NCBI RefSeq assembly: GCF_963853765.1
Contig: NC_088858.1
Span: forward strand, 2,418,001 to 2,482,000
DNA from: Magallana gigas
Lineage: Eukaryota
Reading direction: 5' to 3'
Length of the DNA: 64,000 nt
The translations under genes were made by a program, and so were the position numbers. The notes under the pieces were generated by a model. That model did no database searches. It saw only the letters and a program-made list of their open reading frames with translations, and was not told the origin of the DNA. Positions 1-64,000 of the stretch are shown in pieces. Positions within the stretch are counted from its first letter, which is position 1. Each line of letters starts with the position of its first letter.

Positions 1-1
1 G

Positions 2-1951
2 CATCAGAAGGTCATCCTGAGCCACCCCCTGTACCGCAGTCAGTCCATGGACACACTGCTCAAGATCAACCGAGAGCCGGTCTACACACCCAAAAGAAGC
101 ATGAGTGAAATGCGGCAGTCAAAGGAGGCTCGACCCAGCGTCCAACAATCCCTCCGCGTGGATGTAGACACAGAAGGTAAAAGTAGTTCCAATAGTTCGC
201 CGGAAATCCACATCACAGCCGATGTGGAGCAGGGCGCCAGTCCGGTGGAGAAGCAGCCGCTGACCCGCCTGGTTCCTCCACCCATTGGAGCGGATGATGA
301 CGATGATACCCCACCCCCGCAACCATCCATCCCTCCCCCACCCCTCGAGTTCAATGACAGTGTAGATGGTACGGTGTCCTCGCCCAGTTCTGCGACTGAA
401 AGGATGCAGTTTTCATCTGTGTTTGATAATCTGAATGAACAAGACAAATTAGACATGATACGTTTATCCTATGAAGACCCGGAAACTAAGCTTAATCCTG
501 AGCTAGATTCCAGTGTAACGGAAGGCAACGAGGCAGCATTAGCAGACGTGTCCTTCAAGTCCGACAGCACGGTCACTGAGGCGGAACCGAAATCACCCAG
601 TCCCATCAAACCGGAACGAAAGAAAAAGAAATCCTCCAGTGAATCTTCCAGTCTGTCTTCCTTTGAGGAATCAGGCGATGGTCAGATGTCTCCAAGAGAC
701 ACCATGCCGGATATAGTGGAGGACCATATATCTGTGTCAATGTCAAAGACGAACAATGCAGCACCAAGTCAAAGTGACTCCGAAGTGTTCGAGGACCTCA
801 TCAGTCCTCAGAAATCAGACAGAAATATACACATATCATCGGACAAAATTCAGTTATCGTCCCTGGATATTACAACCAACAGTGTGGATGATTCAATGGA
901 GTCTCCGAGGGAGGCCAGTAGGACATTAGTGGATTACAGCTTGTCGGACATGGAGGGGACATTCAGGCCCCAGACCCCGGAGGACACACCCTCTGTAGAC
1001 GAGGACGTCATCACTCCTGTACATCTGAAAAAAGGCGAGCTAGAATCCTCCATTCTACGCTACTTCAATGACTCTGGGAACACTTCAACATCCACCGTGG
1101 AGCACCATCAGTCGCAGCAGGGGGATTCCCCAAACACCACCGTCACAAGTGTGGAGTTCAATCTGAACATGAACAACAATAACGATTTATTCTCAACTCC
1201 CTACCCAAAACGGAACACCAAAGAAGGACAAAGCGGAATGTCGTACGACATATCCATGATGGAGCTCAATGACATAGAGAAAAAGTTAAAACAGAATTCT
1301 AGGGGGGCTGTGAAACAGGGTGTGGCGTTCGAGGTTCGTGATGACGTTTTATCGGGTAATACGGTGCTGTCTCGGCTCTCGGAGGATTCCGAGGGGGGTA
1401 ATGTGGCCAGGACTAAATCTTGTGAAGACAACCTGGCAAAGAAAGCTATGTCGGACAGCTCCCTGAGTTGGTCCGGGAAGCGACTAGTCCGCGCCGGGTC
1501 GTTCTCGGAACTTCCGCAGGACGATTCCAGCGACTGGATGGACCATAATTCTATAGACAATGACGAAAGCATCATTTCTCAGGAGGAAGACAAAGAAACG
1601 TTCAACTCATCAGAGGAAAGCCTCAACAGCAATAACAAAAACGGACTGCTGAAGAAAGCCAAGATGTTCGGTGCTCGAGAAAACCTCGCCAATCTGTCTT
1701 CAGACAATTCAGGGTCCCAACAGTCGATACCCGACTCCTGGAGTGGGGAGTCCGGCACTCCACCCCCCTACCTCAGTAAACACAGCGACCAGAACGGGGG
1801 AAACTCCTCGCGCGAGTCCACTCCGGTCAAAACCCCCACAAACATATCTACCTCTAACCTATCACGTGATCCTACATCATCCACCCCCGAGGGAAACGGG
1901 CCGTTCTCTCTTTCAGGGGACATAACTGTGGGCGATGAAGAGGACTGTTAA
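2..1951 (+). CDS. Terminal coding exon (5'-truncated by the window edge) of an unidentified gene; long low-complexity Ser/Asp/Glu/Pro-rich, probably disordered C-terminal tail
   Basis: The frame is open from base 2 (HQKVILSHPLYRSQS then MDTLL...) to TAA at 1949-1951. It is about 50% GC against AT-rich flanks, and an AT-rich 3'UTR follows with AATAAA at 2125, 2506 and 2784. No recognisable folded domain. The ATG at 47 is probably internal. Confidence 0.85.
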   Translation, partial: HQKVILSHPLYRSQSMDTLLKINREPVYTPKRSMSEMRQSKEARPSVQQSLRVDVDTEGKSSSNSSPEIHITADVEQGASPVEKQPLTRLVPPPIGADDDDDTPPPQPSIPPPPLEFNDSVDGTVSSPSSATERMQFSSVFDNLNEQDKLDMIRLSYEDPETKLNPELDSSVTEGNEAALADVSFKSDSTVTEAEPKSPSPIKPERKKKKSSSESSSLSSFEESGDGQMSPRDTMPDIVEDHISVSMSKTNNAAPSQSDSEVFEDLISPQKSDRNIHISSDKIQLSSLDITTNSVDDSMESPREASRTLVDYSLSDMEGTFRPQTPEDTPSVDEDVITPVHLKKGELESSILRYFNDSGNTSTSTVEHHQSQQGDSPNTTVTSVEFNLNMNNNNDLFSTPYPKRNTKEGQSGMSYDISMMELNDIEKKLKQNSRGAVKQGVAFEVRDDVLSGNTVLSRLSEDSEGGNVARTKSCEDNLAKKAMSDSSLSWSGKRLVRAGSFSELPQDDSSDWMDHNSIDNDESIISQEEDKETFNSSEESLNSNNKNGLLKKAKMFGARENLANLSSDNSGSQQSIPDSWSGESGTPPPYLSKHSDQNGGNSSRESTPVKTPTNISTSNLSRDPTSSTPEGNGPFSLSGDITVGDEEDC

Positions 1952-4277
1952 CTTAATTAAGTGTTCCTAATATTCATATCATGTTTAAAAGTTTAGATAG
2001 CTGCAGTTTTAGCGTTTCTTTTATTTATTCAAATTCAACATATCTGGAAAAACTGCGACTTTATGAATTGAAATGTTTTAAGTTTTACCGTGACTTTTTA
2101 AATAGATTGATTTTTGTAATTTTTAATAAACATATCTTATCGTTGTTACAAGCATTTTGAATATTTTACACACTAATTTTTATATTTCACAGTGAATTAT
2201 CGCATATGTTTGGGTATTCCCCTCTGACTCTGTGTATTGCAGTTGTTTCCAGCAAAGGTGCTTTTTAAGATCAAAACAGTTATCGCCCCTTTATTACGCC
2301 AGTAGTTTATGATCAATATATTTTTTATATTCATGTTTATCTTTTTAAGTTTTAAATAACGATTCATATACTTATGCACTGTTTGATTTTGTATAAATTG
2401 AATAATTTTATAGATATATTTTAATAACACACAGTACATGTTTGTATTTCGTCGTCCAATATATGCAATTATCATCCATCTATATCCCTGTAACTATTTA
2501 TTGTAAATAAAAGTAGAAAGAGATTACCGAAAATGAGTTAATGACAAAGTCACTGTGTATCTTTAGCGAATGAGTATCAAGTGCTGCTCTATGTATGTAA
2601 TACATAACACACATCTGTCATGCACGTGAAGTACACGTGTAAAATACACGGTACTCGCGTGTAAATAATAAAAAAAAAGGCTTGGTTTCGGGAAGTGTTC
2701 AATTGTTTATATAATCTTGTACATATGTAATTATTAATATTCATTTGTTTTTATTATACATGTTTTATATATCTATTATTATTAATAAATATACTCAAGT
2801 TCCAATACATTTAATACACGTCTATTAGTTCTTATTAGTTTCTGATAAGATCAGTGTCAGACTGTAGATACTCTGACATTTGGTTGTACTGATCCACGGG
2901 AATCAGGGTAATACACACGTATGTCAGTAGGAAAGATGTTTAAGTGTGTGTGTGTGTCTGTGTCTGTGTGTATATATATTGGAAACTGGTAGACGTCACA
3001 GACAAAAATTAAGACTATTGTCAAGCTAAAAGACAAACAACCATGCAGTGAGTGGACCGACTGTAGAAAAGGAAGTTACTGCAGTAACGATACTTGTTAC
3101 AAAACAAGATGAAAAAAATCTTACTCGTTCTTTAAAGTTCTTTTTAGAAAAACATGAACAAAACGCTGACATGTATGTGAAAGTAGGTATGTTAAAGACC
3201 CTAATAACAGCTCATGTTATGTATAACAACATGAAACATACACATCAAATTTCTCTGACGGCGTGAACATGAAACGTGCTATTCCTTCTCACGAAAATTC
3301 GCAGGATTTACTGCCAAGGTAGTTCCTACTTGGACAAAATTTACGAATTTTCTAGAATTGCCTCGTTATTTCAGAGTCTATTTTTTTAATAAATAAAGAG
3401 TGCTGTCTCTTGCAGAGATTTTTCAGACTTCCATATTTTCATGAACCTCGATTTCTGTAATGGCTGTCAAGGGTTGTCTTTCCCGTTACATATTCATCTA
3501 ACCTAGACTGTCTTTCAATGATTACGTTCATGTTTTTATACATGTCTAATTTAGTTTGCATTTCTTTCCTGTATCAAACATTCACCCTCTTTTTGAAGAG
3601 AAGGGATCCCAGTCTATTGGTGAAGTTTGATGAATCTTACATAGACATATAACAAATATTTGATACATTTTTAAATAAAAACATATTTAATAAATAAATG
3701 CAACAATAAGATACATGTACAAAGTGCTTGTGAAAGACTCTATATTGGGATCGAAAGTTCTGTAAAACAGCCGTAATATACATGTGACACAGTACAGGTG
3801 GGTCTTTAGTTTTTTTCATGACAACATACAGATAGTATTACATGTATACTATACTAAGAAAAAACCAATAAATGATTAATAAGTGTCTGAAATAAAAGCA
3901 AGAATATTTATAATTTTGCCTCTAAATTCCTTTAAACAGTAGTCAGGCCAGTAAAAGGTCATAGAAATACACATATAGAAAGCTAGACTTCACTAATTAT
4001 CTACCTGTCACAATGCCCCTTAGACTAGACAAATATATATAATTGGTACCGGTACATATAATTTGGTGTTATAAAAATATATGTCTGACCCCTGAACCCT
4101 CCTAACCGAACATGCAGGTCATTTATCTCTTTCCCCTCCCACTAAATATTAAAAATAAATGTATAAAACATTACATGTATTTCATAAACTAAAATTTAAA
4201 AAAAAAAAGTAAATTAAAAAATTTAATCTCTGGGATTCCCAATACAAGCATAGCATTATGGCTGGAATAGCACAGCA

Positions 4278-7200
4278 TTAGGAATGGTAAACTCGAATGA
4301 CCTCTGTGATGTCCTTTCTACAGATAGGACACCCGTCCCGTCGGTTATGTAACATTTTGGAGCACTCATAGCAGGTGATCATGTGATGACAGGGACACAG
4401 CAGACAGTCTCGCACTCTGTTCATACAGATCCCACACTCTGTGTCGACTGGCGTTGGGTCACGCCGAGACTCCTTCACTGGGGCAGTATTACCCTCGTGG
4501 GACAACACTGGGATCTTCTTCTCAAACATGCAGGGAATTCCGGATGAACTCAGGAGCTGCTCTGCCCTCACTATATACAGGAAACAAGGCAATAAAGAAC
4601 TGATCAAACAGAGGACATCAATAATAGTCAACCATAATAACACAAAGGATGTACACGCATATCAGTATTTATATAAGTGTATGTGTATTGTGTAAATATA
4701 ATAAATTACTAAAAATAAACTAAGAACATGCATATATTTCCCATCAAGGGATACAAAAGCATGAGATATCTGTCCATCTGTCTGTCTGTCCATCCTTCAC
4801 TTACAAGCTTTCCTTTCTTCTCTCTGTTCTTCAGACAAAATCAAAGGATGATTTCCAGATCGAAAAAACAATGTCTTCCCCATCTTTTCTAACATCAAGC
4901 GAACTATAATACACAAACAAACTTGTAATCAGTGATTCAATTTTTGAATACATGTATATTAGATTTTAAACTCCCTACAACACTAAAACTTAACTTTGGC
5001 TCTGCTACTCATCAAAATCAATTTAAACAAATAAGGCTGAATGTGTAAGATAATACATGTACTTAAAATACTAAAGGAAACAAAATATTTCACCAACAAA
5101 AAATTCTTACACCATACCTTATTTTTCAAAGCATATTTTTAAATACCTCGTTGCATTGATTTTTGTGAAGTAAAGCTGGCCGGATTGATTTCAACCTCAG
5201 GAATGTAGTACACTGGATAGAGAAATCTCAGTCCAAGAGATCTCTACAATAAAACAAGTCCAAAAGTGAAACAAAAAGTCATGCTTTTTCTTGAAGACAT
5301 TCCAGGAATGGAAACATAGTTTCCATACCAGTAATTCCAAAATTTTCTGTTTTAATCAAAATTATAAGAAATGAGAAAAGCAGTAAAAGAGTTTGAATTC
5401 TCATGGCTTCTTAAAATGAATTGTTGCCAGACTGTTTTGTAAAATGACGAGAAAGAAAGAATTTTTCCTGAATGGAGGATGTGCTAATCAGAGTCCTCCT
5501 CACCTCCTTGTTCATTACTCCAGCCATGACATCATCAATCTTGAGTCGCAGTGTGCAACTGCCAATCACTGTGTCACCTCGACATAGGTGAGACACTCCT
5601 ACAAGGCCCAGGGTTAATCATCATTAACATAAACTTATCATAAATATACAATCCAAACATTCAAGTACCCTAAGTCAAACTCCCTGTACATAACAAAACG
5701 TAAATAGTATGGTACAAATTCCAACAATTGTTCCTTTAATCATGCACTCTTCTATTAGATTTCGTCACATATAAAGCTGACCTGTTCATCAATCTAGTAA
5801 TAACTAAAAATACTAAAGAACTCTCTGGGATGACAGTCAAAGATTTTTACACAAATCTCCAGTATAGAGAGCAATTAATGCAATTCATAATGGGCCCCAA
5901 ATCAGTGTACAAACATTATCAGCATTGTTGATACTTACTCTCTAAAAGATCTTTCTTGATCTCCATATCCTCCTTCACAGCCTCAAAAATAAAGTCAGCG
6001 TCATTTACAGTTTCTTCCAAACGACTCATGCACATAACCTGGCCCTGCTCAAAATTATAATTTATATATTGTATCATTTCCTGTCATGCAACCAATATTC
6101 TGTAATTCATCTACATGTACTAGACGAAGTGTACTAGTCTTTTGAAAATAAATACTTTTATTAAATTGCATACTGGACTGCATAATACTTTATAAATAGA
6201 AGAAATTGAAACGCTTGTTACAATCTTAATGTATACATGTACAGGTACTGGCCTTTTTTAATTAATTTGCTTCACTCACCACAAAGTTCTTCTGGAAAAG
6301 AAGTCCATCCTCCCTCAGTTGCTTCTTGTCGTCTTCTATAATGTTATATACAGCGTTCAGTGCTGGGATGCTGACGTCCCATATCTTCACTCGATGACCA
6401 TGGTAGGCTAGCTCACCTAGAGGGTTTCAGCATTTGAGAATGAAACTTTATCAATGAAAAATATTGCAGTGTGAGTTTGCAACATAGAACCAGAGAAGTT
6501 TGGGTGATATTAGAGAGGTTAAGCATTTGAACGCGTACGTCTACGGGTACGTGTGGAGCTACAAATATGTTTACACGTACACGTACCAAAATTCGGTGTA
6601 CATTTAATAATCTATACGTGTAAGCAAACGTGTAAAATCATTGGATTTAATATTTTCAACATGTTCAGTTTACTCTCACTGTTTATGAAACTATTCTCTA
6701 AATTTGATGAAACCAAAGCACAGTCGTCCTCAATTTATCGTCTGCTTTAATTAAAATAATGCTTGATAGACACAAAGTCCATATTTTTATCTTTAAATAC
6801 TACAAGTTTTCACCTCCGTGTACTTTTGATTCTACACGTTTTGTACAACTTGTAGATTTACGCAGTATGCAGAAATTATGACGTAATACACATTTAACTA
6901 GGGGATTCCCCTTATTACACTTACTCATACACGTACATGTTCAAATGCTTAACCTCTCTATTGTCTATAGAAATGTATTTTTCAGGGCTTGATAGCCTAG
7001 CAGCAGAGACAAAACATGTTTTTTATGTCTCTGATACTAGCAGTAATTAAGCTGGTGCAACTTTCTCAGGCATCGATCTTGTTCTGGCATTCTATAGTTT
7101 TTACAACACACGTGTGTGTGGTATCATTAAACAAAGAAAAAAGGCTGCCAAGAATCAAATAAAGATGGTTAACATATTGGACCTAGCGTATTGATACCAC

Positions 7201-7516
7201 ATATTGACAAATAATCATATATAGACCTAGTCCGAAATATCTTATATTTTACTGATCTTTTTTAACGATTTTGATAGTTTAGTTGCAAGGGGAGTAAAAT
7301 ATCAAAATCGTTTTAAAAAGCCAGGAAAACGTCAGATATTTTGGACCAATACATCTGCAATAATCATAATGATCCCAGGACGTGCGTTTAGGTTTTGAAT
7401 ACATTTATTGCTTAGTTCGAGGTCAATTCCACAAGCAATATTAAAATAATAAATCCTAATAACATACCTGCTATTTTTGGCCCCAGAATCCCACAACCTA
7501 AGACGGCAATCTTCAT
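4278..7516 (-). CDS. 3-hydroxyacyl-CoA dehydrogenase-like NAD-binding domain fused to a C-terminal C3HC4 RING finger (putative E3 ligase), 291 aa, 7 exons
   Basis: Exons 7516-7468, 6416-6280, 6044-5939, 5598-5504, 5243-5147, 4903-4805, 4570-4278. All introns are GT-AG with consistent phases, total 876 nt. Translation begins MKIAVLGCGILGPKIAGELAYHGHRVKIWD (GxGxxG plus beta2 Asp), contains DADFIFEAVKEDMEIKKDLL and GLRFLYPVYYIPEVEI, and ends CGICMNRVRDCLLCPCHHMITCYECSKMLHNRRDGCPICRKDITEVIRVYHS*. Confidence 0.9.
6512..6959. mobile_element. MITE in intron 1 of the Rossmann-RING gene
   Basis: Perfect 21-bp terminal inverted repeat AGAGAGGTTAAGCATTTGAAC / GTTCAAATGCTTAACCTCTCT. It is flanked on both sides by ATT (a 3-bp target duplication, Harbinger-like; a TA/Tc1 reading is also possible). 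No ORF. Confidence 0.75.
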
Positions 7517-7813
7517 CTTTTTTTCAATCTTTGCTCTACATTTGCAGTTTGTTTACATTGTTATCCACCATCTTGAATTTCACAAGCATTGAAGGGGAGT
7601 GTGCATTATTCGTTGAAGAATATAAATCTTAAAATTAAAATATAAGCACTTTAAATTGTACATTAAAACAAAATGTATATATCAATAAATATAATTTAAA
7701 TTTTAAACAAACTTGATAAAAAACAATATGAATAAAATATTAGAACAGATACTTAAACAAATAATAATTACTCCAGGATGTTTTTAAAGGCCGGCAACTC
7801 TAACTTAAAAATC
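7517..7813. promoter_or_regulatory. Putative bidirectional promoter/5'UTR region between the Rossmann-RING gene and CAMKMT
   Basis: The two start codons point away from each other and are only 297 bp apart. Confidence 0.6.
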
Positions 7814-8194
7814 ATGAATGCATGTGATGTTCGTCCACATAACCAGAATGACAGAAAAACAAAGGCACTCCAGCGATGGAAGATTTTAAAACAGGCACTT
7901 ACAGGTAGCAGTTCCTCAGAAACATGCGCGAGCGATGTATCAGTTCGGCGATTCTCCAGCTTTGGTTTACTGAAAACAGAGAAAATATCCACAACCCCTG
8001 AAGGCAATGTGTGGTTTCGATACACAGCACCTGGAAAACCAGGGTTCTGTATGTCTGTCAGGTAAGAGGGATCTAATAACCACAGCTAAAGTACGTTTAC
8101 TGGTAGGGCCTAATAATTTTTCTGTGATATTTTGTTATTTACTTCTGGAGGAGGTTGGTTGCTCGTTTAAATTGCTCTTTTGGTTACCAATTCT

Positions 8195-8240
<46 letters not shown>

Positions 8241-11200
8241 CACTTATTACTCAATAATAACATTGTTTATGTCTCTGCTCAATACTCTTATTCATAGAAA
8301 CAATTAAGGTATCAGTTTGTCTGTTTTGGAAGCATTTAAAGTTAACTTATTTTTATATGGGAAAAAATTATGACACATTAATTGCTGTGTTAAGTTCTGA
8401 CAGGATTTGTGTGGTTTTTTCCAGACATTTACCTGGAACTATGGATGCCAGCACACTCCTGGGCTTCAACAATACAGGAAATGTTTGTAAGTAAGCATTT
8501 AATCAGCTTCTAAGTTCTTACCCCACACACACCTGTATGCTGCCCTGTCTATGGGATGCATGGTCAAAGTCTCCATGATAAAATTTCACGAGCTTTACAT
8601 TTATACAAAGTATTATTGAGAACAAAGTTTGAAAAAGTACACGCTGATTCGCAGTCAAGTTCAATCAGTTTGCTGATTTATCATTTTTACAACTGTTACG
8701 CCTTGATGGCTTTATTTTAGATTTAAGTAAAACTGTCAAATATTGTAAAGAGTTGTCTTTCCTACTAGAGGAATATTGGTCTATATAATATTAGGCTAAA
8801 AATTAATGTTATGAAGAAGAATTTCATTAGGTCATTTTTCAAAGTTTGATTCATCTGCACATATACGCATGAATTAATACTTGACTTGTCTATAACAAAT
8901 CCATGACAGTGGTAGATAGATTACAGCTATTTTTTCTCCAAAATAAAGTAGAGTTAATGGTCTTTAGGACAAGGTCTTCAACAATAGTGATCCCCACGTC
9001 ACTGTTTCAGTAGATGATGAGGTCCACTGTTGCTGTCACAGTAAGTGTTAAAATCAGTGTCACAGTCACAGTTGGCACTGTCGCTTATTAACTAAGGTCT
9101 TATGTCACTGTTTCAGTAGGCTCATACTGAGAACATGTGTACCTGTATCAGCAGGTGCTTGCTGACTGAGGTCCCATGTCACTGTCTCAGCAGGTGCTTG
9201 CTGACTGAGGTCCCATGTCACTGTCTCAGCAGGTGCTTGCTGACTGAGGTCCCATGTCACTGTCTCAGCAGGTGCTTGCTGAATGAGGTCCCATGTCACT
9301 GTCTCAGCAGTTGCTTGCTGACTGAGGTCCCATGTCACTGTTTCAGCAGGTGCTTGCTGACTGAGGTCCCATGTCACTGTCTCAGCAGGTGTTGACTTAT
9401 AGAGACCCTTTGTTTTTGTTTTTGGTAGATGCCTTACTGAGGTTTATGTCATTATCAGTTGATGCTGACTTTTATGGTTCTATGTCAACGTGTCTCTAAG
9501 TGCTGAGATTCAAAGTCCCCATGTCATTTTTAATTTGGTGATCATTTACTAAGAAAAACCATGTGACATTGTCACTGACAACAGAAGCTGCTTTGCTGAA
9601 CTGACAGGCAATTGGCAAATGAGTGAAACAAACACCAGACTAGATACAACAATCAAATTTGAATCCCACAAAGCTCTAGATCTGTTGTACTTAATACGAA
9701 TACAAGTATCTGTACCAAACATTAAAACATGGTTTGTATTTCTGTACCAAGCTACAGTGAAAGGTCAGTTGAGTAGAGTCCTTAGATTTGACACAACTTT
9801 ATTTACCTGTTACAGGTGTGTGGCCCGCAGAGGAGGTCATGACTAATTACTGCTTCCAGCACTTAGAGAACTTCAGGTAAAATTATGCAGGTAGAGAAGG
9901 TTAATCATATTATTGATCACTATTTTGAATCAATGTGTAAGAAAATAATCTGCTTATTTCTGGTTTTCATAACAGTTTTGGAAAATGAGTCATTCAGGTT
10001 TTATATTATGATTTGTGCTCATTTGTCAACCTTGATGATGCATTTGTATACCTATCTGATGCCAAATCTACTGTACACCAAATCTTTGTTTGTTTTATTG
10101 TTATCAATGGGCTGATTTAAAAAGCAGAGACAATAAATCACAATGCTTTGCATATACAAATGCATTAGGTAAAATATTAAAATTTGACAAACATTAAAGT
10201 TTTATTAAGTAAAAAGAACATGAATATAAAATAACTTAATAAGCAGTTTCTGCACAATTGAAAATAGATATAAAGTTTGAAATTTTAGGATAGAAATCAA
10301 TCTAAGCTATTAATTGAACAATTTAGATTTTAAATGAGATTCTATAAAATCATAATATGCTAACCAATTTAGAAACCATTATTGGGCATAATTTCATCTG
10401 TAAATTGACACTAGAAAATAAAAAAAAAATTCTGATGCAATCTATGTCCCACATGGCTGTACTCTTAATTTTAAAGCTATATTTGATCAATTATGTTTTG
10501 TAGTGACCTTGCGGTGTGTGAGTTGGGCGGAGGAATGACCTGTCTTGCAGGTCTTGCTGTAAGTTTCACATCACAATTTGGCTGTCTATTTTGAAACGTA
10601 TTATTTCAAATGAAAATGTTAAATTGATTTAGTTTTAACAATGAAACAGATTACTTCAGAACCATTTTAACAAGACCTTGGACTTTCAATAGGATGTAAC
10701 GATCTATTTCTTGCGTCAAAACAAGTTAAAATGATGCTAATTTCAAGCGAAATATACACCGATTGTGTAGTCTTTGCTCAAAAGCCAGACCCAGACAAAT
10801 CCTGTTAATTTCAAAGAGACATAACTGAGTGGCCTACAATGAAATAGACAGGCCTACGTCACATTGTCGTTTGACTCACCTACCCAAAGTCCAAGCTCTT
10901 GTTAAAATGGATCTATGTTAAACTATTACATGTATTATAAAAAGAAAAGAATTTTTAGTAATGAAATAACTTTGCAGTTGGCCCTTGAGTCCAAGGCAGC
11001 CCATGTTGTGTTAAGTGATGGGAATGAAGACTCTGTGGAAAGTATGTTAAGATTCCACCATTATATTCTCTCTCTCTCTCTCTCTCTCTTATATGTTTGT
11101 CTCTATGTGTCTCTCTCTCTTCTTTGCTTCAAAACTTACAGATTTATTTTCCATTTTTGATTTTTTTTTAAAGATTTGATATATATATAATTCTGTTTGA

Positions 11201-14200
11201 AAATTATTAAATTCATTTTCCATTTTAGATTTTTTAAAGATTTGATGAGTATAACATTTTGGTATATCTGCTTTTTTGTGTGCCACAAAATTTCCAAAAA
11301 CAGGGTTATAAATATGTAATGTTTTTTAATTATGTCAGTCTTTTTTTGTTTAGCAATTTTCTTGATTTCTAATAGTTAATTTCTGTGTATTGTAATTTCT
11401 GCAATGTGAAAGTGATAGAAAAAAGCAAAAATTAGAGTATCAAAATAAGTGAATAAATGATATTGGCCCAGCTTGCAAAGTATGCCCACTATTTTGCAAT
11501 AAAGCAGTAAAACAATATTTTAAAAAACATATATATGATGTGAATTATTTTTAAATTTCAGATCTGAATGTAATTCTTGAGCAAAAAGACAACCAGTCAA
11601 AATTTGGAAAAACTAAAGTTTCATCAAGGTATTGTATTAAAGGGTCTTGGACACGATTTGAGCTCAAAATTTTATTTTTTCACTTTTTGCATCTAGAATG
11701 GTAAATTTGGGCATTTTAAATGATACTTTAAAATTTGAAAGTCAAATATTGAGTTCCAAGCAAGATACGGAGGTCGAAATTCTTTGTTATGTAAACAAAG
11801 CTCGAGTCTTGTAATTGTTTACATATGTGTAGTATTGTTATAATTTTCAATCAAATGTTGCTTTTTTGTTAATAATATTATTCATAAACACATTGGATCA
11901 ATTTATCTTGTTTAGCATAATATATTTGTCAAAGAAATGGCAATTTCTGCATTATTTGTAAACATTTGTATGACTCAAGCCTTGTTTACCTAACAATGAG
12001 TTCATACCTCTCTATCTCGCATGTAACTTGGTTTCTAACATTCAAATTTAAGTCAATCATTCAAAATGCACAAATAAGCAATTTTAAACTATAAAAAGTA
12101 AAAAATAAAATTTTGATTCAAAATCGTATCTAGGTCCCTTTAAACAATAAAATAATAATCAATAATACAATCAATAAATATGATTATCTTATCATCGACT
12201 AATGAGTGTACTTTTATTTGTAAAATATCCACCTCTTACCTCAAATAACTTGACTCTGAAGTTGTACAAAGTTTTTAAATATTGAAATAAGGGAATGTAG
12301 ATTCTGCCGTTTGATTTTTGTTTTAGGATATTTTTGTTTGCTGGGTATCTAAATCCTTATTTCTGCCTTGTTGTAGACTTATTCGCTGGGGTAAGGATGA
12401 GACTCACCAAGACTTGCATGGAAGCTTCGATGTCGTCTTGTGTGCCGACTGGTAAGAGGCCGTCATTGTTTACCACTGCGTTTTAGATAGGTGATAAACT
12501 GGTAAAAATAATTTTAAATATAATCTTTTTATCTTTTTTCAGTTTGTTCTTTGATGATGGTAGAGCTGACTTAGCAGATTTGGTATTTGACATTCTGAAA
12601 CCCAAAGTAAGCATTTTAAACTCAATAACAAGGTTAGCTATGCAATGCATAAACTTTGTTATTTGTCTATTACAGCCTGAACTTATAAACAAGATAACAG
12701 TTATGTAAATTAAGGAACATTCACTGGTGTTAATTTGACAAATGTATCAATTTTGTTTACAAAAATGAATTGCTATTTGTATTAATTATCATACACATGT
12801 ATTTATTAGCATTTTTTATAACATTATTTGTGTTCCGGACTTGTAATGTGTTGTGACATTGGATCATTGTTTTGTTCAAATGTTCCAATAATTTATTGAC
12901 CTAATAGGCTCAAGTTGAGTCATTGTCTTTGTTCTGAATCAGTTGTATTACTAACTTTGGTGTAGAGCAGTTGACTTAGTTTTTATTAAGTTGTATTACT
13001 AACTTTAGGGTAGAGCCATTTTGTTTGCTCCACACCGAGGGAATACATTCCAAGCCTTCTCAGAATTAGCTAAAGAAAAATTCCATGTAGAAGTACAAGA
13101 TAATTACAGCCAGGAGGTGTGGGGACTCCACTGTAAGGTAAGTATATATCAGCATAGTAAAGAAGATGCCTTCAGGATGTATTTTGTAATTTAGTCAGTT
13201 TACATTGGGAATCAGCATAGTAAAGAAGAAGAAGAAGAAAAGCACTGTATATTTATCTAAAGTAAAGTAAACTGTTTGAATCAGCATTGTCAAGTAATGC
13301 ATCTATGAGCTAAGTACATAAGATTTACATTTTAAATTGGCCCTGTAAAGTAGAAAAATATGTAGTTTATAATATATGCATAACATTATACAATATTATG
13401 ATGTTTAAATAACATTGAAATGGACAATTACAGTGGAATAGTTGTAAAGTGTGTTATATTGTACAATATTGGAACAAAAAGCATCATCACAATGTAATAC
13501 AATAGATATTGTTATTGTCATTAGAGGTCATCATACTTAAGTATTACCTAATATATCATCATGCTTTAGTATTACTTAAGGGATCATCATAATAAAATAT
13601 TACTTTAGAGATCATCATTCTAAAGTATTACTTAAGGGATCACCATACTAAAGTATAACTTTAGGGATCATTATCATAAAGTTATACAATAAATATTGTA
13701 ATTGTCAAATAGGGATCATCATACTGAATTATTACTTAAAAGATCACAATACTAAAATATCACTAAAGGGATTATCATAATAAAGTATTACTTCAGGGAT
13801 CATCATACTAAAGTATTACTTAAGGGATCATCATACTAAAGCATTACTTAAGAATCATATATATAAGTATTACTTAAGGCATCATCTTAAATTATTACTT
13901 TAGGGATCATCATACTAAAGTATTACTTGAGGGGTCATTACCATAAAGTTAAACAATAGGTATTGTAATTGTCAGTATGAATCAGCATACTTAAGTACAT
14001 TGTATTACTTTAGGGATCATCAAATTTAAGTTTTACTTTAGGGATCATCATACTAAATCATATCTTTAGGGATCATCTTGCTAAAGTATTACTTTAGGGA
14101 TCATCATACTAAAGTATTACTTTAGGGATCATCATACTAAAGTATTACTTTAGGGATCAGTATGATAAAGTAATATGTTAAGAATTGTCATTATTAAGTA

Positions 14201-15932
14201 TTTATTTACTTTAATAGGGATATTCTCTATAAACTACTTCATCAGAGATTATAATTGTGAAGTAATTCTTTAATAGGGATCATCATCATAACATGATCTT
14301 TAGATATCATATAGGCAGTTTACATTGTGAATCGGCATAGTATAGGATACAATATTTGAGGATCGTCATTATAAAGCAATGCTTTAGGGATTATCATCAA
14401 TAAGAAATACTTCAGGATCATTATAATATCATAATAATACTTTAGGGATGCAAATTTATTAAGTAATACTTAAGGGATCATCATTATAAAGTAATACTCT
14501 AGGGATTATTAGATCAATATTTTAGGGATTATCATGTAAAGTAACACTTTAGGGATCATTCTTCAGATGAGGAGTCTGAATTGTAAGGCATCAACATTTG
14601 CTTTATACTGCAAAGGTTAGGATTTTCGAAGTAAATACAACTTAAGGGTAGGACCTTTTTTTGCAAAGACCTTTAAAAAAAGTCACAGATTGTGATCTTT
14701 GTTATAAACCATAGACTTTAAAGATTTGTACATAATGATAAGATCTTGATGTGTTATTAAATCTTTTAAAAGTCACTAAATTGACTTATAAGTTAATGGT
14801 CAGCAATTTTTATGCTTAATGCATTAATATTACGTCATTACTATAATGATGTTAAAACTCTTTGTTTCTTCAATTATTGTGAAAGTTCACTTTAAATTCC
14901 AAGTGGATGTAAATCCATGAAACTAAGATTTAAGCTTGTTTTATTCATATTTATAAAGGTGAAAAAATGTAAAATAAACCACAAATTATGAATAACCTAA
15001 AAATTATGATTATTATTTTACGTGTTTTGAGATTGTAGACGGAAGGCAAAAAATATCTGGTTTTTGTTAAATTTCTGACACCACTTAAGCACCAATTTGC
15101 ACACCATTGTATGCTCCGCTATGACCTCCCTCTGAAGATTTATATCCAGTCATTTACATATTCAACATCTGTGAAGACACTGTTTTTAAATATGCTGAAT
15201 GCATTTAGATGCAGGTCAGGTCAATGTGAACTCATCTATGTAAAGCATGCCTGGCTGTTCTAAAACCATTCACCTCAAGCATTCCATGCAGGAATAATTA
15301 GCTTAGAGTACACTGATATTACTCATTCTCTTCTTCCTCTACTCTTAGAACAACCATAATAACTAAAAATCAAAAGGTCACAGTTTCTCATTTGAATAGT
15401 GAAATATATAAATTTAGAAGCTATCTGGAATAAAATTAATATATTTACAAGACGTGCCATATTTAGAGCTCTGGTATTGTTGTGGTGAAGTTGTCCTTGC
15501 CTGTCCCACTCCAAAGTTTGTCTTTTACCAGGAAGCGAAGTTATCAGGAAGTTCTCTGCCCCTATCTTGGTTTTTTTTTTTAGATCGATCAGTGAAGTCA
15601 TGTGATACAATATGTGCCAACTACAGCATTTTATTGAAGGACTTAAAAATTATCGCATAAAATTTTTGAAAAATAACTTTATAATAATATTTTTGAAAAA
15701 ATAGTTATCCTTAAAATGACATTGAAGGGCAGAGAATATTTGCGATTGACGCATGTTAAGTGCATTTCCAGCATTTCTTTTAACAATCCGAAATATTAAA
15801 TGGAAGTGATATTCTTATATTTAAAAAAAAATCAATTTTTTTTTAATCTTTAAGATGAAGTCCACTGGCAGTGATATGTATGATGAAAACATTCATTACC
15901 CTCGCCTAATAATACTCACCAAGGCAGGCTGA
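7814..15932 (+). CDS. CAMKMT: Calmodulin-lysine N-methyltransferase (class I SAM-dependent, METTL21-like family), 10 coding exons
   Basis: Exons 7814(or 7778)-8061, 8425-8486, 9816-9876, 10504-10558, 10978-11041, 11562-11628, 12377-12451, 12543-12606, 13009-13137, 15855-15932, all GT-AG and in phase. Motifs RWKILKQAL, VSVRRFSSF, FNNTGNVCVWPAEE, AVCELGGGMTCLAG, LSDGNE, FDVVLCADCLFF, FAPHRGNT and YDENIHYPRLIILTK match vertebrate CAMKMT as recalled. Confidence 0.95.
8198..8238. repeat. (TA)n microsatellite
   Basis: Direct reading. Confidence 0.95.
9100..9392. repeat. 39-bp minisatellite in CAMKMT intron 2 (about 7 copies)
   Basis: Unit GTCCCATGTCACTGTCTCAGCAGGTGCTTGCTGACTGAG; explains the repetitive ORFs 9105-9377 and 9135-9395. 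Confidence 0.95.
11641..12139. mobile_element. Non-autonomous Kolobok-like DNA transposon, copy 1 (CAMKMT intron 6)
   Basis: TTAA on both sides, termini AGGG...CCCT, and an imperfect ~30-bp TIR (AGGGTCTTGGACACGATTTGAGCTCAAAATTTT vs AAAATTTTGATTCAAAATCGTATCTAGGTCCCT). Internal similarity to the copies at ~20.2 kb and ~48.6 kb. Confidence 0.65.
13500..14560. repeat. Degenerate 28-bp minisatellite in CAMKMT intron 9
   Basis: Unit AGGGATCATCATACTAAAGTATTACTTT (adjacent copies start at 14096 and 14124). Confidence 0.85.
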
Positions 15933-16043
15933 CGATCCGTGGTCATCACTGTGAACAACGCTAATCTGTGATACAATGTATTCCAAATACTCGCTGCATA
16001 TCCAAACCAGTGCAACGTGGATTATTCCTCATTTTATCATTGA

Positions 16044-16049
16044 AATAAA
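16044..16049 (+). terminator. Probable polyadenylation signal of CAMKMT
   Basis: AATAAA about 110 nt after the stop codon, followed by a GT/T-rich tract (tatgttttgtatgagttgttt). Confidence 0.6.
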
Positions 16050-19000
16050 ATATGTTTTGTATGAGTTGTTTGAGTTAAAATTTTTAGTTCACCTGACTGA
16101 AGGGACACCCGAGCCTATCTGACCTGGCCCTGTAGTTGTGAGTCCGCGATCTGGACTTTTCACAGTTTCATCCGTTTGTCCAGAATCATAAAAAAACCTT
16201 CTGTAAGTTAGGTAGTTTTACAAAATGTGATCCTAATTTCCGAATCACGACACTGGTTTTTCTGATTCCGTATCACCTTTCTCTAAAAACCAGGATGAGT
16301 TACACCATAAATAACGTCTTTACGATTAAATAGAGTTCCCTTTACATAATTTTTTTTTCAATAAGTAAACGTATATTTGATTCCACAAAAAAAAATTGGT
16401 AATTAATTTTTCTTTTTAGTTGAAGGATGTGATACAAATTTTTAACATTATAACAGTAACTTGGTCGAAGGAGCCACCTGCCTCCCAAAGACCTATTTCA
16501 ATACGGGGTTTGATATACTATACATGCAGTAAGGTTACTTATTAAATTTTAATATGTTTGTTTATAAATATTAGGCACACCAATGTAGTTTGCTTCAGGA
16601 CATAGTTGCTCAAGTGGTCTCATGTTTTTGTACTTGTGTTGGTTTTAAAATATTGCGAAGCCCGTATTTTACCCATGTATTATTTTAAATTTATGTTGAT
16701 TTGGTCGTATTTGTTACAATTTGAAGTTGAATATAAATAAACACCATGATGATTGTCCCCTGTAGTTAAGTAAAGTATTTCACAAGGCCGTTATTTAAGC
16801 TGATGGGTTGGCATGCCATCACCTGACTGTGTGAAACAGGTGTCGCGTCTCTTAAAAAACAAACAATCTACCGATGTCCTTTTTTCTAAAGTACATTGTA
16901 TAATTTTATAGTTTATAACGAAAGATCAGCATAGCATGGAAACGCCCACACAAACTATATATATTTTTGTCATTAAACACTTTATTTTAAGATATTTTTT
17001 GTTTTAAATTAGATAAAATTAGGATAGCAAGATATGCATTGTACAATAAAGTGACAACATGTGTTATTTAACACATTGACTTTAATAGGTGTTTACTGTT
17101 TGAAGATGGGGAAAACCTTAATAAGATTTTCTATAATAGTAACATATAAAACTGTTTGGCACAAGAATAAGTCGGTTTGACGTTGCTCTGCCTCTGTTTA
17201 TTTCAGGAACCGGTCCCCTGTTGTTTTCCAGGGGCCCAGCACTGGAATGTCAGTACAAAGAGGAGAAATTGTATAGCACTTTCAGTAACTCTAAGTCAAT
17301 GTACCCCAATATAAACGCAACAAAAGTTATACACAACAACAACTGAAAAAGTATAAATTATATCTACAAAATCTGCCTGTTTCTCAATTAAAATAAAAGT
17401 TTCATTTTTTTTGAAATTTCGTTTTAATGAATACCGTACATAAAACGCATAAGAATACAAACAGATTTTTTCCTTTGTTAGAGTGTTTCCAACACTCAAT
17501 TATATCATAATGATTACCAGTATGTCTTTAAAAGCCAACACGGAGAAAAAAGGTACTTATCTCCAGATTTATGGAGTTCTCTTTGATAAATTGGTAAGGC
17601 GGTTTCCACAAAACGAGCGCGATGTTGTAGAGAAAGAAAAAGAAGATTTAGCAGTGTTGGCCCCGTCTTAAATCTGTGTGACTGGGTGATATATCGCGGG
17701 AGTAATGTTATTCAATGCTTTAGGTATTGCGTGATGGTCTGAACTACTCCAAACTCCCACAACATGTATATAGAATACAGATACTAAGACCACAGGCACC
17801 TGGATTTTCATAGAACCCGCCCCCCTCTCAATATTCTTCCTTTTATATTTAGATGTAGATGCTATGATTATTTTATATTCTATTTCTCACTCATATGATA
17901 CAGATATACCATCGAAGTCCTCTGCTAGTACATAGAGTAAAAAACACCTGTAGGTTTTAACTAAGAACTGAACCAGTAACATTGACACCAGGGCACTTTT
18001 CCTCCAATTAATTTAATGATTTAGCTCTATATAAAAACGGAGAACATCCCTAAAAATTGGAGAGAGGATATTTCATGAAATCGTGCGTTGTTATCATCCT
18101 ATTTGCGTGATAGAAATTCGTCTTCTACACTGCAGTATTAACACCAGATGAAGCAGACATACAGAGAAAGGAAATGTGAGATATCTGTCACAAGCACCTG
18201 CAGGACAGGTTTGTAACAGGTGTGGGTCCTTATCTCTCAGTCTGGTCATTTTTTACCACCTTCACCGGTCCCTCCAACTTAATCTTTAAATATAGGCCAT
18301 ATGCTTCATTTGCACATACATACAAATTCTTATTTGTGTATAAGGTAATGAAATTTATTACTTACTTTTTGATGCATTGTTTAAATAAATGTTGGCAAAA
18401 ATAATCATGGTATTCAGATCTCAGTGATATGTTTATCAAAATGTCAGGTCGTTTAAGATTGCATTACATTTCTTCAAACGTCTGTGCACTAAATAATGTA
18501 TATAGAAACCTATGTATAAAATGTCAAAGCCAGTAAAATTTTCTTCATACAGGTTTTTATGAGATTTTGAGCCTTTCATATTTCGTTAATTTTTCATGTT
18601 TTTATCAGCTTTTTGGACCTTCCCAGCTATATCCCTGCAAAGGGTTGACGTCCTGTATCGTGTGCATGTTGTACCACCACAAGTCAAAAACTTAACAGTG
18701 TATATTTTACTATGTCCTATCCACCTACTTTTTGCGTTATTTTACCTCCCGTCTGTTACTTGCAATTTCAATGTATAAAGTCAACACAACAGTCATAGCA
18801 GCAAGTTTCGCATTTTACTTCTGATTCACATGTACTTGACATTATGGGCCTACATATTACTCACCAATTTCAACAGAAGACATATCTCTTACTAAAAAAA
18901 ATCATTAAAATAATTTCATGAATTTTAGCTACATTCATAACCCTTCAAGTACAGCAAATCTCAATTTTGCTAAAATATTGACAGTAACTTTATTCGAAAT

Positions 19001-19710
19001 TGTCCCTTGCTTCCTTTGAAGTTAAGGAGTACTTGTAGGTATTTGATATGTTAGCTATGATGAGGGGACGGAATTAAAGTCTTCTATGTATTTGATATGT
19101 TAGCTATGATTAGGTAACGGGTTTGAGGTTCTTACAGGCTAATATTGTGTTGGTGTTGTTTTAGTTTTGGATTTAAGGTTCTTTTTGCAAAAAGCGTTAT
19201 GATGTTGTTCGGGTTAAGGTATTGTTGTTCTGTTTGGTTAAAGGATATTATTTCGCTGTTACGTTTATTTTTGTTTGTGTGTAATGGCATTTTACTTGTC
19301 AAAAATAACTTTCATTCATGCTTTAAGTGATATGGATATTATCTCAGGTACTGCAGTTCTGTCAGTATGGGAATTTTTAATTGACTTGTAATATTTGATA
19401 AAGTATTGCATCTCTTTCTTACCTGTAGCTTTTTGTTATATACTGGAAACATTACAATTATTTAATATGCATTTAATTATATCATTTAAAACATTTACAT
19501 TGCATGATCCTCTTAATGGTTTTTGTTTGAAATGGTACTGGGTATATATGGTAAACCATTTCTTTTGTAGATTTTTTTACCATGCTTTAGATGTAACTGT
19601 TCTTAAATGCTTGTAGTTTTTTTGCAAAATACTGGATACGGTTTAAATTTTTTAAAATGCGTTGTGTTGGAATGAAACAGACTGCAATACAACAGTTCAT
19701 TTATTCATTA

Positions 19711-20020
19711 GAACCTTTTAGTGTGGTACTGGTTTTTCAATAACCTTTTGGTGTGGTACTGGTTTTTCAATAACCTTTTGGCGTGGTACCGATTTTACAA
19801 TAATATTTTGATGTGGTACTGTTTTTATAATAACCTTTTGGTTTGGTACTAGTTTTACCATAACCTTTTAGTGTGGGACTGGTTTTATAAGAAACGTTTC
19901 GTGTAGTACTGGTTTTGCAGTTTTTTGATACTCGTTAAGTACTTTGTTTTTATGATAATCTTTTGGTTTGGTACCGGTTTTACAATAACCTTTTAGTGTG
20001 GCTCTGATTTTATATTAACC
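19711..20020. repeat. Degenerate ~30-bp minisatellite
   Basis: Unit TAACCTTTTGGTGTGGTACTGGTTTTTCAA, about 9-10 copies. Confidence 0.85.
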
Positions 20021-20164
20021 CTTTTGTGTATGGTTCTTGATCCGGATGGGTCTTTTACACTTTCAATGTTGATCTATTGTTTTGTATGTGGTACAGCAGT
20101 TCTATTCTACTTTAAATGTGTTAATATGGTTCTGACTACTGGATGCAGCATTATTTTATGTTCT

Positions 20165-20623
20165 GTGTAAGGCTTTATTATTCAAATTGCTTCAAGAATG
20201 CATGCCTTATGATCAAATGAAATTTGAGAGTCAGTCGTAGTGTTTTAAGCAAGATACAGGGCTTACAATTCTTTGTCATGTTAGCAAGGCTCATGCCCTG
20301 TTTTTGCTTACAAAGGTTCAATATACCAGTACATGTGAAAAAAATTCAAGCTGATTTGTCTATGTTTTTGTTCATTTTAAGTATTGATAAGCAGTTTTAA
20401 CGTTTAAAACATTCGCTTAAGGTCTAAAACTGGAATGTTAACTTTAACATTCAAAATGTAAACAAAAAGCTTTATTTACATGGCAAAGAGTTGTAAGCTC
20501 TGTAATTCGCTTATAACTCAACATTAATCACACTAAACTTTTGGTTGCCTATTAAAATTGCATTACTGAAGCATGTTGAACATTAAAATCGGAAAAATTA
20601 TTTTAATATCGTGATCATGCCCC
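20165..20623. mobile_element. Related Kolobok-like non-autonomous element, copy 2 (left end degraded)
   Basis: Shares long blocks with 48585-49068 (ttgagagtcagtcgtag, aaggctcatgccc, ggttcaatatacc, ggtctaaaactggaat, cattaaaatcggaaaaat). Ends ...tcgtgatcatgcccc|TTAA. Confidence 0.6.
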
Positions 20624-23304
20624 TTAACAAAATTATTGGATTATTAAACATCTTTAATAAGCTTTATTACTATCGATTTAGAATTTTAACTGCGTTCCAA
20701 AATTGATGCACAGCTTGGTTCGTTTTTTCCTCCAATTGTTTTATTTTTATCGAATTGTTTTTTATTATTAAACAATGAACAAGCTTTATGCAAAAGATGT
20801 AACATTTTAACACATATCTGTTCATAAAATGTTTTACAGATTTTTAAATATTTTCTTACGTAATTGTCTTTTAATTAAACAGAATTAAACATCTCGAATT
20901 TCCCATATCATTTCCTTCTTGCAACATGTTAAACAATCATATTCAAGTAAATCCTTCAAACTTTGACATTAATGAAAGGAAAATCGGGCTCTTATTCACA
21001 CACGAATCAATATAAAAGGCATAATGTAACTAAGTAACCGCTAGACAGGTGAACAACATATGTAAAACCACTCATAACAAGGTCACGGAGGTACGGACCC
21101 AAAATAGTGCAGCACCACCTGTGTGCTGTGTAGTGATACGCGGGCAGTGTGTAAAACGTGAAGATCCAAATCAGAAACCCATTACTCCATGTCCACTCCC
21201 CCCATTGTTGTTCAATCCAAAACAGACACCATTGTTAAATTAAAAGCCCGGACAAGCTTCTTCATGTCTCCCACTTCCTGGTATGAACTGTCTTTAGACT
21301 TTTATAACTCAATGCTGCACTTACTTCATGCGTGTGTTGCATAAACCAAATAGGGCATATATCGTGTAATTAATTTAAAATTGAAGATGCATCAACAGGT
21401 AAAAAGTAAAGAATCAAAGAGAAGAAGTAATTTATTATCAGAATAAACCCATTTCATCCTCAAAAATAATTTATGGCCTTAACAATCAAAGGGGGTTGTA
21501 TCGATATTTACTGAACTGAAAAATTTGATTTACTATAAAGTACTTATTTGGAAATAATCTTTAATCGAATTCCGTTAAAAAATCTCTTGATATGGTAATT
21601 ATATATGATCTTTTGGAATAGTTTTATGTAAATAAGTTTTTCAAATCCCTCGATAAAACCTCAAATCATTAACAAAAGTGAAGTTTCATTTCGAATTTTT
21701 TCTGAACTACATAATAATTGTGCTTGGACCACTGGGTTGAAACGTACAAAAATATATATTTATTTCTTTACGTTTTTAACCTCGTTAATTTCCGTTAGTT
21801 TTCGTATTATCTGGTTAACTTCATGACTGGTTATTTCATGCACGAGCGCTTTTGCGCTCAGTATGAATATATTTACCGGGGAGTATTCGATTAATGCGAC
21901 GTTCGTTACAAAGCAGTGCAGGTTGTGTTTTTGGTTTTCCATACCCGCCCTGACCCAAATATGTTTTTTTGAGATTAACTAATATTTTGTGTTACTATTT
22001 ATTTGTATGTTGAATGGATATCAAATGCGATTTGTAACGAACGCACTAATCCTAAAAGATCTGTTTTTGTTTTTCAATAAATTAGTCAAGAAAATATTTA
22101 TTTTCGGAGGAGTGAAACGAGGGCGAAAATAATAGCTGTAAATACATGTAAGTCTTTCATGGAACTAAGAAAAAGATCTTGAAGGACAATTTCGTTGTGT
22201 ATACAGGAATAGGGCAGACATGCAAAATTTAGAAAGTGAAATGAATTTTAAAAAATGAAATTTGGGAAGGAATTTTCATGATTTAGGAGGGCTAGACGGT
22301 CATGTCCGTTTTTAGACTAATCTATCTCCTTGAGAAAAGAACTATGTATAGGAAGATAGCAGAATATTCAAGTACATAAAAGCTAAAATATTTGAATTCT
22401 TCTTTACTGAAGGATAGTTTAAAGGTAAACAAATCATATCTAAATCTAATGGGGAATTGTTTTACCACCAAGTCTCCTTAACTATGGATATCAGAACGCT
22501 TGTTGTATCATTTTTATTATGGTTAGTTTAACTAATGGTGCCTTATTTGTATCAGATTATCAGACAGTGGGAAAGATGCAGTCTGTTGATACATTGCGTT
22601 GTTGTTTACTTCCCTACGAGGATATTTCAACTCAAGCGATACTGCAGTGTTCATATCAGTTAGCAAGATGTTTATGTTATATAGGGACTTTTACTTAGTG
22701 GCTTGGTCGAAGATCCTAGCTAATGTTTCACCAAACTTTGGTTATCCCTAATTCCAGGCCTATTAATATGCGTGCATGATGTGAGTTAACGAAATACAAA
22801 TCGGCTTTACAAAATTCCTTGAAGCAAGTTTCGAGTTAGTATAATGACCATAAATATAAAACAGTTAGTGTTGACCTCGATTTTCTAAATCTTGAGGTAC
22901 ATTTCACTGCATTAAAATCTCATTTGTCAAATGCTCTAGCGGTGAATCGTGGTGTTCCCGCTAATTATTAACGAATACTATGAACATTTTTAGTCCATCG
23001 ATAAAGAGAATTTCTGACCCAGGCCCTGCTCTAGGCCTTCCAACAGCTATTTTATATTCTTGAAGTGATGACGACAGTAATTATAATTTGTGAAAATATG
23101 GAGAACAGTATATATTAAGATGTAATTGCTTATTGCTTTCTTTCAATTTGCTTTTTTTATTATCATAATTTTAGATGTTAAAGTATGGTTATTATTAAAA
23201 AGAACCTGCTTTTACTTTAACAACGAACTCCTCTAAATCATAAAAATTTAAGTCACTTAGCTACAAAAAAATTGGTCATTATATAACTAGAGCATGGCCT
23301 TAAG

Positions 23305-25250
23305 ACCAACAAACCATGGTCAATATATTATCAAAGCAAGGTCACTCAACCACCAAACCATGGGCACTACGATGCAGCAAGGTCACTCAACTACCAAACC
23401 ATGGGCACTATAACGAGGCAAAGTCACTCAACTACCAAACCATGGGCACTATAAAGAGGCAAGGTCACTCAACTAACAAACCATGGGCACTATAACGAGG
23501 CAGCGTCACTCGGCCACTATATCGAGGCAAGGTCATTCAACAACCAATCCATGGCCACGATAACCAGGCAAGGTCACTCAACTACCAACCCATGGTCAAT
23601 ATATAAATAGGCAAGGATACCCAACTACCAATCCATGGCCACTATAACGAGGCAAGGCCACTTTACTACCAAACAATGGTTAATTTATAACTAGGCAAGG
23701 TCACCCAACTACCAAATCAAGGTCAATTTATAACAAGGCAAGGTCACTCAACTACCTAACTATGGTTAATTTATAACTAGGCAAGGTCACTCAACTACCA
23801 AACCATGGTTAATATATAACTAGGCAATGTCACTAAACTACCAAACCATGGTCAATATATAACTAGGCAATGTCACTCTACTACCAAACCATGGTCAATA
23901 TATAGATAGGCAAGGTTACTCAACTAACAAACTATGGTAAATATATAAATAGGCAAGGTTACTCAAGTACCAAACCATGGGCACTATAACGAGGCAAGGT
24001 CACTTAGCCACTATAACGCGGCAAGGTCACTGAACTACCAAACCATGGTCAATATATAACTAGGCAAGGTCACTCAACTACCAAACCATGGTCAATATAT
24101 AACTAGGCAATGTCACTAAACTACCAAACCATGGTCAATATATAACTAGGCAAGGTCACTCAACTACCAAACCATAGTCAATATATAACTAAGCAAAGTC
24201 CCTAAACTACCAAACTATGGTAAATATATAAATAGGCAAGGTTACTCAACTACCAAACCATGGGCACTATAACGAGGCAAGGTCACTGAGCCACTATAAC
24301 GCGGCAAGGTCACTCAACTACCAAACCATGGGCACTATAACGAGGCAAGGTCACTCAACTACCAAACCATGGGCACTATAACGAGGCAAGGTCACTCAAC
24401 TACCAAACCATGGTCAATATAACGAGGCAGGGTCACTCGGCCACTATATCGAGGCAATGTCATTATACAACCAAACCATGGCCACTATAACCAGGCAAGG
24501 CTACTCAACTACTAATCCATGGCCACTATAACGAGGCAAGGCCACTCTACTACCAAACCATGGTTAATTTATAACTAGGCAAGGTCACCCAACTACCAAA
24601 TCGAGGTCAAATTATAATTAGGCAAGGTCACTCAACTACTAAACCATGGTTAATTTATAACTAGGCAAGGTCACTCAACTATCAAACCATGGTTAATATA
24701 TTACTAGGCAATGTCACTCAACTACCAAACCATGGTCAATATATAACTAGGCAAAGTCAATCAACTACCAAACCATAGTCAATATACAACTAGGCAAGGT
24801 CACTCAACTACCAATCCATGGCCATTATAACGAGGCAAGGTCACTTAACAACCAAACCATGATTAATTTATATCTAGGTAAGGTCTTCAACTACCAAATC
24901 AAGGTCAATGTATAACTAGGCAAGGTCACTCAACTACCAAACCATGGTCAATATAAAACTAGGCAAGGTCACTCAATTACCAAACCATGGTCGATATATA
25001 ACTAGGCAAGGTCAATCGGCCATATAACGCGGAGAGGTCACTCAATTGCCTTACCATGGTTACTATATACCAAAGCAAGATATTTCAACTGATAAACCAT
25101 GGTATATACATGTAATAAAACCAAGGTCCCTAAACTACCAAACATAGTCAATATACTAGAATTATCAAAGCAAGATCACAATATAACGAAACCACGGTCA
25201 TTCAACTACTAAGCCACGATATTTATATTACTAAAGCAAGGTCACTTATG
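23305..25250. repeat. 41/43-bp minisatellite array
   Basis: Units GGCAAGGTCACTCAACTACCAAACCATGGTCAATATATAACTA (43 bp) and GGCAAGGTCACTCAACTACCAAACCATGGGCACTATAACGA (41 bp), plus shortened variants. Confidence 0.95.
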
Positions 25251-25777
25251 ATCAACTTCCAGATCATGTTCAAAATGAATAAAAACAAATTGGCATACAA
25301 TGATTTTGCACACTTATGCAATAGGAAAAACAAACTGAGCGATGGTAAAGGGACTCTAATTCGAAGTGGCCGCACGTAAAGGAAATTTCTGAAAAAGATT
25401 ACAATTATGTCAACCGTCGGAGAACGAATCAGAGATGGAAACTACATGTATTTAAATGATCTTGAGGGTTAATAATGTTTATGTTAATAAAAAAAAAATT
25501 CTAATAATAATGGGCTTTTTTCACTTTAGATGACCGTCGATGAGTATCGATGTGTTGTCGTATCCATGAATTGTGTATTCAATGACTTGTCCTTTCTATA
25601 AGCTGTCCATTCTGTGAGTTGTCGCATAGATAATTTTTTTTCGACGAGTTGTCTTTCGATCAGTTGTCACAAGCCCAAAATATTCCTATATATTCTATAA
25701 GCAAGTTCACTAAACTGACAAAAAATAATTTAATGATAACAGTAATGTCCTTTAACAATCAGGCTTAAGTCTATCAG

Positions 25778-27535
25778 TTACTAAACCAAGGTCACTTAAT
25801 TACTAAACCAAGGTCACTCAGTTACAAAACCAAGGTCACTTAATAACTAAACCAATGTCACTCAATTACTAAACTAATGTCACTTAATTACTAAACCAAG
25901 GTCACTCAATTACTAAACCAAAGTCACTCGGTTACAAAACCAATCTCACTCAATTACTAAACCAAGATCACTCAATTACAAAACCAAGGTCACTCAATTA
26001 CTAAACCAAGGTCACTCAATAACTAAACCAATGTCACTTGATTACTAAACTAAGGTCACTCAATTACTAAACCAAGGTCACTCAATTACTAAATCAATGT
26101 CAATCAATAACTAAACCAAAGTCACTCAATTACTAAACAAATGTCACTCAATTACTAAACCAAGGTCACTCAATTACTAAATCAATGTCACTCATTTACT
26201 AAACCAATGTCACTTAATTACTAAATCAATGTCACTCAATTACTATACCAATGTCACTTAATTACTTTATCAATGTCACTCAATTACTTAACCAATGTCA
26301 CTGGATTACTAAACCAAGGTCACTCAATTACTTAACCAGTGTCACTCAATAACTAAATCAATGTCACTCAATTACTAAACCAATATCACTTAATTACTAA
26401 ATCAATGTCACTCAATTTCTAAATCAATATCACTCAATAACTAAATCAATGTCACTCAATTACTAACCAATGTTACTCAATTAATAAACCAAGATCACTC
26501 AATTACTAAACCAATGTCACTCAATAACTAAACCAATGTCACTCGATTACTAAACCAAGGTCACTCAATTACTAAACCAATGTCACTCAATTACTAAACC
26601 AATTTCACTCAATTACTAAACCAAGGTCCCTCAATTACTTAACCAATGTCACTCGATTACTAAACCAATGTCACTCAATTACTAAACCAAGGTCACTCAA
26701 TTACTAAACCAGGTCACTCAATTACTAAACCAATGTCACTCAATTACTAAACCAATGTCACTCAATTACAAAACCAATGTCACTCAATTACTAAACAAAG
26801 GTCACTCAATTACTACACCAATGTCACCCAATTACTAAATCAATGTCACTCAATTACTAAACCAATGTCAATCAATAACTAAACCAAAGTCACTCAATTA
26901 CTAAACCAGGTCACTCAATTACTACACCAATGTCACCCAATTACTAAATCAATGTCACTCAATAACTAAACCAATGTCACTCAATTACTAAACCAATTTC
27001 ACTCAATTACTAAACCAAGGTCCCTCAATTACTTAACCAATGTCACTCGATTACTAAACCAATGTCACTCAATTACTAAACCAAGGTCACTCAATTACTA
27101 AACCAGGTCACTCAATTACTAAACCAATGTCACTCAATTACTAAACCAATGTCACTCAATTACAAAACCAATGTCACTCAATTACTAAACAAAGGTCACT
27201 CAATTACAAAACCAATGTCACCCAATTACTAAATCAATGTCACTCAATTACTAAACCAATGTCACTCAATTACTAAACAAAGGTCACTCAATTACTAAAC
27301 AAAGGTCACTCAATTACTACACCAATGTCACCCAATTACTAAATCAATGTCACTCAATTACTAAACCAATGTCACTTAATTACTTAACCAAGGTTACTAA
27401 TTACTAAATCAATGTCACTCAATTACTAAACCAAGGTCACTCAATAACTAAATCAATGTCACTCAATTACTAAACCAATGTCACTCAATTACTAAACCAA
27501 GGTCACTCAATTACTAAACCAAGGTCACTTAATTA
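25778..27535. repeat. 22-bp minisatellite array (roughly 80 copies)
   Basis: Unit TCAATTACTAAACCAA(G/T)GTCAC. Confidence 0.95.
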
Positions 27536-28845
27536 TCAATCGAAGGTTTTTAATTACAACAACAAGGTTATCAAATTATTAAACGAAGATGAGTCTTTTC
27601 CAAGTTAAAAATAAACAAATAAAAGATCACTATGGTTACTAGCAGTGAAGTTTATTGATCAAACTTGAACAATATTTAAACCAATGGGCAGTACTGTAAG
27701 TTATTACAAAGCGATATAAACTACGAGTATTGTCAAAATAAAGACTTGGGTAACACAAACAAAATAATCAAACAAACAGAACACAAGGTAACACAGACAA
27801 AATAATAAAACAATGCATTCGGTCAAGGCTATTGTGTGTCATACTGAACAAAGGTCAAAGTTAACAGGGCAACTACAGCGCCATCTATCACTCGTGCTTA
27901 CAATGAATGAATAATAAATAGAAATGTCAATCAGGATGCGTAATGATTCCAACTCATGTACAAACTGTTCATTCGTATACATTTACAATATTCATACGTG
28001 CATACAATTCATGCGTATACATAGAAAGTAGCCATGTACACATGTTGTTCATTTGTATACATCAACAATGTGCTCATAATTTGCATTGATTTATAGAAAG
28101 CATGACAATCCTCTTAGAACAATTCATTTACACACGCTCGTCTAACAGCCATTTAATAAATTAAAAGTTAAGTTAATATCTTTTTTAACGAGTTTATGTA
28201 AAAAAAAAAACGAATTGCGAAAATAATATAATTAGGCCTAAACTCGTTATTACCTAACACAAACGATGCCTTTTAGTTAAATATGTTGCGTTGAGATTCA
28301 CCAGCTTGCATTTCTCATCTGAATGTCAAACGTCAAAGAATACCTTCACATTTTTTGAAAATTCTGTAACTTGGGCTACATGTGCTTAAATACACTCTAT
28401 ACTTAAGAAGCAGATTAACACTTGTACTTTAATGTTGTTTAGCAAAAATAACTTGCTAAATTTGGTAAACTTATGTTCATTTCATGTAATAAAAAACAAA
28501 AATACATCTCTGCTATAACAAACAAATTTCCTATAAATAGCAGCACTGTAATCTAGTGCTGAACAATATCACATATAGAATGGCCCAATATTGTTCATCC
28601 CGCCACACTGGGATTCAATGTTTCAGTATCCCTGGCTCTAGCCCGTACTTTAAGAGTGCAATTCGTGAAGATATGGTTTCTTCGAAAAACGTCAAGAAAA
28701 ACCGGGACCAAGAACAAAACGGCAAGTGGTCAATGGAAAGATCACGCGCCAACAGAGACTGTTTTGGATTGCATCTGTTCAGTATTTTTCCGCGCACATT
28801 TTACACACTGTAGGACGTAATGTTTAACTTATCATAGCACGAGGT

Positions 28846-30538
28846 TCATCGTGTTATTGGAACCGTTGAGTTTGGCATGCACAGCTCCACATTACACACA
28901 TTGGCGGGACAAAGCCCGCCCGGCTGACAGACGCGCATGCACCACTCGTTCATGCTGGGCATCATTTGGAAAACACCGTTGGCCCTGCACTTTGGCTCTG
29001 CAATGGGCAAATTACACCCACACTCACACATAAAGTCCACGCAACTGTCCTTTTGACAGTGGTCAATGCACCACTGAACTATACCCTCCGTTTCATTGTA
29101 CTGTCCCTTCCCCACACAACGGAATTTCGGTGAAAACACAGTACATTCCTCTGCGGTGGAGGACACTAAAGGTTTGACTGTTGTAGAGGGAGCCACAGTC
29201 GCTGGCTTACGAACAAGGTTCCTCTTGAACACGGGAAAGACGAATGAATCGCCGACAGCATACATGGGACTTTTTCTAGGGGTAGCGACTCGGTCTTTAT
29301 CATTGGTCCGGTCACGTGTCACTTTTATCCGTGATTCGTTAATTCCATCTTCTAACGTTAATTCTATAGCGGGAGGGGGAGGGAGCGGCGCCGTTCTAAG
29401 TATGTCTGGGGGCGGTCTTGTTTGCACTGCTTTAACTGGAGGAGGTGTCTTGGGTTCTTTGGACGGATGGTCATGGATATGTACGTGAGGAGGCTCCATT
29501 TTGGTCATGTTGTCAAGCCACCAAAACGGCGGCTGGTTCAGTTCTGTTGGGGGTTTCCCAAACATTTGATCAATGGGCATAGGGAATGTAAAATTAAACT
29601 CCAGGGGTTCCAGGAATCCATTTGGAATGGTTTGTTTCATTCCTGGACTAATTTTACGTATTTCCTCTTTCAGTATTTCCAGTTCGTCCCTTGTAAGGTT
29701 GTATGTTAGTTCGTGTGGCACTATGTAGATGTTTTCATGTAGTGATAACAATGGACGTTCGAACATTGTATCACTTTGTTTTTTGACAATGGCCACGTCA
29801 GCACAATTATAGAACTGTTCTTGTCTGCCTGACCCCATCTCTGCACAATTGTTAATTCCTCCCATTCTATGTCCTGTAAAACAAAATGAACACATAGTAA
29901 ACGGTTGTCGTTAAATTACTTTTAAGTTTATAATATAATTGACCATTGTTAAACACTTTTTAAAAAAAATTCTCTTATCACTGTAATTTTGCTGTTAAAA
30001 GTTCAGTGTCTAATCTTGCTACCTCTTGCCCACCATATCGTACCTGTACTGTACTTCCACTGTAAAACACAATGCGAGCACACCACATTCTCACTGAGTC
30101 GAACATGGAGATCGAAGAGACCGCCATGACTTCCTACATAGTATCTAAAGTTCCAGGACTCTTCGATCCACAGCAGGTTTTTGTCGAAGCACTCCTGAGT
30201 GAGCGGGGCGTCAGAAGAGTTCCTCTCACAGAGCCGGAACTCGAAATACCCCAGCATGTTGCTCTCCACCTCCACCGTGATGTTGACGTACCCGCCCTCT
30301 ATGTACGTCTTCACAATAATATTGCTGTCGTACACGCCCCCCTCGTCGTGGAGTTGCGGTCCATCCGCAGGGTCGCCACACACGCCGCAGGCGCCATTGT
30401 TTCTCTCCCATTGCCTCTGAAAGAATCAAATACGTATTTTTGATTTATTTTTCATAGTTATGGTTTAACCAAGATACACTGAATGCTTCATATTTTTAAA
30501 GGCAGGCTTATTCATATATCTCTCGCTCATTTTCTCCA

Positions 30539-30579
<41 letters not shown>

Positions 30580-33500
30580 TTAAATGCCATAATAAGTTTA
30601 ATGCAGATTCAGGATTGACACTTAGGTCACAATGCTAAATGCCATCTGATGTATTATCATTTTAATACACCGTCCTTATGAATTAGTTTAGTTGTAATAA
30701 TAACGGCAATTCGAAAGAGGTCACTTACTACTATCTAAAAATGTTAACTTTTGCATTGTTCCTGTACTATTCATTTTTTAGTTATTTAAACTGAAGGGTG
30801 ATTGGACCCAAATGTTCTGGTGAACTGGCAATTCACATTTACGGAAAGAACACCATACAAAGCCAATTAATCAAGCAAAATAAGCACTGATTTATGAATA
30901 TGAATTAACACAGAGGTAAGAACGTCTAGGAATTTATGTCTTCAAAGACATCTTTTAGAAGATTTTTTCTTGCGCATGACACACCTAGGCCTATGGACCA
31001 ACTGGCAAGAAAGCATTCTCTGTCAAAGAGAAACCTAAATATGTCGCCGTTGAGAATATTTAGGACAGAAAGGCCCTGTGACGCTGACTCGTTCAAGAAT
31101 CAAAAATATTGTATGACTTCTTTTATTTTGATTTTTTATCTGAGATGTAGATATTTTTTCGCTGGAAAATGCATTTGAAGGATATTATATTCGGTCGAGG
31201 TGATCTTTTTTTTTTTAGTGTGTTTAAACTAAAAGTTCAATAGTCTAGTCTAATGAAATGCCATTAAAAAATGAAGAGGTCGAAGTATAGGAATAAACGG
31301 TAAAAGGTAAACTTTAAGGAAGTGGTAACAACGTACTGAAAATAACAACCAACTGAAAAGCTAAGTTTATACCAAACCACATCACGTCAGAAGTGTGTTC
31401 ATAAAAACAAATGTATACTCGATGTAGAGAGGACTGGAGGATTGTTGTGGTTGGCTCTTCTGTAAGGTGTAGACATTGTTAATTAATTTATTTAGAATAG
31501 ATTTCATCATTGTCTTTTCCCTTACACCGTATAAATTAGAATCGGGGATTTTCTTAAAAGTGCTTTTCTGGTATGCGTAGCATGTGAAAGTGTTAGGACA
31601 TGTACACAGTGTAACAGGCGGACGACACTTGACAGAGTCCGACGGGAGGCCTGTCTCCATACAACTACGTTGTAGGTCTTTGGATTATTTTGTTGCAACC
31701 TTCATCTACTCTAATAATAAAATGTTGGTTTGGTTAATGTGAAATAATGCTTGTCTACTCCTGCTGTTCCAGCAGTATGGACTAGACTTGTCCTACTCTT
31801 TGGACAAATTCAGTACGCTGTTTCTATTACACCTTACTCAACCTGTCTTGTTATTTTAGGTCACAGGAAAAGGTCAAAGATTAAGGAACGACAACATCGC
31901 AGTCGTATGAAAATTTTCAAATTATTTTACATGTCAAAGCCTAAGGAGGGCGTAGAAAGCGTAAATTTTGGACATTTTTCAAAATTAGGATCATGACCTT
32001 TACATTTATTCAGGTTAAATTTAACTCTAAACCATAGCGGCCACTTCTGATATTTCAGGATATGGACAAAATGCGTCTTTATTTTCATGGATTATATTTG
32101 AAATATTATTAAAGAAAAAATCAAGCATACAAAGTTTTGTTGCCATTAGAATTCAATACCCTTGTAGGTGAACTTCCTAAAAAGATATTAAAATAAACTT
32201 GTTGCACGAACTTAATTTGATATATTCGATGATATATAAGCTGCCATTGATAAATAAATTTTTTGAAATATTTTTAACATTCAGTCGACACAGTGCATCA
32301 TACACTCGATTGTGGAACACAAAAGGGGGTTTATCCAGTCTTAATTGCCAAAAAACAATAATGAGAGGTGTTGCCTAAGACTCATCCATCTTATTCATCC
32401 AAATTTCATTGACTTAAATTCAGAAAATTATCAATATTAGATTTTTCCCAAATCAATAACTAGTTAATCTGTCAGGGCGCGTTGATTGATGAGCGATTCA
32501 GCGCTCTGGCGGGGCTGCCTTTGTCACTCTATGGGAGCTCATTCATTCCTGACTTTGCATGATTTATCGATCACGTCAGACGGATTCAGTTATAACGACG
32601 AATCAATCTTATCAATGTGCATGGATTGATTACAAATCCCTTTCTTTCAAACGAACATGTGTTTTTTGAGATGCTTGATCACTGTAAATGGTCTGTGATA
32701 AGAACCACCGCCGCTTATGACAATTACAAACTATAAAGACCTCTTATGCCATCCAGAAATAGAAAACCATGTTAATTAATGAGGCGAGGAAATAATGAAC
32801 TGTAAAGATGATACAAGTGATAATAAGAGTTTAACTTTTATGGTTGACAGAGCTCAAAAATTCCCCGAAAAAATCACAGGCAGACCCAACAAGAGCAAAA
32901 AAAAAACGTAGTGTATATGTTCAAATTTAAAGACCCTTTCCTTTGATTGACTTGTTGTAATGATGGTTTTAATGATAGAATAAAATAGTTTAATTTTTTT
33001 AACAACGTGATACAAGAGAAAAAGAAAACACGTTTCCTTAATTCCCAGCTTATTTTCTGCATTTTATAACTGCATATTCCTTAATTAATGATTTCATAAC
33101 TGAACCTAATTATGCTTAAATCCTTCAAGTGTTTCACTTTATTCGGAAACATGTGCTTGTATTTTCCATATTGACGTTTTATTTAATGTGGAATTTTTTA
33201 TGGATTTTACATTGTGATAATTAGGAAGAAAAATGTTGATTAGCATTGGTGTTACAAAATCAACATTAAATTATTACTTGTGTAAAACGTCAACTGATTA
33301 AAAGTTAAGATGGCCATCTCACATTATTGTTAAATTGCAGATTTTTGTTCAGAAGAATATTTGTAAAGATAATGCAATTATGAAATTGTACATATCAAAT
33401 TACAAATCATCTTTCCTTTTATATGTTTAAAATAAATGTTCTCGTATAATTGGTGGTATTAACATGCTGCATTATTCAATCAGGTTTAGTTTTGATCAGA

Positions 33501-34772
33501 GTTTGGATAGCATCTCTAGATGTATGCAGTAACAAACTGGTCAATAAGAAATATTGACCATTTCAGTCCAGAATTCAGTTAACCTTGAGAGAAGACAAAG
33601 ATCGGTGTCCGCACGTTCATTGATATTGGTCAACTTCGCCGCTTCAACCTGGCATTCTGTTTTATAAGTATAAAAAAGTCTACAATAGCCCTAGACTATT
33701 ATGTTTTCTCCAAATGTTTGAGTGACCAACAACAAATTATTGAGGGTTTGGTGTGGTTAATTAGACTAATGCAATTAGCGCTGGTCAGTGGAGACCGTCC
33801 TATAAGACATATAATGGTCAACACTGGTCCCTGACCTTCATGTCTGTTTACTTATGTTATTGCAGGCCATGTCAACAGTTGTGTGATGTTTTGATCACTT
33901 TCATACCACTAAATACATGCTTTTTGTAATGTACTGGAATCCATAAAACAGCTGAGTATAAGGTTTTTAAACAACCTTATAAAACTTCTATATGTTTACA
34001 TTTTAGCGTGAAGAATTTTACAGCCTTTTTATTACAAAGTATACTAGCTAATGACTGATATTTATAGTTTTCAGGTTTTAATTAAGGTTGCAGGCACCTA
34101 ACAACCTATTTTGTTTCTAATTAAGTCCAATTAAGTAAAAATACATATGTGTTCCAAGGAAAGTATATTTGTTAACCTCTACTCTCTACAAACTCTGGAA
34201 TCTACAGCCGTACCTTAATCTTATTGAGGAGAGTTGGATGGCAGTGGCCATTTTTAGACTATCTAAATCTCCTTCAAAAGATCTACGGATAAAGATATTG
34301 GAAAAAACAGGAAAAGAAATAGGGATTTTCTTTTACTTAGAAGAAGTTTACATTGCTAAATAAGTCATAGATTTGATGTGATGGGTATTTAGCTGACCAC
34401 AACGCCTCCTTAAGCCACAGATCTTGTGCAACGTCTATTTTCAAACACCAGTGTAATACATGACCGGGTAATTTCAAAGCAAGCCGAGAGTCATGAAAAT
34501 TCCATACAATTGTTTACTTCTAAGGCCAAAAAAAGTTTTGACTTTCGAAAGTTTAGTCAGAGTTTGATTTGTAAACTTACCTCAAACCCCCCACAGTTGA
34601 GGGCACTGTCGTTGATATTTAAAGGAGTTTCGTTACCGAATCTCCACAGAGAACTTCTCTGAGGGGGTTCCAACATCAAAGCTCGCTTCCCGTGCGTCCA
34701 CTTTGGCTGGGCAGAAACGGATCCAAGAAACAGCATCAAGAGGGCACAAGATAGAACACACCGATAGCACAT
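28846..34772 (-). CDS. Secreted AA15-type lytic polysaccharide monooxygenase-like (chitin-binding type-4) protein with a Pro-rich linker and two C-terminal Cys-rich modules; non-canonical copper site; 530 aa, 3 exons
   Basis: Exons 34772-34581, 30416-30044, 29873-28846 (GT-AG, phases 0 and 1). Hydrophobic signal peptide, then EPPQRSSLWRFG..P.N.ND..LNCGGF / RQW..NNG.CGVCGD / GYFEFRLC / LTQECFD / CSHCVLQWKY.TG / QEQFYNCADVAI, which is the AA15 motif series. Confidence 0.9.
30542..30575. repeat. (CT)n microsatellite
   Basis: Direct reading; lies in intron 1 of the LPMO-like gene. Confidence 0.95.
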
Positions 34773-35425
34773 TGTTTCACACCTACTATCGTATATTTAT
34801 AATCCATGGATCCTCACAATGACGTTCTGAAGCTTGCATTTTCACTCCATCTCATGTGTGGAAAACTATTATGAAGGAGCCAGAGTTTTTTCTTATATAA
34901 CACAAAACAGCACGAATCCTCTATTTCCTGTTCTTTGACTCAAAGTTCTTACTGGTGATATTGTAAAGGAAACAAGTTCACGTCCAGATCCAGTTTGCTG
35001 GTTGATCTATTTCCTGTGCTGGTCAGGTGAACACCGATCGCTAACAATTTTCTGCAGTTGGAAAGTTTACTTTAGTGTTTCTGATTTAACATGTAGCCAG
35101 TGACACGGATTTCATTAACCTTAGGTGCCCGATGACAGCAATTCAAAAATGAGTATCAGGCTCGCTGCAGAGCGACTCTTACATTCCTCTAACTCTGAAC
35201 TGATAGTGATAGTGATTTGTTAATTCCTTCATATATATACACGAAATGTCTCTACTGCTTTGTCATCCCTCTTCGTTCGTTTATCACCGCCGGCTTTTGT
35301 GTAGTAAGTATGATGTTCATCATGCATAATTCATTAAACTCTTCAAAAAAAGAAAAATTTGACAGTTGTATTTGGCGTCAGGGCTAATCATGGCTTGACA
35401 AGGTAAAAATATAAGTAGAGAGCCC

Positions 35426-36165
35426 TGATCATCAATAGGTACTCTGTACGCCTAGAGCCGGTACTCTGTACGCCTAGAGCCGGTACTCTGTACACATTGA
35501 GAGCCGGTACTCTGTATACATTGAGAGCTGGTACCCTGTACATATAGAACCGGTACTCTGTACGCTTAGAGAGCTGGTACTCTGTATGCCTAGAACCGGT
35601 ACTCTGTACACATTGAGAGCCGGTACTCTGTACGCCTAGAGAGCCGGCACCCTGTACATATAAAGCCGGTACTCTGTACGCCTAGAGAGCCGGTACTCTG
35701 TACACATTAAGAGTCGGTACTCTGTACACATTGAGAGCTGGTACCCTGTACATATAGAACCGGTACTCTCTACGCCTAGAGAGCCGGTACTCTGTACATA
35801 TAGAGCTGGTACTCTGTACACATTGAGAGCTGGTACCCTGTACGCACAGAGAGCCGGTATTCTGTACACAATGAGAGCCGGTACTCTGTACAAATAGAAC
35901 CGGTACTCTGTACACATTTATACCCGCAGTACTCTGTACGCTTACAAAGCCGGTACTCCGTACGCATAGAGAGCCGGTACTCTGTACATATAGAGCCCGT
36001 ACTCTGTAGGCCTAGAGTCGGTACTCTGTATGCATAGAAAATCGGTACTCTGTACGCATAGATAGTCGGTACTCTGTACGCATAGATAGTCGGTACTCTG
36101 TACGCATAGATAGTCGGTACTCTGTATGCATAGAGAGTCATGATCATCAATAGGTACTTTGTACA
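35426..36165. repeat. Variable ~22-27-bp minisatellite upstream of the LPMO-like gene
   Basis: Core GAGCCGGTACTCTGTAC followed by ACATT/GCCTA/ATATA; explains the repetitive YRVPAL/CTEYRL ORFs. Confidence 0.9.
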
Positions 36166-39100
36166 TATAGAAAGGCTGCATTAACAAGTCTCACATTGTC
36201 AGTCTGCATATAATGTTACCATACTATTAAACTTGACTTCTGCCTCAATTTATATTAATTAAATGTTGAGGCGAAGACGTTCCAAATAAATGGCGTTAGT
36301 GGTTTGTATCCTAGCGTAGTACGCTTAGGGCTAGTGTCAAGGCTGAATTACCTGTTGTCCCTGGTAACAACAACAACAACAACAATAGATATAAGTAAGA
36401 TACAACATTTTGCTGATTTTCATTTATATTTTTTCTCTGTCATTAAAGACGTAATTTAAGTTTTGAAATTCACCCATTGTCATTCTGACATGAAAAGTTT
36501 ATATAACTAATTTTTTTTTCGAGAAAAACCCCAATTAATTAATTAATAAAAAACGACCTTACTTCGTAAAAAAAAATGAGTTTCCTTTTTCCTGGATTGA
36601 TTTACCCTTCCGGGGCTATTTTCAGAGAGTCCGTCTGACAATGGCGCATTGATACGAAACTTCTGCCGTCCTAAACGGTGATTCCCAGGCGAGGAATGCC
36701 ACGCGAAGGCTTGTGCCACTGAATTAATAAACGTACGAGGAAATATACATCCTGCTAATAGTTACCATTATCATTAACCAAATTATGATTATTTAAATGT
36801 TTACATTATGTAAACGAAGTCGTCGGACTGCGACCGAGTAGAGATTGGCCGGTCGCAGTCTCCGGAATGGCTGGAGCGGTCATGGGGGGGGGGGGGGTAT
36901 TCGCTGGACATCCTCCTTTTTGGACAAAATAAATTTCTACGAATGTATCTAATCGTTTAGTGTAATAGTGTTTGGATCGGGTGTTTATTCTTATGAAAAA
37001 TAATGAAGCACATTGTAAACGATATACACAAAGATTTAATCATTTACTGTTTTTAAAATGCATGATATCAGAACTTAAATGTTTTGCACAAAAAGTTTAA
37101 AAGACAAAATACCCGTGTCGTATGTAAACTTTCTTATTTGATAATTTGAATAAAATATTCATTTAAAAATTTGTATAATTTGTGAATTGGTCTGCTCTTT
37201 CAAGATTTATTTCATTGCACCGTTGCGTCACATTTTTCAATGACGTATAATGAACAAACTAGATGGTGTACATTTGGTTATGCTTTTTTTTTCCAATCAA
37301 TTCAAGATCATAAACTCTGATCACTCTCTTTTTTTATTTTCCCTTGTCTCAAAAAGCAAGTATGAGAATAACAATAGAACTCATAGAGAAACCGATCCTT
37401 GATCGTTACCATTTACAACAAGTCAGTACACACTCGATTCAAGTTATTTGTGATCAAATCGGGCATTTTTGATGAATGATGTCTCAAATCTGAACAGTTA
37501 TAATTTGAAACAATTACGTTTTTGTTAAGAAGTATGAACGCACAGAAGAGATTGTTCTGTGATAGCGAATTAAGATACATTTTTATTCAGAATAATCAAT
37601 ATTTATAATCGGTTTATGAGTTTTTTAAGTATTTTAGTGCGGTTACAAGGTGCAGTGAATTAATCGTTTCTTCATCTGTCTTGAGTTGCACAATCGGTGT
37701 ACATTTCCTGAATTTTTTGTACTTATTTCTTCACAATATTTAAATACTAACCGAATGGATAATAAAAAACCTATTAAACCAAAGAAATTATGAAGTTAAA
37801 TTGTGACATTTATATATACCGGTATTCTCCTTTTTTATATTTTAGAATAGGGTAATTATTCTTCGATAATCTGTACTATATAGAAAATAATAATTATTCT
37901 TCGAACTAGTACATTTTTAAACATGTTTTTCAAGATATCTTTTTCAAATAAGTATTTAAAATTGATAACACTAAATCTGTTTTGGAATGGAGTGTTCTCA
38001 GCCCTGTTCCCCATTTTTGTTTTTGTTTTGTTTTGTTTGTTTTTGTTTTTGTTTTTGTTTTTTTTTTTTTGCAACGCTTTCCTAGAACACGTTGGAATGA
38101 TTAGTCCTTTTGTTTCTTTGTACGTTGGGAATTTATTTATCACTCCCTCTCCTTTTCAAAATCGCTGTTACGGTTCTGTATTTGGCAACTGATCGTGTAT
38201 CAAATGTGTGAATATACAAATCTGATAGATTGCTTTTTATCCTGTCGAGAATATTTCATGGAAAGTTCATGGAGTTCCTGTTACTATCGAATGATTTATT
38301 CGTCCTTGAACTCCGAGGTTTATTATCGTGCTGTTGGCGACCATGAACACGATGGTCCCTCGCCCAAAGAAGCGTGCCTTGCTGAAGTTAGAACGATTGC
38401 CGCCCACAATCCACTACAACCAGGAATAAATAAATAGATAAATAAATAAAACAGACTTCTCCAGTACGCTCCTTGTAGAGTCATGTTACGCATGTCTCAG
38501 AATATTGACACAAAATGTCGAAGAAATTATGGCCAAAACATTAGCATTGTTTGAGTCTTAATATCTAAAAACACATACCAGAAATAACAAATTGTGTCCA
38601 GCGGTATATAGTCTTGTTAATCTGCATACCAGGAATTAAAAAAATCGCATGAATTTTGCAGGAATGTATTATTTTACAAATCCCATTACCATGTGTCGAA
38701 TGTTATACTTTGGTGTGATCTTGATTTAGCCAATTTTCATAATTTCAAGGATAAAAGTTATATTTGTAATATTAATTTTTGTTTAAATGAATTGATCATT
38801 CCTATGATGTTTTATAAGCCACGGACTTGCCAAATATACCACGTTTGAAGTTGAAATTGGAATAAATGTTTGACACGCCTTTGGAATCACATTCTAGCTG
38901 TCATTACCGGCGAATTTATTTAAACAGATCTAAATATGTGACAATGTCATAAATTTCAACAGTTTTTTGTTGTTTAAATGTTCACATAATCAAAATTTGG
39001 TATGTTAATGGAAAATACTAAATAAGTACTTAGTCACATTTAATAAATTGACAATTTGTCGGTGGAACGGGCAAATACTTTGGACAGACTTTCAGACAGA

Positions 39101-39656
39101 TATTTTTTTTTGTACTTTCACTTCAAGAACCTGTTATGAGTTTGGGTGGTATTTAATTTAGACCGTGAGATTTTGCATTCTAAAATTATCGTGATAAAAT
39201 CGCTTTACACAACCAATGTGACACATTTTAGATACTGAATTTTATGTGTTTTTTATTTTATGTTATATAGTCTCAATTTCCTACGTCGTTTAAAAACCAT
39301 GAACGAATTACAATGGTTCGGATTAAACGTGTTTTTGGTTAAAAATAGATAAGGATTTTCTCATTGTTTTGTTTCTGTTTTGCTAGTGTCTTTTTGGGTT
39401 TCTCTTTTATTATAATGACTAAATATTCTAATTCAAAAAGTATTGTGATGATTCTCTTAGTCCTTCCAGAGATTTATTTAACAGTCTTTATTGAACCACA
39501 TTAAAGTAAAAAGAATTCATGTTTCTACATTAAATAAATCGTGTAAATATCCAAACAATTGCAAAGACTGCAGAATGACACGTAGATTTCAGCACCTTAA
39601 AAAAAGCCTATATTCCGAAGACTTAGAACGCAAAAAATAAATACCTCTGACAAGGT

Positions 39657-39690
<34 letters not shown>

Positions 39691-42346
39691 AATCCTTCTT
39701 CCTGTACTATTCCGTTAACATCCTGTTACGCTCAAATATACGACAACTCACCGTTACGTATTATACAGTCGTTTTACCGGTGACGAATCAGTATGCGGTT
39801 TCGTCGTGCATGCGACTATTATTATCGGAATTCCAAATGTTTTTATTATTTGTTTTAATTACGTTTCGTAGTCCTTCTTAACTGTAGTATCAAACTTCCG
39901 AAAATATAAAAGATGAATTATGGAGATAGTAATTTTAACACCTCCTCCATTTTCCTAGTTTCGAATTCGTTTTCCAGTATAGAATCAAGCGCCGTATCTT
40001 ACTTCTGACCGAATATTTTGAGGCGAATTAATTTCAAAAATATACTAGAGGTTTATGTTAATAGATTTATAAATGAAGAATGAAAAATAATTGTGGGAAT
40101 ATGTCATTTAAACAAATAATATGATCGTTATTTTTGTCATACCGTTTTCCCATCAAATTGAAACTGGACCTGCACAGTTTTCACTTGAGTTACTTAATGA
40201 TATTGAATTTTCATAAAAACTCTCTATAATAGTTATTGATGATAAGTAATTGTCATTTGCCTTTGCTTTTGATTTTATCATCAAATTAACCAAAATTTCC
40301 TCCAAAAATTCATATTTTAGAGGAAATCACCACCATGAAAATCGTTTTTTTTTTTTTAGATTACCTCGAATATAAAGTAAACATTTTATAGCTTAGACTT
40401 AACAGTTATAAATGCAAGACCGAGGGTCGTCTTAACAATTTATTGACGCAGTCTCATTTATGATCAAATATAAATCAAGTGTTTTGTTGAAATGGTTGAA
40501 ACTTTTTAAATACGCACATCCTTTTAAACTTTGATGTTTTAAAGTTAATTAACAAATTAAAATATATCTCTCTTGAAATATTTATCTTTTCCAGTCCAGA
40601 AATTGAGCTTGAATCTTTTTAGAAATACAAATTAAGAAATATAAGATAATCTAAATATTCCGTTAAAACTATTTAGTTCCGGAAAACAAATTATTCTCTG
40701 TATTAAATTACATTTTGAATCGAAGTAAAAAATCTTGATATCAGATGTCTTGTTAGATCTGTATAAAGGGAAGATTATTTCTGTGATTTATCACACAAGA
40801 TAAGCCAATCAAAGGTAAAGTGACTTAATGATCTCGAATGATACACAATGAATATACAGTCTTTGATCGGACATATTCTAATTAAAATAAAACTAAAAAA
40901 GTATTTATCGTTATGTAATGTATCGCTAATCAGGAAAGGGTAAATTGATAATTAGAAATCATAATGCTTAGTGTGTATATGTTGCTGCTTAATCGATCGC
41001 TGTTTTGTTTTAATCTTCAATGTGTTGACGTAACCATACCAAAAAGTCACTAAAGTTTCCCTGTTTAGACAAGAGATTGATTAAGCCATGTTTATCTTGT
41101 GAACGACGTTGTTATCAACTTAACAGGTGCTTTCCTGTAACCGAGTGTTCATTCACGGTAAATGCGTAGTCAAGCCACACTTTTTGTCAAAGTGTTAACA
41201 TTTCCGGTTATTCATTAATCAAGATAGATATAAAGAGAAAATAATGAAAACAAACAGGTTCAAACATCTTCTGAAGATGTAGCGATCCTGTTTAACTCCC
41301 TTGTTCACGCTAAGTTTCTCGGAATTCATCTTGCAAACATTGGTAAGCACTATTACCGTTTGTTATTTATACTCCAGTAGACTTGTTGTTAATTCAAGTT
41401 TCAGCTAAGGCACCATGTAGACGACTTTGACTTTTAGCAACGCAGGGCAATCATTTTTGTTATTTGATGATTTGACCACATGATTTTATTGTTTCGTTTT
41501 CACAAGTGTATGTTTTATTTAAGAAATAATTAAACAACAATGTTAAAATGTTTACCGGGATATAAACTTGGTTGGTCACCTGATCAAATCCTGAAGCCGG
41601 GCTTCTCAGAACCCCAAGTTCATATTCCGGTGAACTTTTTAACATTGCTGTTTTTTACTTATATTTACGTTTGAGAATGGCAAATCCTTCAGAATTGTAA
41701 ATCCAAGGATGTTTTTACGTGTACATTATTGCAACCGTCAATCGATAAGCGCATGCGATTATCATTGTGGCATCATGAAAAAGTTCACACAGAAATGAAC
41801 GTTTTTGCTACCCTATAGGTTCATATGAGAAAGCATATTTGCAAATGTTAGTATTTAAGCCTAAAACCTTAGTCAGAACTGGTCGTAAGTGTTTGATGAT
41901 CGTGGGTGTGCTATGGGTTTTGCCAGTCGTGGCTCCCGTGGCTGATCGTTGCGTTAAGAATTGTGTTGAAGTGATTGAGCGTACAATGTAAAACCAAACC
42001 ACAGTCACAACTGGTCGTAAGTGCTTCGACGGATGGTCTACTTTCGGATTTTAATGAAAATCTTGCGAAACACACGATTTTAAAATAACGTAACAATCAC
42101 CACGGTTTCCTTGCAAGATCAGAAAACGTGCGCTGCACTTGTGCTTCATTCAAGGAGCCTGTAAGATAACAGTACGATTTAACTTATACGAATGACGTAA
42201 GAAGGTCTCACTTGTCCCTTGCGTTACAAATAAACACATAAGTTGAGTGCAAGTCGATTTTTGCTCACCAACAACATATACATTGAACGCACAACAAACC
42301 TATTATCATAGGTAATCATACGAACGCCATGCCTAAGCCAATTGCA

Positions 42347-42348
<2 letters not shown>

Positions 42349-42426
<78 letters not shown>
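42349..42426. repeat. (TA)n microsatellite
   Basis: Direct reading. Confidence 0.95.
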
Positions 42427-42430
<4 letters not shown>

Positions 42431-43121
42431 TTGGTCATTGATCACAACCCTAACTGGACAGATGCGGAGAGAAAAAATAAAGGAAAATGTTGGATGCATA
42501 GACTGAAGTCATTCCGCCCTGACGGCATTAACAAATTAAGTGACTTCACCAAAATGAACATCAACTAAGTACTGTTTTGTTTTCGTAGCAATATCACCAT
42601 CTTCATCTTTTTCGGTCCATGTACAAACTATTAATCATGTTATTTATTCAAATTATTAGCTATTTCCTTAATCGGTTTTGTTCTTTTGCTTTATTTCACT
42701 TCCATTAGTTTTTACATTCATGATTATTTATGTGGTCTTTTACAGGGCCAATCTTCCCTACAAACTTTCACTACGAATTATCTTACTAGTACAACTTAAT
42801 TAACAGCAACCCCCAATTAGCAAGTTAATTCGTTCGCGTTATCTTTCAGCACTTCTTCACAGACCGTCCGCTGCGTCGGACGGGATTTTTCTTTCTCGGG
42901 CTCGAATTCTTAAATATAAAGATGTAGCTGCCACGTTTTGATCCGGTGTTTAAACATTATCTAGTTTTTATATATTATTTAGTTTAGTTTAGTGCTAGTT
43001 TTGTAGATGTTTTTCTTCTTTCTTATGTAGTTTTTATTTTGTTGTCCTGAAGAAGGACGGGTTGTCCCGAAAATTTGACAATATTTTACTTTATTGTTCG
43101 TGTCGTTGGTTATTTTTAGTG

Positions 43122-43125
<4 letters not shown>

Positions 43126-43201
<76 letters not shown>
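43126..43201. repeat. (TA)n microsatellite
   Basis: Direct reading. Confidence 0.95.
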
Positions 43202-43203
<2 letters not shown>

Positions 43204-45769
43204 GGAAAAATCCACATAAGAGATCGACAATTCTGCCATTCATCGAAATCAAATCAACGCTTCTAGTAATCCCCGTCTGAATACAAATGCCAAACAAACA
43301 AATACCATCTTTTGGCTAAAGTGTGGAATTAACAGAAAAACAGGAGGAGAAGGAACTGGGTATATGAAGTAGATTGTAAAAAAGACAAAAAAAAATCCGG
43401 AGATCTTTGACTTGCAAGCGTGCTAAAATGGAATCATAAACATTTCCGGAGTGAGAAGACAAATGATTTATGCCCGCAAAACAAGCGTAATGTTCAACAA
43501 ATAGTTAACAAAAATGTAACAGCATTCAAAGATATAACATTAGCCAGGAAATATTATCATTCGATGGTTAATTCGCTGAAATTAGGTTCTTTCGCTGACT
43601 TTCTTCTAAATTTCCGAGAAATTTTCAAAATTTACTTGTATCGGATACGAAAGATAAATATTTCAAATCATTTTTCATTTGTGTCTCCCAGTTTATCTAG
43701 TCGATTATTCACCAAACAGCAATTACAAAACATTAATATTCTTTTTATTTGAGTTCTTGTGACGTTTCAGTATAAACTTACCCACAACAAATTTATTTCA
43801 CTATATGTCTAAAGATAAAATGAATGTATTGTATTTATTATGAAAATTAATGATTGTCTGTGCAGGCACAAAAAGACGTTGGTACGATTGCTTTGCTAGT
43901 GACTTACGATGTGAATTTTATTACTGCTGTTCGCAAAGCTGACATACGTTTGTTGCTCGATAATTGAAAGACACAAGTAAGGTTCCCATGCGAGTGGCTT
44001 TTAAAAACAATGTATGTAAAACAACGACTGACAAGTCAAACGTCCGTTTGTCTTACGTTGCACTCTCAATAAGCGACGGAAGCCACGACTGGAAAGACCC
44101 GCTGCACACCCACGATCAGCAAACATATACGGCCAGTTGTGACTTAGGCTAAAGCCTGATAGACGTTAGACGTGTCAGTCGTAGGTGTCATATACAATTT
44201 TATTTGGAGACGGATTGCCAATCGCAACGTGCGATGCCCATAGAAACTGTACTTGCGTCTTACGATGATCGTGCAGCAGGCGTACGTTTGCCATGCGAAC
44301 GACAGTAATAACATTAGCGTTGTAGGTCACTCGCAAGTCAATAATACCGACGTCTTTCTGTGCCTCACGACAGCTGATCGGACAGTTCTTAGTTTTTACA
44401 TTAAATAAAAATGTTTTTTTTCTTTCGACATATACTGAAATAAATTTATCGTATTAAAAGCAAGTGAATATTGAACGTTAACATCAAAGTAATCTAAGAA
44501 AAATAATACAGTTGTTCCGTAATTGCTGCTTTGATGAATACACTAGCAAAACTGATCGACAAAAATGAAGAATGTAATGAAAGAATGGTCATAAAATTGA
44601 TAATAATTATTTTCAAAATGGAAAAAAGTTTTCTGTTTACAAACGAAAATCATCATTCTAACAAAAAGTACTAGTATCTTACTTATCTGATAGTTTTATT
44701 AAAAACTGTGTGCCAAGTTTTTGCGCCAAGTCCTACAACAAATTCCTCTAGTTTTGTGCAGATGGTTCATTATATTTCATCAATATTTAAATATATTTTG
44801 TTTATGGGCGATTCGCATGCGACACGAGCAATTGGTGTACGCATGACGTAAGAAAGATTTACTTTACTGTGCGTTCAATTTATATGTTGATGGTGAGCAC
44901 AAGCAACTTGCAGTCAACGTACGTGTACCCCAAGGAAAAAGAAAGATCCCCTTACGTCATTCGTGCAAGTCCCATCGTACGTTTATCTTTCGGATTCCTT
45001 GAGTGAGGTGCAACTACAGCGAAAGTTTTCAGATCTCGCAAGGAAACCGTGGTGATTGTTGTGCATATCCAACAGTCACAGTGTGTGCTTACGGGAAGCG
45101 TACGTCCTTCCAAAATCGTAAGATGCACTTGCGTGTTTCGTAAGATTTTCAATAAAAAAACACGCCCGTAGACCACCCGTAGAGGCAGGCTCGATCAGTT
45201 GTGCCTTAGACACGTCGACAACAATATCCCATAAGGTCTGTCTAAGATGTTTTGTGGATTCTCTTGGAAAAAACAGCGAAAATCTCATTTATATACTCTT
45301 TAAAACAATTAAAACAATTCTTCATATATATATCTTCATTATGTAACTTTATTAATGGTAAAAATCTGACCAGAAAATTTCTGAATTAGATAGCAGGTTT
45401 GTTCCTCGTTCACGTGTACTGCCACTGACATTTCTCTTACATAACTAAAGCTATTAGAATAACTCCTTCTGTCTTTCAGAAAATATTTGAATATTACACG
45501 AGCAGTCATTGAAAACAAGAATATAATGTTGAGTAAAGTGCTCTTAGTGAAGTTAAATTCTTAGATTTGGAATATTCCATATCCTATTCCATTTTTCGAT
45601 AGTTGATGTCAAAGTTTGTTTTTATGGGATTCTTATTCAAGTAAATTTTCTATATTTCATAAAATCAAAAAATCATTATGCATGTACAATTACAACTAAA
45701 GACTTGTATTTAAATGAAGACTTAGTGCCATCATGGAAGGACAATTAAGGTTAAAGAATTGTATGTACA

Positions 45770-46340
45770 CATTATGCATGACATTGTACAATATAACAGT
45801 TACAGAATCTTTTTATGCTGATATTTATCTTTAAATATGGACAATTACAGTTAAAGAATTATACTTTATAATAATTAAACTTTTCATTATGCAAGCCATT
45901 GTACAGTATAACATGTAGAAAAATGTGTATATTTAAAGACTCATTATTATGTATATATGACATTGTACAATATTACATGTACAAAAATGTGTATATCTAA
46001 AGACTCATCATTATGCATGATATTGTACAATATTACATGTAGAAAAGTGTGTATATTTGAAGACTCGTCATTATGCATGATATTGTACAGCATTACATGT
46101 ACAAAAATGTGTATATCTAAAGACTCATCATTATGCATGATACTGTACAACATAACATGTAGAAAAATGTGTATATTTGAAGACTCGTCATTATGCATGA
46201 TATTGTACAGCATTACATGAAGAAAAATGTGTATATCTAAAGACTCATCATTATGCATGACTTTGTAAAACATTACATGTACAATAATGAGAATATTTAA
46301 GACTCATCATCATCATGCATGACTTTGTACAATATTACAT
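45770..46340. repeat. 60-bp minisatellite
   Basis: Unit ATTATGCATGATATTGTACAATATTACATGTACAAAAATGTGTATATCTAAAGACTCATC; explains ORFs 45947-46273 and 45957-46220. Confidence 0.9.
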
Positions 46341-48584
46341 TTCTATGTGAACACTCATTGTGTATCTACTCCACCTTTTTCATGTTTGTCTTGATTTTTC
46401 TACTTCCTTTTATTACAATAATAGAAGTATATTAAAAGCATGCTATCTGCAAAGGTCAACGATTTTTTATGTCACCTATGCATAAAAAGTGCGGTTTTAA
46501 AAGCCTAACTAGAAAGGTGTATGTATTTATAGAGTCATTATTCAATAATACTTCAATTAAAGTATGATTTATAGGTAACAGTTAAGTGCCCAGTCATTGA
46601 TCTGTTTGTGCCTGACACAGGTGCTTTGCTATACCTGATTAACTGATTTAGACTACAAAACAGCAAACTTATTCAAACCATGATAAAGTTAATTAAGTTA
46701 CGAATTCATAAGTAGCATGTCGTCTGCCAATCACCGTCACACGCCGCCATGATTGGGAGGGCGGGATTTATCGTCTGCGACATGATTCCACGGAGGAACG
46801 CTTCCAGAATTTCAATAATGCGACCTCTGATTTCAGTGTTTTCCTTCCCAGCTAAAAATAATGTAAATAAAAATGAAAAATGTGTTTTATAAGCAAACTT
46901 CGACAATATATTTGAAACAACAAGCAAAGTGCTCATCCCTTTTGTTTAAATATAGATTTCGAAGAGAACGCAAAATAACTTCATAACTAACATTCCTTTG
47001 ATTACGATAGTACATAAAGCAAAATTAAAGACGATATAAAGTTTTGTAACATAGAGGCTTTGATTTGTGATCTTACATCACATAACGTATTACCGTTAAT
47101 TATGAAAGATATGCATTGGACAAAATTGCTCCCTCCCACCATATGAGATGCCCTTGTTGGAGCGGATCGTCAGTTTCAGACCTTCCGGCACGAACTTTAG
47201 TACATTTAACCATACATAAAAACTCGGTTATAGTGAATTCCTAGTGACAGTTAGATTTACTTTGTTATATCCGTAATTCATCTTAACTGTATAACGTATT
47301 CGTAATAATAGGCTTAGCGAATTCGTCGTACACGTCTCTCCATCCAAGTGTCTACCTTTTGTGTTTATTAATTAAGTCATTGGATAAAATTAAATTTCTA
47401 AGAAACCTAAAATAATCGGAGTGTGAATTGAAAACTAGATGTGAAAATTTATGTCAATTAGTATCGGTGCCTTTGAACACTTTTAAAACATGCAATTTTC
47501 CTTATTTTTCATCTCTACAGGACTCAAAATTAGTTTGCTACATCCGTATATTCGTTCTAACCGAGTTCGTTATATTCATAAAATTTTACAAACTAAGATT
47601 TGTGAAGAATTTTGCCGGGGACTCGAAAAAACTTGGCCATGTGCGAGACTTCGCTAAATCCATTGGCATGTTCGCACTAAACAAATTTACTGTATGCAAT
47701 GACGGATGCCAAAAATACCACCTCATAGAATTACAGTATCACAAAGGATTTCAGAACAACCATTTTTTATGGTAATTCAATAATATGTATAAATGAGTTT
47801 AAGGAGGCCGATTTGGTTGTTGGTTGGCATTAGTCACTTCATTTATTAACCATTTGAAATACATACCAACTCTAGTATATATATATTTCTGATGTTCAGT
47901 AGTGTCCGAAGCAAATTGAAAGGAGGGGAAGGGGGGGGGGTGACCTTATCAGAACTCTTGACAAGCAAAAAGTTAATAGTATAAATTATGCAAAATAAAA
48001 TGTGGGAGTACTCACGACGTCAATGTATACACACGTCACTATGATTATATAATACTTACTTGTTGTTATTAAGTACATGATCCTATCATCTTTTTTACAG
48101 AATGTTTACCTACAGTTCATTCGATATATATTATGATTCTGTTGAATCATATTTAATGATGTGTTCAACACTCGGGTTTTCTTTTCCTTTTCATATTTTC
48201 CTTAAAGAACTATTTAAGTGCGTTTTAATAATCTGAATCTGGTCAGCGCCAGCAGTTGACCGAATTTTGGTGAATATACATCACAATCTTGTGGTAAATG
48301 GTGAAAATTTAAAGTAGTTCAACAAAATGTCAAAAGTAAGGAAAACATATTATTTATTCTGTACGAATTTGAAAAGAATTTAATGTTTTAATTAGTTTTA
48401 ATTTACAAAGAAATGATGTTGTCAGCAATATCAATTAAGGACAAGTTTCATTCTAACATTTATTAGCAAGGTCGTTACGAAGGTTTTCATAGCTACTTTG
48501 TCCCTAATCTGTAAGGGTCATGGCAAAGCAACTCACGACGGGGTTTAAAATACACTGATTAACAGAGAGCGATTTCCGGAATAA

Positions 48585-49068
48585 AAGAACATGGTCACGA
48601 TTTTGCTCAAATTGTATTTTTCTGGTTTTATTGTTTTCAGTACTTAAGGAATGCATTTCTAATAATCAAATGGATTTTGAGAGTCAGTCGTAGAGTTATA
48701 AGCAAGATGCAGGGATCGCAATTCTTAATCATGTAAACAAGGCTCATGCCCAGTTTTTGTTTACATAGGTTCAATATACCATAAACAATCTCTTTCAAGT
48801 TGAGTTGTCTATCTTATTATTTATTTTAAGCACAAATTAACAGTTCCTAACGTTTGGCACACTCCTTTTAGGTCTAAAACTGGAATTTTAGCTTCAACAT
48901 TCAAAATGTAAACAAAAGCTTTGTTTACATTTAACAAAGAATTGTAACGCGCTTATAACCCAACGAATGAAACTTAATTTTTGGTTGCCTATTTAACATG
49001 CCTTACTGAAGCATTGTAAACATTAAAATCGGAAAAATCGGTTTTGAACAAAATCGTGACTATACCAT
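48585..49068. mobile_element. Related Kolobok-like non-autonomous element, copy 3
   Basis: Degenerate TIR (gtcacgatttt / aaaatcgtgac) and internal homology to copy 2. Confidence 0.6.
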
Positions 49069-49560
49069 TTTAAAACCACGATCTAAAACATTCATCATTA
49101 AAGGAAGGAACAAGCTTTGGTTACTTATCTACTGGATTGTGATGGAGTTTAAAATTTGACTGCATGAACCATATTGAAATAAATCCGGCATGCACTTAAG
49201 TGTATATATTTTCATCTACCAAGCGTTATTCCCTCTATTTCCTACGGAAACTTATAGATAATTCATAGCTCTATAGAAACAGCCAGACTGGAATAAACAC
49301 GCCGTGAAACTGAATCTGACATCAAAGTGACAGGTCTGAAATTGACACGCCCTGTTTATCGATTGGTCAAGACCTACAACTACCTAAGAAAAATCAAGGA
49401 CTGCACGAAATAATCATGATGATGTCAGACTCAAAGTCTCACGGGAGACGATTTAGCTGTTTCTTTTAGCTAACGTACATATCTACGATAACAGTAATTA
49501 AGTGAATTTTACTTACTTTTACGCTCAATTTATTAATTAGTTAAAAGAAATATTTTAATA

Positions 49561-49693
49561 TAAACAATAAAATGCTTTCTTTAATGATTCATGCATGTTA
49601 TGAAGGTAGCGATCACTGCAGAATATATTTTTTCTGCAATGTCTCTACCTTCATATCCCGAATGAATCACCAAAGAAAGCATTTTATTGTTTA
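49561..49693. mobile_element. Short palindromic MITE-like element
   Basis: Arms of about 60 bp form an imperfect fold-back (TAAACAATAAAATGCTTTCTTT...TGAAGGTAG...CTGCAGAA / TTCTGCA...CTACCTTCA...AAAGAAAGCATTTTATTGTTTA) around a short AT loop. Confidence 0.6.
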
Positions 49694-51199
49694 AATGTAT
49701 GCAGATTTATTTTAAAAATACCCATGAGTTACCAACTTTAGCTCAATGGTTTAGAGATGTCAAAATTATAGCACAGTTTCAGAAGCTGATATTGGGTAAC
49801 GTAAAAGAAAAACTTACACTAAAATAACTTGCACAATTAGGTCATAGAAAATGAGAATCTTTGAAGACGTAAGGAGAATAGAAAATATAAACTGTGTTGT
49901 TAATTATAAACTAAATTGGGAAAAGGAGATTAGGACCAATTCAACCATAAAATAAACAGAAATATAACGAATATCCTTGTTAGAAAATCAGGCATTACAA
50001 TAGATAGTGTAGCAGAAGTTTCACTAAGTATAACCATATCCTCATCTCTTAGACAAAGAAAAATAGAGATGTGCTGACGTAAGTCTACGGACTTTTAACG
50101 AGCTTGTGCGTTCATTTTTCAATGTCCAAACTTCTAATCATTAATCATGTTTAAACAGAATACTATACCGTATAGCAAATTAACAGAATAAATCATATCG
50201 GTAATATTCCAGGTATGTCAAAATAGGGGCGTGTCTCTAAGTTATCAAAAGCAGCAATGACGTCACAAGTTGTAGGTGCAGTAAACTATTCCATATATTT
50301 TAATATAAACATCTGAACATCCATATATTTTAATATAAACATCTGAACTTCATTTTTAATCTTTGTACAAAAATTGGAACAAGTAAGATTTACTAAAATT
50401 CAAAAAATATATGCACGTGCAGCAAAAATCCTCAACATCTGTCCCCGCCCGAGCGTTGACGGAAACGTGAGGTAAAATGATTTCATAATTCTTATAACTG
50501 GACAACAGTCGATATTTTATTGCTGGTGAGTTCCAATTACAATTTTGGAAGCCCGAGGTGGAATGGGCGTTTCCTGGTTAGCGTTTTGGCCGAGGCAATG
50601 CCCTTCACGCGCTCTGACAGGTATCAAGCTGCTCATTCCGCGTTCATAGTTTACCTTACCCTCAGAAGAAGTCCTGCCTTGAATCCGAGGGCCGTAAAAC
50701 ACCTCAATGTTGTTCATCATCAGAGATGTGACCCAGATAATTCTAATTTATTCCAAGCTCCGAACTAACTGGGCTATTTTAATTGGCACATAAATGTCAT
50801 TTTTTTGATGAATCGCATAATTAGCCGTCTGAATCTAAAAGGTAAGTTGTGATAATCACAAATTAGCATGGGAATGAGAATTAATCATTTAGTAATGATT
50901 TTTTACGACAGAAGGACAGCTGGTGTGGTGTTCCGCAATAACTCAAGGCGATTGTTTTGTGGGGATTCTGGTGTTGTAGACTTTATCTAAGAATATTTCT
51001 AAAAGTCAACAACTGCAAAAGTTCAAATGTTGGTTTCTTCTTTTTGTTTATTTACTTGGTATATTACTTACACGTAAATAAGTGCTATGCAGAGGGGAAA
51101 ATGGGAATATGTCTGGGTTTGATTTATAATGTTATTGACCTAAGAAAGTAAAGTTTTATCGTATTGGAAATCCGAACTTGCGGAAACTGTTGCCAATGG

Positions 51200-51579
51200 T
51201 TTTGTACGACATTAAATAAAAATACAAGCATGAACGTTAAGTGTACATGCATATATGTGCACATGATTGATACACAATTAGGCTAAAGAGTTGACATATC
51301 TAAAAACAAATTTATGAGGTTTCGTTGGTAACAGGACATGGATAAGTTATAACAGTCCAAGTCTTGCACTAGATCCATTTCACAACATGTAAGTACGTAT
51401 ATGGATCTAGTGCAAGACTTGGACTGTTATAACTTATCCATGTCCTGTTACCAACGAAACCTCATAAATTTGTTTTTAGACATGTCAACTCTTTAGCCTA
51501 ATTGTGTATCAATCATGTGCACATATATGCATGTACACTTAACGTTCATGCTTGTATTTTTATTTAATGTTGTACAAAA
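51200..51579. repeat. Near-perfect long inverted repeat: 179-bp arms with a 22-bp spacer
   Basis: 51200-51378 is the reverse complement of 51401-51579 with two mismatches found by eye. Confidence 0.95.
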
Positions 51580-54500
51580 ATTGTGATTGTGTCAGCCAAT
51601 TGGAATTAGAAGTTTTTGGAGAAAGGGTACTGGGATACAATTTGAAAATTTTATAAAATGATGAAAATATTTAAAGTTTGTCGTGCTTTCGCCTTCATTG
51701 CCTCTGTAATCACGTTTGCACAATTTAATCTTTCCGGACCGTGTTTCATAATTCGTTGATGAAGGGGGATGGAGAAAAAAAATTCAAAATTTGCTAATGT
51801 TTTAAATTCCTCAAAACGAGCTACATTCTGATCTTCAATAGAATGGCTTGGCTGTTTGAGGTTAATTTGGTTATCTAAAATCCATGAATAATTCATTAGG
51901 CAAATAAATGTTGCTTTTTCTCATTTAACGTGATCTTAATTTCTTAGTCAGAAGACATTTCATGAAACAGTGTGTAAATAAACGCTCGGGTCTCTAGAAT
52001 TATGCTCTCTAGAGATGGAGATTTCTTTGTGTATAATAAATATTTTCAAATGCGGCAATAAATTCATATGCTTATTTACATAGGACTAATTTTAAAACCA
52101 TATAAGGGAATTAGTTTAATGGGATCATTTGTACCTGGTTAAGGTGGTTATGACAACCTCAGACGTAGGGGAAAAATATTCACGTTTCTGGAATGGAATT
52201 CTCGTGCCAGCGTAATTCTTTAGTACAATAGATGTCAGTTCGCATGAGTTACTTTGAAACTGTGTTCGTGAGTCGTTCGTGCGTTCTTGGAGATTTCACT
52301 AATACTTACACCGACTGTACAGGGTTCGGACTTGATTTATGTTCACTTTTACTTGCACACAAATTTGCCAAAGGGTTGTGCAGTCATCGTGCATATTCGC
52401 CAGGTTTTATAGATTTATTGACAAGTTTCTAAGGCGATTGATCCAACTCTTGCCTAAAACCATTAGTCATCGTTCATATCAGAAAATCAAATTAATGAGT
52501 TTATTTGCACGTTTTGTAAGAATTCTTTCTGTCCTAGAGGTGTGTTTTCTCACCAAATACTCCATCATAATTTAATCCATTGGCAGCCGCGTTTCCGATA
52601 AATATGCATTGACCTTTGATATTGGGTTTGCTCTGTAAACTTCGTTTCCATTCATCGATACGATATTTTTTATAAAAGAACTGAAACATACAGGACAAGA
52701 TCGCTCTTCTATAATTCATCATATCCACACAATGGGCGCGTGAATCAGCCTGCCTGACCCCTCGTTAGAACTGTCTGTACTTTAAGGGGCCCTTGTGTTG
52801 CCGGATTTCTGTGTAGTTGTCGCCCAAAATTATTTGGATCATCGAAAGAAATTATCTTCTTTATAAGAAGTGCTCCGTCCAAAGATACACGGAAATACTC
52901 TGTTCTTCTCTGCTAAATGATACATGTAGTATATAGGTTAAGAAATCTCAAATATGAAGATAGATCTATTGAGTAATTTGTCGACTGACCACTCTCCTAA
53001 AACAGATTAAGCACGTGCTTGTAGATAATCCAGCAGGGATGCGCTCCATTACTTTTGAAGATCATTGACTAAAATCATTGGAGTCTTAAAGTAATCAATT
53101 ACAAGCTGATTACAGCCATTTTTTTGAAAACTAATTGATTACATAAGATTACTTTTCCTTCCTGTAATCATGATAACGAATTTCATAAACTAGTAACTGA
53201 CATTGATAACATTATTTATTTTAATTGTTTCCATTATTAAACGTTTAATGTTTAAAAATAAAGAAACTATGAATTTTGAAGTGACACTTTTAATAAAAAT
53301 TCAAAGTTTTTCAATACATTTCATTATTATCAGTATTTGAGTCACGTAGTCTTTCTTTCGCTTTCTTAATACACTGCAACGTTCGGTCTTAAGGAAACTT
53401 AAGATGTTGGATAGCAAACACTTTAATCCTAATAAAGTGACCCCTTAATAATGGGCACTTCTTGTGTATAGATTATCAGGAATTTCCCTTAGTTGTGCAG
53501 CGTCAATCAAAATCATTACAAAACTGTCCTAAATGAATTAAAGATGAACCAAAAATAGTTGTATAATTAATAAGAGTTTTAGATAATAGACATTTTAGGT
53601 ATTTGCATTTTTTATGCATTTTCAAATAAGAGTCGGATTTAATTATATTGGAACAAAACAATTTCCCAAAGACAAGGTGTTGGCGGTTTCTGTTTCTGGT
53701 ATGAATACCAACACTGCACAGAACTGACCCCTTCATTTCCTAAAAAAAAAAATTACTACAGAGGATGGTGAATACAGATTATATACATATATAAAAAAAA
53801 TTATAATAGCGTCCCGGAATGCACAGCCCGAGTTTTCTTGACAAGCGCAAGAGACAGATGGATGTCGCAAAACAACGCTAGGTCTGTGTGCTATAAACTG
53901 GCCAGGAATGTTTGGAAAAAAAGGCTTTCGGCTAAAAAGTAGGTCGTTATAAATTCTTAAAGACAACATGGGCCAAAATGAAATAAATCGGAAATAATGG
54001 GTTCATTTCCTGTACCCATTCTCACTTCCGCTGATGCTTTTGGGCGCAGACACAATTAACTAGCAGTTTAAAGAATGCATTTAGTTATCAATAATATTGT
54101 ACGATTTATTTGTAGGGCACCGATTTACATAGATTATGTTTTCCTTTTTCCTTTCTCCTTCCTTTTTTTTTTGGCTTAAAATATCATATTTTAGTTACAT
54201 TAATTTACTGTCTTGTTTATTTTTGTTTTAAACTTTTTAAAGATTTTTTTAAACTTTTAATTAATGTTGAATAAATGCATTCACTGGTGAACTTTTACAT
54301 ATCAAAGATGTATTACCACGGTAGACAGTTAGAGAGCATCGAGGATGTATAGTGAGTAAGCTTAACTTAAGATTCCGTGATCTTAAAATTTCGTTTACGG
54401 ACAAGTTCTATTTCTAGGGAGGGGGCGGCTATTGTAAATATGACACGGTTTTTGACTGCATTTTACAGGAACAACGCACACTCATATGGAGGGCCCTCCA

Positions 54501-57030
54501 GCGTATTGGTTTTTTGAGTGCTATTCCACGTATTGTTTTTTTTAGTGCTATTCCACGTATTGTTTTGAGTGCTATTTTATGTATTGTTTTTTAATTTACC
54601 TAATTTTTTTCAGGCTTGGAAAATTTTTCAACATAAAAAAATCGACACAGCAACGATTTGAGGAGCAATTTTCTGAGTTGCTTAAAAATTGTTTTTATTA
54701 TAAATGATGTGCTACAAAAATTGTTTATTAATTCAAATATTTATGCATTATTTTTTCCAGATCCGATACAATTTGTAGAACCAAAAAAAGTTTTAGAAAG
54801 TCACTTAAGATTTCACTTGAACTGATCGACAAAATAGTTTAATGTCTTATTTTATGGATTCGAAGTGTGTGGTTAGGAAAACCTACAAATCATAGAACAC
54901 GTGTATTTAAAATTTTCGAAGCATATTTTCGTCCATCTTCCCAAGTCGGGTTTCTGATCCGCTCCGCTCTATATAATGTACATTTATGTAGAGCGGGGCG
55001 GATCCGAAACTACTGTATGTCTCTATACGTTTTACCTTTTTTTGGACAGGGTGTTCCTTTAACGTAATTTGTTAATTTGTAAATATGTTTTGTTCTTCAC
55101 ATACCATCTAGATGGTCTGAGTGAAAAAACTAAACTGAATTGAATTGACTCAATTGAGACATCCAAACTAATTGATGAGTGGTGTTGGCAATTCAAAGAG
55201 GAATAACCAATATAAAGTTATATTCAAGTAAACGAAGGGGAATAACTGGTATGTATATGTGATATAAAACTGTCTTTCTGTAAATGTATAGCCACTGTAC
55301 GGATGAGTTCGGGTTTATTTGAATATTTATCTCATTGCATTTTAATTACAATAGTTTTGGACTCTCCAAGCGTCGAACCCTTAAATTTTGCGCATTAATA
55401 AACTCACATTTCTCTTAGAGCCTACTTCACAAGGCGATGAATGAATGAATTAATGAATGGAAAAGTAATATTACTGATTACCAATAAATAGATTACACAA
55501 ATACAATATGTTAAATAATCATATAAAAATGTCGTGATTGTGGAATTCGATAGAAGACAATCGAAGATTGTTTTCAAACAAACTGATGGAGAGATATTGT
55601 CTTTAGAGTTGTTGTGTTTTTTTGTTTGTTTTTGTTGTTGTTGTTGTTGTTTTTTTTTTTTCCCCTGAAGTTTGGGATTCAATTTCGCACTTCTAGCAAA
55701 ACTACATCAAAACTGCTCCTGAAAAATGGCCAGATTTCTTATAGATATAACACTTGTTAGGAAAGCGTCATTTGTCTAACCGAAAATATGATAGTAAAAA
55801 TGTTCTTTAAGTCATTGAATTGGAAAAATCAGGCTGCTTGTCTTTTGTCAGATATTAAATCTATTTCATCATATTTCCAGCAGATTTCTCTTTGGCGATT
55901 ATTAACCTTTCTCCCTGTATATAAGCGTTTTCTTTCTGTATTGATTCATTCCCGGGAATCATTTGAAGACTTTCTATCACTGAGAGACAATGATCGTTTG
56001 AATGTCTTTATTTGACAACATAACTCTTTTAAAATCTTGAACGTTTATTGACATTATGATGCATTTGCTATAATTCCTAATGGATGTGGCTGAAAAGAAA
56101 ACCAATGATTTTTTTAAATAGCAATAGCTTTCTTGTTTTTAGCTTGACTTGTACAAGGAAGTGTTGCATTTTATTACCAAGTCATAACGTACCCGGATAT
56201 TGTATGCAACTACCTGCAGAGCTCTCTTTGACCCTCTGAAGTGGTTTTCCGTTTAAATTGTTAATTATCGCTGCTCAGAATATTGAAACTTTTTTAATTA
56301 CCTCACGTTTCTTGTGCCTAACAGCTTGTTTTTTTTTTAGATTGCCTGTCAATAACAGTGTTAAAATACCTGAAATGTATCTTTACCTCTTAAAATTGGA
56401 TTTAAATATACACGAAAAAAAGGCCTCGATTAAGTTGTTAAGTGGCGATCAGCATTCACTTCCATTCATCTTTTAAAAAATGGTTTCTCTGCTCAGTGGT
56501 TTCAAACAAAAGCTAAAAGTACTGCTCGGTTAAAATAGGAGGATTTCCCTAACTCAAAAAATGCAATTAAAACGTTTCAATTTATTGAAATATTTTTAAA
56601 TCTCTGAAGTTGCCACTATAAATGGTTGAAAGCCTTCCGTGAAATTGACTTTGGGAGGGACCATCACTGACGAGATCGCGCTTCGCTGGTCTCGAAGATC
56701 TTTCTTTTTCTATCTAATCACGGATTGGCTACAAGTGCTTCAAGTGTTTTCTTCAGATAAGTCCGCACATTAGAGATAGAGTGTTTACCCAAATAAGCGA
56801 CTGTTATCATAAGAGATTATCGTTTTATTGTATTGATGTGACAACCCCTGGTGAGTTTTTCCTTCTTTTCAACAAAGCCATATTGTCAGTTGAAGTAACC
56901 CTGTGTTTTGTTTTCTCAATGGATTATACCGTGATTTTTAGACTGTCACTTCGTTTAATTGTTCGTTAAAATTTACTAAAACGTTTTCTATCACAATAAC
57001 ACGACATGTGAACGACAAACTCAATGAACA

Positions 57031-57666
57031 ATGGCGGATGTTAGTGGAGCTAAATATTTTGATGCCATTTCCAACAACAAGCGGCAGGAATACAAACTAA
57101 AAGAAGCGGAAGAGAAAATCGACCACTCTAAGCGGCGGATGCTCGTCAAGTTTTGGAAAGAAAAGTACGACCTGATGGACGATTTAGTCTTACTCCACGT
57201 AAAGACCCCGGTGTTCGTGGCTCCGAGCAAAGCGAGCTCTCTGCGCCCTCTGTCCTCCAGCAGGACCCGGATTGAAATCCAAAACGTCTGTCTGGACAGT
57301 AAACTCTTGACCAACAAACCCAGCACTACGGGCCGGAGGCGTCCGGTCTACAGCTCCTCGCCCGTCATCGATATTCAGGGAGAGGACGCGGTGTGTTACC
57401 CTAATAAACAGGCAAAGCACGGGAGAGCCGTCCACATGAACTACCCCCTCCGGAGACGGCTAGAAGTGGCCAAGCAGTTGGAAAAATCGCTCATCACTTT
57501 AGAACTGCGGAAAGATTGCCGGTCTCAGCCTGCTGAGAAATACAACAGGAATACGAGCTGGAATGCACTGCGACCAAAAACGACAGGGAGATTAAGGACG
57601 AGAGGGGAGTTCATCAGTACGGTGACGTACCATAGACCAGAGACCGCCGTCGGATTTTCCAGTTAA
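57031..57666 (+). CDS. Uncharacterised 211-aa basic protein with a predicted N-terminal helical/coiled-coil segment; single coding exon in this window
   Basis: 636-nt ORF forming a GC-rich island in AT-rich DNA, with good start context (ACAATGG) and coding-like third positions. No recognised domain. Confidence 0.7.
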   Translation: MADVSGAKYFDAISNNKRQEYKLKEAEEKIDHSKRRMLVKFWKEKYDLMDDLVLLHVKTPVFVAPSKASSLRPLSSSRTRIEIQNVCLDSKLLTNKPSTTGRRRPVYSSSPVIDIQGEDAVCYPNKQAKHGRAVHMNYPLRRRLEVAKQLEKSLITLELRKDCRSQPAEKYNRNTSWNALRPKTTGRLRTRGEFISTVTYHRPETAVGFSS

Positions 57667-58228
57667 ACCAGCGATTTTGCCAGACATTGTGTTCATGTTA
57701 GATTCAGAAATCGGTGAAAAAAAGCTTTGCGATGTTATGTTCCTGTTAACCAAGAAATCGTTGAGACGACTTTAAATTGTTATTTAATGTTATGTAACAC
57801 AAGGTGCTCTTTGTTTTGTTGAAAGACTTCAACTATTTCTAAAGAATTAGTGCAATTAATGACAAGTGTCAGTTTGCAATAAAACGGGACCAAGGTGATT
57901 TCTCCAGTGTCCTTTTAAATGAGTTTGCCTTGGTATACCCGGCAGCGAGTCTGTTAACGGGAGCACCAAGGAATAGCTAGGATTCTTAATTGTTCCATAA
58001 AATTTTAATGTATACGAAAGACATAAACGAACATTTAATCGACATTGCTACAGCTACTTTTGATGAGGAGATTACAGAGAGATCAAGGAGTCATCGCGTT
58101 TAACAGAAACCTGTTGAGATCCTTATTCTGTCCGTCAAATCAGAAAGCAATTAATTCTAGTTAACAACGCATTGATCTCGGGGCCTCTCAAGATTGTATT
58201 AATATGTGATGTATTTTAGGGACATGAC

Positions 58229-58230
<2 letters not shown>

Positions 58231-58294
<64 letters not shown>
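58231..58294. repeat. (GA)n microsatellite
   Basis: Direct reading. Confidence 0.95.
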
Positions 58295-58297
<3 letters not shown>

Positions 58298-58851
58298 TTT
58301 ACAGTAATTTTGTTTTTATTTCACATTTGGCAAGTACGCCTCCCTTTTTGAAATGATTTTTGGTTCCATAGTAATATATCTCTAAAAGATGGGATCCATT
58401 GAGATAAATATACAATTGCTACCCAAATAGACTGTATACAAGTCGACAATTAAGTCATTCTTGAAAAATTTTCACCTTTTCATGGAATTGTCGCACCGTT
58501 GCAGCTATCCCAGCAAAAGCTTGACATGTCTGTTTCTTTTCACGTAATTCATTAAATATAAATAGAATTACGAAGAAAAGCATCATGTTATTACTTGTAC
58601 ATGTATGTATAAATCCCCAATACGTAATACATAAGTTCATTTGCAGTAAATGCATACATTGTGTTGGGCAAAGAAGTCAAAGCAAAAGTAGAATACAACA
58701 TATGTCATGCGCAACATATGCTGGGAATCGTTAAATGTATGTGTTAGGCATGATGCAGTCAACATTTAAAGGTTTAAAACTTGTCAGCAATTAAATGACA
58801 TGATAAGACACATAACTTATTTGATATAAACTCAGAATATCCAGTTTAAAC

Positions 58852-59000
58852 CATGCGCGGATCCCGAAAATTAATCGGGGGGGGGGGGGGGTCCGAAGGA
58901 TAATTATGTTTGCCAGGGGGGTCCGAGGCATATTTGCGATAATTCTAATATGTAAATTTAATAAAATTTAATTTTCCGGGGGGGGGGGGGGGGGTTCGCT
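58852..59000. mobile_element. Probable truncated MITE-like interspersed repeat with poly-G tracts
   Basis: Begins CATGCGCGGATC and has two poly-G runs. It resembles a common bivalve repeat as recalled; the matching right-hand TIR is not present. Confidence 0.35.
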
Positions 59001-60063
59001 TTCGCGCAGCGTTTCATTTGTATTGTGACGTCATCTTTTTGCTTTGTTGACGCCATGGCGTGATAGTTTCAACTGCAGATATTCAGCGAAAGTTGAAAAT
59101 AGCTCGTTTGATGCGTAAAATTGATATTACATTGTGGAATAAACATAAATGTCTCGAAGTTTAAGCTACATTTGGGCTCGGGTCGAAAACGTGAAGAGGG
59201 TTCAGCAAGCCTAGCCCCCTGTCACGTTTTCTTAACCCGCCTAAATATAGCTGATAAAAATATAATTCATTTATTTCAAGACATTAACCATGTATTTTAT
59301 ATCAATGACCCTTAATATGTGATGTAATATATTTATTTATTACTTAAATGTGCCTGAATGTTTTAATAATACTATAAAGATCACCATTTCCGTCTTTGTC
59401 AAATAAAAAATAGCCATTATCTGACAAACTGGGAAATTGGGCATACAAAAAATAACTTTGATAAGACCCCTGTAACAAACCAGGAGGTAAAAAGTTTTTT
59501 TTATTTGACCATTTGGTGCCTTTTAGCAATAACTTTAATATGTAGAACAGAAAAAGAAATCCCTAGGGCAGAAGTTTACAAAATGTGCAAAATTGGTACA
59601 TTTCAAGCAAAATCCCATAGGGTCTTATGTTAAAAATTAACAAACTTTGAGATGACCCCTTAAACAAACGATGTGGTAAATGTGTAATTTTTTTTATCTT
59701 AAATTAATAATTATATCCGTAGAAAATCTTGTTAAAATTTCATTCAAAAATCTAGGGCAGAACAAATTAGACCCGGCCTCGTTAAATTGTCAATCAGGTT
59801 ATGATCGTGGATACTATCCCGTGAAATGTTGATCGAGCCGGAGATTGTGCACGGATGTCCTAGCAGTACGCACAAAACTACTATATTCTGAGAATAACAA
59901 AGTATCCATTGCTGAAATTATTACACTTTGGTAAATGATTAAAAACTTACAGGAAAGCGTTACTTACCGTTTATAAATTTTCCCTCAGGTGCAACACCAA
60001 ATCGCCATTTTTTCGTGGAATTGATTATACGCGTATCACGTGGTCCGTCACCGTGACAAAAAT

Positions 60064-60428
60064 AACAAGAGAAAAGCTGTCAATGTGACAGCAAACCGGG
60101 TTTTCTTTTGTGTGAACAGTATCCATAATCCATTTGTCAATTCTGAATTGATAAATACTACCTATCCAAAGAAATGGGGTACTCTATATGCAAAGTTTTT
60201 GCCAAAAAATGCCTAAGTTCAACAGCTGATATATTTTGATAAATTATCAGAAATCAAAATCCTAGCAATTTGCATACCTCTGATATATGTATAATTCATA
60301 TGCAAAAGAACAATTCCTATCTCGAAAACTGTACGAGGAGTCATGGGTGCAATAAGAGTACCTTTTTGGCAGCCACTCGCCCGCCCGCCATTTTCACTAT
60401 TTCAATAATCGAAAAACCCGGTTAAAAA
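60064..60428 (-). mobile_element. Helentron-associated interspersed element (HINE/DINE-1-like)
   Basis: On the minus strand: T-rich 5' end, 11-bp subterminal inverted repeats (AACCGGGTTTT at 60094-60104 and AAAACCCGGTT at 60413-60423), a short (GCGG)n-like tract, a 3' stem-loop GCTGTCA-ATG-TGACAGC (60076-60092) and a T-rich 3' end. Confidence 0.55.
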
Positions 60429-61345
60429 TTCTCTCTAAAAATTCTTAGGATTCAGAAGCAATGGAGCCACATGGGACCTCACGGCGGTCTCCAAACCTCA
60501 TGGCGCTCAAAATATATTTACGCCCTAAGGAAATTTTTTGATCCGTCTCATTTCTAGAAAAGAGTACGCATTAACTTATATTCCACTTTAAATTACATGT
60601 CAAATTATTTTAGAGAAATAAGATATTAGGCATTTCTTTTTAACCCTTATCGTATAATACCATGAGAATTATATGACAGAAATTAGCGAATTCGTTACAT
60701 CGGCGACGATTTTTATATGAATGACCCTCTTCCTGTTTGGTCCAGTTTCAATCATACCAAAAAAAAATTTCTAAAAATAATACCGGTATTTTCGATAAAA
60801 AAAGTGTCGTTCATTAAAAGCTTATTGCAACAGTTAAGCTGAATATTATGTTTATTTTTCATCCATTCCGGCGATTACGGCATGCCGTTTCCCCGCAGCA
60901 AGGCAGTTGCCATATAAGGTCATGTCAAAATTCGACAAACTTGTAGACTTTACATTTATCAATTTGTATTATGTCAGATGTGTTATTACCGAGCCTGAAG
61001 ATACAAATGCAGAAACTTCGGATTGAAAGTTTGCAAAGTTGAATGTCTAATCAACTGATGAAAGCAATAATGCTGCAAATTGTATATCATGCGAAGAAAC
61101 TGAGTCAAATCTTACACGTTTTTATGCCCGAGTGTTAATGGTTACACGATCAGACTTACACATATTCATACTCAGACTCACACACCAACATGATTACATA
61201 TTATGATCTACATGTTTACATGTCTGGATTTTTTAACACGATTACCCTCCATACATGTTAACGTTAGATATTATCTGTTAATTATTTGTCAAAAATTTAC
61301 AAAGCAAAATTCTTTTTTTGGAATGTATTTCGGTCTGTAGACATA

Positions 61346-61386
<41 letters not shown>

Positions 61387-62510
61387 CAACAAACCCTTTG
61401 GTATAAATATGCTTTCAATATTCATGATAATTAAGAAAAATTTCTCTGGTTTCTTTGCCTGTTAGTAAAATTTTATTTTATATACATTATTAATGAATGT
61501 TCACATGTTCATGTACCATACCATTATTTCAATATTGCTATATTTATATGTAATAACCTATGCCATAAGATGTATGTCTTGTGCAAATAAAGAATAATAG
61601 TAAATATGCTAAATAACAATATATAAAACCCTTTAAAAAGGAATTTTTGTTTCACGGGGGGGGGGGGGGGGGGGGGGGGGTTGAAAAACATATCCGTTTT
61701 CCGTTATTTTCTATTATGAAATGAGCTATTTTAACCCAAAATACAAAGTTATCTCTCTTTGTTTGACCAAATCATCTATATTTAATGAAAATATACCTAA
61801 AGGTTTACATTATTATAAAAAAAAATAACTTTCACTAGAGAATTTTCAAAAAATGACTTTTAATTCGTCGGCTAGACAATGGTATCGTTCGCAGTCCTAG
61901 CGCGCATCATGGAATATGCCAACAGAGCAATTGCTATTCATAACGCCATGTTCACTAAATAACGTTGTTTATTTCTTAAATAATTGCAAATGGAAAGTGG
62001 GTAGATATTATTTCCCTGCATGTTTACAGGAACTGACATTTACGCAAAATAAACATTGGCTTTTGGGGGGGAAGGGATATCATGTCAATATAGAAAAAGG
62101 TTAGTTTTTATATATTTATTTCCAACATTTTTTTTGGTCATTAGCAAATTTTTATACGTTTAAAGATATGTTGAGAAATAACCGTTTTTTAATATCACAA
62201 CTTACAATGTCCCTTTGTCAGATACTTACAGCATATTGCACGTTGGCTTCAAATACTGTGTAATATTTGAAATAAGAGACTGATACTCAACTAACAGAAA
62301 ATTGTTTATTTCTTATAATTTGCTTTTTTAACTATCTTAAATCTATACAAAGAAGCCAACATGTTAAAGCTAGTCTGCATAAAATATGTACTTCATTCAT
62401 TATGTACAAAACAGGAACATCTTGTGATGACATTGAAATCTGATATTTATAAATTCAGACTAAATTTAGCTGTGACATAGTTCATCCTTTCTATCTAACT
62501 AAATCTATAG

Positions 62511-62663
<153 letters not shown>

Positions 62664-62852
62664 TGATTTTATTGCAACCAAAAACAAGATGACGGCTCCG
62701 CTTCAAAATTTCAGATGCAATGTCACGAATGATAATTGAGTATGCATATAATCATAAATCATTACACATTAACGCTGGTACATAGTTTTTAGAAAATTCT
62801 CACTTCTGTTATAAATATAATGGATTTTGTTTTTACAGAACATTTATTGTAG

Positions 62853-62981
<129 letters not shown>

Positions 62982-64000
62982 TGAAAGAATGAATACAAAT
63001 CTAACAAAACCACTGTTTTAGGCGTAAATTCCAGAACCTTGCTTCACCTAGAGGGAATATTTATCCCCCGGTTTCAATGACAAATCTCTTCCCGGAACAA
63101 CTCGTATCTACTTCACCAAAAATTCAACAGACATCCTGGATTTGTAAGTTCCATGCTTGTGCCCTCATTTGCTTGCTCCTACTTTTGTCCCGCATCCTTA
63201 GATCATAAAAATTATTTTTGGGGAAACTGAACCAGTCGATTTCAGTGTTTGTAAACCGTTTACGAAATTTCGCAATGCATGACACTACTAGTATTCTACA
63301 GTATTTATCAATAAAAAAAACCTATTTGGTATATATAGACAAACAATTCAATCATTAACATATAGTTTTTAAAATTTATGGACATACTGAAGTAATTGTT
63401 AGCCATAATTTTATATTTGATAGAGAATGTTTGAGATATGTTGGCATGTAATTATGAAAACAAATAATAAAGTCAATCAAAGAACGATTGCATTTATGGA
63501 TTTAAATAGATACATTCAAAGAGGTTTTGATACGATTTTTTCGGATTTAGATTATTCATAGACATTTAAAAATCACGAATTAAATGAATGCTAATTTTGA
63601 TGACATAAAGCTTGAATTTAAATCAGAAGTATCCATCATTGCTGAAACGTTACGGGAAAAAGCAATTTGTTGATGTTTTCTACATAAAAACGGCACTAAA
63701 ATAGGACCCATTTTCTAAAGCTAAGTGCACTCGTCCTTTTTTTTTTTTTTTTTAAAGTTTTTCAACTATTTTGTCATTAAAATCCCAATGATATAACTTT
63801 TTAATTTAAAAAAAAATTACATCGACTGCTTTACTGAGAATTTGAAAAAAAAACAAAACTTTTTTTTTCATTTTAGTGATGTTCCTAAAAATTTCTTTGT
63901 TGGAAGAATTGATAAGAACGTCGTTAACAGAATTGAAGAGCTCTGGAACTATCCACCAACAGGCATTCGTCAGATGAAGTTGGACGAAAATATCTGGGGA

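What the first reader, a model, noticed from the sequence alone, without database searches (positions are those of the whole stretch)
4278..7516. Rossmann (3-hydroxyacyl-CoA dehydrogenase-type NAD-binding) domain fused to a C-terminal RING: candidate metabolite-sensing E3 ubiquitin ligase
Seen: seven clean exons splice into one 291-aa ORF. Residues ~1-178 form a complete 3HCDH_N-like domain (GCGILG, WD at beta2, FEAVKEDMEIKKDL), followed by a charged helix (SEEQREERKALRAEQLL) and a C-x2-C-x11-C-x-H-x3-C-x2-C-x10-C-x2-C RING ending IRVYHS*. Known: HADH/CRYL1/Hbd enzymes have a helical dimerisation domain after the Rossmann domain, not a RING. Terminal C3HC4 RINGs with an aromatic residue in the last few positions (IAP, MDM2, MEX3, Neuralized type) use that tail for dimerisation and E3 activity. 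Inference: the NAD(H)/acyl-CoA-binding fold may have been repurposed as a ligand sensor or substrate receptor that couples redox or fatty-acid state to ubiquitination. I know of no characterised protein with this architecture. The ORF track shows only fragments, so the fusion is invisible without splicing.
Basis: partly seen in the sequence, partly recalled or inferred. Interest (0 to 1): 0.85.

Follow-up and report, generated by a model that had tools for sequence, protein, structure and literature searches.

The report
Dead dehydrogenase fused to RING ligase
This oyster gene is real and expressed, and it encodes an NAD-binding dehydrogenase fold with its catalytic residues replaced, joined to a ubiquitin-ligase RING domain; the same protein occurs from sea anemones to amphioxus, was not found in vertebrates, insects or nematodes, and I found no paper on it.

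Summary
Seven GT-AG exons on the minus strand (7516-4278) splice into a 291-aa ORF. That ORF is 100% identical to RefSeq XP_011428474.3 of Magallana gigas, which is named "3-hydroxybutyryl-CoA dehydrogenase". All six junctions, including the RING junction 4805|4570, are present in a transcript contig, and five also appear as RNA-seq joints.

- **Domains:** Pfam finds 3HCDH_N (7.8e-32) and zf-C3HC4_3 (1.8e-13), but no 3HCDH_C.
- **Distribution:** The gene is single-copy. It belongs to a family of about 290-aa proteins found in cnidarians, spiralians, priapulids, non-insect arthropods, echinoderms, hemichordates and amphioxus. No member was seen in vertebrates, tunicates, insects or nematodes.
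- **Gene structure:** All six introns have the same position and phase in Nematostella and Saccoglossus.
- **Active site:** In 158 sequences the catalytic Ser, His and Asn are replaced by Leu/Met, Arg (157/157) and Leu. The NAD contacts are kept: the Gly loop, D30, E83, E87 and K92.
- **RING:** All eight zinc ligands, the residue at the usual E2-contact position, the Arg after the last zinc ligand, and the aromatic residue in the tail are kept. The closest solved RING is MUL1.

It is most likely a RING E3 ligase in which a dead dehydrogenase domain acts as a nucleotide sensor or substrate receptor. No paper on the family was found. The function is inferred, not shown.

The parts
7468..7620 (-). 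Exon 1. The 5' UTR starts at about 7571-7620; the CDS is 7516-7468 (M1 to the first base of codon 17). It holds the GxGxxG loop (G7, G9, G12) at 7481-7498.
   Evidence: Splice model. Transcript contig L001 starts at 7571. A contig of run X1 reaches 7620.
6280..6416 (-). Exon 2 (residues 17-62). It holds beta2 ending in D30, and the helix-turn-helix that corresponds to the 'clamp-roof' of Hbd enzymes.
   Evidence: Joints 6414>7466 and 6043>6279. Exon length 137 is identical in Nematostella and Saccoglossus.
5939..6044 (-). Exon 3 (residues 63-97). It holds the FEAVKEDMEIKKDL motif with invariant E83 and K92, and E/D at 87 (NAD ribose contacts).
   Evidence: Pfam 3HCDH_N 3.3e-5 on this exon alone. 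Conservation.
5504..5598 (-). Exon 4 (residues 98-129). It holds the former 'NTS' motif, here C112-T113-L114. The catalytic Ser position is Leu.
5147..5243 (-). Exon 5 (residues 130-161). It holds the former catalytic loop R135-F-L-Y-P-V-Y-Y-I-P-E-V-E147 at 5190-5228. The catalytic His position is Arg.
   Evidence: R135 in 157/157 sequences and E147 in 158/158.
4805..4903 (-). Exon 6 (residues 162-194). It holds the last Rossmann strand, the GKTLFFRSG..PLIL motif (L184 sits at the catalytic Asn position) and the start of the charged helix.
4278..4570 (-). Exon 7 (residues 195-291 plus the stop). It holds the end of the helix, a disordered linker with the conserved P215-x-L217-x-H-x-G-N motif (4488-4511), and the C3HC4 RING with its tail, C240-S291 (4281-4436).
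   Evidence: Pfam zf-C3HC4_3 4.1e-14. Junction 4805|4570 in L001. AF2 model. MUL1 alignment.
3699..4277 (-). 3' UTR.
   Evidence: RNA contigs cover 3699-4190 and 3998-4570, and stranded reads are present; depth falls to zero below about 3560.

Best explanation
The locus is a single-copy, expressed gene for a cytosolic RING-type E3 ubiquitin ligase. Its only other folded module is a catalytically dead 3-hydroxyacyl-CoA-dehydrogenase-type Rossmann domain.

Shown here: the seven-exon mRNA; the two domains; the absence of the 3HCDH_C domain; the replacement of catalytic Ser/His/Asn by Leu/Arg/Leu throughout the family; the retention of the residues that contact NAD in real enzymes; a complete RING; and conservation of the protein and its intron positions from Cnidaria to chordates.

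Inferred: the Rossmann module still binds NAD(H) or a related adenine dinucleotide. It uses that binding, together with the invariant former active-site surface (R135, Y141, E145, E147, R176), to select a substrate or to switch the ligase. About 35 disordered residues follow a charged helix, so E2~ubiquitin bound to the RING could reach whatever sits on the Rossmann domain. The aromatic residue three positions from the C-terminus suggests that the RING works as a dimer, as in MDM2 and the IAPs.
For: - Gene model and expression.
- Domains: Pfam 3HCDH_N 7.8e-32 and zf-C3HC4_3 1.8e-13, with no 3HCDH_C hit.
- Fold: the AF2 model has pLDDT 87.8, with a Rossmann domain at 1-180, a helix at 186-203, a disordered stretch at 206-233 and the RING at 238-291. 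Its first 177 residues superpose on NAD-bound Hbd (6aa8, 9fbd) at 1.6 A.
- Not an enzyme orthologue: the best NCBIfam model scores 91 bits against a cut-off of 347 and covers only the N-terminal half of the profile.
- Dead catalytic site in 158 sequences: Ser position is L/M/I; His position is R in 157/157; Asn position is L in 155; the Glu is kept in 158/158. The roles of these residues come from PMC11476959.
- NAD contacts kept: Gly loop, D30 in 150/158, E83 and K92 in 158/158, E/D87 in 158/158. PMC11476959 states that NAD binds the N-domain without significant C-domain contacts.
- RING: eight zinc ligands, R248, L268, P276, R279 and I282 are invariant; I/V at 242; Y/F at 289 in 150/158. It aligns end to end with the MUL1 RING.
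- Age and constraint: 45% identity between coral and oyster, and family members in about ten phyla. Six of six introns share position and phase with Nematostella and Saccoglossus. The gene is single-copy in the genome.
Against: - No biochemical datum exists for any family member, so E3 activity, nucleotide binding and any coupling between them are untested.
- Two residues that hold the nicotinamide side of NAD in Hbd are altered. The S117 equivalent is Leu. The N115 equivalent is Asn in only 91/158 sequences and is Cys in the oyster.
- One lineage of unknown taxon (cluster P0014, 12 members) has lost the Gly-rich loop and eight sequences have Ser at D30, yet these keep R135, E147 and the RING. 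Nucleotide binding may therefore not be essential everywhere.
- The most conserved patch is the former substrate site and hinge rather than the NAD loops. That fits a protein-binding role as well as it fits a sensor role.
Confidence: 0.5

Rival explanations
1. The protein is a RING E3 whose Rossmann domain is a nucleotide-independent protein-binding scaffold. On this reading the fold is kept only as a substrate or partner receptor, and the NAD motifs persist for structural reasons.
For: The strongest conservation lies in the former catalytic loop and hinge (R135-F-L-x-P-V-Y, E145-V-E147, G-K-T-x-F-x-R-S-G, P181, L184), not in the Gly loop. Cluster P0014 lacks GxGxxG but keeps everything else. 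The equivalents of S117 and N115, which contact the nicotinamide ribose in Hbd, are changed.
Against: GxGxxG is kept in nearly all full-length members. The acidic residue at the end of beta2 is kept in 150/158 sequences, and E83/K92 are invariant. This set is specific to dinucleotide binding and has been held for more than 600 My, which is hard to explain by fold stability alone.
Confidence: 0.27
2. The Rossmann domain is still catalytic, with a rebuilt active site (R135, Y141, E145, E147 next to bound NAD). It might act as an oxidoreductase on a new substrate. Alternatively, as in the Deltex RING-DTC ligases, it might use NAD+ or ADP-ribose itself in ubiquitin chemistry.
For: The replacement residues are invariant rather than drifting (R135 157/157, Y141 150/158, E145 155/158, E147 158/158), which is what a functional site looks like. 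A flexible linker would let RING-bound E2~Ub reach the pocket.
Against: All three residues that touch the substrate carbonyl/hydroxyl in the real enzymes are replaced, two of them by aliphatic side chains. The domain that closes the active-site cleft is missing. I found no precedent for catalysis by an isolated 3HCDH_N domain.
Confidence: 0.1
3. The fusion is an annotation or assembly artefact, and the RING exon belongs to another transcript.
For: The RNA-seq joint table did not list the 4570|4805 junction. An intron-retaining form that ends after exon 5 exists (P0241, 163 aa).
Against: Transcript contig L001 carries the junction base for base. Contigs of two oyster species continue exactly 198 nt beyond 4570, which equals exons 6 and 5. 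The same architecture occurs in more than 100 species, with conserved introns.
Confidence: 0.01

Closest known systems
3-hydroxyacyl-CoA dehydrogenase superfamily (HADH, bacterial Hbd, CRYL1/L-gulonate 3-dehydrogenase, FHMPC dehydrogenase 4om8)
   Same: It has a full 3HCDH_N Rossmann domain: Pfam 7.8e-32, and 1.6 A rmsd over 177 residues to NAD-bound Hbd. The GxGxxG loop, the Asp at the end of beta2, the E-A-x-x-E/D-x-x-x-x-K motif and the Glu of the His-Glu pair are kept. The best sequence matches in the PDB are 4om8 (1.4e-15), CRYL1 3f3s and Clostridium Hbd.
   Different: There is no 3HCDH_C dimerisation/CoA-clamp domain. Catalytic Ser, His and Asn are replaced by Leu, Arg and Leu in the whole family. 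It scores far below every NCBIfam enzyme cut-off. It carries a RING instead. The database names (Hbd, L-carnitine dehydrogenase, lambda-crystallin, AIM1-like) are automatic and misleading.
C-terminal zf-C3HC4_3 RING ligases: MUL1 (6k2k), MDM2/MDMX, MEX3C, cIAP1/2, XIAP, MGRN1
   Same: It has the same C-x2-C-x11-C-x-H-x3-C-x2-C-xn-C-x2-C spacing, with the RING at the extreme C-terminus. It has Ile/Val after the first Cys, Pro after the seventh ligand, and Arg directly after the last ligand. The short tail has an aromatic residue three positions from the end, and the MUL1 alignment runs to the last residue, with both proteins ending Y-x-S.
   Different: None of those proteins has a Rossmann domain. 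MUL1 is a two-pass mitochondrial membrane protein, whereas this protein has no predicted membrane segment or targeting peptide in the sequence read here. Dimerisation and activity are untested.
Dehydrogenase-fold NAD(H) sensors such as CtBP1/2
   Same: The working principle is similar: a dehydrogenase-type Rossmann domain whose main job is to read NADH (and acyl-CoA) levels and change a regulatory output (PMC8563733, seen).
   Different: CtBP belongs to the D-2-hydroxyacid dehydrogenase family, keeps its catalytic residues, and regulates transcription or membrane fission rather than ubiquitination. There is no homology beyond the Rossmann fold. This is an analogy, not membership.
Ligand-switched or nucleotide-using RING ligases (RNF146 WWE-RING; Deltex RING-DTC)
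   Same: A RING sits next to a small domain that binds an adenine nucleotide derivative. From my own knowledge of the literature, iso-ADP-ribose activates RNF146, and DTC domains bind NAD+/ADP-ribose.
   Different: The nucleotide-binding folds are unrelated (WWE and DTC versus Rossmann). The comparison is from memory and was not tested here.

Membership tests
3-hydroxyacyl-CoA dehydrogenase enzymes (EC 1.1.1.35/157 type) | N-terminal NAD-binding Rossmann domain (Pfam PF02737) | tested here: met
   7.8e-32 over residues 2-172, covering profile positions 1-173 of 180. Foldseek gives 1.6 A rmsd to 6aa8 and 9fbd.
3-hydroxyacyl-CoA dehydrogenase enzymes (EC 1.1.1.35/157 type) | C-terminal helical domain (PF00725) that dimerises the enzyme and forms the CoA clamp | tested here: not met
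   There is no PF00725 hit in P0187, P0337 or P0043, whereas the bacterial Hbd hits all carry it. After residue 184 the model has one helix, a disordered linker and the RING.
3-hydroxyacyl-CoA dehydrogenase enzymes (EC 1.1.1.35/157 type) | Catalytic Ser, His (paired with Glu) and Asn | tested here: not met
   The equivalents are L114, R135 and L184; only E147 is kept. This holds in 158 family sequences. Residue roles come from PMC11476959.
3-hydroxyacyl-CoA dehydrogenase enzymes (EC 1.1.1.35/157 type) | Score above the curated cut-off of an NCBIfam equivalog model | tested here: not met
   The best score is 91.2 bits against a cut-off of 347, and only the N-terminal half of the profiles is matched.
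RING-type E3 ligases, zf-C3HC4_3 (MUL1/MDM2/IAP-like C-terminal RING) | Eight zinc ligands in C3HC4 order and spacing; Pfam PF13920 above the gathering score | tested here: met
   50.5 bits against a cut-off of 27. C240, C243, C255, H257, C261, C264, C275 and C278 are invariant in 158 sequences.
RING-type E3 ligases, zf-C3HC4_3 (MUL1/MDM2/IAP-like C-terminal RING) | E2-contact hydrophobic residues and an Arg/Lys 'linchpin' after the last zinc ligand | tested here: met
   I/V242, L268, P276 and R279 are invariant or nearly so. Their roles are assigned from general knowledge of RING-E2 complexes, not measured here.
RING-type E3 ligases, zf-C3HC4_3 (MUL1/MDM2/IAP-like C-terminal RING) | C-terminal tail with an aromatic residue near the end | tested here: met
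   Y289 in the oyster; Y or F in 150/158 sequences. The tail aligns with MUL1 ...VIPLYNS and MDMX ...VIKVF.
RING-type E3 ligases, zf-C3HC4_3 (MUL1/MDM2/IAP-like C-terminal RING) | Ubiquitin-ligase activity and RING dimerisation | not testable with these tools
   This needs in-vitro ubiquitination assays and SEC-MALS or a solved structure.
NAD(H)-sensing regulators (CtBP-like, by function only) | Binds NAD(H), and binding changes the output activity | not testable with these tools
   Only the sequence signature of dinucleotide binding could be checked.

The most novel reading that the evidence does not exclude
The family is a nucleotide-directed ligase. The Rossmann pocket holds NAD+/NADH or an ADP-ribose-type ligand next to the invariant R135/Y141/E145/E147 surface, and the tethered RING brings E2~ubiquitin to it. 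Either the NAD+/NADH ratio directly gates ubiquitination, giving a redox-sensing E3. Or the nucleotide itself is a reactant or acceptor, in a Deltex-like ubiquitin-ADP-ribose chemistry built on an unrelated fold. In both cases this would be an ancient metazoan pathway that vertebrates, insects and nematodes lost.
Probability: 0.15. Interest if true: 0.9.

Novelty: new variant of a known kind. Interest (0 to 1): 0.62.

Why it matters
Direct links between metabolic state and the ubiquitin system are few, and most run through adaptors. Here one small protein (291 aa) carries a dinucleotide-binding fold and a ligase domain. It has been held almost unchanged since before cnidarians and bilaterians split.

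No member turned up in vertebrates, insects or nematodes, so it may be absent from the animals in which ubiquitin biology was worked out. That would explain why no one has studied it. Every database name I saw for it is either a generic label ('RING-type domain-containing protein', 'hypothetical protein') or an enzyme name that the sequence contradicts.

The protein is small, soluble-looking and single-copy, and it is present in tractable species (Nematostella, sea urchin, Saccoglossus, amphioxus, oyster). The sensor hypothesis can therefore be tested directly.

At the least, the finding corrects a widespread mis-annotation and defines a new pseudo-enzyme family.

Tried and rejected
- **Homodimer prediction:** Complex prediction on the full-length protein with two copies returned "no answer" (score 0.00; controls not run).
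- **Pfam on single short exons:** only exon 3 and the RING exon gave hits. The other exons are too short, so I used full-length database proteins instead.
- **Literature:** I searched by gene and protein identifiers (LOC105329039, XP_011428474, LOC100892111, CAPTEDRAFT_222534), by "3HCDH_N" plus RING, and by two wider term sets. Nothing on this family came back.
- **Active Hbd/HADH enzyme:** rejected, because the catalytic residues and the C-domain are absent.
- **Gene-model artefact:** rejected.
- **Lineage-specific oyster RING shuffling** (oysters have many IAP-like RINGs): rejected, because the same fusion, with the same introns, is found in Nematostella and Saccoglossus.
- **Neighbouring plus-strand gene:** Pfam and the ESM Atlas gave no identification of its first coding exon.
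- **Sister clade of the Rossmann domain:** PDB scores (4om8 > CRYL1 ~ Hbd > HADH) do not settle it.
Full report
**1. The observation**

On the minus strand, seven exons splice into 876 nt, which is 291 codons plus a stop. The exons are 7516-7468, 6416-6280, 6044-5939, 5598-5504, 5243-5147, 4903-4805 and 4570-4278, each with an AG acceptor and a GT donor.

I laid two presumed RNA contig sets (the runs are not on record as RNA) and two stranded poly-A raw-read runs on 3000-8600. Canonical joints appeared for five introns (4903>5147, 5243>5504, 5597>5938, 6043>6279, 6414>7466), and the read orientation fits a minus-strand mRNA. The joint that matters most, 4570>4805, was not listed, because the tool skipped a simple repeat at 4766-4804 next to it. 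Even so, contigs from two oyster species continue exactly 198 nt beyond 4570, which equals exon 6 plus exon 5.

A 1223-nt transcript contig (L001, from a Logan assembly) settles the point. It maps exon by exon to the window, and its positions 638|639 correspond to window 4805|4570.

The spliced ORF is 100% identical to P0270, which is RefSeq XP_011428474.3, named "3-hydroxybutyryl-CoA dehydrogenase [Magallana gigas]". It differs at one residue (V236A) from the C. angulata entry.

**2. What it is**

- **Domains.** Pfam on the full-length protein gives 3HCDH_N at 7.8e-32 (residues 2-172, profile 1-173 of 180) and zf-C3HC4_3 at 1.8e-13 (residues 237-285). There is no 3HCDH_C hit.
- **Predicted structure.** An AlphaFold2 model built on a 79-sequence family alignment has mean pLDDT 87.8. 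It shows a Rossmann domain at 1-180, a charged helix at 186-203, a disordered stretch at 206-233 and the RING at 238-291.
- **Fold match.** Foldseek superposes the first 177 residues on NAD-bound 3-hydroxybutyryl-CoA dehydrogenases (6aa8, 9fbd) at 1.6 A.
- **Not an enzyme orthologue.** NCBIfam enzyme models match only with their N-terminal halves and far below cut-off; the best is 91 bits against 347.
- **Copy number.** The gene is single-copy. A six-frame search of the whole assembly finds the Rossmann exons only at this locus.

**3. The family**

HMMER and word-index searches, with names from cluster look-ups, show proteins of about 290 aa with the same two domains in many groups:

- Cnidaria: Nematostella, Desmophyllum, Oculina.
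- Spiralia: molluscs, annelids, a brachiopod, nemerteans, the flatworm Macrostomum, rotifers.
- Ecdysozoa: a priapulid; chelicerates (ticks, mites, Limulus, a scorpion, a sea spider); myriapods; a barnacle.
- Deuterostomes: echinoderms, hemichordates, three amphioxus species.

No vertebrate, tunicate, insect or nematode member appeared, even with amphioxus as the query. These searches have limited sensitivity, so the absence is provisional. It agrees with my knowledge that no human, fly or worm protein has this architecture.

The source names are either generic ("RING-type domain-containing protein", "hypothetical protein", "uncharacterized protein") or automatic and mutually inconsistent enzyme names: Hbd-like, L-carnitine dehydrogenase, lambda-crystallin, AIM1-like and FHMPC dehydrogenase-like. 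Coral and oyster proteins are 45% identical over the full length.

I mapped the exons of the Nematostella and Saccoglossus genes. All six oyster introns lie at the same aligned position and phase in both species, and exon lengths 137, 106, 95, 97 and 99 are identical. Both species have a seventh, phase-1 intron just upstream of the RING, which the oyster lacks. The fusion therefore arose once, before the cnidarian-bilaterian split. In those two species the RING sits on its own phase-1 exon, which is probably the ancestral arrangement.

**4. Is the dehydrogenase alive?**

According to a structural study of Hbd (PMC11476959):

- NAD is held by the Gly-rich loop, Asp31, Glu90, Lys95, Asn115 and Ser117.
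- NAD binds the N-domain without significant C-domain contacts.
- Ser117, His136 (paired with Glu148) and Asn186 touch the substrate.
- The C-domain forms the dimer and the CoA clamp.

In alignments with solved enzymes and with bacterial Hbd, and across 158 family sequences, the equivalents are as follows:

| Role in Hbd | Position here | State in the family |
|---|---|---|
| Catalytic Ser | 114 | Leu/Met/Ile |
| Catalytic His | 135 | Arg in 157/157 |
| Catalytic Asn | 184 | Leu in 155 |
| Glu paired with His | 147 | Glu in 158/158 |
| Gly-rich loop | 7-12 | kept in nearly all full-length members |
| Asp31 | 30 | Asp in 150/158 |
| (conserved Glu of the E-A-x-x-E motif) | 83 | invariant Glu |
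| Lys95 | 92 | invariant Lys |
| Glu90 | 87 | always Glu or Asp |
| Asn115 | 112 | Asn in 91/158; Cys in oysters |

The domain therefore cannot carry out the ancestral reaction, but it keeps the signature of adenine-dinucleotide binding.

Acyl-CoA binding in the classical mode is unlikely, because the clamp domain is gone.

The replacement residues do not drift. R135-F-L-x-P-V-Y, E145-V-E147, G-K-T-x-F-x-R-S-G and P181/L184 are the most conserved part of the protein. That points to a new function for the former active-site face.

**5. The RING**

All eight zinc ligands are invariant, as are R248, L268, P276, R279 (directly after the last ligand) and I282. Position 242 is Ile or Val, and position 289 is Tyr or Phe in 150/158 sequences.

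The RING aligns to its very last residue with the MUL1 RING (6k2k, E 6e-8; both end Y-x-S). The next matches are MDM2/MDMX, MEX3C, cIAP1/2 and XIAP. From general knowledge of RING-E2~Ub complexes, these are the positions used for E2 contact, for priming ubiquitin (the "linchpin") and, in dimeric RINGs, for contacting ubiquitin in trans through the tail. This supports an active ligase that may be dimeric, but it is inference. A homodimer prediction gave no verdict.

Between the helix and the RING lies a short conserved motif, P215-x-L217-x-H-x-G-N (P in 149/158 and L in 152/158 sequences). It sits in an otherwise variable, low-confidence linker, and its role is unknown.

**6. Mechanism**

My best reading (confidence about 0.5) is a cytosolic RING E3. 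Its dead dehydrogenase module binds NAD(H) or a related nucleotide and presents the invariant Arg/Tyr/Glu surface, either to choose a substrate or to gate the ligase. The flexible linker would let RING-bound E2~Ub reach that surface.

Rivals:

- **A nucleotide-independent protein-binding scaffold (0.27).** This is favoured by the lineage that lost the Gly loop (P0014) and by the altered contacts on the nicotinamide side of NAD.
- **A rebuilt catalytic site, including Deltex-like chemistry on NAD+/ADP-ribose (0.10).**
- **An artefact (0.01, refuted).**

**7. Comparison and novelty**

The protein works like a C-terminal RING ligase of the MUL1/MDM2/IAP kind, and it meets the sequence criteria for that group. 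It is derived from the 3-hydroxyacyl-CoA dehydrogenase superfamily but is not a functional member, because three defining features were tested and not met.

CtBP is a functional analogy (a dehydrogenase fold used as an NADH/acyl-CoA sensor; PMC8563733), not a relative.

Four literature searches found nothing on this family. I class it as a new variant of a known kind. The sequences are catalogued and the RING ligase mechanism is familiar. The pairing with a pseudo-dehydrogenase, its age, and its apparent absence from the standard model animals appear to be undescribed.

Noticed in passing
window 6506-6965 (intron 1): A MITE-like insertion of about 460 bp with 49-nt terminal inverted repeats (6506-6554 / 6917-6965, 84% complementary). 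One low-depth contig of run X3 joins 6508 to 6961, which is an empty-site allele, so the element is polymorphic. Many reads of the opposite orientation, with loose ends at 6507-6586, suggest copies transcribed elsewhere in the genome.
   Followed up: partly
window 7886-8600, + strand: A divergently transcribed neighbouring gene. It has an exon ending at 8058, a GT..AG intron at 8059-8421, and a next exon from 8422 to about 8488. Its start lies only about 270-300 bp from the 5' end of the Rossmann-RING gene, so the two probably share a bidirectional promoter. Its first coding exon gave no Pfam or ESM Atlas hit.
   Followed up: partly
window 5147-5600; proteins P0241 and P0308: Low-depth contigs run through introns 3 and 4 (5569-5968 and 5216-5533, at about a tenth of the exon depth). 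A 163-aa product (P0241) reads through the exon-5 donor. These are either unspliced pre-mRNA or a minor RING-less isoform. An older UniProt model (K1QCK3, 258 aa) is also shorter.
   Followed up: no
protein P0009 (millipede Chamberlinius hualienensis, 478 aa): This family member carries an extra N-terminal PX (phosphoinositide-binding) domain, Pfam 2.8e-16. It hints at an endosomal or membrane site of action in that lineage, or it may be a merged gene model.
   Followed up: no
cluster P0014 (12 ENA members, taxon unknown): These family members have lost the GxGxxG loop (the N-terminus reads ...ISPLLTVSTDLLTG...). R135, E147, the linker motif and the RING are intact. This is a natural test case against an obligatory role for NAD binding.
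   Followed up: partly
window 4446-4447: A common two-base variant in RNA contigs and reads gives V236A in the disordered linker just before the RING. It is the only difference from the C. angulata RefSeq protein.
   Followed up: partly
L007 5956-6105 and L008 10005-10115: In Nematostella and Saccoglossus the linker that carries the P-x-L-x-H motif is a separate exon flanked by phase-1 introns on both sides, and the RING is the next exon. The oyster has lost the intron between them.
   Followed up: yes
window 4766-4804 and 8187-8248: There are two simple repeats. A GACA/GATG-type run sits directly beside the exon-6 donor, and a (TA)n run lies in the neighbouring gene's intron. The first one hid the RING junction in the read-laying tool.
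   Followed up: no

What the first reader, a model, noticed from the sequence alone, without database searches (positions are those of the whole stretch)
30255..34709. AA15 LPMO-like protein with a dismantled histidine brace
Known: AA15/AA10 LPMOs need His1 at the mature N-terminus (signal|HGRLxEPP) and a second His in the TANHxGYFEFRLC motif. Seen: the likely signal cleavage (VSA|Q) leaves QPKWTHGKRALMLEPP, so the only His is at +6 and three residues too far from EPP. The second motif reads VESNMLGYFEFRLC (His->Met, codon 30257-30255). The rest of the fold (Cys pattern, QWKY, EQFYNCAD) is intact and the ORF is undisrupted. Inference: not a pseudogene but a non-catalytic or differently metalated LPMO paralogue, for example a chitin-binding matrix or shell protein, or a Cu(I) carrier using Met.
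Basis: partly seen in the sequence, partly recalled or inferred. Interest (0 to 1): 0.75.

Follow-up and report, generated by a model that had tools for sequence, protein, structure and literature searches.

The report
Copper-site-less LPMO-like protein of oysters
This oyster gene encodes a secreted protein that keeps the fold of a copper-dependent chitin-cleaving enzyme (AA15 LPMO) but has lost both copper-holding histidines; it is expressed, strongly conserved, and belongs to a previously undescribed mollusc-wide group of such "dead-site" relatives.

Summary
A three-exon minus-strand gene (34772-28846, 530 aa) is confirmed by spliced RNA contigs from three runs. It encodes a signal peptide, an AA15/LPMO_10 domain, a long linker and a twin six-cysteine C-terminal module. 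Aligned to the solved AA15 enzyme 5MSZ, the second copper histidine (His91) is Met118. The His1 position is Arg30, with His27 three residues upstream and not at the predicted mature N-terminus.

It is not a pseudogene. dN is about 0.05 against saturated dS between oyster species, and six of seven RNA/genome differences are synonymous. The AlphaFold model (pLDDT 93) superposes on 5MSZ at TM 0.90.

It is also not a one-off:
- Orthologues in scallops, mussels, pearl oysters, clams and unionids all carry Arg/Lys at the His1 position and Leu/Met/Tyr/Phe at the His91 position.
- About 12 of about 36 AA15-like loci in this genome lack the second histidine, as do 28 of the 150 closest cluster representatives; all of the 20 His-less representatives whose source I looked up are molluscan.
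- A single origin of the His-less state is not rejected.

Met118 and His27 occur only in oysters, so a Met-based copper site is unlikely. The best reading is a copper-free pseudo-LPMO, probably chitin-associated, analogous to the fungal histidine-brace-less AA9 protein LsAA9B.

The parts
34581..34772 (-). Exon 1 (codons 1-64): start codon, signal peptide, N-terminal extension, start of the LPMO-like domain
   Evidence: The exon 1/exon 2 joint 30416/34581 is seen in RNA contigs of 3 runs.
34710..34772 (-). Predicted signal peptide (residues 1-21, ending VSA)
   Evidence: Read from the sequence: one basic residue, a 13-residue hydrophobic core, then V at -3 and A at -1. This is inferred by the (-3,-1) rule; no SignalP run was available.
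34686..34709 (-). Eight-residue N-terminal extension QPKWTHGK holding His27. It has been seen only in oysters so far.
   Evidence: P0224-P0226 are identical here and P0227 reads QPKWTHGQ. It is absent from scallop, mussel, Pinctada and clam orthologues. The first 5 residues have pLDDT below 50.
34683..34685 (-). Arg30 codon, at the canonical His1 position (six residues before the PP of EPP)
   Evidence: Alignment to 5MSZ. In alignment A1 this position is R in 0.73 of the 11 orthologue-group rows (K in two mussel rows, S in one unionid copy) and H in 0.95 of the histidine-bearing relatives.
30417..34580 (-). Intron 1 (4164 bases, GT..AG), containing a (GA)n microsatellite at about 30531-30585
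30044..30416 (-). Exon 2 (codons 65-188 plus one base): core of the LPMO-like domain
30255..30257 (-). Met118 codon, at the position of the second copper ligand (His91 of 5MSZ)
   Evidence: Met is kept in two other oyster species. Other bivalves have Leu/Tyr/Phe/Thr here.
29874..30043 (-). Intron 2 (170 bases, GT..AG)
28846..29873 (-). Exon 3: end of the LPMO-like domain, linker, C-terminal module and stop codon
29812..29814 (-). Phe209 codon, aligned with the axial Tyr184 of 5MSZ. The second-sphere Q206-E207 just before it is retained.
29152..29772 (-). Linker (residues 223-429): a block conserved among oysters, a short His-rich stretch (HVHIHDH, 29467-29487) and Pro-rich segments
   Evidence: No Pfam family.
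28849..29151 (-). C-terminal module of two six-cysteine repeats (C-X15-C-X3-C-...-C-X4-C...)
   Evidence: An HMM of this module hits the C-termini of both canonical and His-less AA15 proteins; alignment A2. The same motif is described for insect LPMO15-1 (PMC9156745). AF2 pLDDT 80. Its only fold matches are the C-termini of other chitin-binding type-4 proteins and one GH18 protein; none in the PDB.

Best explanation
The locus is a functional, expressed gene for a secreted 530-residue protein. Its N-terminal domain is a structurally intact AA15 LPMO fold in which the copper histidine brace has been replaced. The His1 position holds Arg30, which is not at the predicted mature N-terminus. The His91 position holds Met118, and the apical Ala89 position holds Ser116.

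It is the oyster member of an orthologue group found throughout the Bivalvia. That group sits in a mollusc-wide clade of AA15-like proteins without the histidine brace, which may have a single origin.

Inferred: without the brace the protein cannot bind copper in the LPMO manner or cleave polysaccharide oxidatively. It most likely acts as a non-catalytic binder or organiser of chitin, through the retained LPMO surface and the twin six-Cys module it shares with chitin-active AA15 and GH18 proteins, in a chitinous extracellular matrix such as shell or periostracum.
For: Shown:
- Gene model and expression: the spliced joints are in RNA contigs from 3 runs, and RNA-labelled runs from several studies hold 0.83-0.86 of the sampled words.
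- Family and fold: Pfam LPMO_10 at E 1.8e-14. AF2 model pLDDT 93.2 and pTM 0.89. Foldseek to 5MSZ gives TM 0.90/0.93, rmsd 1.4 A and 41% identity.
- Active-site residues: Met118 aligns with His91, the His1 position is Arg30, and Phe209 aligns with Tyr184.
- Selection: for exon 2 against two other oyster species, dN is 0.047-0.057 with dS 2.4 or saturated. RNA differs from the genome at 6 synonymous sites and 1 non-synonymous site.
- Orthologues: proteins of Ylistrum, Pecten, Argopecten, Mytilus, Pinctada, Mercenaria and Potamilus show [KR]A[LIM]M.EPP at the N-terminus. These, together with Mactra and Sinanodonta (whose records lack the N-terminus), show SN[LMYF]LGY at the second-histidine position and carry the same C-terminal module.
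- Coupled loss: of 141 near-complete relatives, 111 have both His, 28 have neither and 2 have only the second.
- Phylogeny, with the trait columns left out: the His-less state needs 3 changes, and one clade holds 33 rows. A tree forcing all 37 His-less rows together has the higher likelihood, p-AU 0.73.
- Own genome: about 12 of about 36 AA15-like loci lack the second His.
- Context from papers: LPMO_10-domain proteins occur in the oyster shell proteome and mantle (PMC11464482; bioRxiv 2026.05.15.723513).
Against: - No biochemical data exist. Copper binding, chitin binding and activity are all inferred from sequence.
- The true mature N-terminus is unknown.
- The tissue of expression could not be read because run metadata are coded.
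- As I recall it (the paper was not held), no polysaccharide binding was found for the closest functional analogue, the fungal protein LsAA9B. Chitin binding by the LPMO-like domain itself is therefore not assured.
- Support for the large His-less clade is moderate (SH-aLRT 69), and the group was defined after the tree had been seen.
- The second-sphere Gln206-Glu207 remain conserved, which could point to a residual or different chemistry.
Confidence: 0.7

Rival explanations
1. The protein is differently metalated: a new Cu(I) or other metal site built from Met118, His27 and nearby residues (His179, His190) makes it a metal carrier or a redox protein.
For: Met is a classical Cu(I) ligand. Oysters carry Met118, His27, His179 and His190. 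Met118 and the QPKWTHG stretch are kept in other oysters. Two further His-less lineages also have Met at this position: own-genome C1:70.02M, and Batillaria P0170 / Mizuhopecten P0206.
Against: Position 118 is Leu in scallops, mussels, Pinctada and some unionids, Tyr or Phe in heterodont clams, and Thr in some unionids. His27 is absent outside oysters, and its segment is predicted disordered. The conserved replacements are Arg/Lys and a hydrophobic residue, which fill a site rather than ligate a metal. Residue distances could not be measured because no coordinates are returned.
Confidence: 0.07
2. The AA15 fold has been re-used for something unrelated to chitin, such as protein-protein recognition, immune pattern recognition or signalling. 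The CWR-1 LPMO of Neurospora is described as having such a 'moonlighting' allorecognition function.
For: The whole domain is strongly conserved although catalysis is lost. The His-less clade has expanded into many paralogues, 12 loci in this genome. There are clade-specific switches away from the copper site: L141F, Q179H and N190Y/H. The CWR-1 precedent is cited in PMC9545521.
Against: The C-terminal twin six-Cys module travels otherwise with chitin-active domains, namely canonical AA15 and a GH18 protein. LPMO_10 proteins are recorded in oyster shell and mantle, though it is not shown that they include this one.
Confidence: 0.18
3. The N-terminal extension is a prohormone-type cassette. After signal cleavage, QPKWTH-G-KR would be cut at the dibasic site and amidated. 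That would release a small pGlu...His-amide peptide and leave a mature pseudo-LPMO starting at Ala31.
For: In this species and its closest relatives the sequence fits signal peptide | Gln ... Gly-Lys-Arg. The same idea was noted independently on this window (s1-388652). The segment is predicted disordered.
Against: In another oyster (P0227, 84% identical) the motif reads G-Q-R, which has no dibasic site and no basic residue at P4, P6 or P8. Non-oyster orthologues have no such cassette. An LPMO-fold protein would be an unprecedented peptide precursor. There is no peptidomic evidence.
Confidence: 0.04
4. It is a decaying or recently inactivated LPMO gene (a pseudogene in the making), or processing exposes His27 and it is still an enzyme.
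For: Both catalytic histidines are missing from their positions, and the domain has an odd number of cysteines.
Against: The ORF is intact, spliced and expressed. dN/dS is about 0.02 or lower. The same substitutions are conserved in pteriomorph, heterodont and unionid bivalves and in gastropods. The model is of high confidence. A start at His27 would need cleavage after K-W-T, which fits the (-3,-1) rule poorly. It would still leave no second His and a three-residue register shift.
Confidence: 0.01

Closest known systems
AA15 lytic polysaccharide monooxygenases (TdAA15A, PDB 5MSZ; Sabbadin et al. 2018, PMC5823890)
   Same: The fold is the same (TM 0.90, rmsd 1.4 A, 41% identity) and Pfam assigns LPMO_10. 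Eight invariant cysteines, the CGxCGD, FEFRLC and LQW motifs and the QE before the axial residue are kept. Both are secreted.
   Different: His1 is Arg30 and not N-terminal, His91 is Met118 and Ala89 is Ser116. One disulfide pair is lost in oysters. The protein is therefore expected to have no histidine-brace copper and no oxidative activity.
Insect group I LPMO15-1 (TcLPMO15-1 / LmLPMO15-1; Qu et al. 2022, PMC9156745)
   Same: The architecture is the same: signal peptide, AA15 domain, a C-terminal stretch, and two six-cysteine repeats of the C-X15-C-X3-C... type.
   Different: The insect proteins keep the histidine brace and are needed for cuticle chitin turnover. Here the brace is gone, the linker is longer (about 200 residues), and the spacing of the later cysteines differs.
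LsAA9B, the fungal AA9 member without a histidine brace (Frandsen et al. 2019, as cited in PMC10354095). That its N-terminal His is replaced by Arg ('Arg-AA9') is my own recollection; the paper was not held.
   Same: It is an LPMO-fold protein of a bona fide LPMO family that has lost the histidine brace, forms a conserved subgroup and has no known function. As I recall it, Arg takes the His1 position there too. In many His-less molluscan members Arg directly follows the predicted signal-peptide cut.
   Different: It belongs to a different family (AA9, fungal), so the resemblance would be convergent. In the oyster protein the Arg is preceded by an eight-residue extension. LsAA9B carries a phosphoserine near the N-terminus (PMC10354095); nothing comparable is known here.
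X325/Bim1 LPMO-like copper proteins (reviewed in PMC10952591)
   Same: They are LPMO-like folds with a non-LPMO function.
   Different: X325/Bim1 keep the histidine brace and bind copper. This protein lacks it.

Membership tests
AA15 LPMO (catalytic enzyme) | AA15/LPMO_10 beta-sandwich fold | tested here: met
   Pfam PF03067 at E 1.8e-14 over residues 33-215. AF2 pLDDT 93.2. 5MSZ TM 0.90/0.93.
AA15 LPMO (catalytic enzyme) | His1 as the first residue of the mature protein, directly after the signal peptide | tested here: not met
   The His1 position is Arg30. His27 lies 3 residues upstream and 5 residues after the predicted VSA|Q cut. The cleavage site is inferred, not measured.
AA15 LPMO (catalytic enzyme) | Second copper-ligand histidine (His91 of TdAA15A) | tested here: not met
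   Met118 aligns with His91. This position is H in all histidine-bearing relatives of alignment A1.
AA15 LPMO (catalytic enzyme) | Axial Tyr/Phe and apical Ala (Tyr184, Ala89) | tested here: inconclusive
   Phe209 aligns with Tyr184, and Phe is also the majority residue (0.97) in the histidine-bearing relatives of A1. The Ala89 position is Ser116 (A in 0.76 of those relatives).
AA15 LPMO (catalytic enzyme) | Copper binding and oxidative cleavage of chitin or cellulose | not testable with these tools
   Needs ICP-MS or EPR and product analysis.
Group I LPMO15-1-type architecture | Signal peptide + AA15 domain + C-terminal stretch with two six-cysteine repeats | tested here: met
   with the motif as described in PMC9156745. 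Orthology to the insect group I was not tested.
Mollusc His-less AA15-like clade (proposed here) | Arg/Lys or another non-His residue at the His1 position together with a non-His residue at the His91 position, grouping together in a tree built without those columns | tested here: met
   Nearest rows are P0185, P0006, P0186 and P0004 (path length 0.74-0.76).
Neuropeptide precursor | Signal peptide followed by peptide-Gly-dibasic site, conserved among relatives | tested here: inconclusive
   The motif is present here (QPKWTH-G-KR), but it reads G-Q-R in P0227 and is absent outside oysters.

The most novel reading that the evidence does not exclude
Molluscs carry an ancient, possibly single-origin subfamily of copper-free AA15 pseudo-LPMOs. 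In it the N-terminal histidine was replaced mostly by arginine, which as I recall is also the case in the fungal AA9 protein LsAA9B and would then be convergent. The subfamily has radiated to about a third of the AA15-like loci in this oyster genome. On this reading it has a new, selected function in building or remodelling chitin-based matrices such as shell, distinct from oxidative cleavage.
Probability: 0.4. Interest if true: 0.7.

Novelty: new variant of a known kind. Interest (0 to 1): 0.6.

Why it matters
LPMOs are defined by the histidine brace, and AA15 is the animal family. I found no paper describing AA15 members without the brace.

A conserved clade that keeps the fold under strong purifying selection while discarding both copper ligands shows that the AA15 scaffold has a second, non-oxidative use in animals. 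In this oyster that clade makes up about a third of the AA15-like loci.

Two practical consequences follow:
- Counting 'LPMO genes' from Pfam or CAZy domain hits overstates oxidative capacity in molluscs.
- The clade gives a natural, testable set of proteins for asking what the LPMO surface does without copper, with possible relevance to chitin scaffolding in shell formation.

If my recollection of Arg at the N-terminus of the fungal AA9 protein LsAA9B is right, the resemblance suggests a recurrent evolutionary route out of catalysis.

Tried and rejected
- Alternative first exon or upstream in-frame start: none in three transcript contigs, and an in-frame stop lies 10 codons upstream of the ATG.
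- Pseudogene: rejected on selection and expression.
- Tandem paralogue inside the window: none (tblastn).
- Neighbouring long ORFs (47-1951, 57031-57666): no Pfam family.
- C-terminal module: no Pfam hit. The ESM Atlas feature search gave only a 0.76 score to an unnamed haptophyte cluster, which is not meaningful. Foldseek against the PDB gave nothing.
- The search for homologous proteins with the scallop orthologue returned no full-length orthologue of this gene from any oyster; the only oyster row, Saccostrea P0211, belongs to a different His-less lineage. The oyster comparison therefore rests on ORF-level Logan contigs. Exon 1 of the two divergent oyster species was not recovered.
- Statistical test of coupled loss of the two histidines: only 2-3 independent contrasts, so no significance is possible.
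- Frandsen et al. 2019 (the AA9 member lacking the histidine brace) is not held. Details about it come from a citing paper and my own memory.
- The search of earlier findings near the locus returned nothing.
- Residue-to-residue distances around the former copper site could not be measured because model coordinates are not returned.
- No SignalP was available, so the cleavage site is inferred.


Full report
**Gene and observation**

The region holds a minus-strand gene with three exons: 34772-34581, 30416-30044 and 29873-28846. Both introns are GT..AG, and the product is 530 residues. Logan RNA contigs from three runs carry exactly the predicted joints, 29872/30043 and 30416/34581, and run on upstream of the ATG without any other coding exon. 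RNA-labelled runs from several studies hold 0.83-0.86 of the sampled words of exons 2-3, which is what loss of the 170-base intron predicts. An in-frame stop lies 10 codons upstream of the ATG.

Gln22 begins at 34709 and the Met118 codon is 30257-30255.

**Family, fold and the copper site**

Residues 33-215 match Pfam LPMO_10 at E 1.8e-14. The only solved relative found by sequence is the AA15 enzyme TdAA15A (5MSZ). The alignments to it give these correspondences:

| 5MSZ residue | This protein |
|---|---|
| His91 (copper ligand) | Met118 |
| V6-P7-P8 | E35-P36-P37, so the His1 position is Arg30 and His27 is three residues too far upstream |
| Tyr184 (axial) | Phe209 |

The roles of His1, His91, Ala89 and Tyr184 are those given in PMC5823890.

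The N-terminus has a typical signal peptide ending VSA|Q. By the (-3,-1) rule a cut before His27 (K-W-T|H) is unlikely; this is inference, since no predictor was available.

An AlphaFold2 model of the mature domain, built with a 63-row alignment, has pLDDT 93.2 and pTM 0.89. Only the first five residues (QPKWT) are disordered. The model superposes on 5MSZ with TM 0.90/0.93 and rmsd 1.4 A. The fold is therefore intact while the brace is gone.

**Not a pseudogene**

- ORF-level contigs from two other, quite divergent oyster species keep exon 2 at 89% amino-acid identity, including ESNMLGY. Exon 3 (the end of the domain, the linker and the C-terminal module) is only 59-67% identical.
- Pairwise dN for exon 2 is 0.047-0.057, with dS 2.4 or saturated. 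Omega is therefore about 0.02 or less.
- Seven differences between the RNA contigs and the genome comprise six synonymous changes and one non-synonymous change, M501T.
- Exon 1 from another oyster (P0227, 84% identical) reads QPKWTHGQRALLLEPP.

**Not a one-off**

An exhaustive HMMER search with exon 2 found 1521 relatives at E of 0.001 or better. The nine closest proteins all lack the second histidine. Together with further hits from a search started from the scallop orthologue, the orthologue group includes:

- Pteriomorphia: Ylistrum balloti, Pecten maximus, Argopecten irradians, four Mytilus species and Pinctada imbricata
- Heterodonta: Mactra antiquata and Mercenaria mercenaria
- Unionids: Sinanodonta woodiana and Potamilus streckersoni

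Where the N-terminus is recorded, these proteins share [KR]A[LIM]M.EPP, with Arg/Lys at the His1 position. All share SN[LMYF]LGY at the second-histidine position and the same C-terminal module.

Among 141 near-complete relatives, 111 have both histidines and 28 have neither. Two have only the second histidine, and one of those is an alignment slip. All 20 His-less cluster representatives whose source I looked up are bivalves or gastropods.

I built a tree of 166 domains with the trait's own columns removed.

- The His-less state needs only three changes, and 33 rows form one clade with SH-aLRT 69.
- A search that forces all 37 His-less rows together finds a tree with higher likelihood, +35.5 and p-AU 0.73.
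- A single ancient loss is therefore compatible with the data.
- The group was defined after the tree had been seen.
- There are only 2-3 independent contrasts, so the coupling of the two losses cannot be tested statistically.

**Census of this genome**

The genome is 564 Mb, and the scan holds notes on 10 of its pieces. One of its paralogues falls in a 90%-identity cluster with a Crassostrea (Magallana) angulata protein.

I counted about 36 AA15-like loci. About 24 are canonical, with HG directly after the signal peptide and an xxH motif at the second-ligand position. Twelve lack the second histidine:

- this gene
- C1:15.14M, C1:23.96M, C1:45.69M, C1:45.72M, C1:70.02M, C1:74.77M and C1:75.27M
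- C3:7.44M, C3:41.995M and C3:42.00M
- C5:18.61M

For seven of the eleven other loci exon 1 could be read, and in each the His1 position is also non-His (Arg, Tyr, Gln, Asn or Gly).

In many His-less members from this and other molluscs the Arg directly follows the predicted signal-peptide cut, for example ...VWG|RARL and ...AEG|RARL. As I recall it, this matches the fungal AA9 protein LsAA9B. PMC10354095 confirms only that LsAA9B lacks the brace; that its N-terminal His is replaced by Arg is my recollection, because the paper is not held.

**C-terminal module**

Residues 430-530 form two six-cysteine repeats beginning C-X15-C-X3-C. An HMM built from the orthologues finds the same unit, in one to six copies, at the C-termini of many canonical AA15 proteins. 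The motif matches the 'two 6-cysteine internal repeats' described for insect group I LPMO15-1, which is required for cuticle chitin turnover (PMC9156745).

The module has no Pfam family and no PDB fold match. In AlphaFold DB it matches only the C-termini of other chitin-binding type-4 proteins and one GH18 protein. Its company suggests chitin targeting, but this is inferred and not shown.

**Mechanism**

Shown: the gene is secreted-type, expressed, strongly constrained and AA15-folded, and it lacks both copper ligands.

Inferred: it has no histidine-brace copper and no oxidative cleavage. It acts as a non-catalytic, probably chitin-associated protein.

Position 118 is Leu, Tyr, Phe or Thr outside oysters, and His27 is found only in oysters and lies in a disordered segment.

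Clade-specific switches are H30R, G31A, L33M, A116S, H118L/M, L141F, Q179H and N190Y/H. The retained second-sphere Q206-E207 remains unexplained.

LPMO_10-domain proteins are reported in the oyster shell proteome and in mantle cell types (PMC11464482; bioRxiv 2026.05.15.723513). I could not tie those reports to this gene.

**The N-terminal extension**

Another note on this window (s1-388652) reads QPKWTH-G-KR as a neuropeptide-like cassette. The motif is real here. In P0227 the dibasic site is G-Q-R, and other bivalves have no such extension. I give this reading about 4%.

**Novelty**

Four full-text searches found no description of AA15 members lacking the histidine brace. The concept of a pseudo-LPMO exists for AA9. 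I therefore rate this a new variant of a known kind, of moderate to good interest. The value lies less in this single gene than in the conserved mollusc-wide clade it reveals.

Noticed in passing
window 34683-34709 (-): The eight residues after the signal peptide plus Arg30 read Q-PKWTH-G-KR. Formally this is a prohormone-type cassette: pGlu start, Gly amidation donor, dibasic site. It is conserved in the closest oysters but reads G-Q-R in P0227. It was also noted as s1-388652.
   Followed up: partly
window 34807-34739 (-), 5' UTR: An upstream ATG at 34807 opens a 23-codon out-of-frame uORF that overlaps the main start codon. Several shorter uORFs lie further upstream (35184, 35115, 35092, 34855, 34850, 34839), if the 5' UTR is collinear with the genome there.
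   Followed up: no
window 30531-30585: A (GA)n microsatellite of about 55 bases in intron 1. The read tool skipped it as a repeat.
   Followed up: no
window 33400-33906: Inside intron 1, one 154-base contig of run X7 (33753-33906) and a single read pair of raw-read RNA run X21 (33400-33800) map apart from the gene's exons. This could be a separate small transcript, a transposon fragment or retained intron.
   Followed up: no
window 29467-29487 (-); L026 about 2900-3000: The linker has a short His-rich stretch (HVHIHDH). In one other oyster species it is expanded to about 21 residues of alternating His/Asp/Thr (HHDHTHHDH...). This may be a metal- or mineral-binding patch in the linker.
   Followed up: no
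window 29827-29847 (-): In oysters the last loop of the domain reads C-A-E-M-G-S-G where scallop, mussel and Pinctada orthologues read C-x-C-M-G-C-G. The domain is left with 9 cysteines, so Cys198 may be unpaired.
   Followed up: partly
G000:C2:37.34-37.39 Mb (L054-L057): A tandem cluster of about six canonical AA15 genes (EPHGYMIDPP ... TA[SYF]H) with split exon structure. One copy in L057 has an in-frame stop (SDG*YE) and is probably a pseudogene.
   Followed up: partly
G000:C1:74.77 Mb and C1:75.27 Mb (L045, L048): Two almost identical His-less AA15-like genes (Gln at the His1 position, Lys at the His91 position, and a long insert in the domain) lie about 0.5 Mb apart, suggesting a recent segmental duplication.
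   Followed up: no
window 47-1951 (+) and 57031-57666 (+): Long ORFs of 634 and 211 codons with no Pfam family. They were not examined further.
   Followed up: partly
window 30273-30284 and 30210-30221 (-): Two N-glycosylation sequons (N109-I-T and N130-S-S) recur in the bivalve orthologues whose sequences were printed (N[IV]T and NS[ST]). The canonical own-genome paralogues printed mostly lack them.
   Followed up: no
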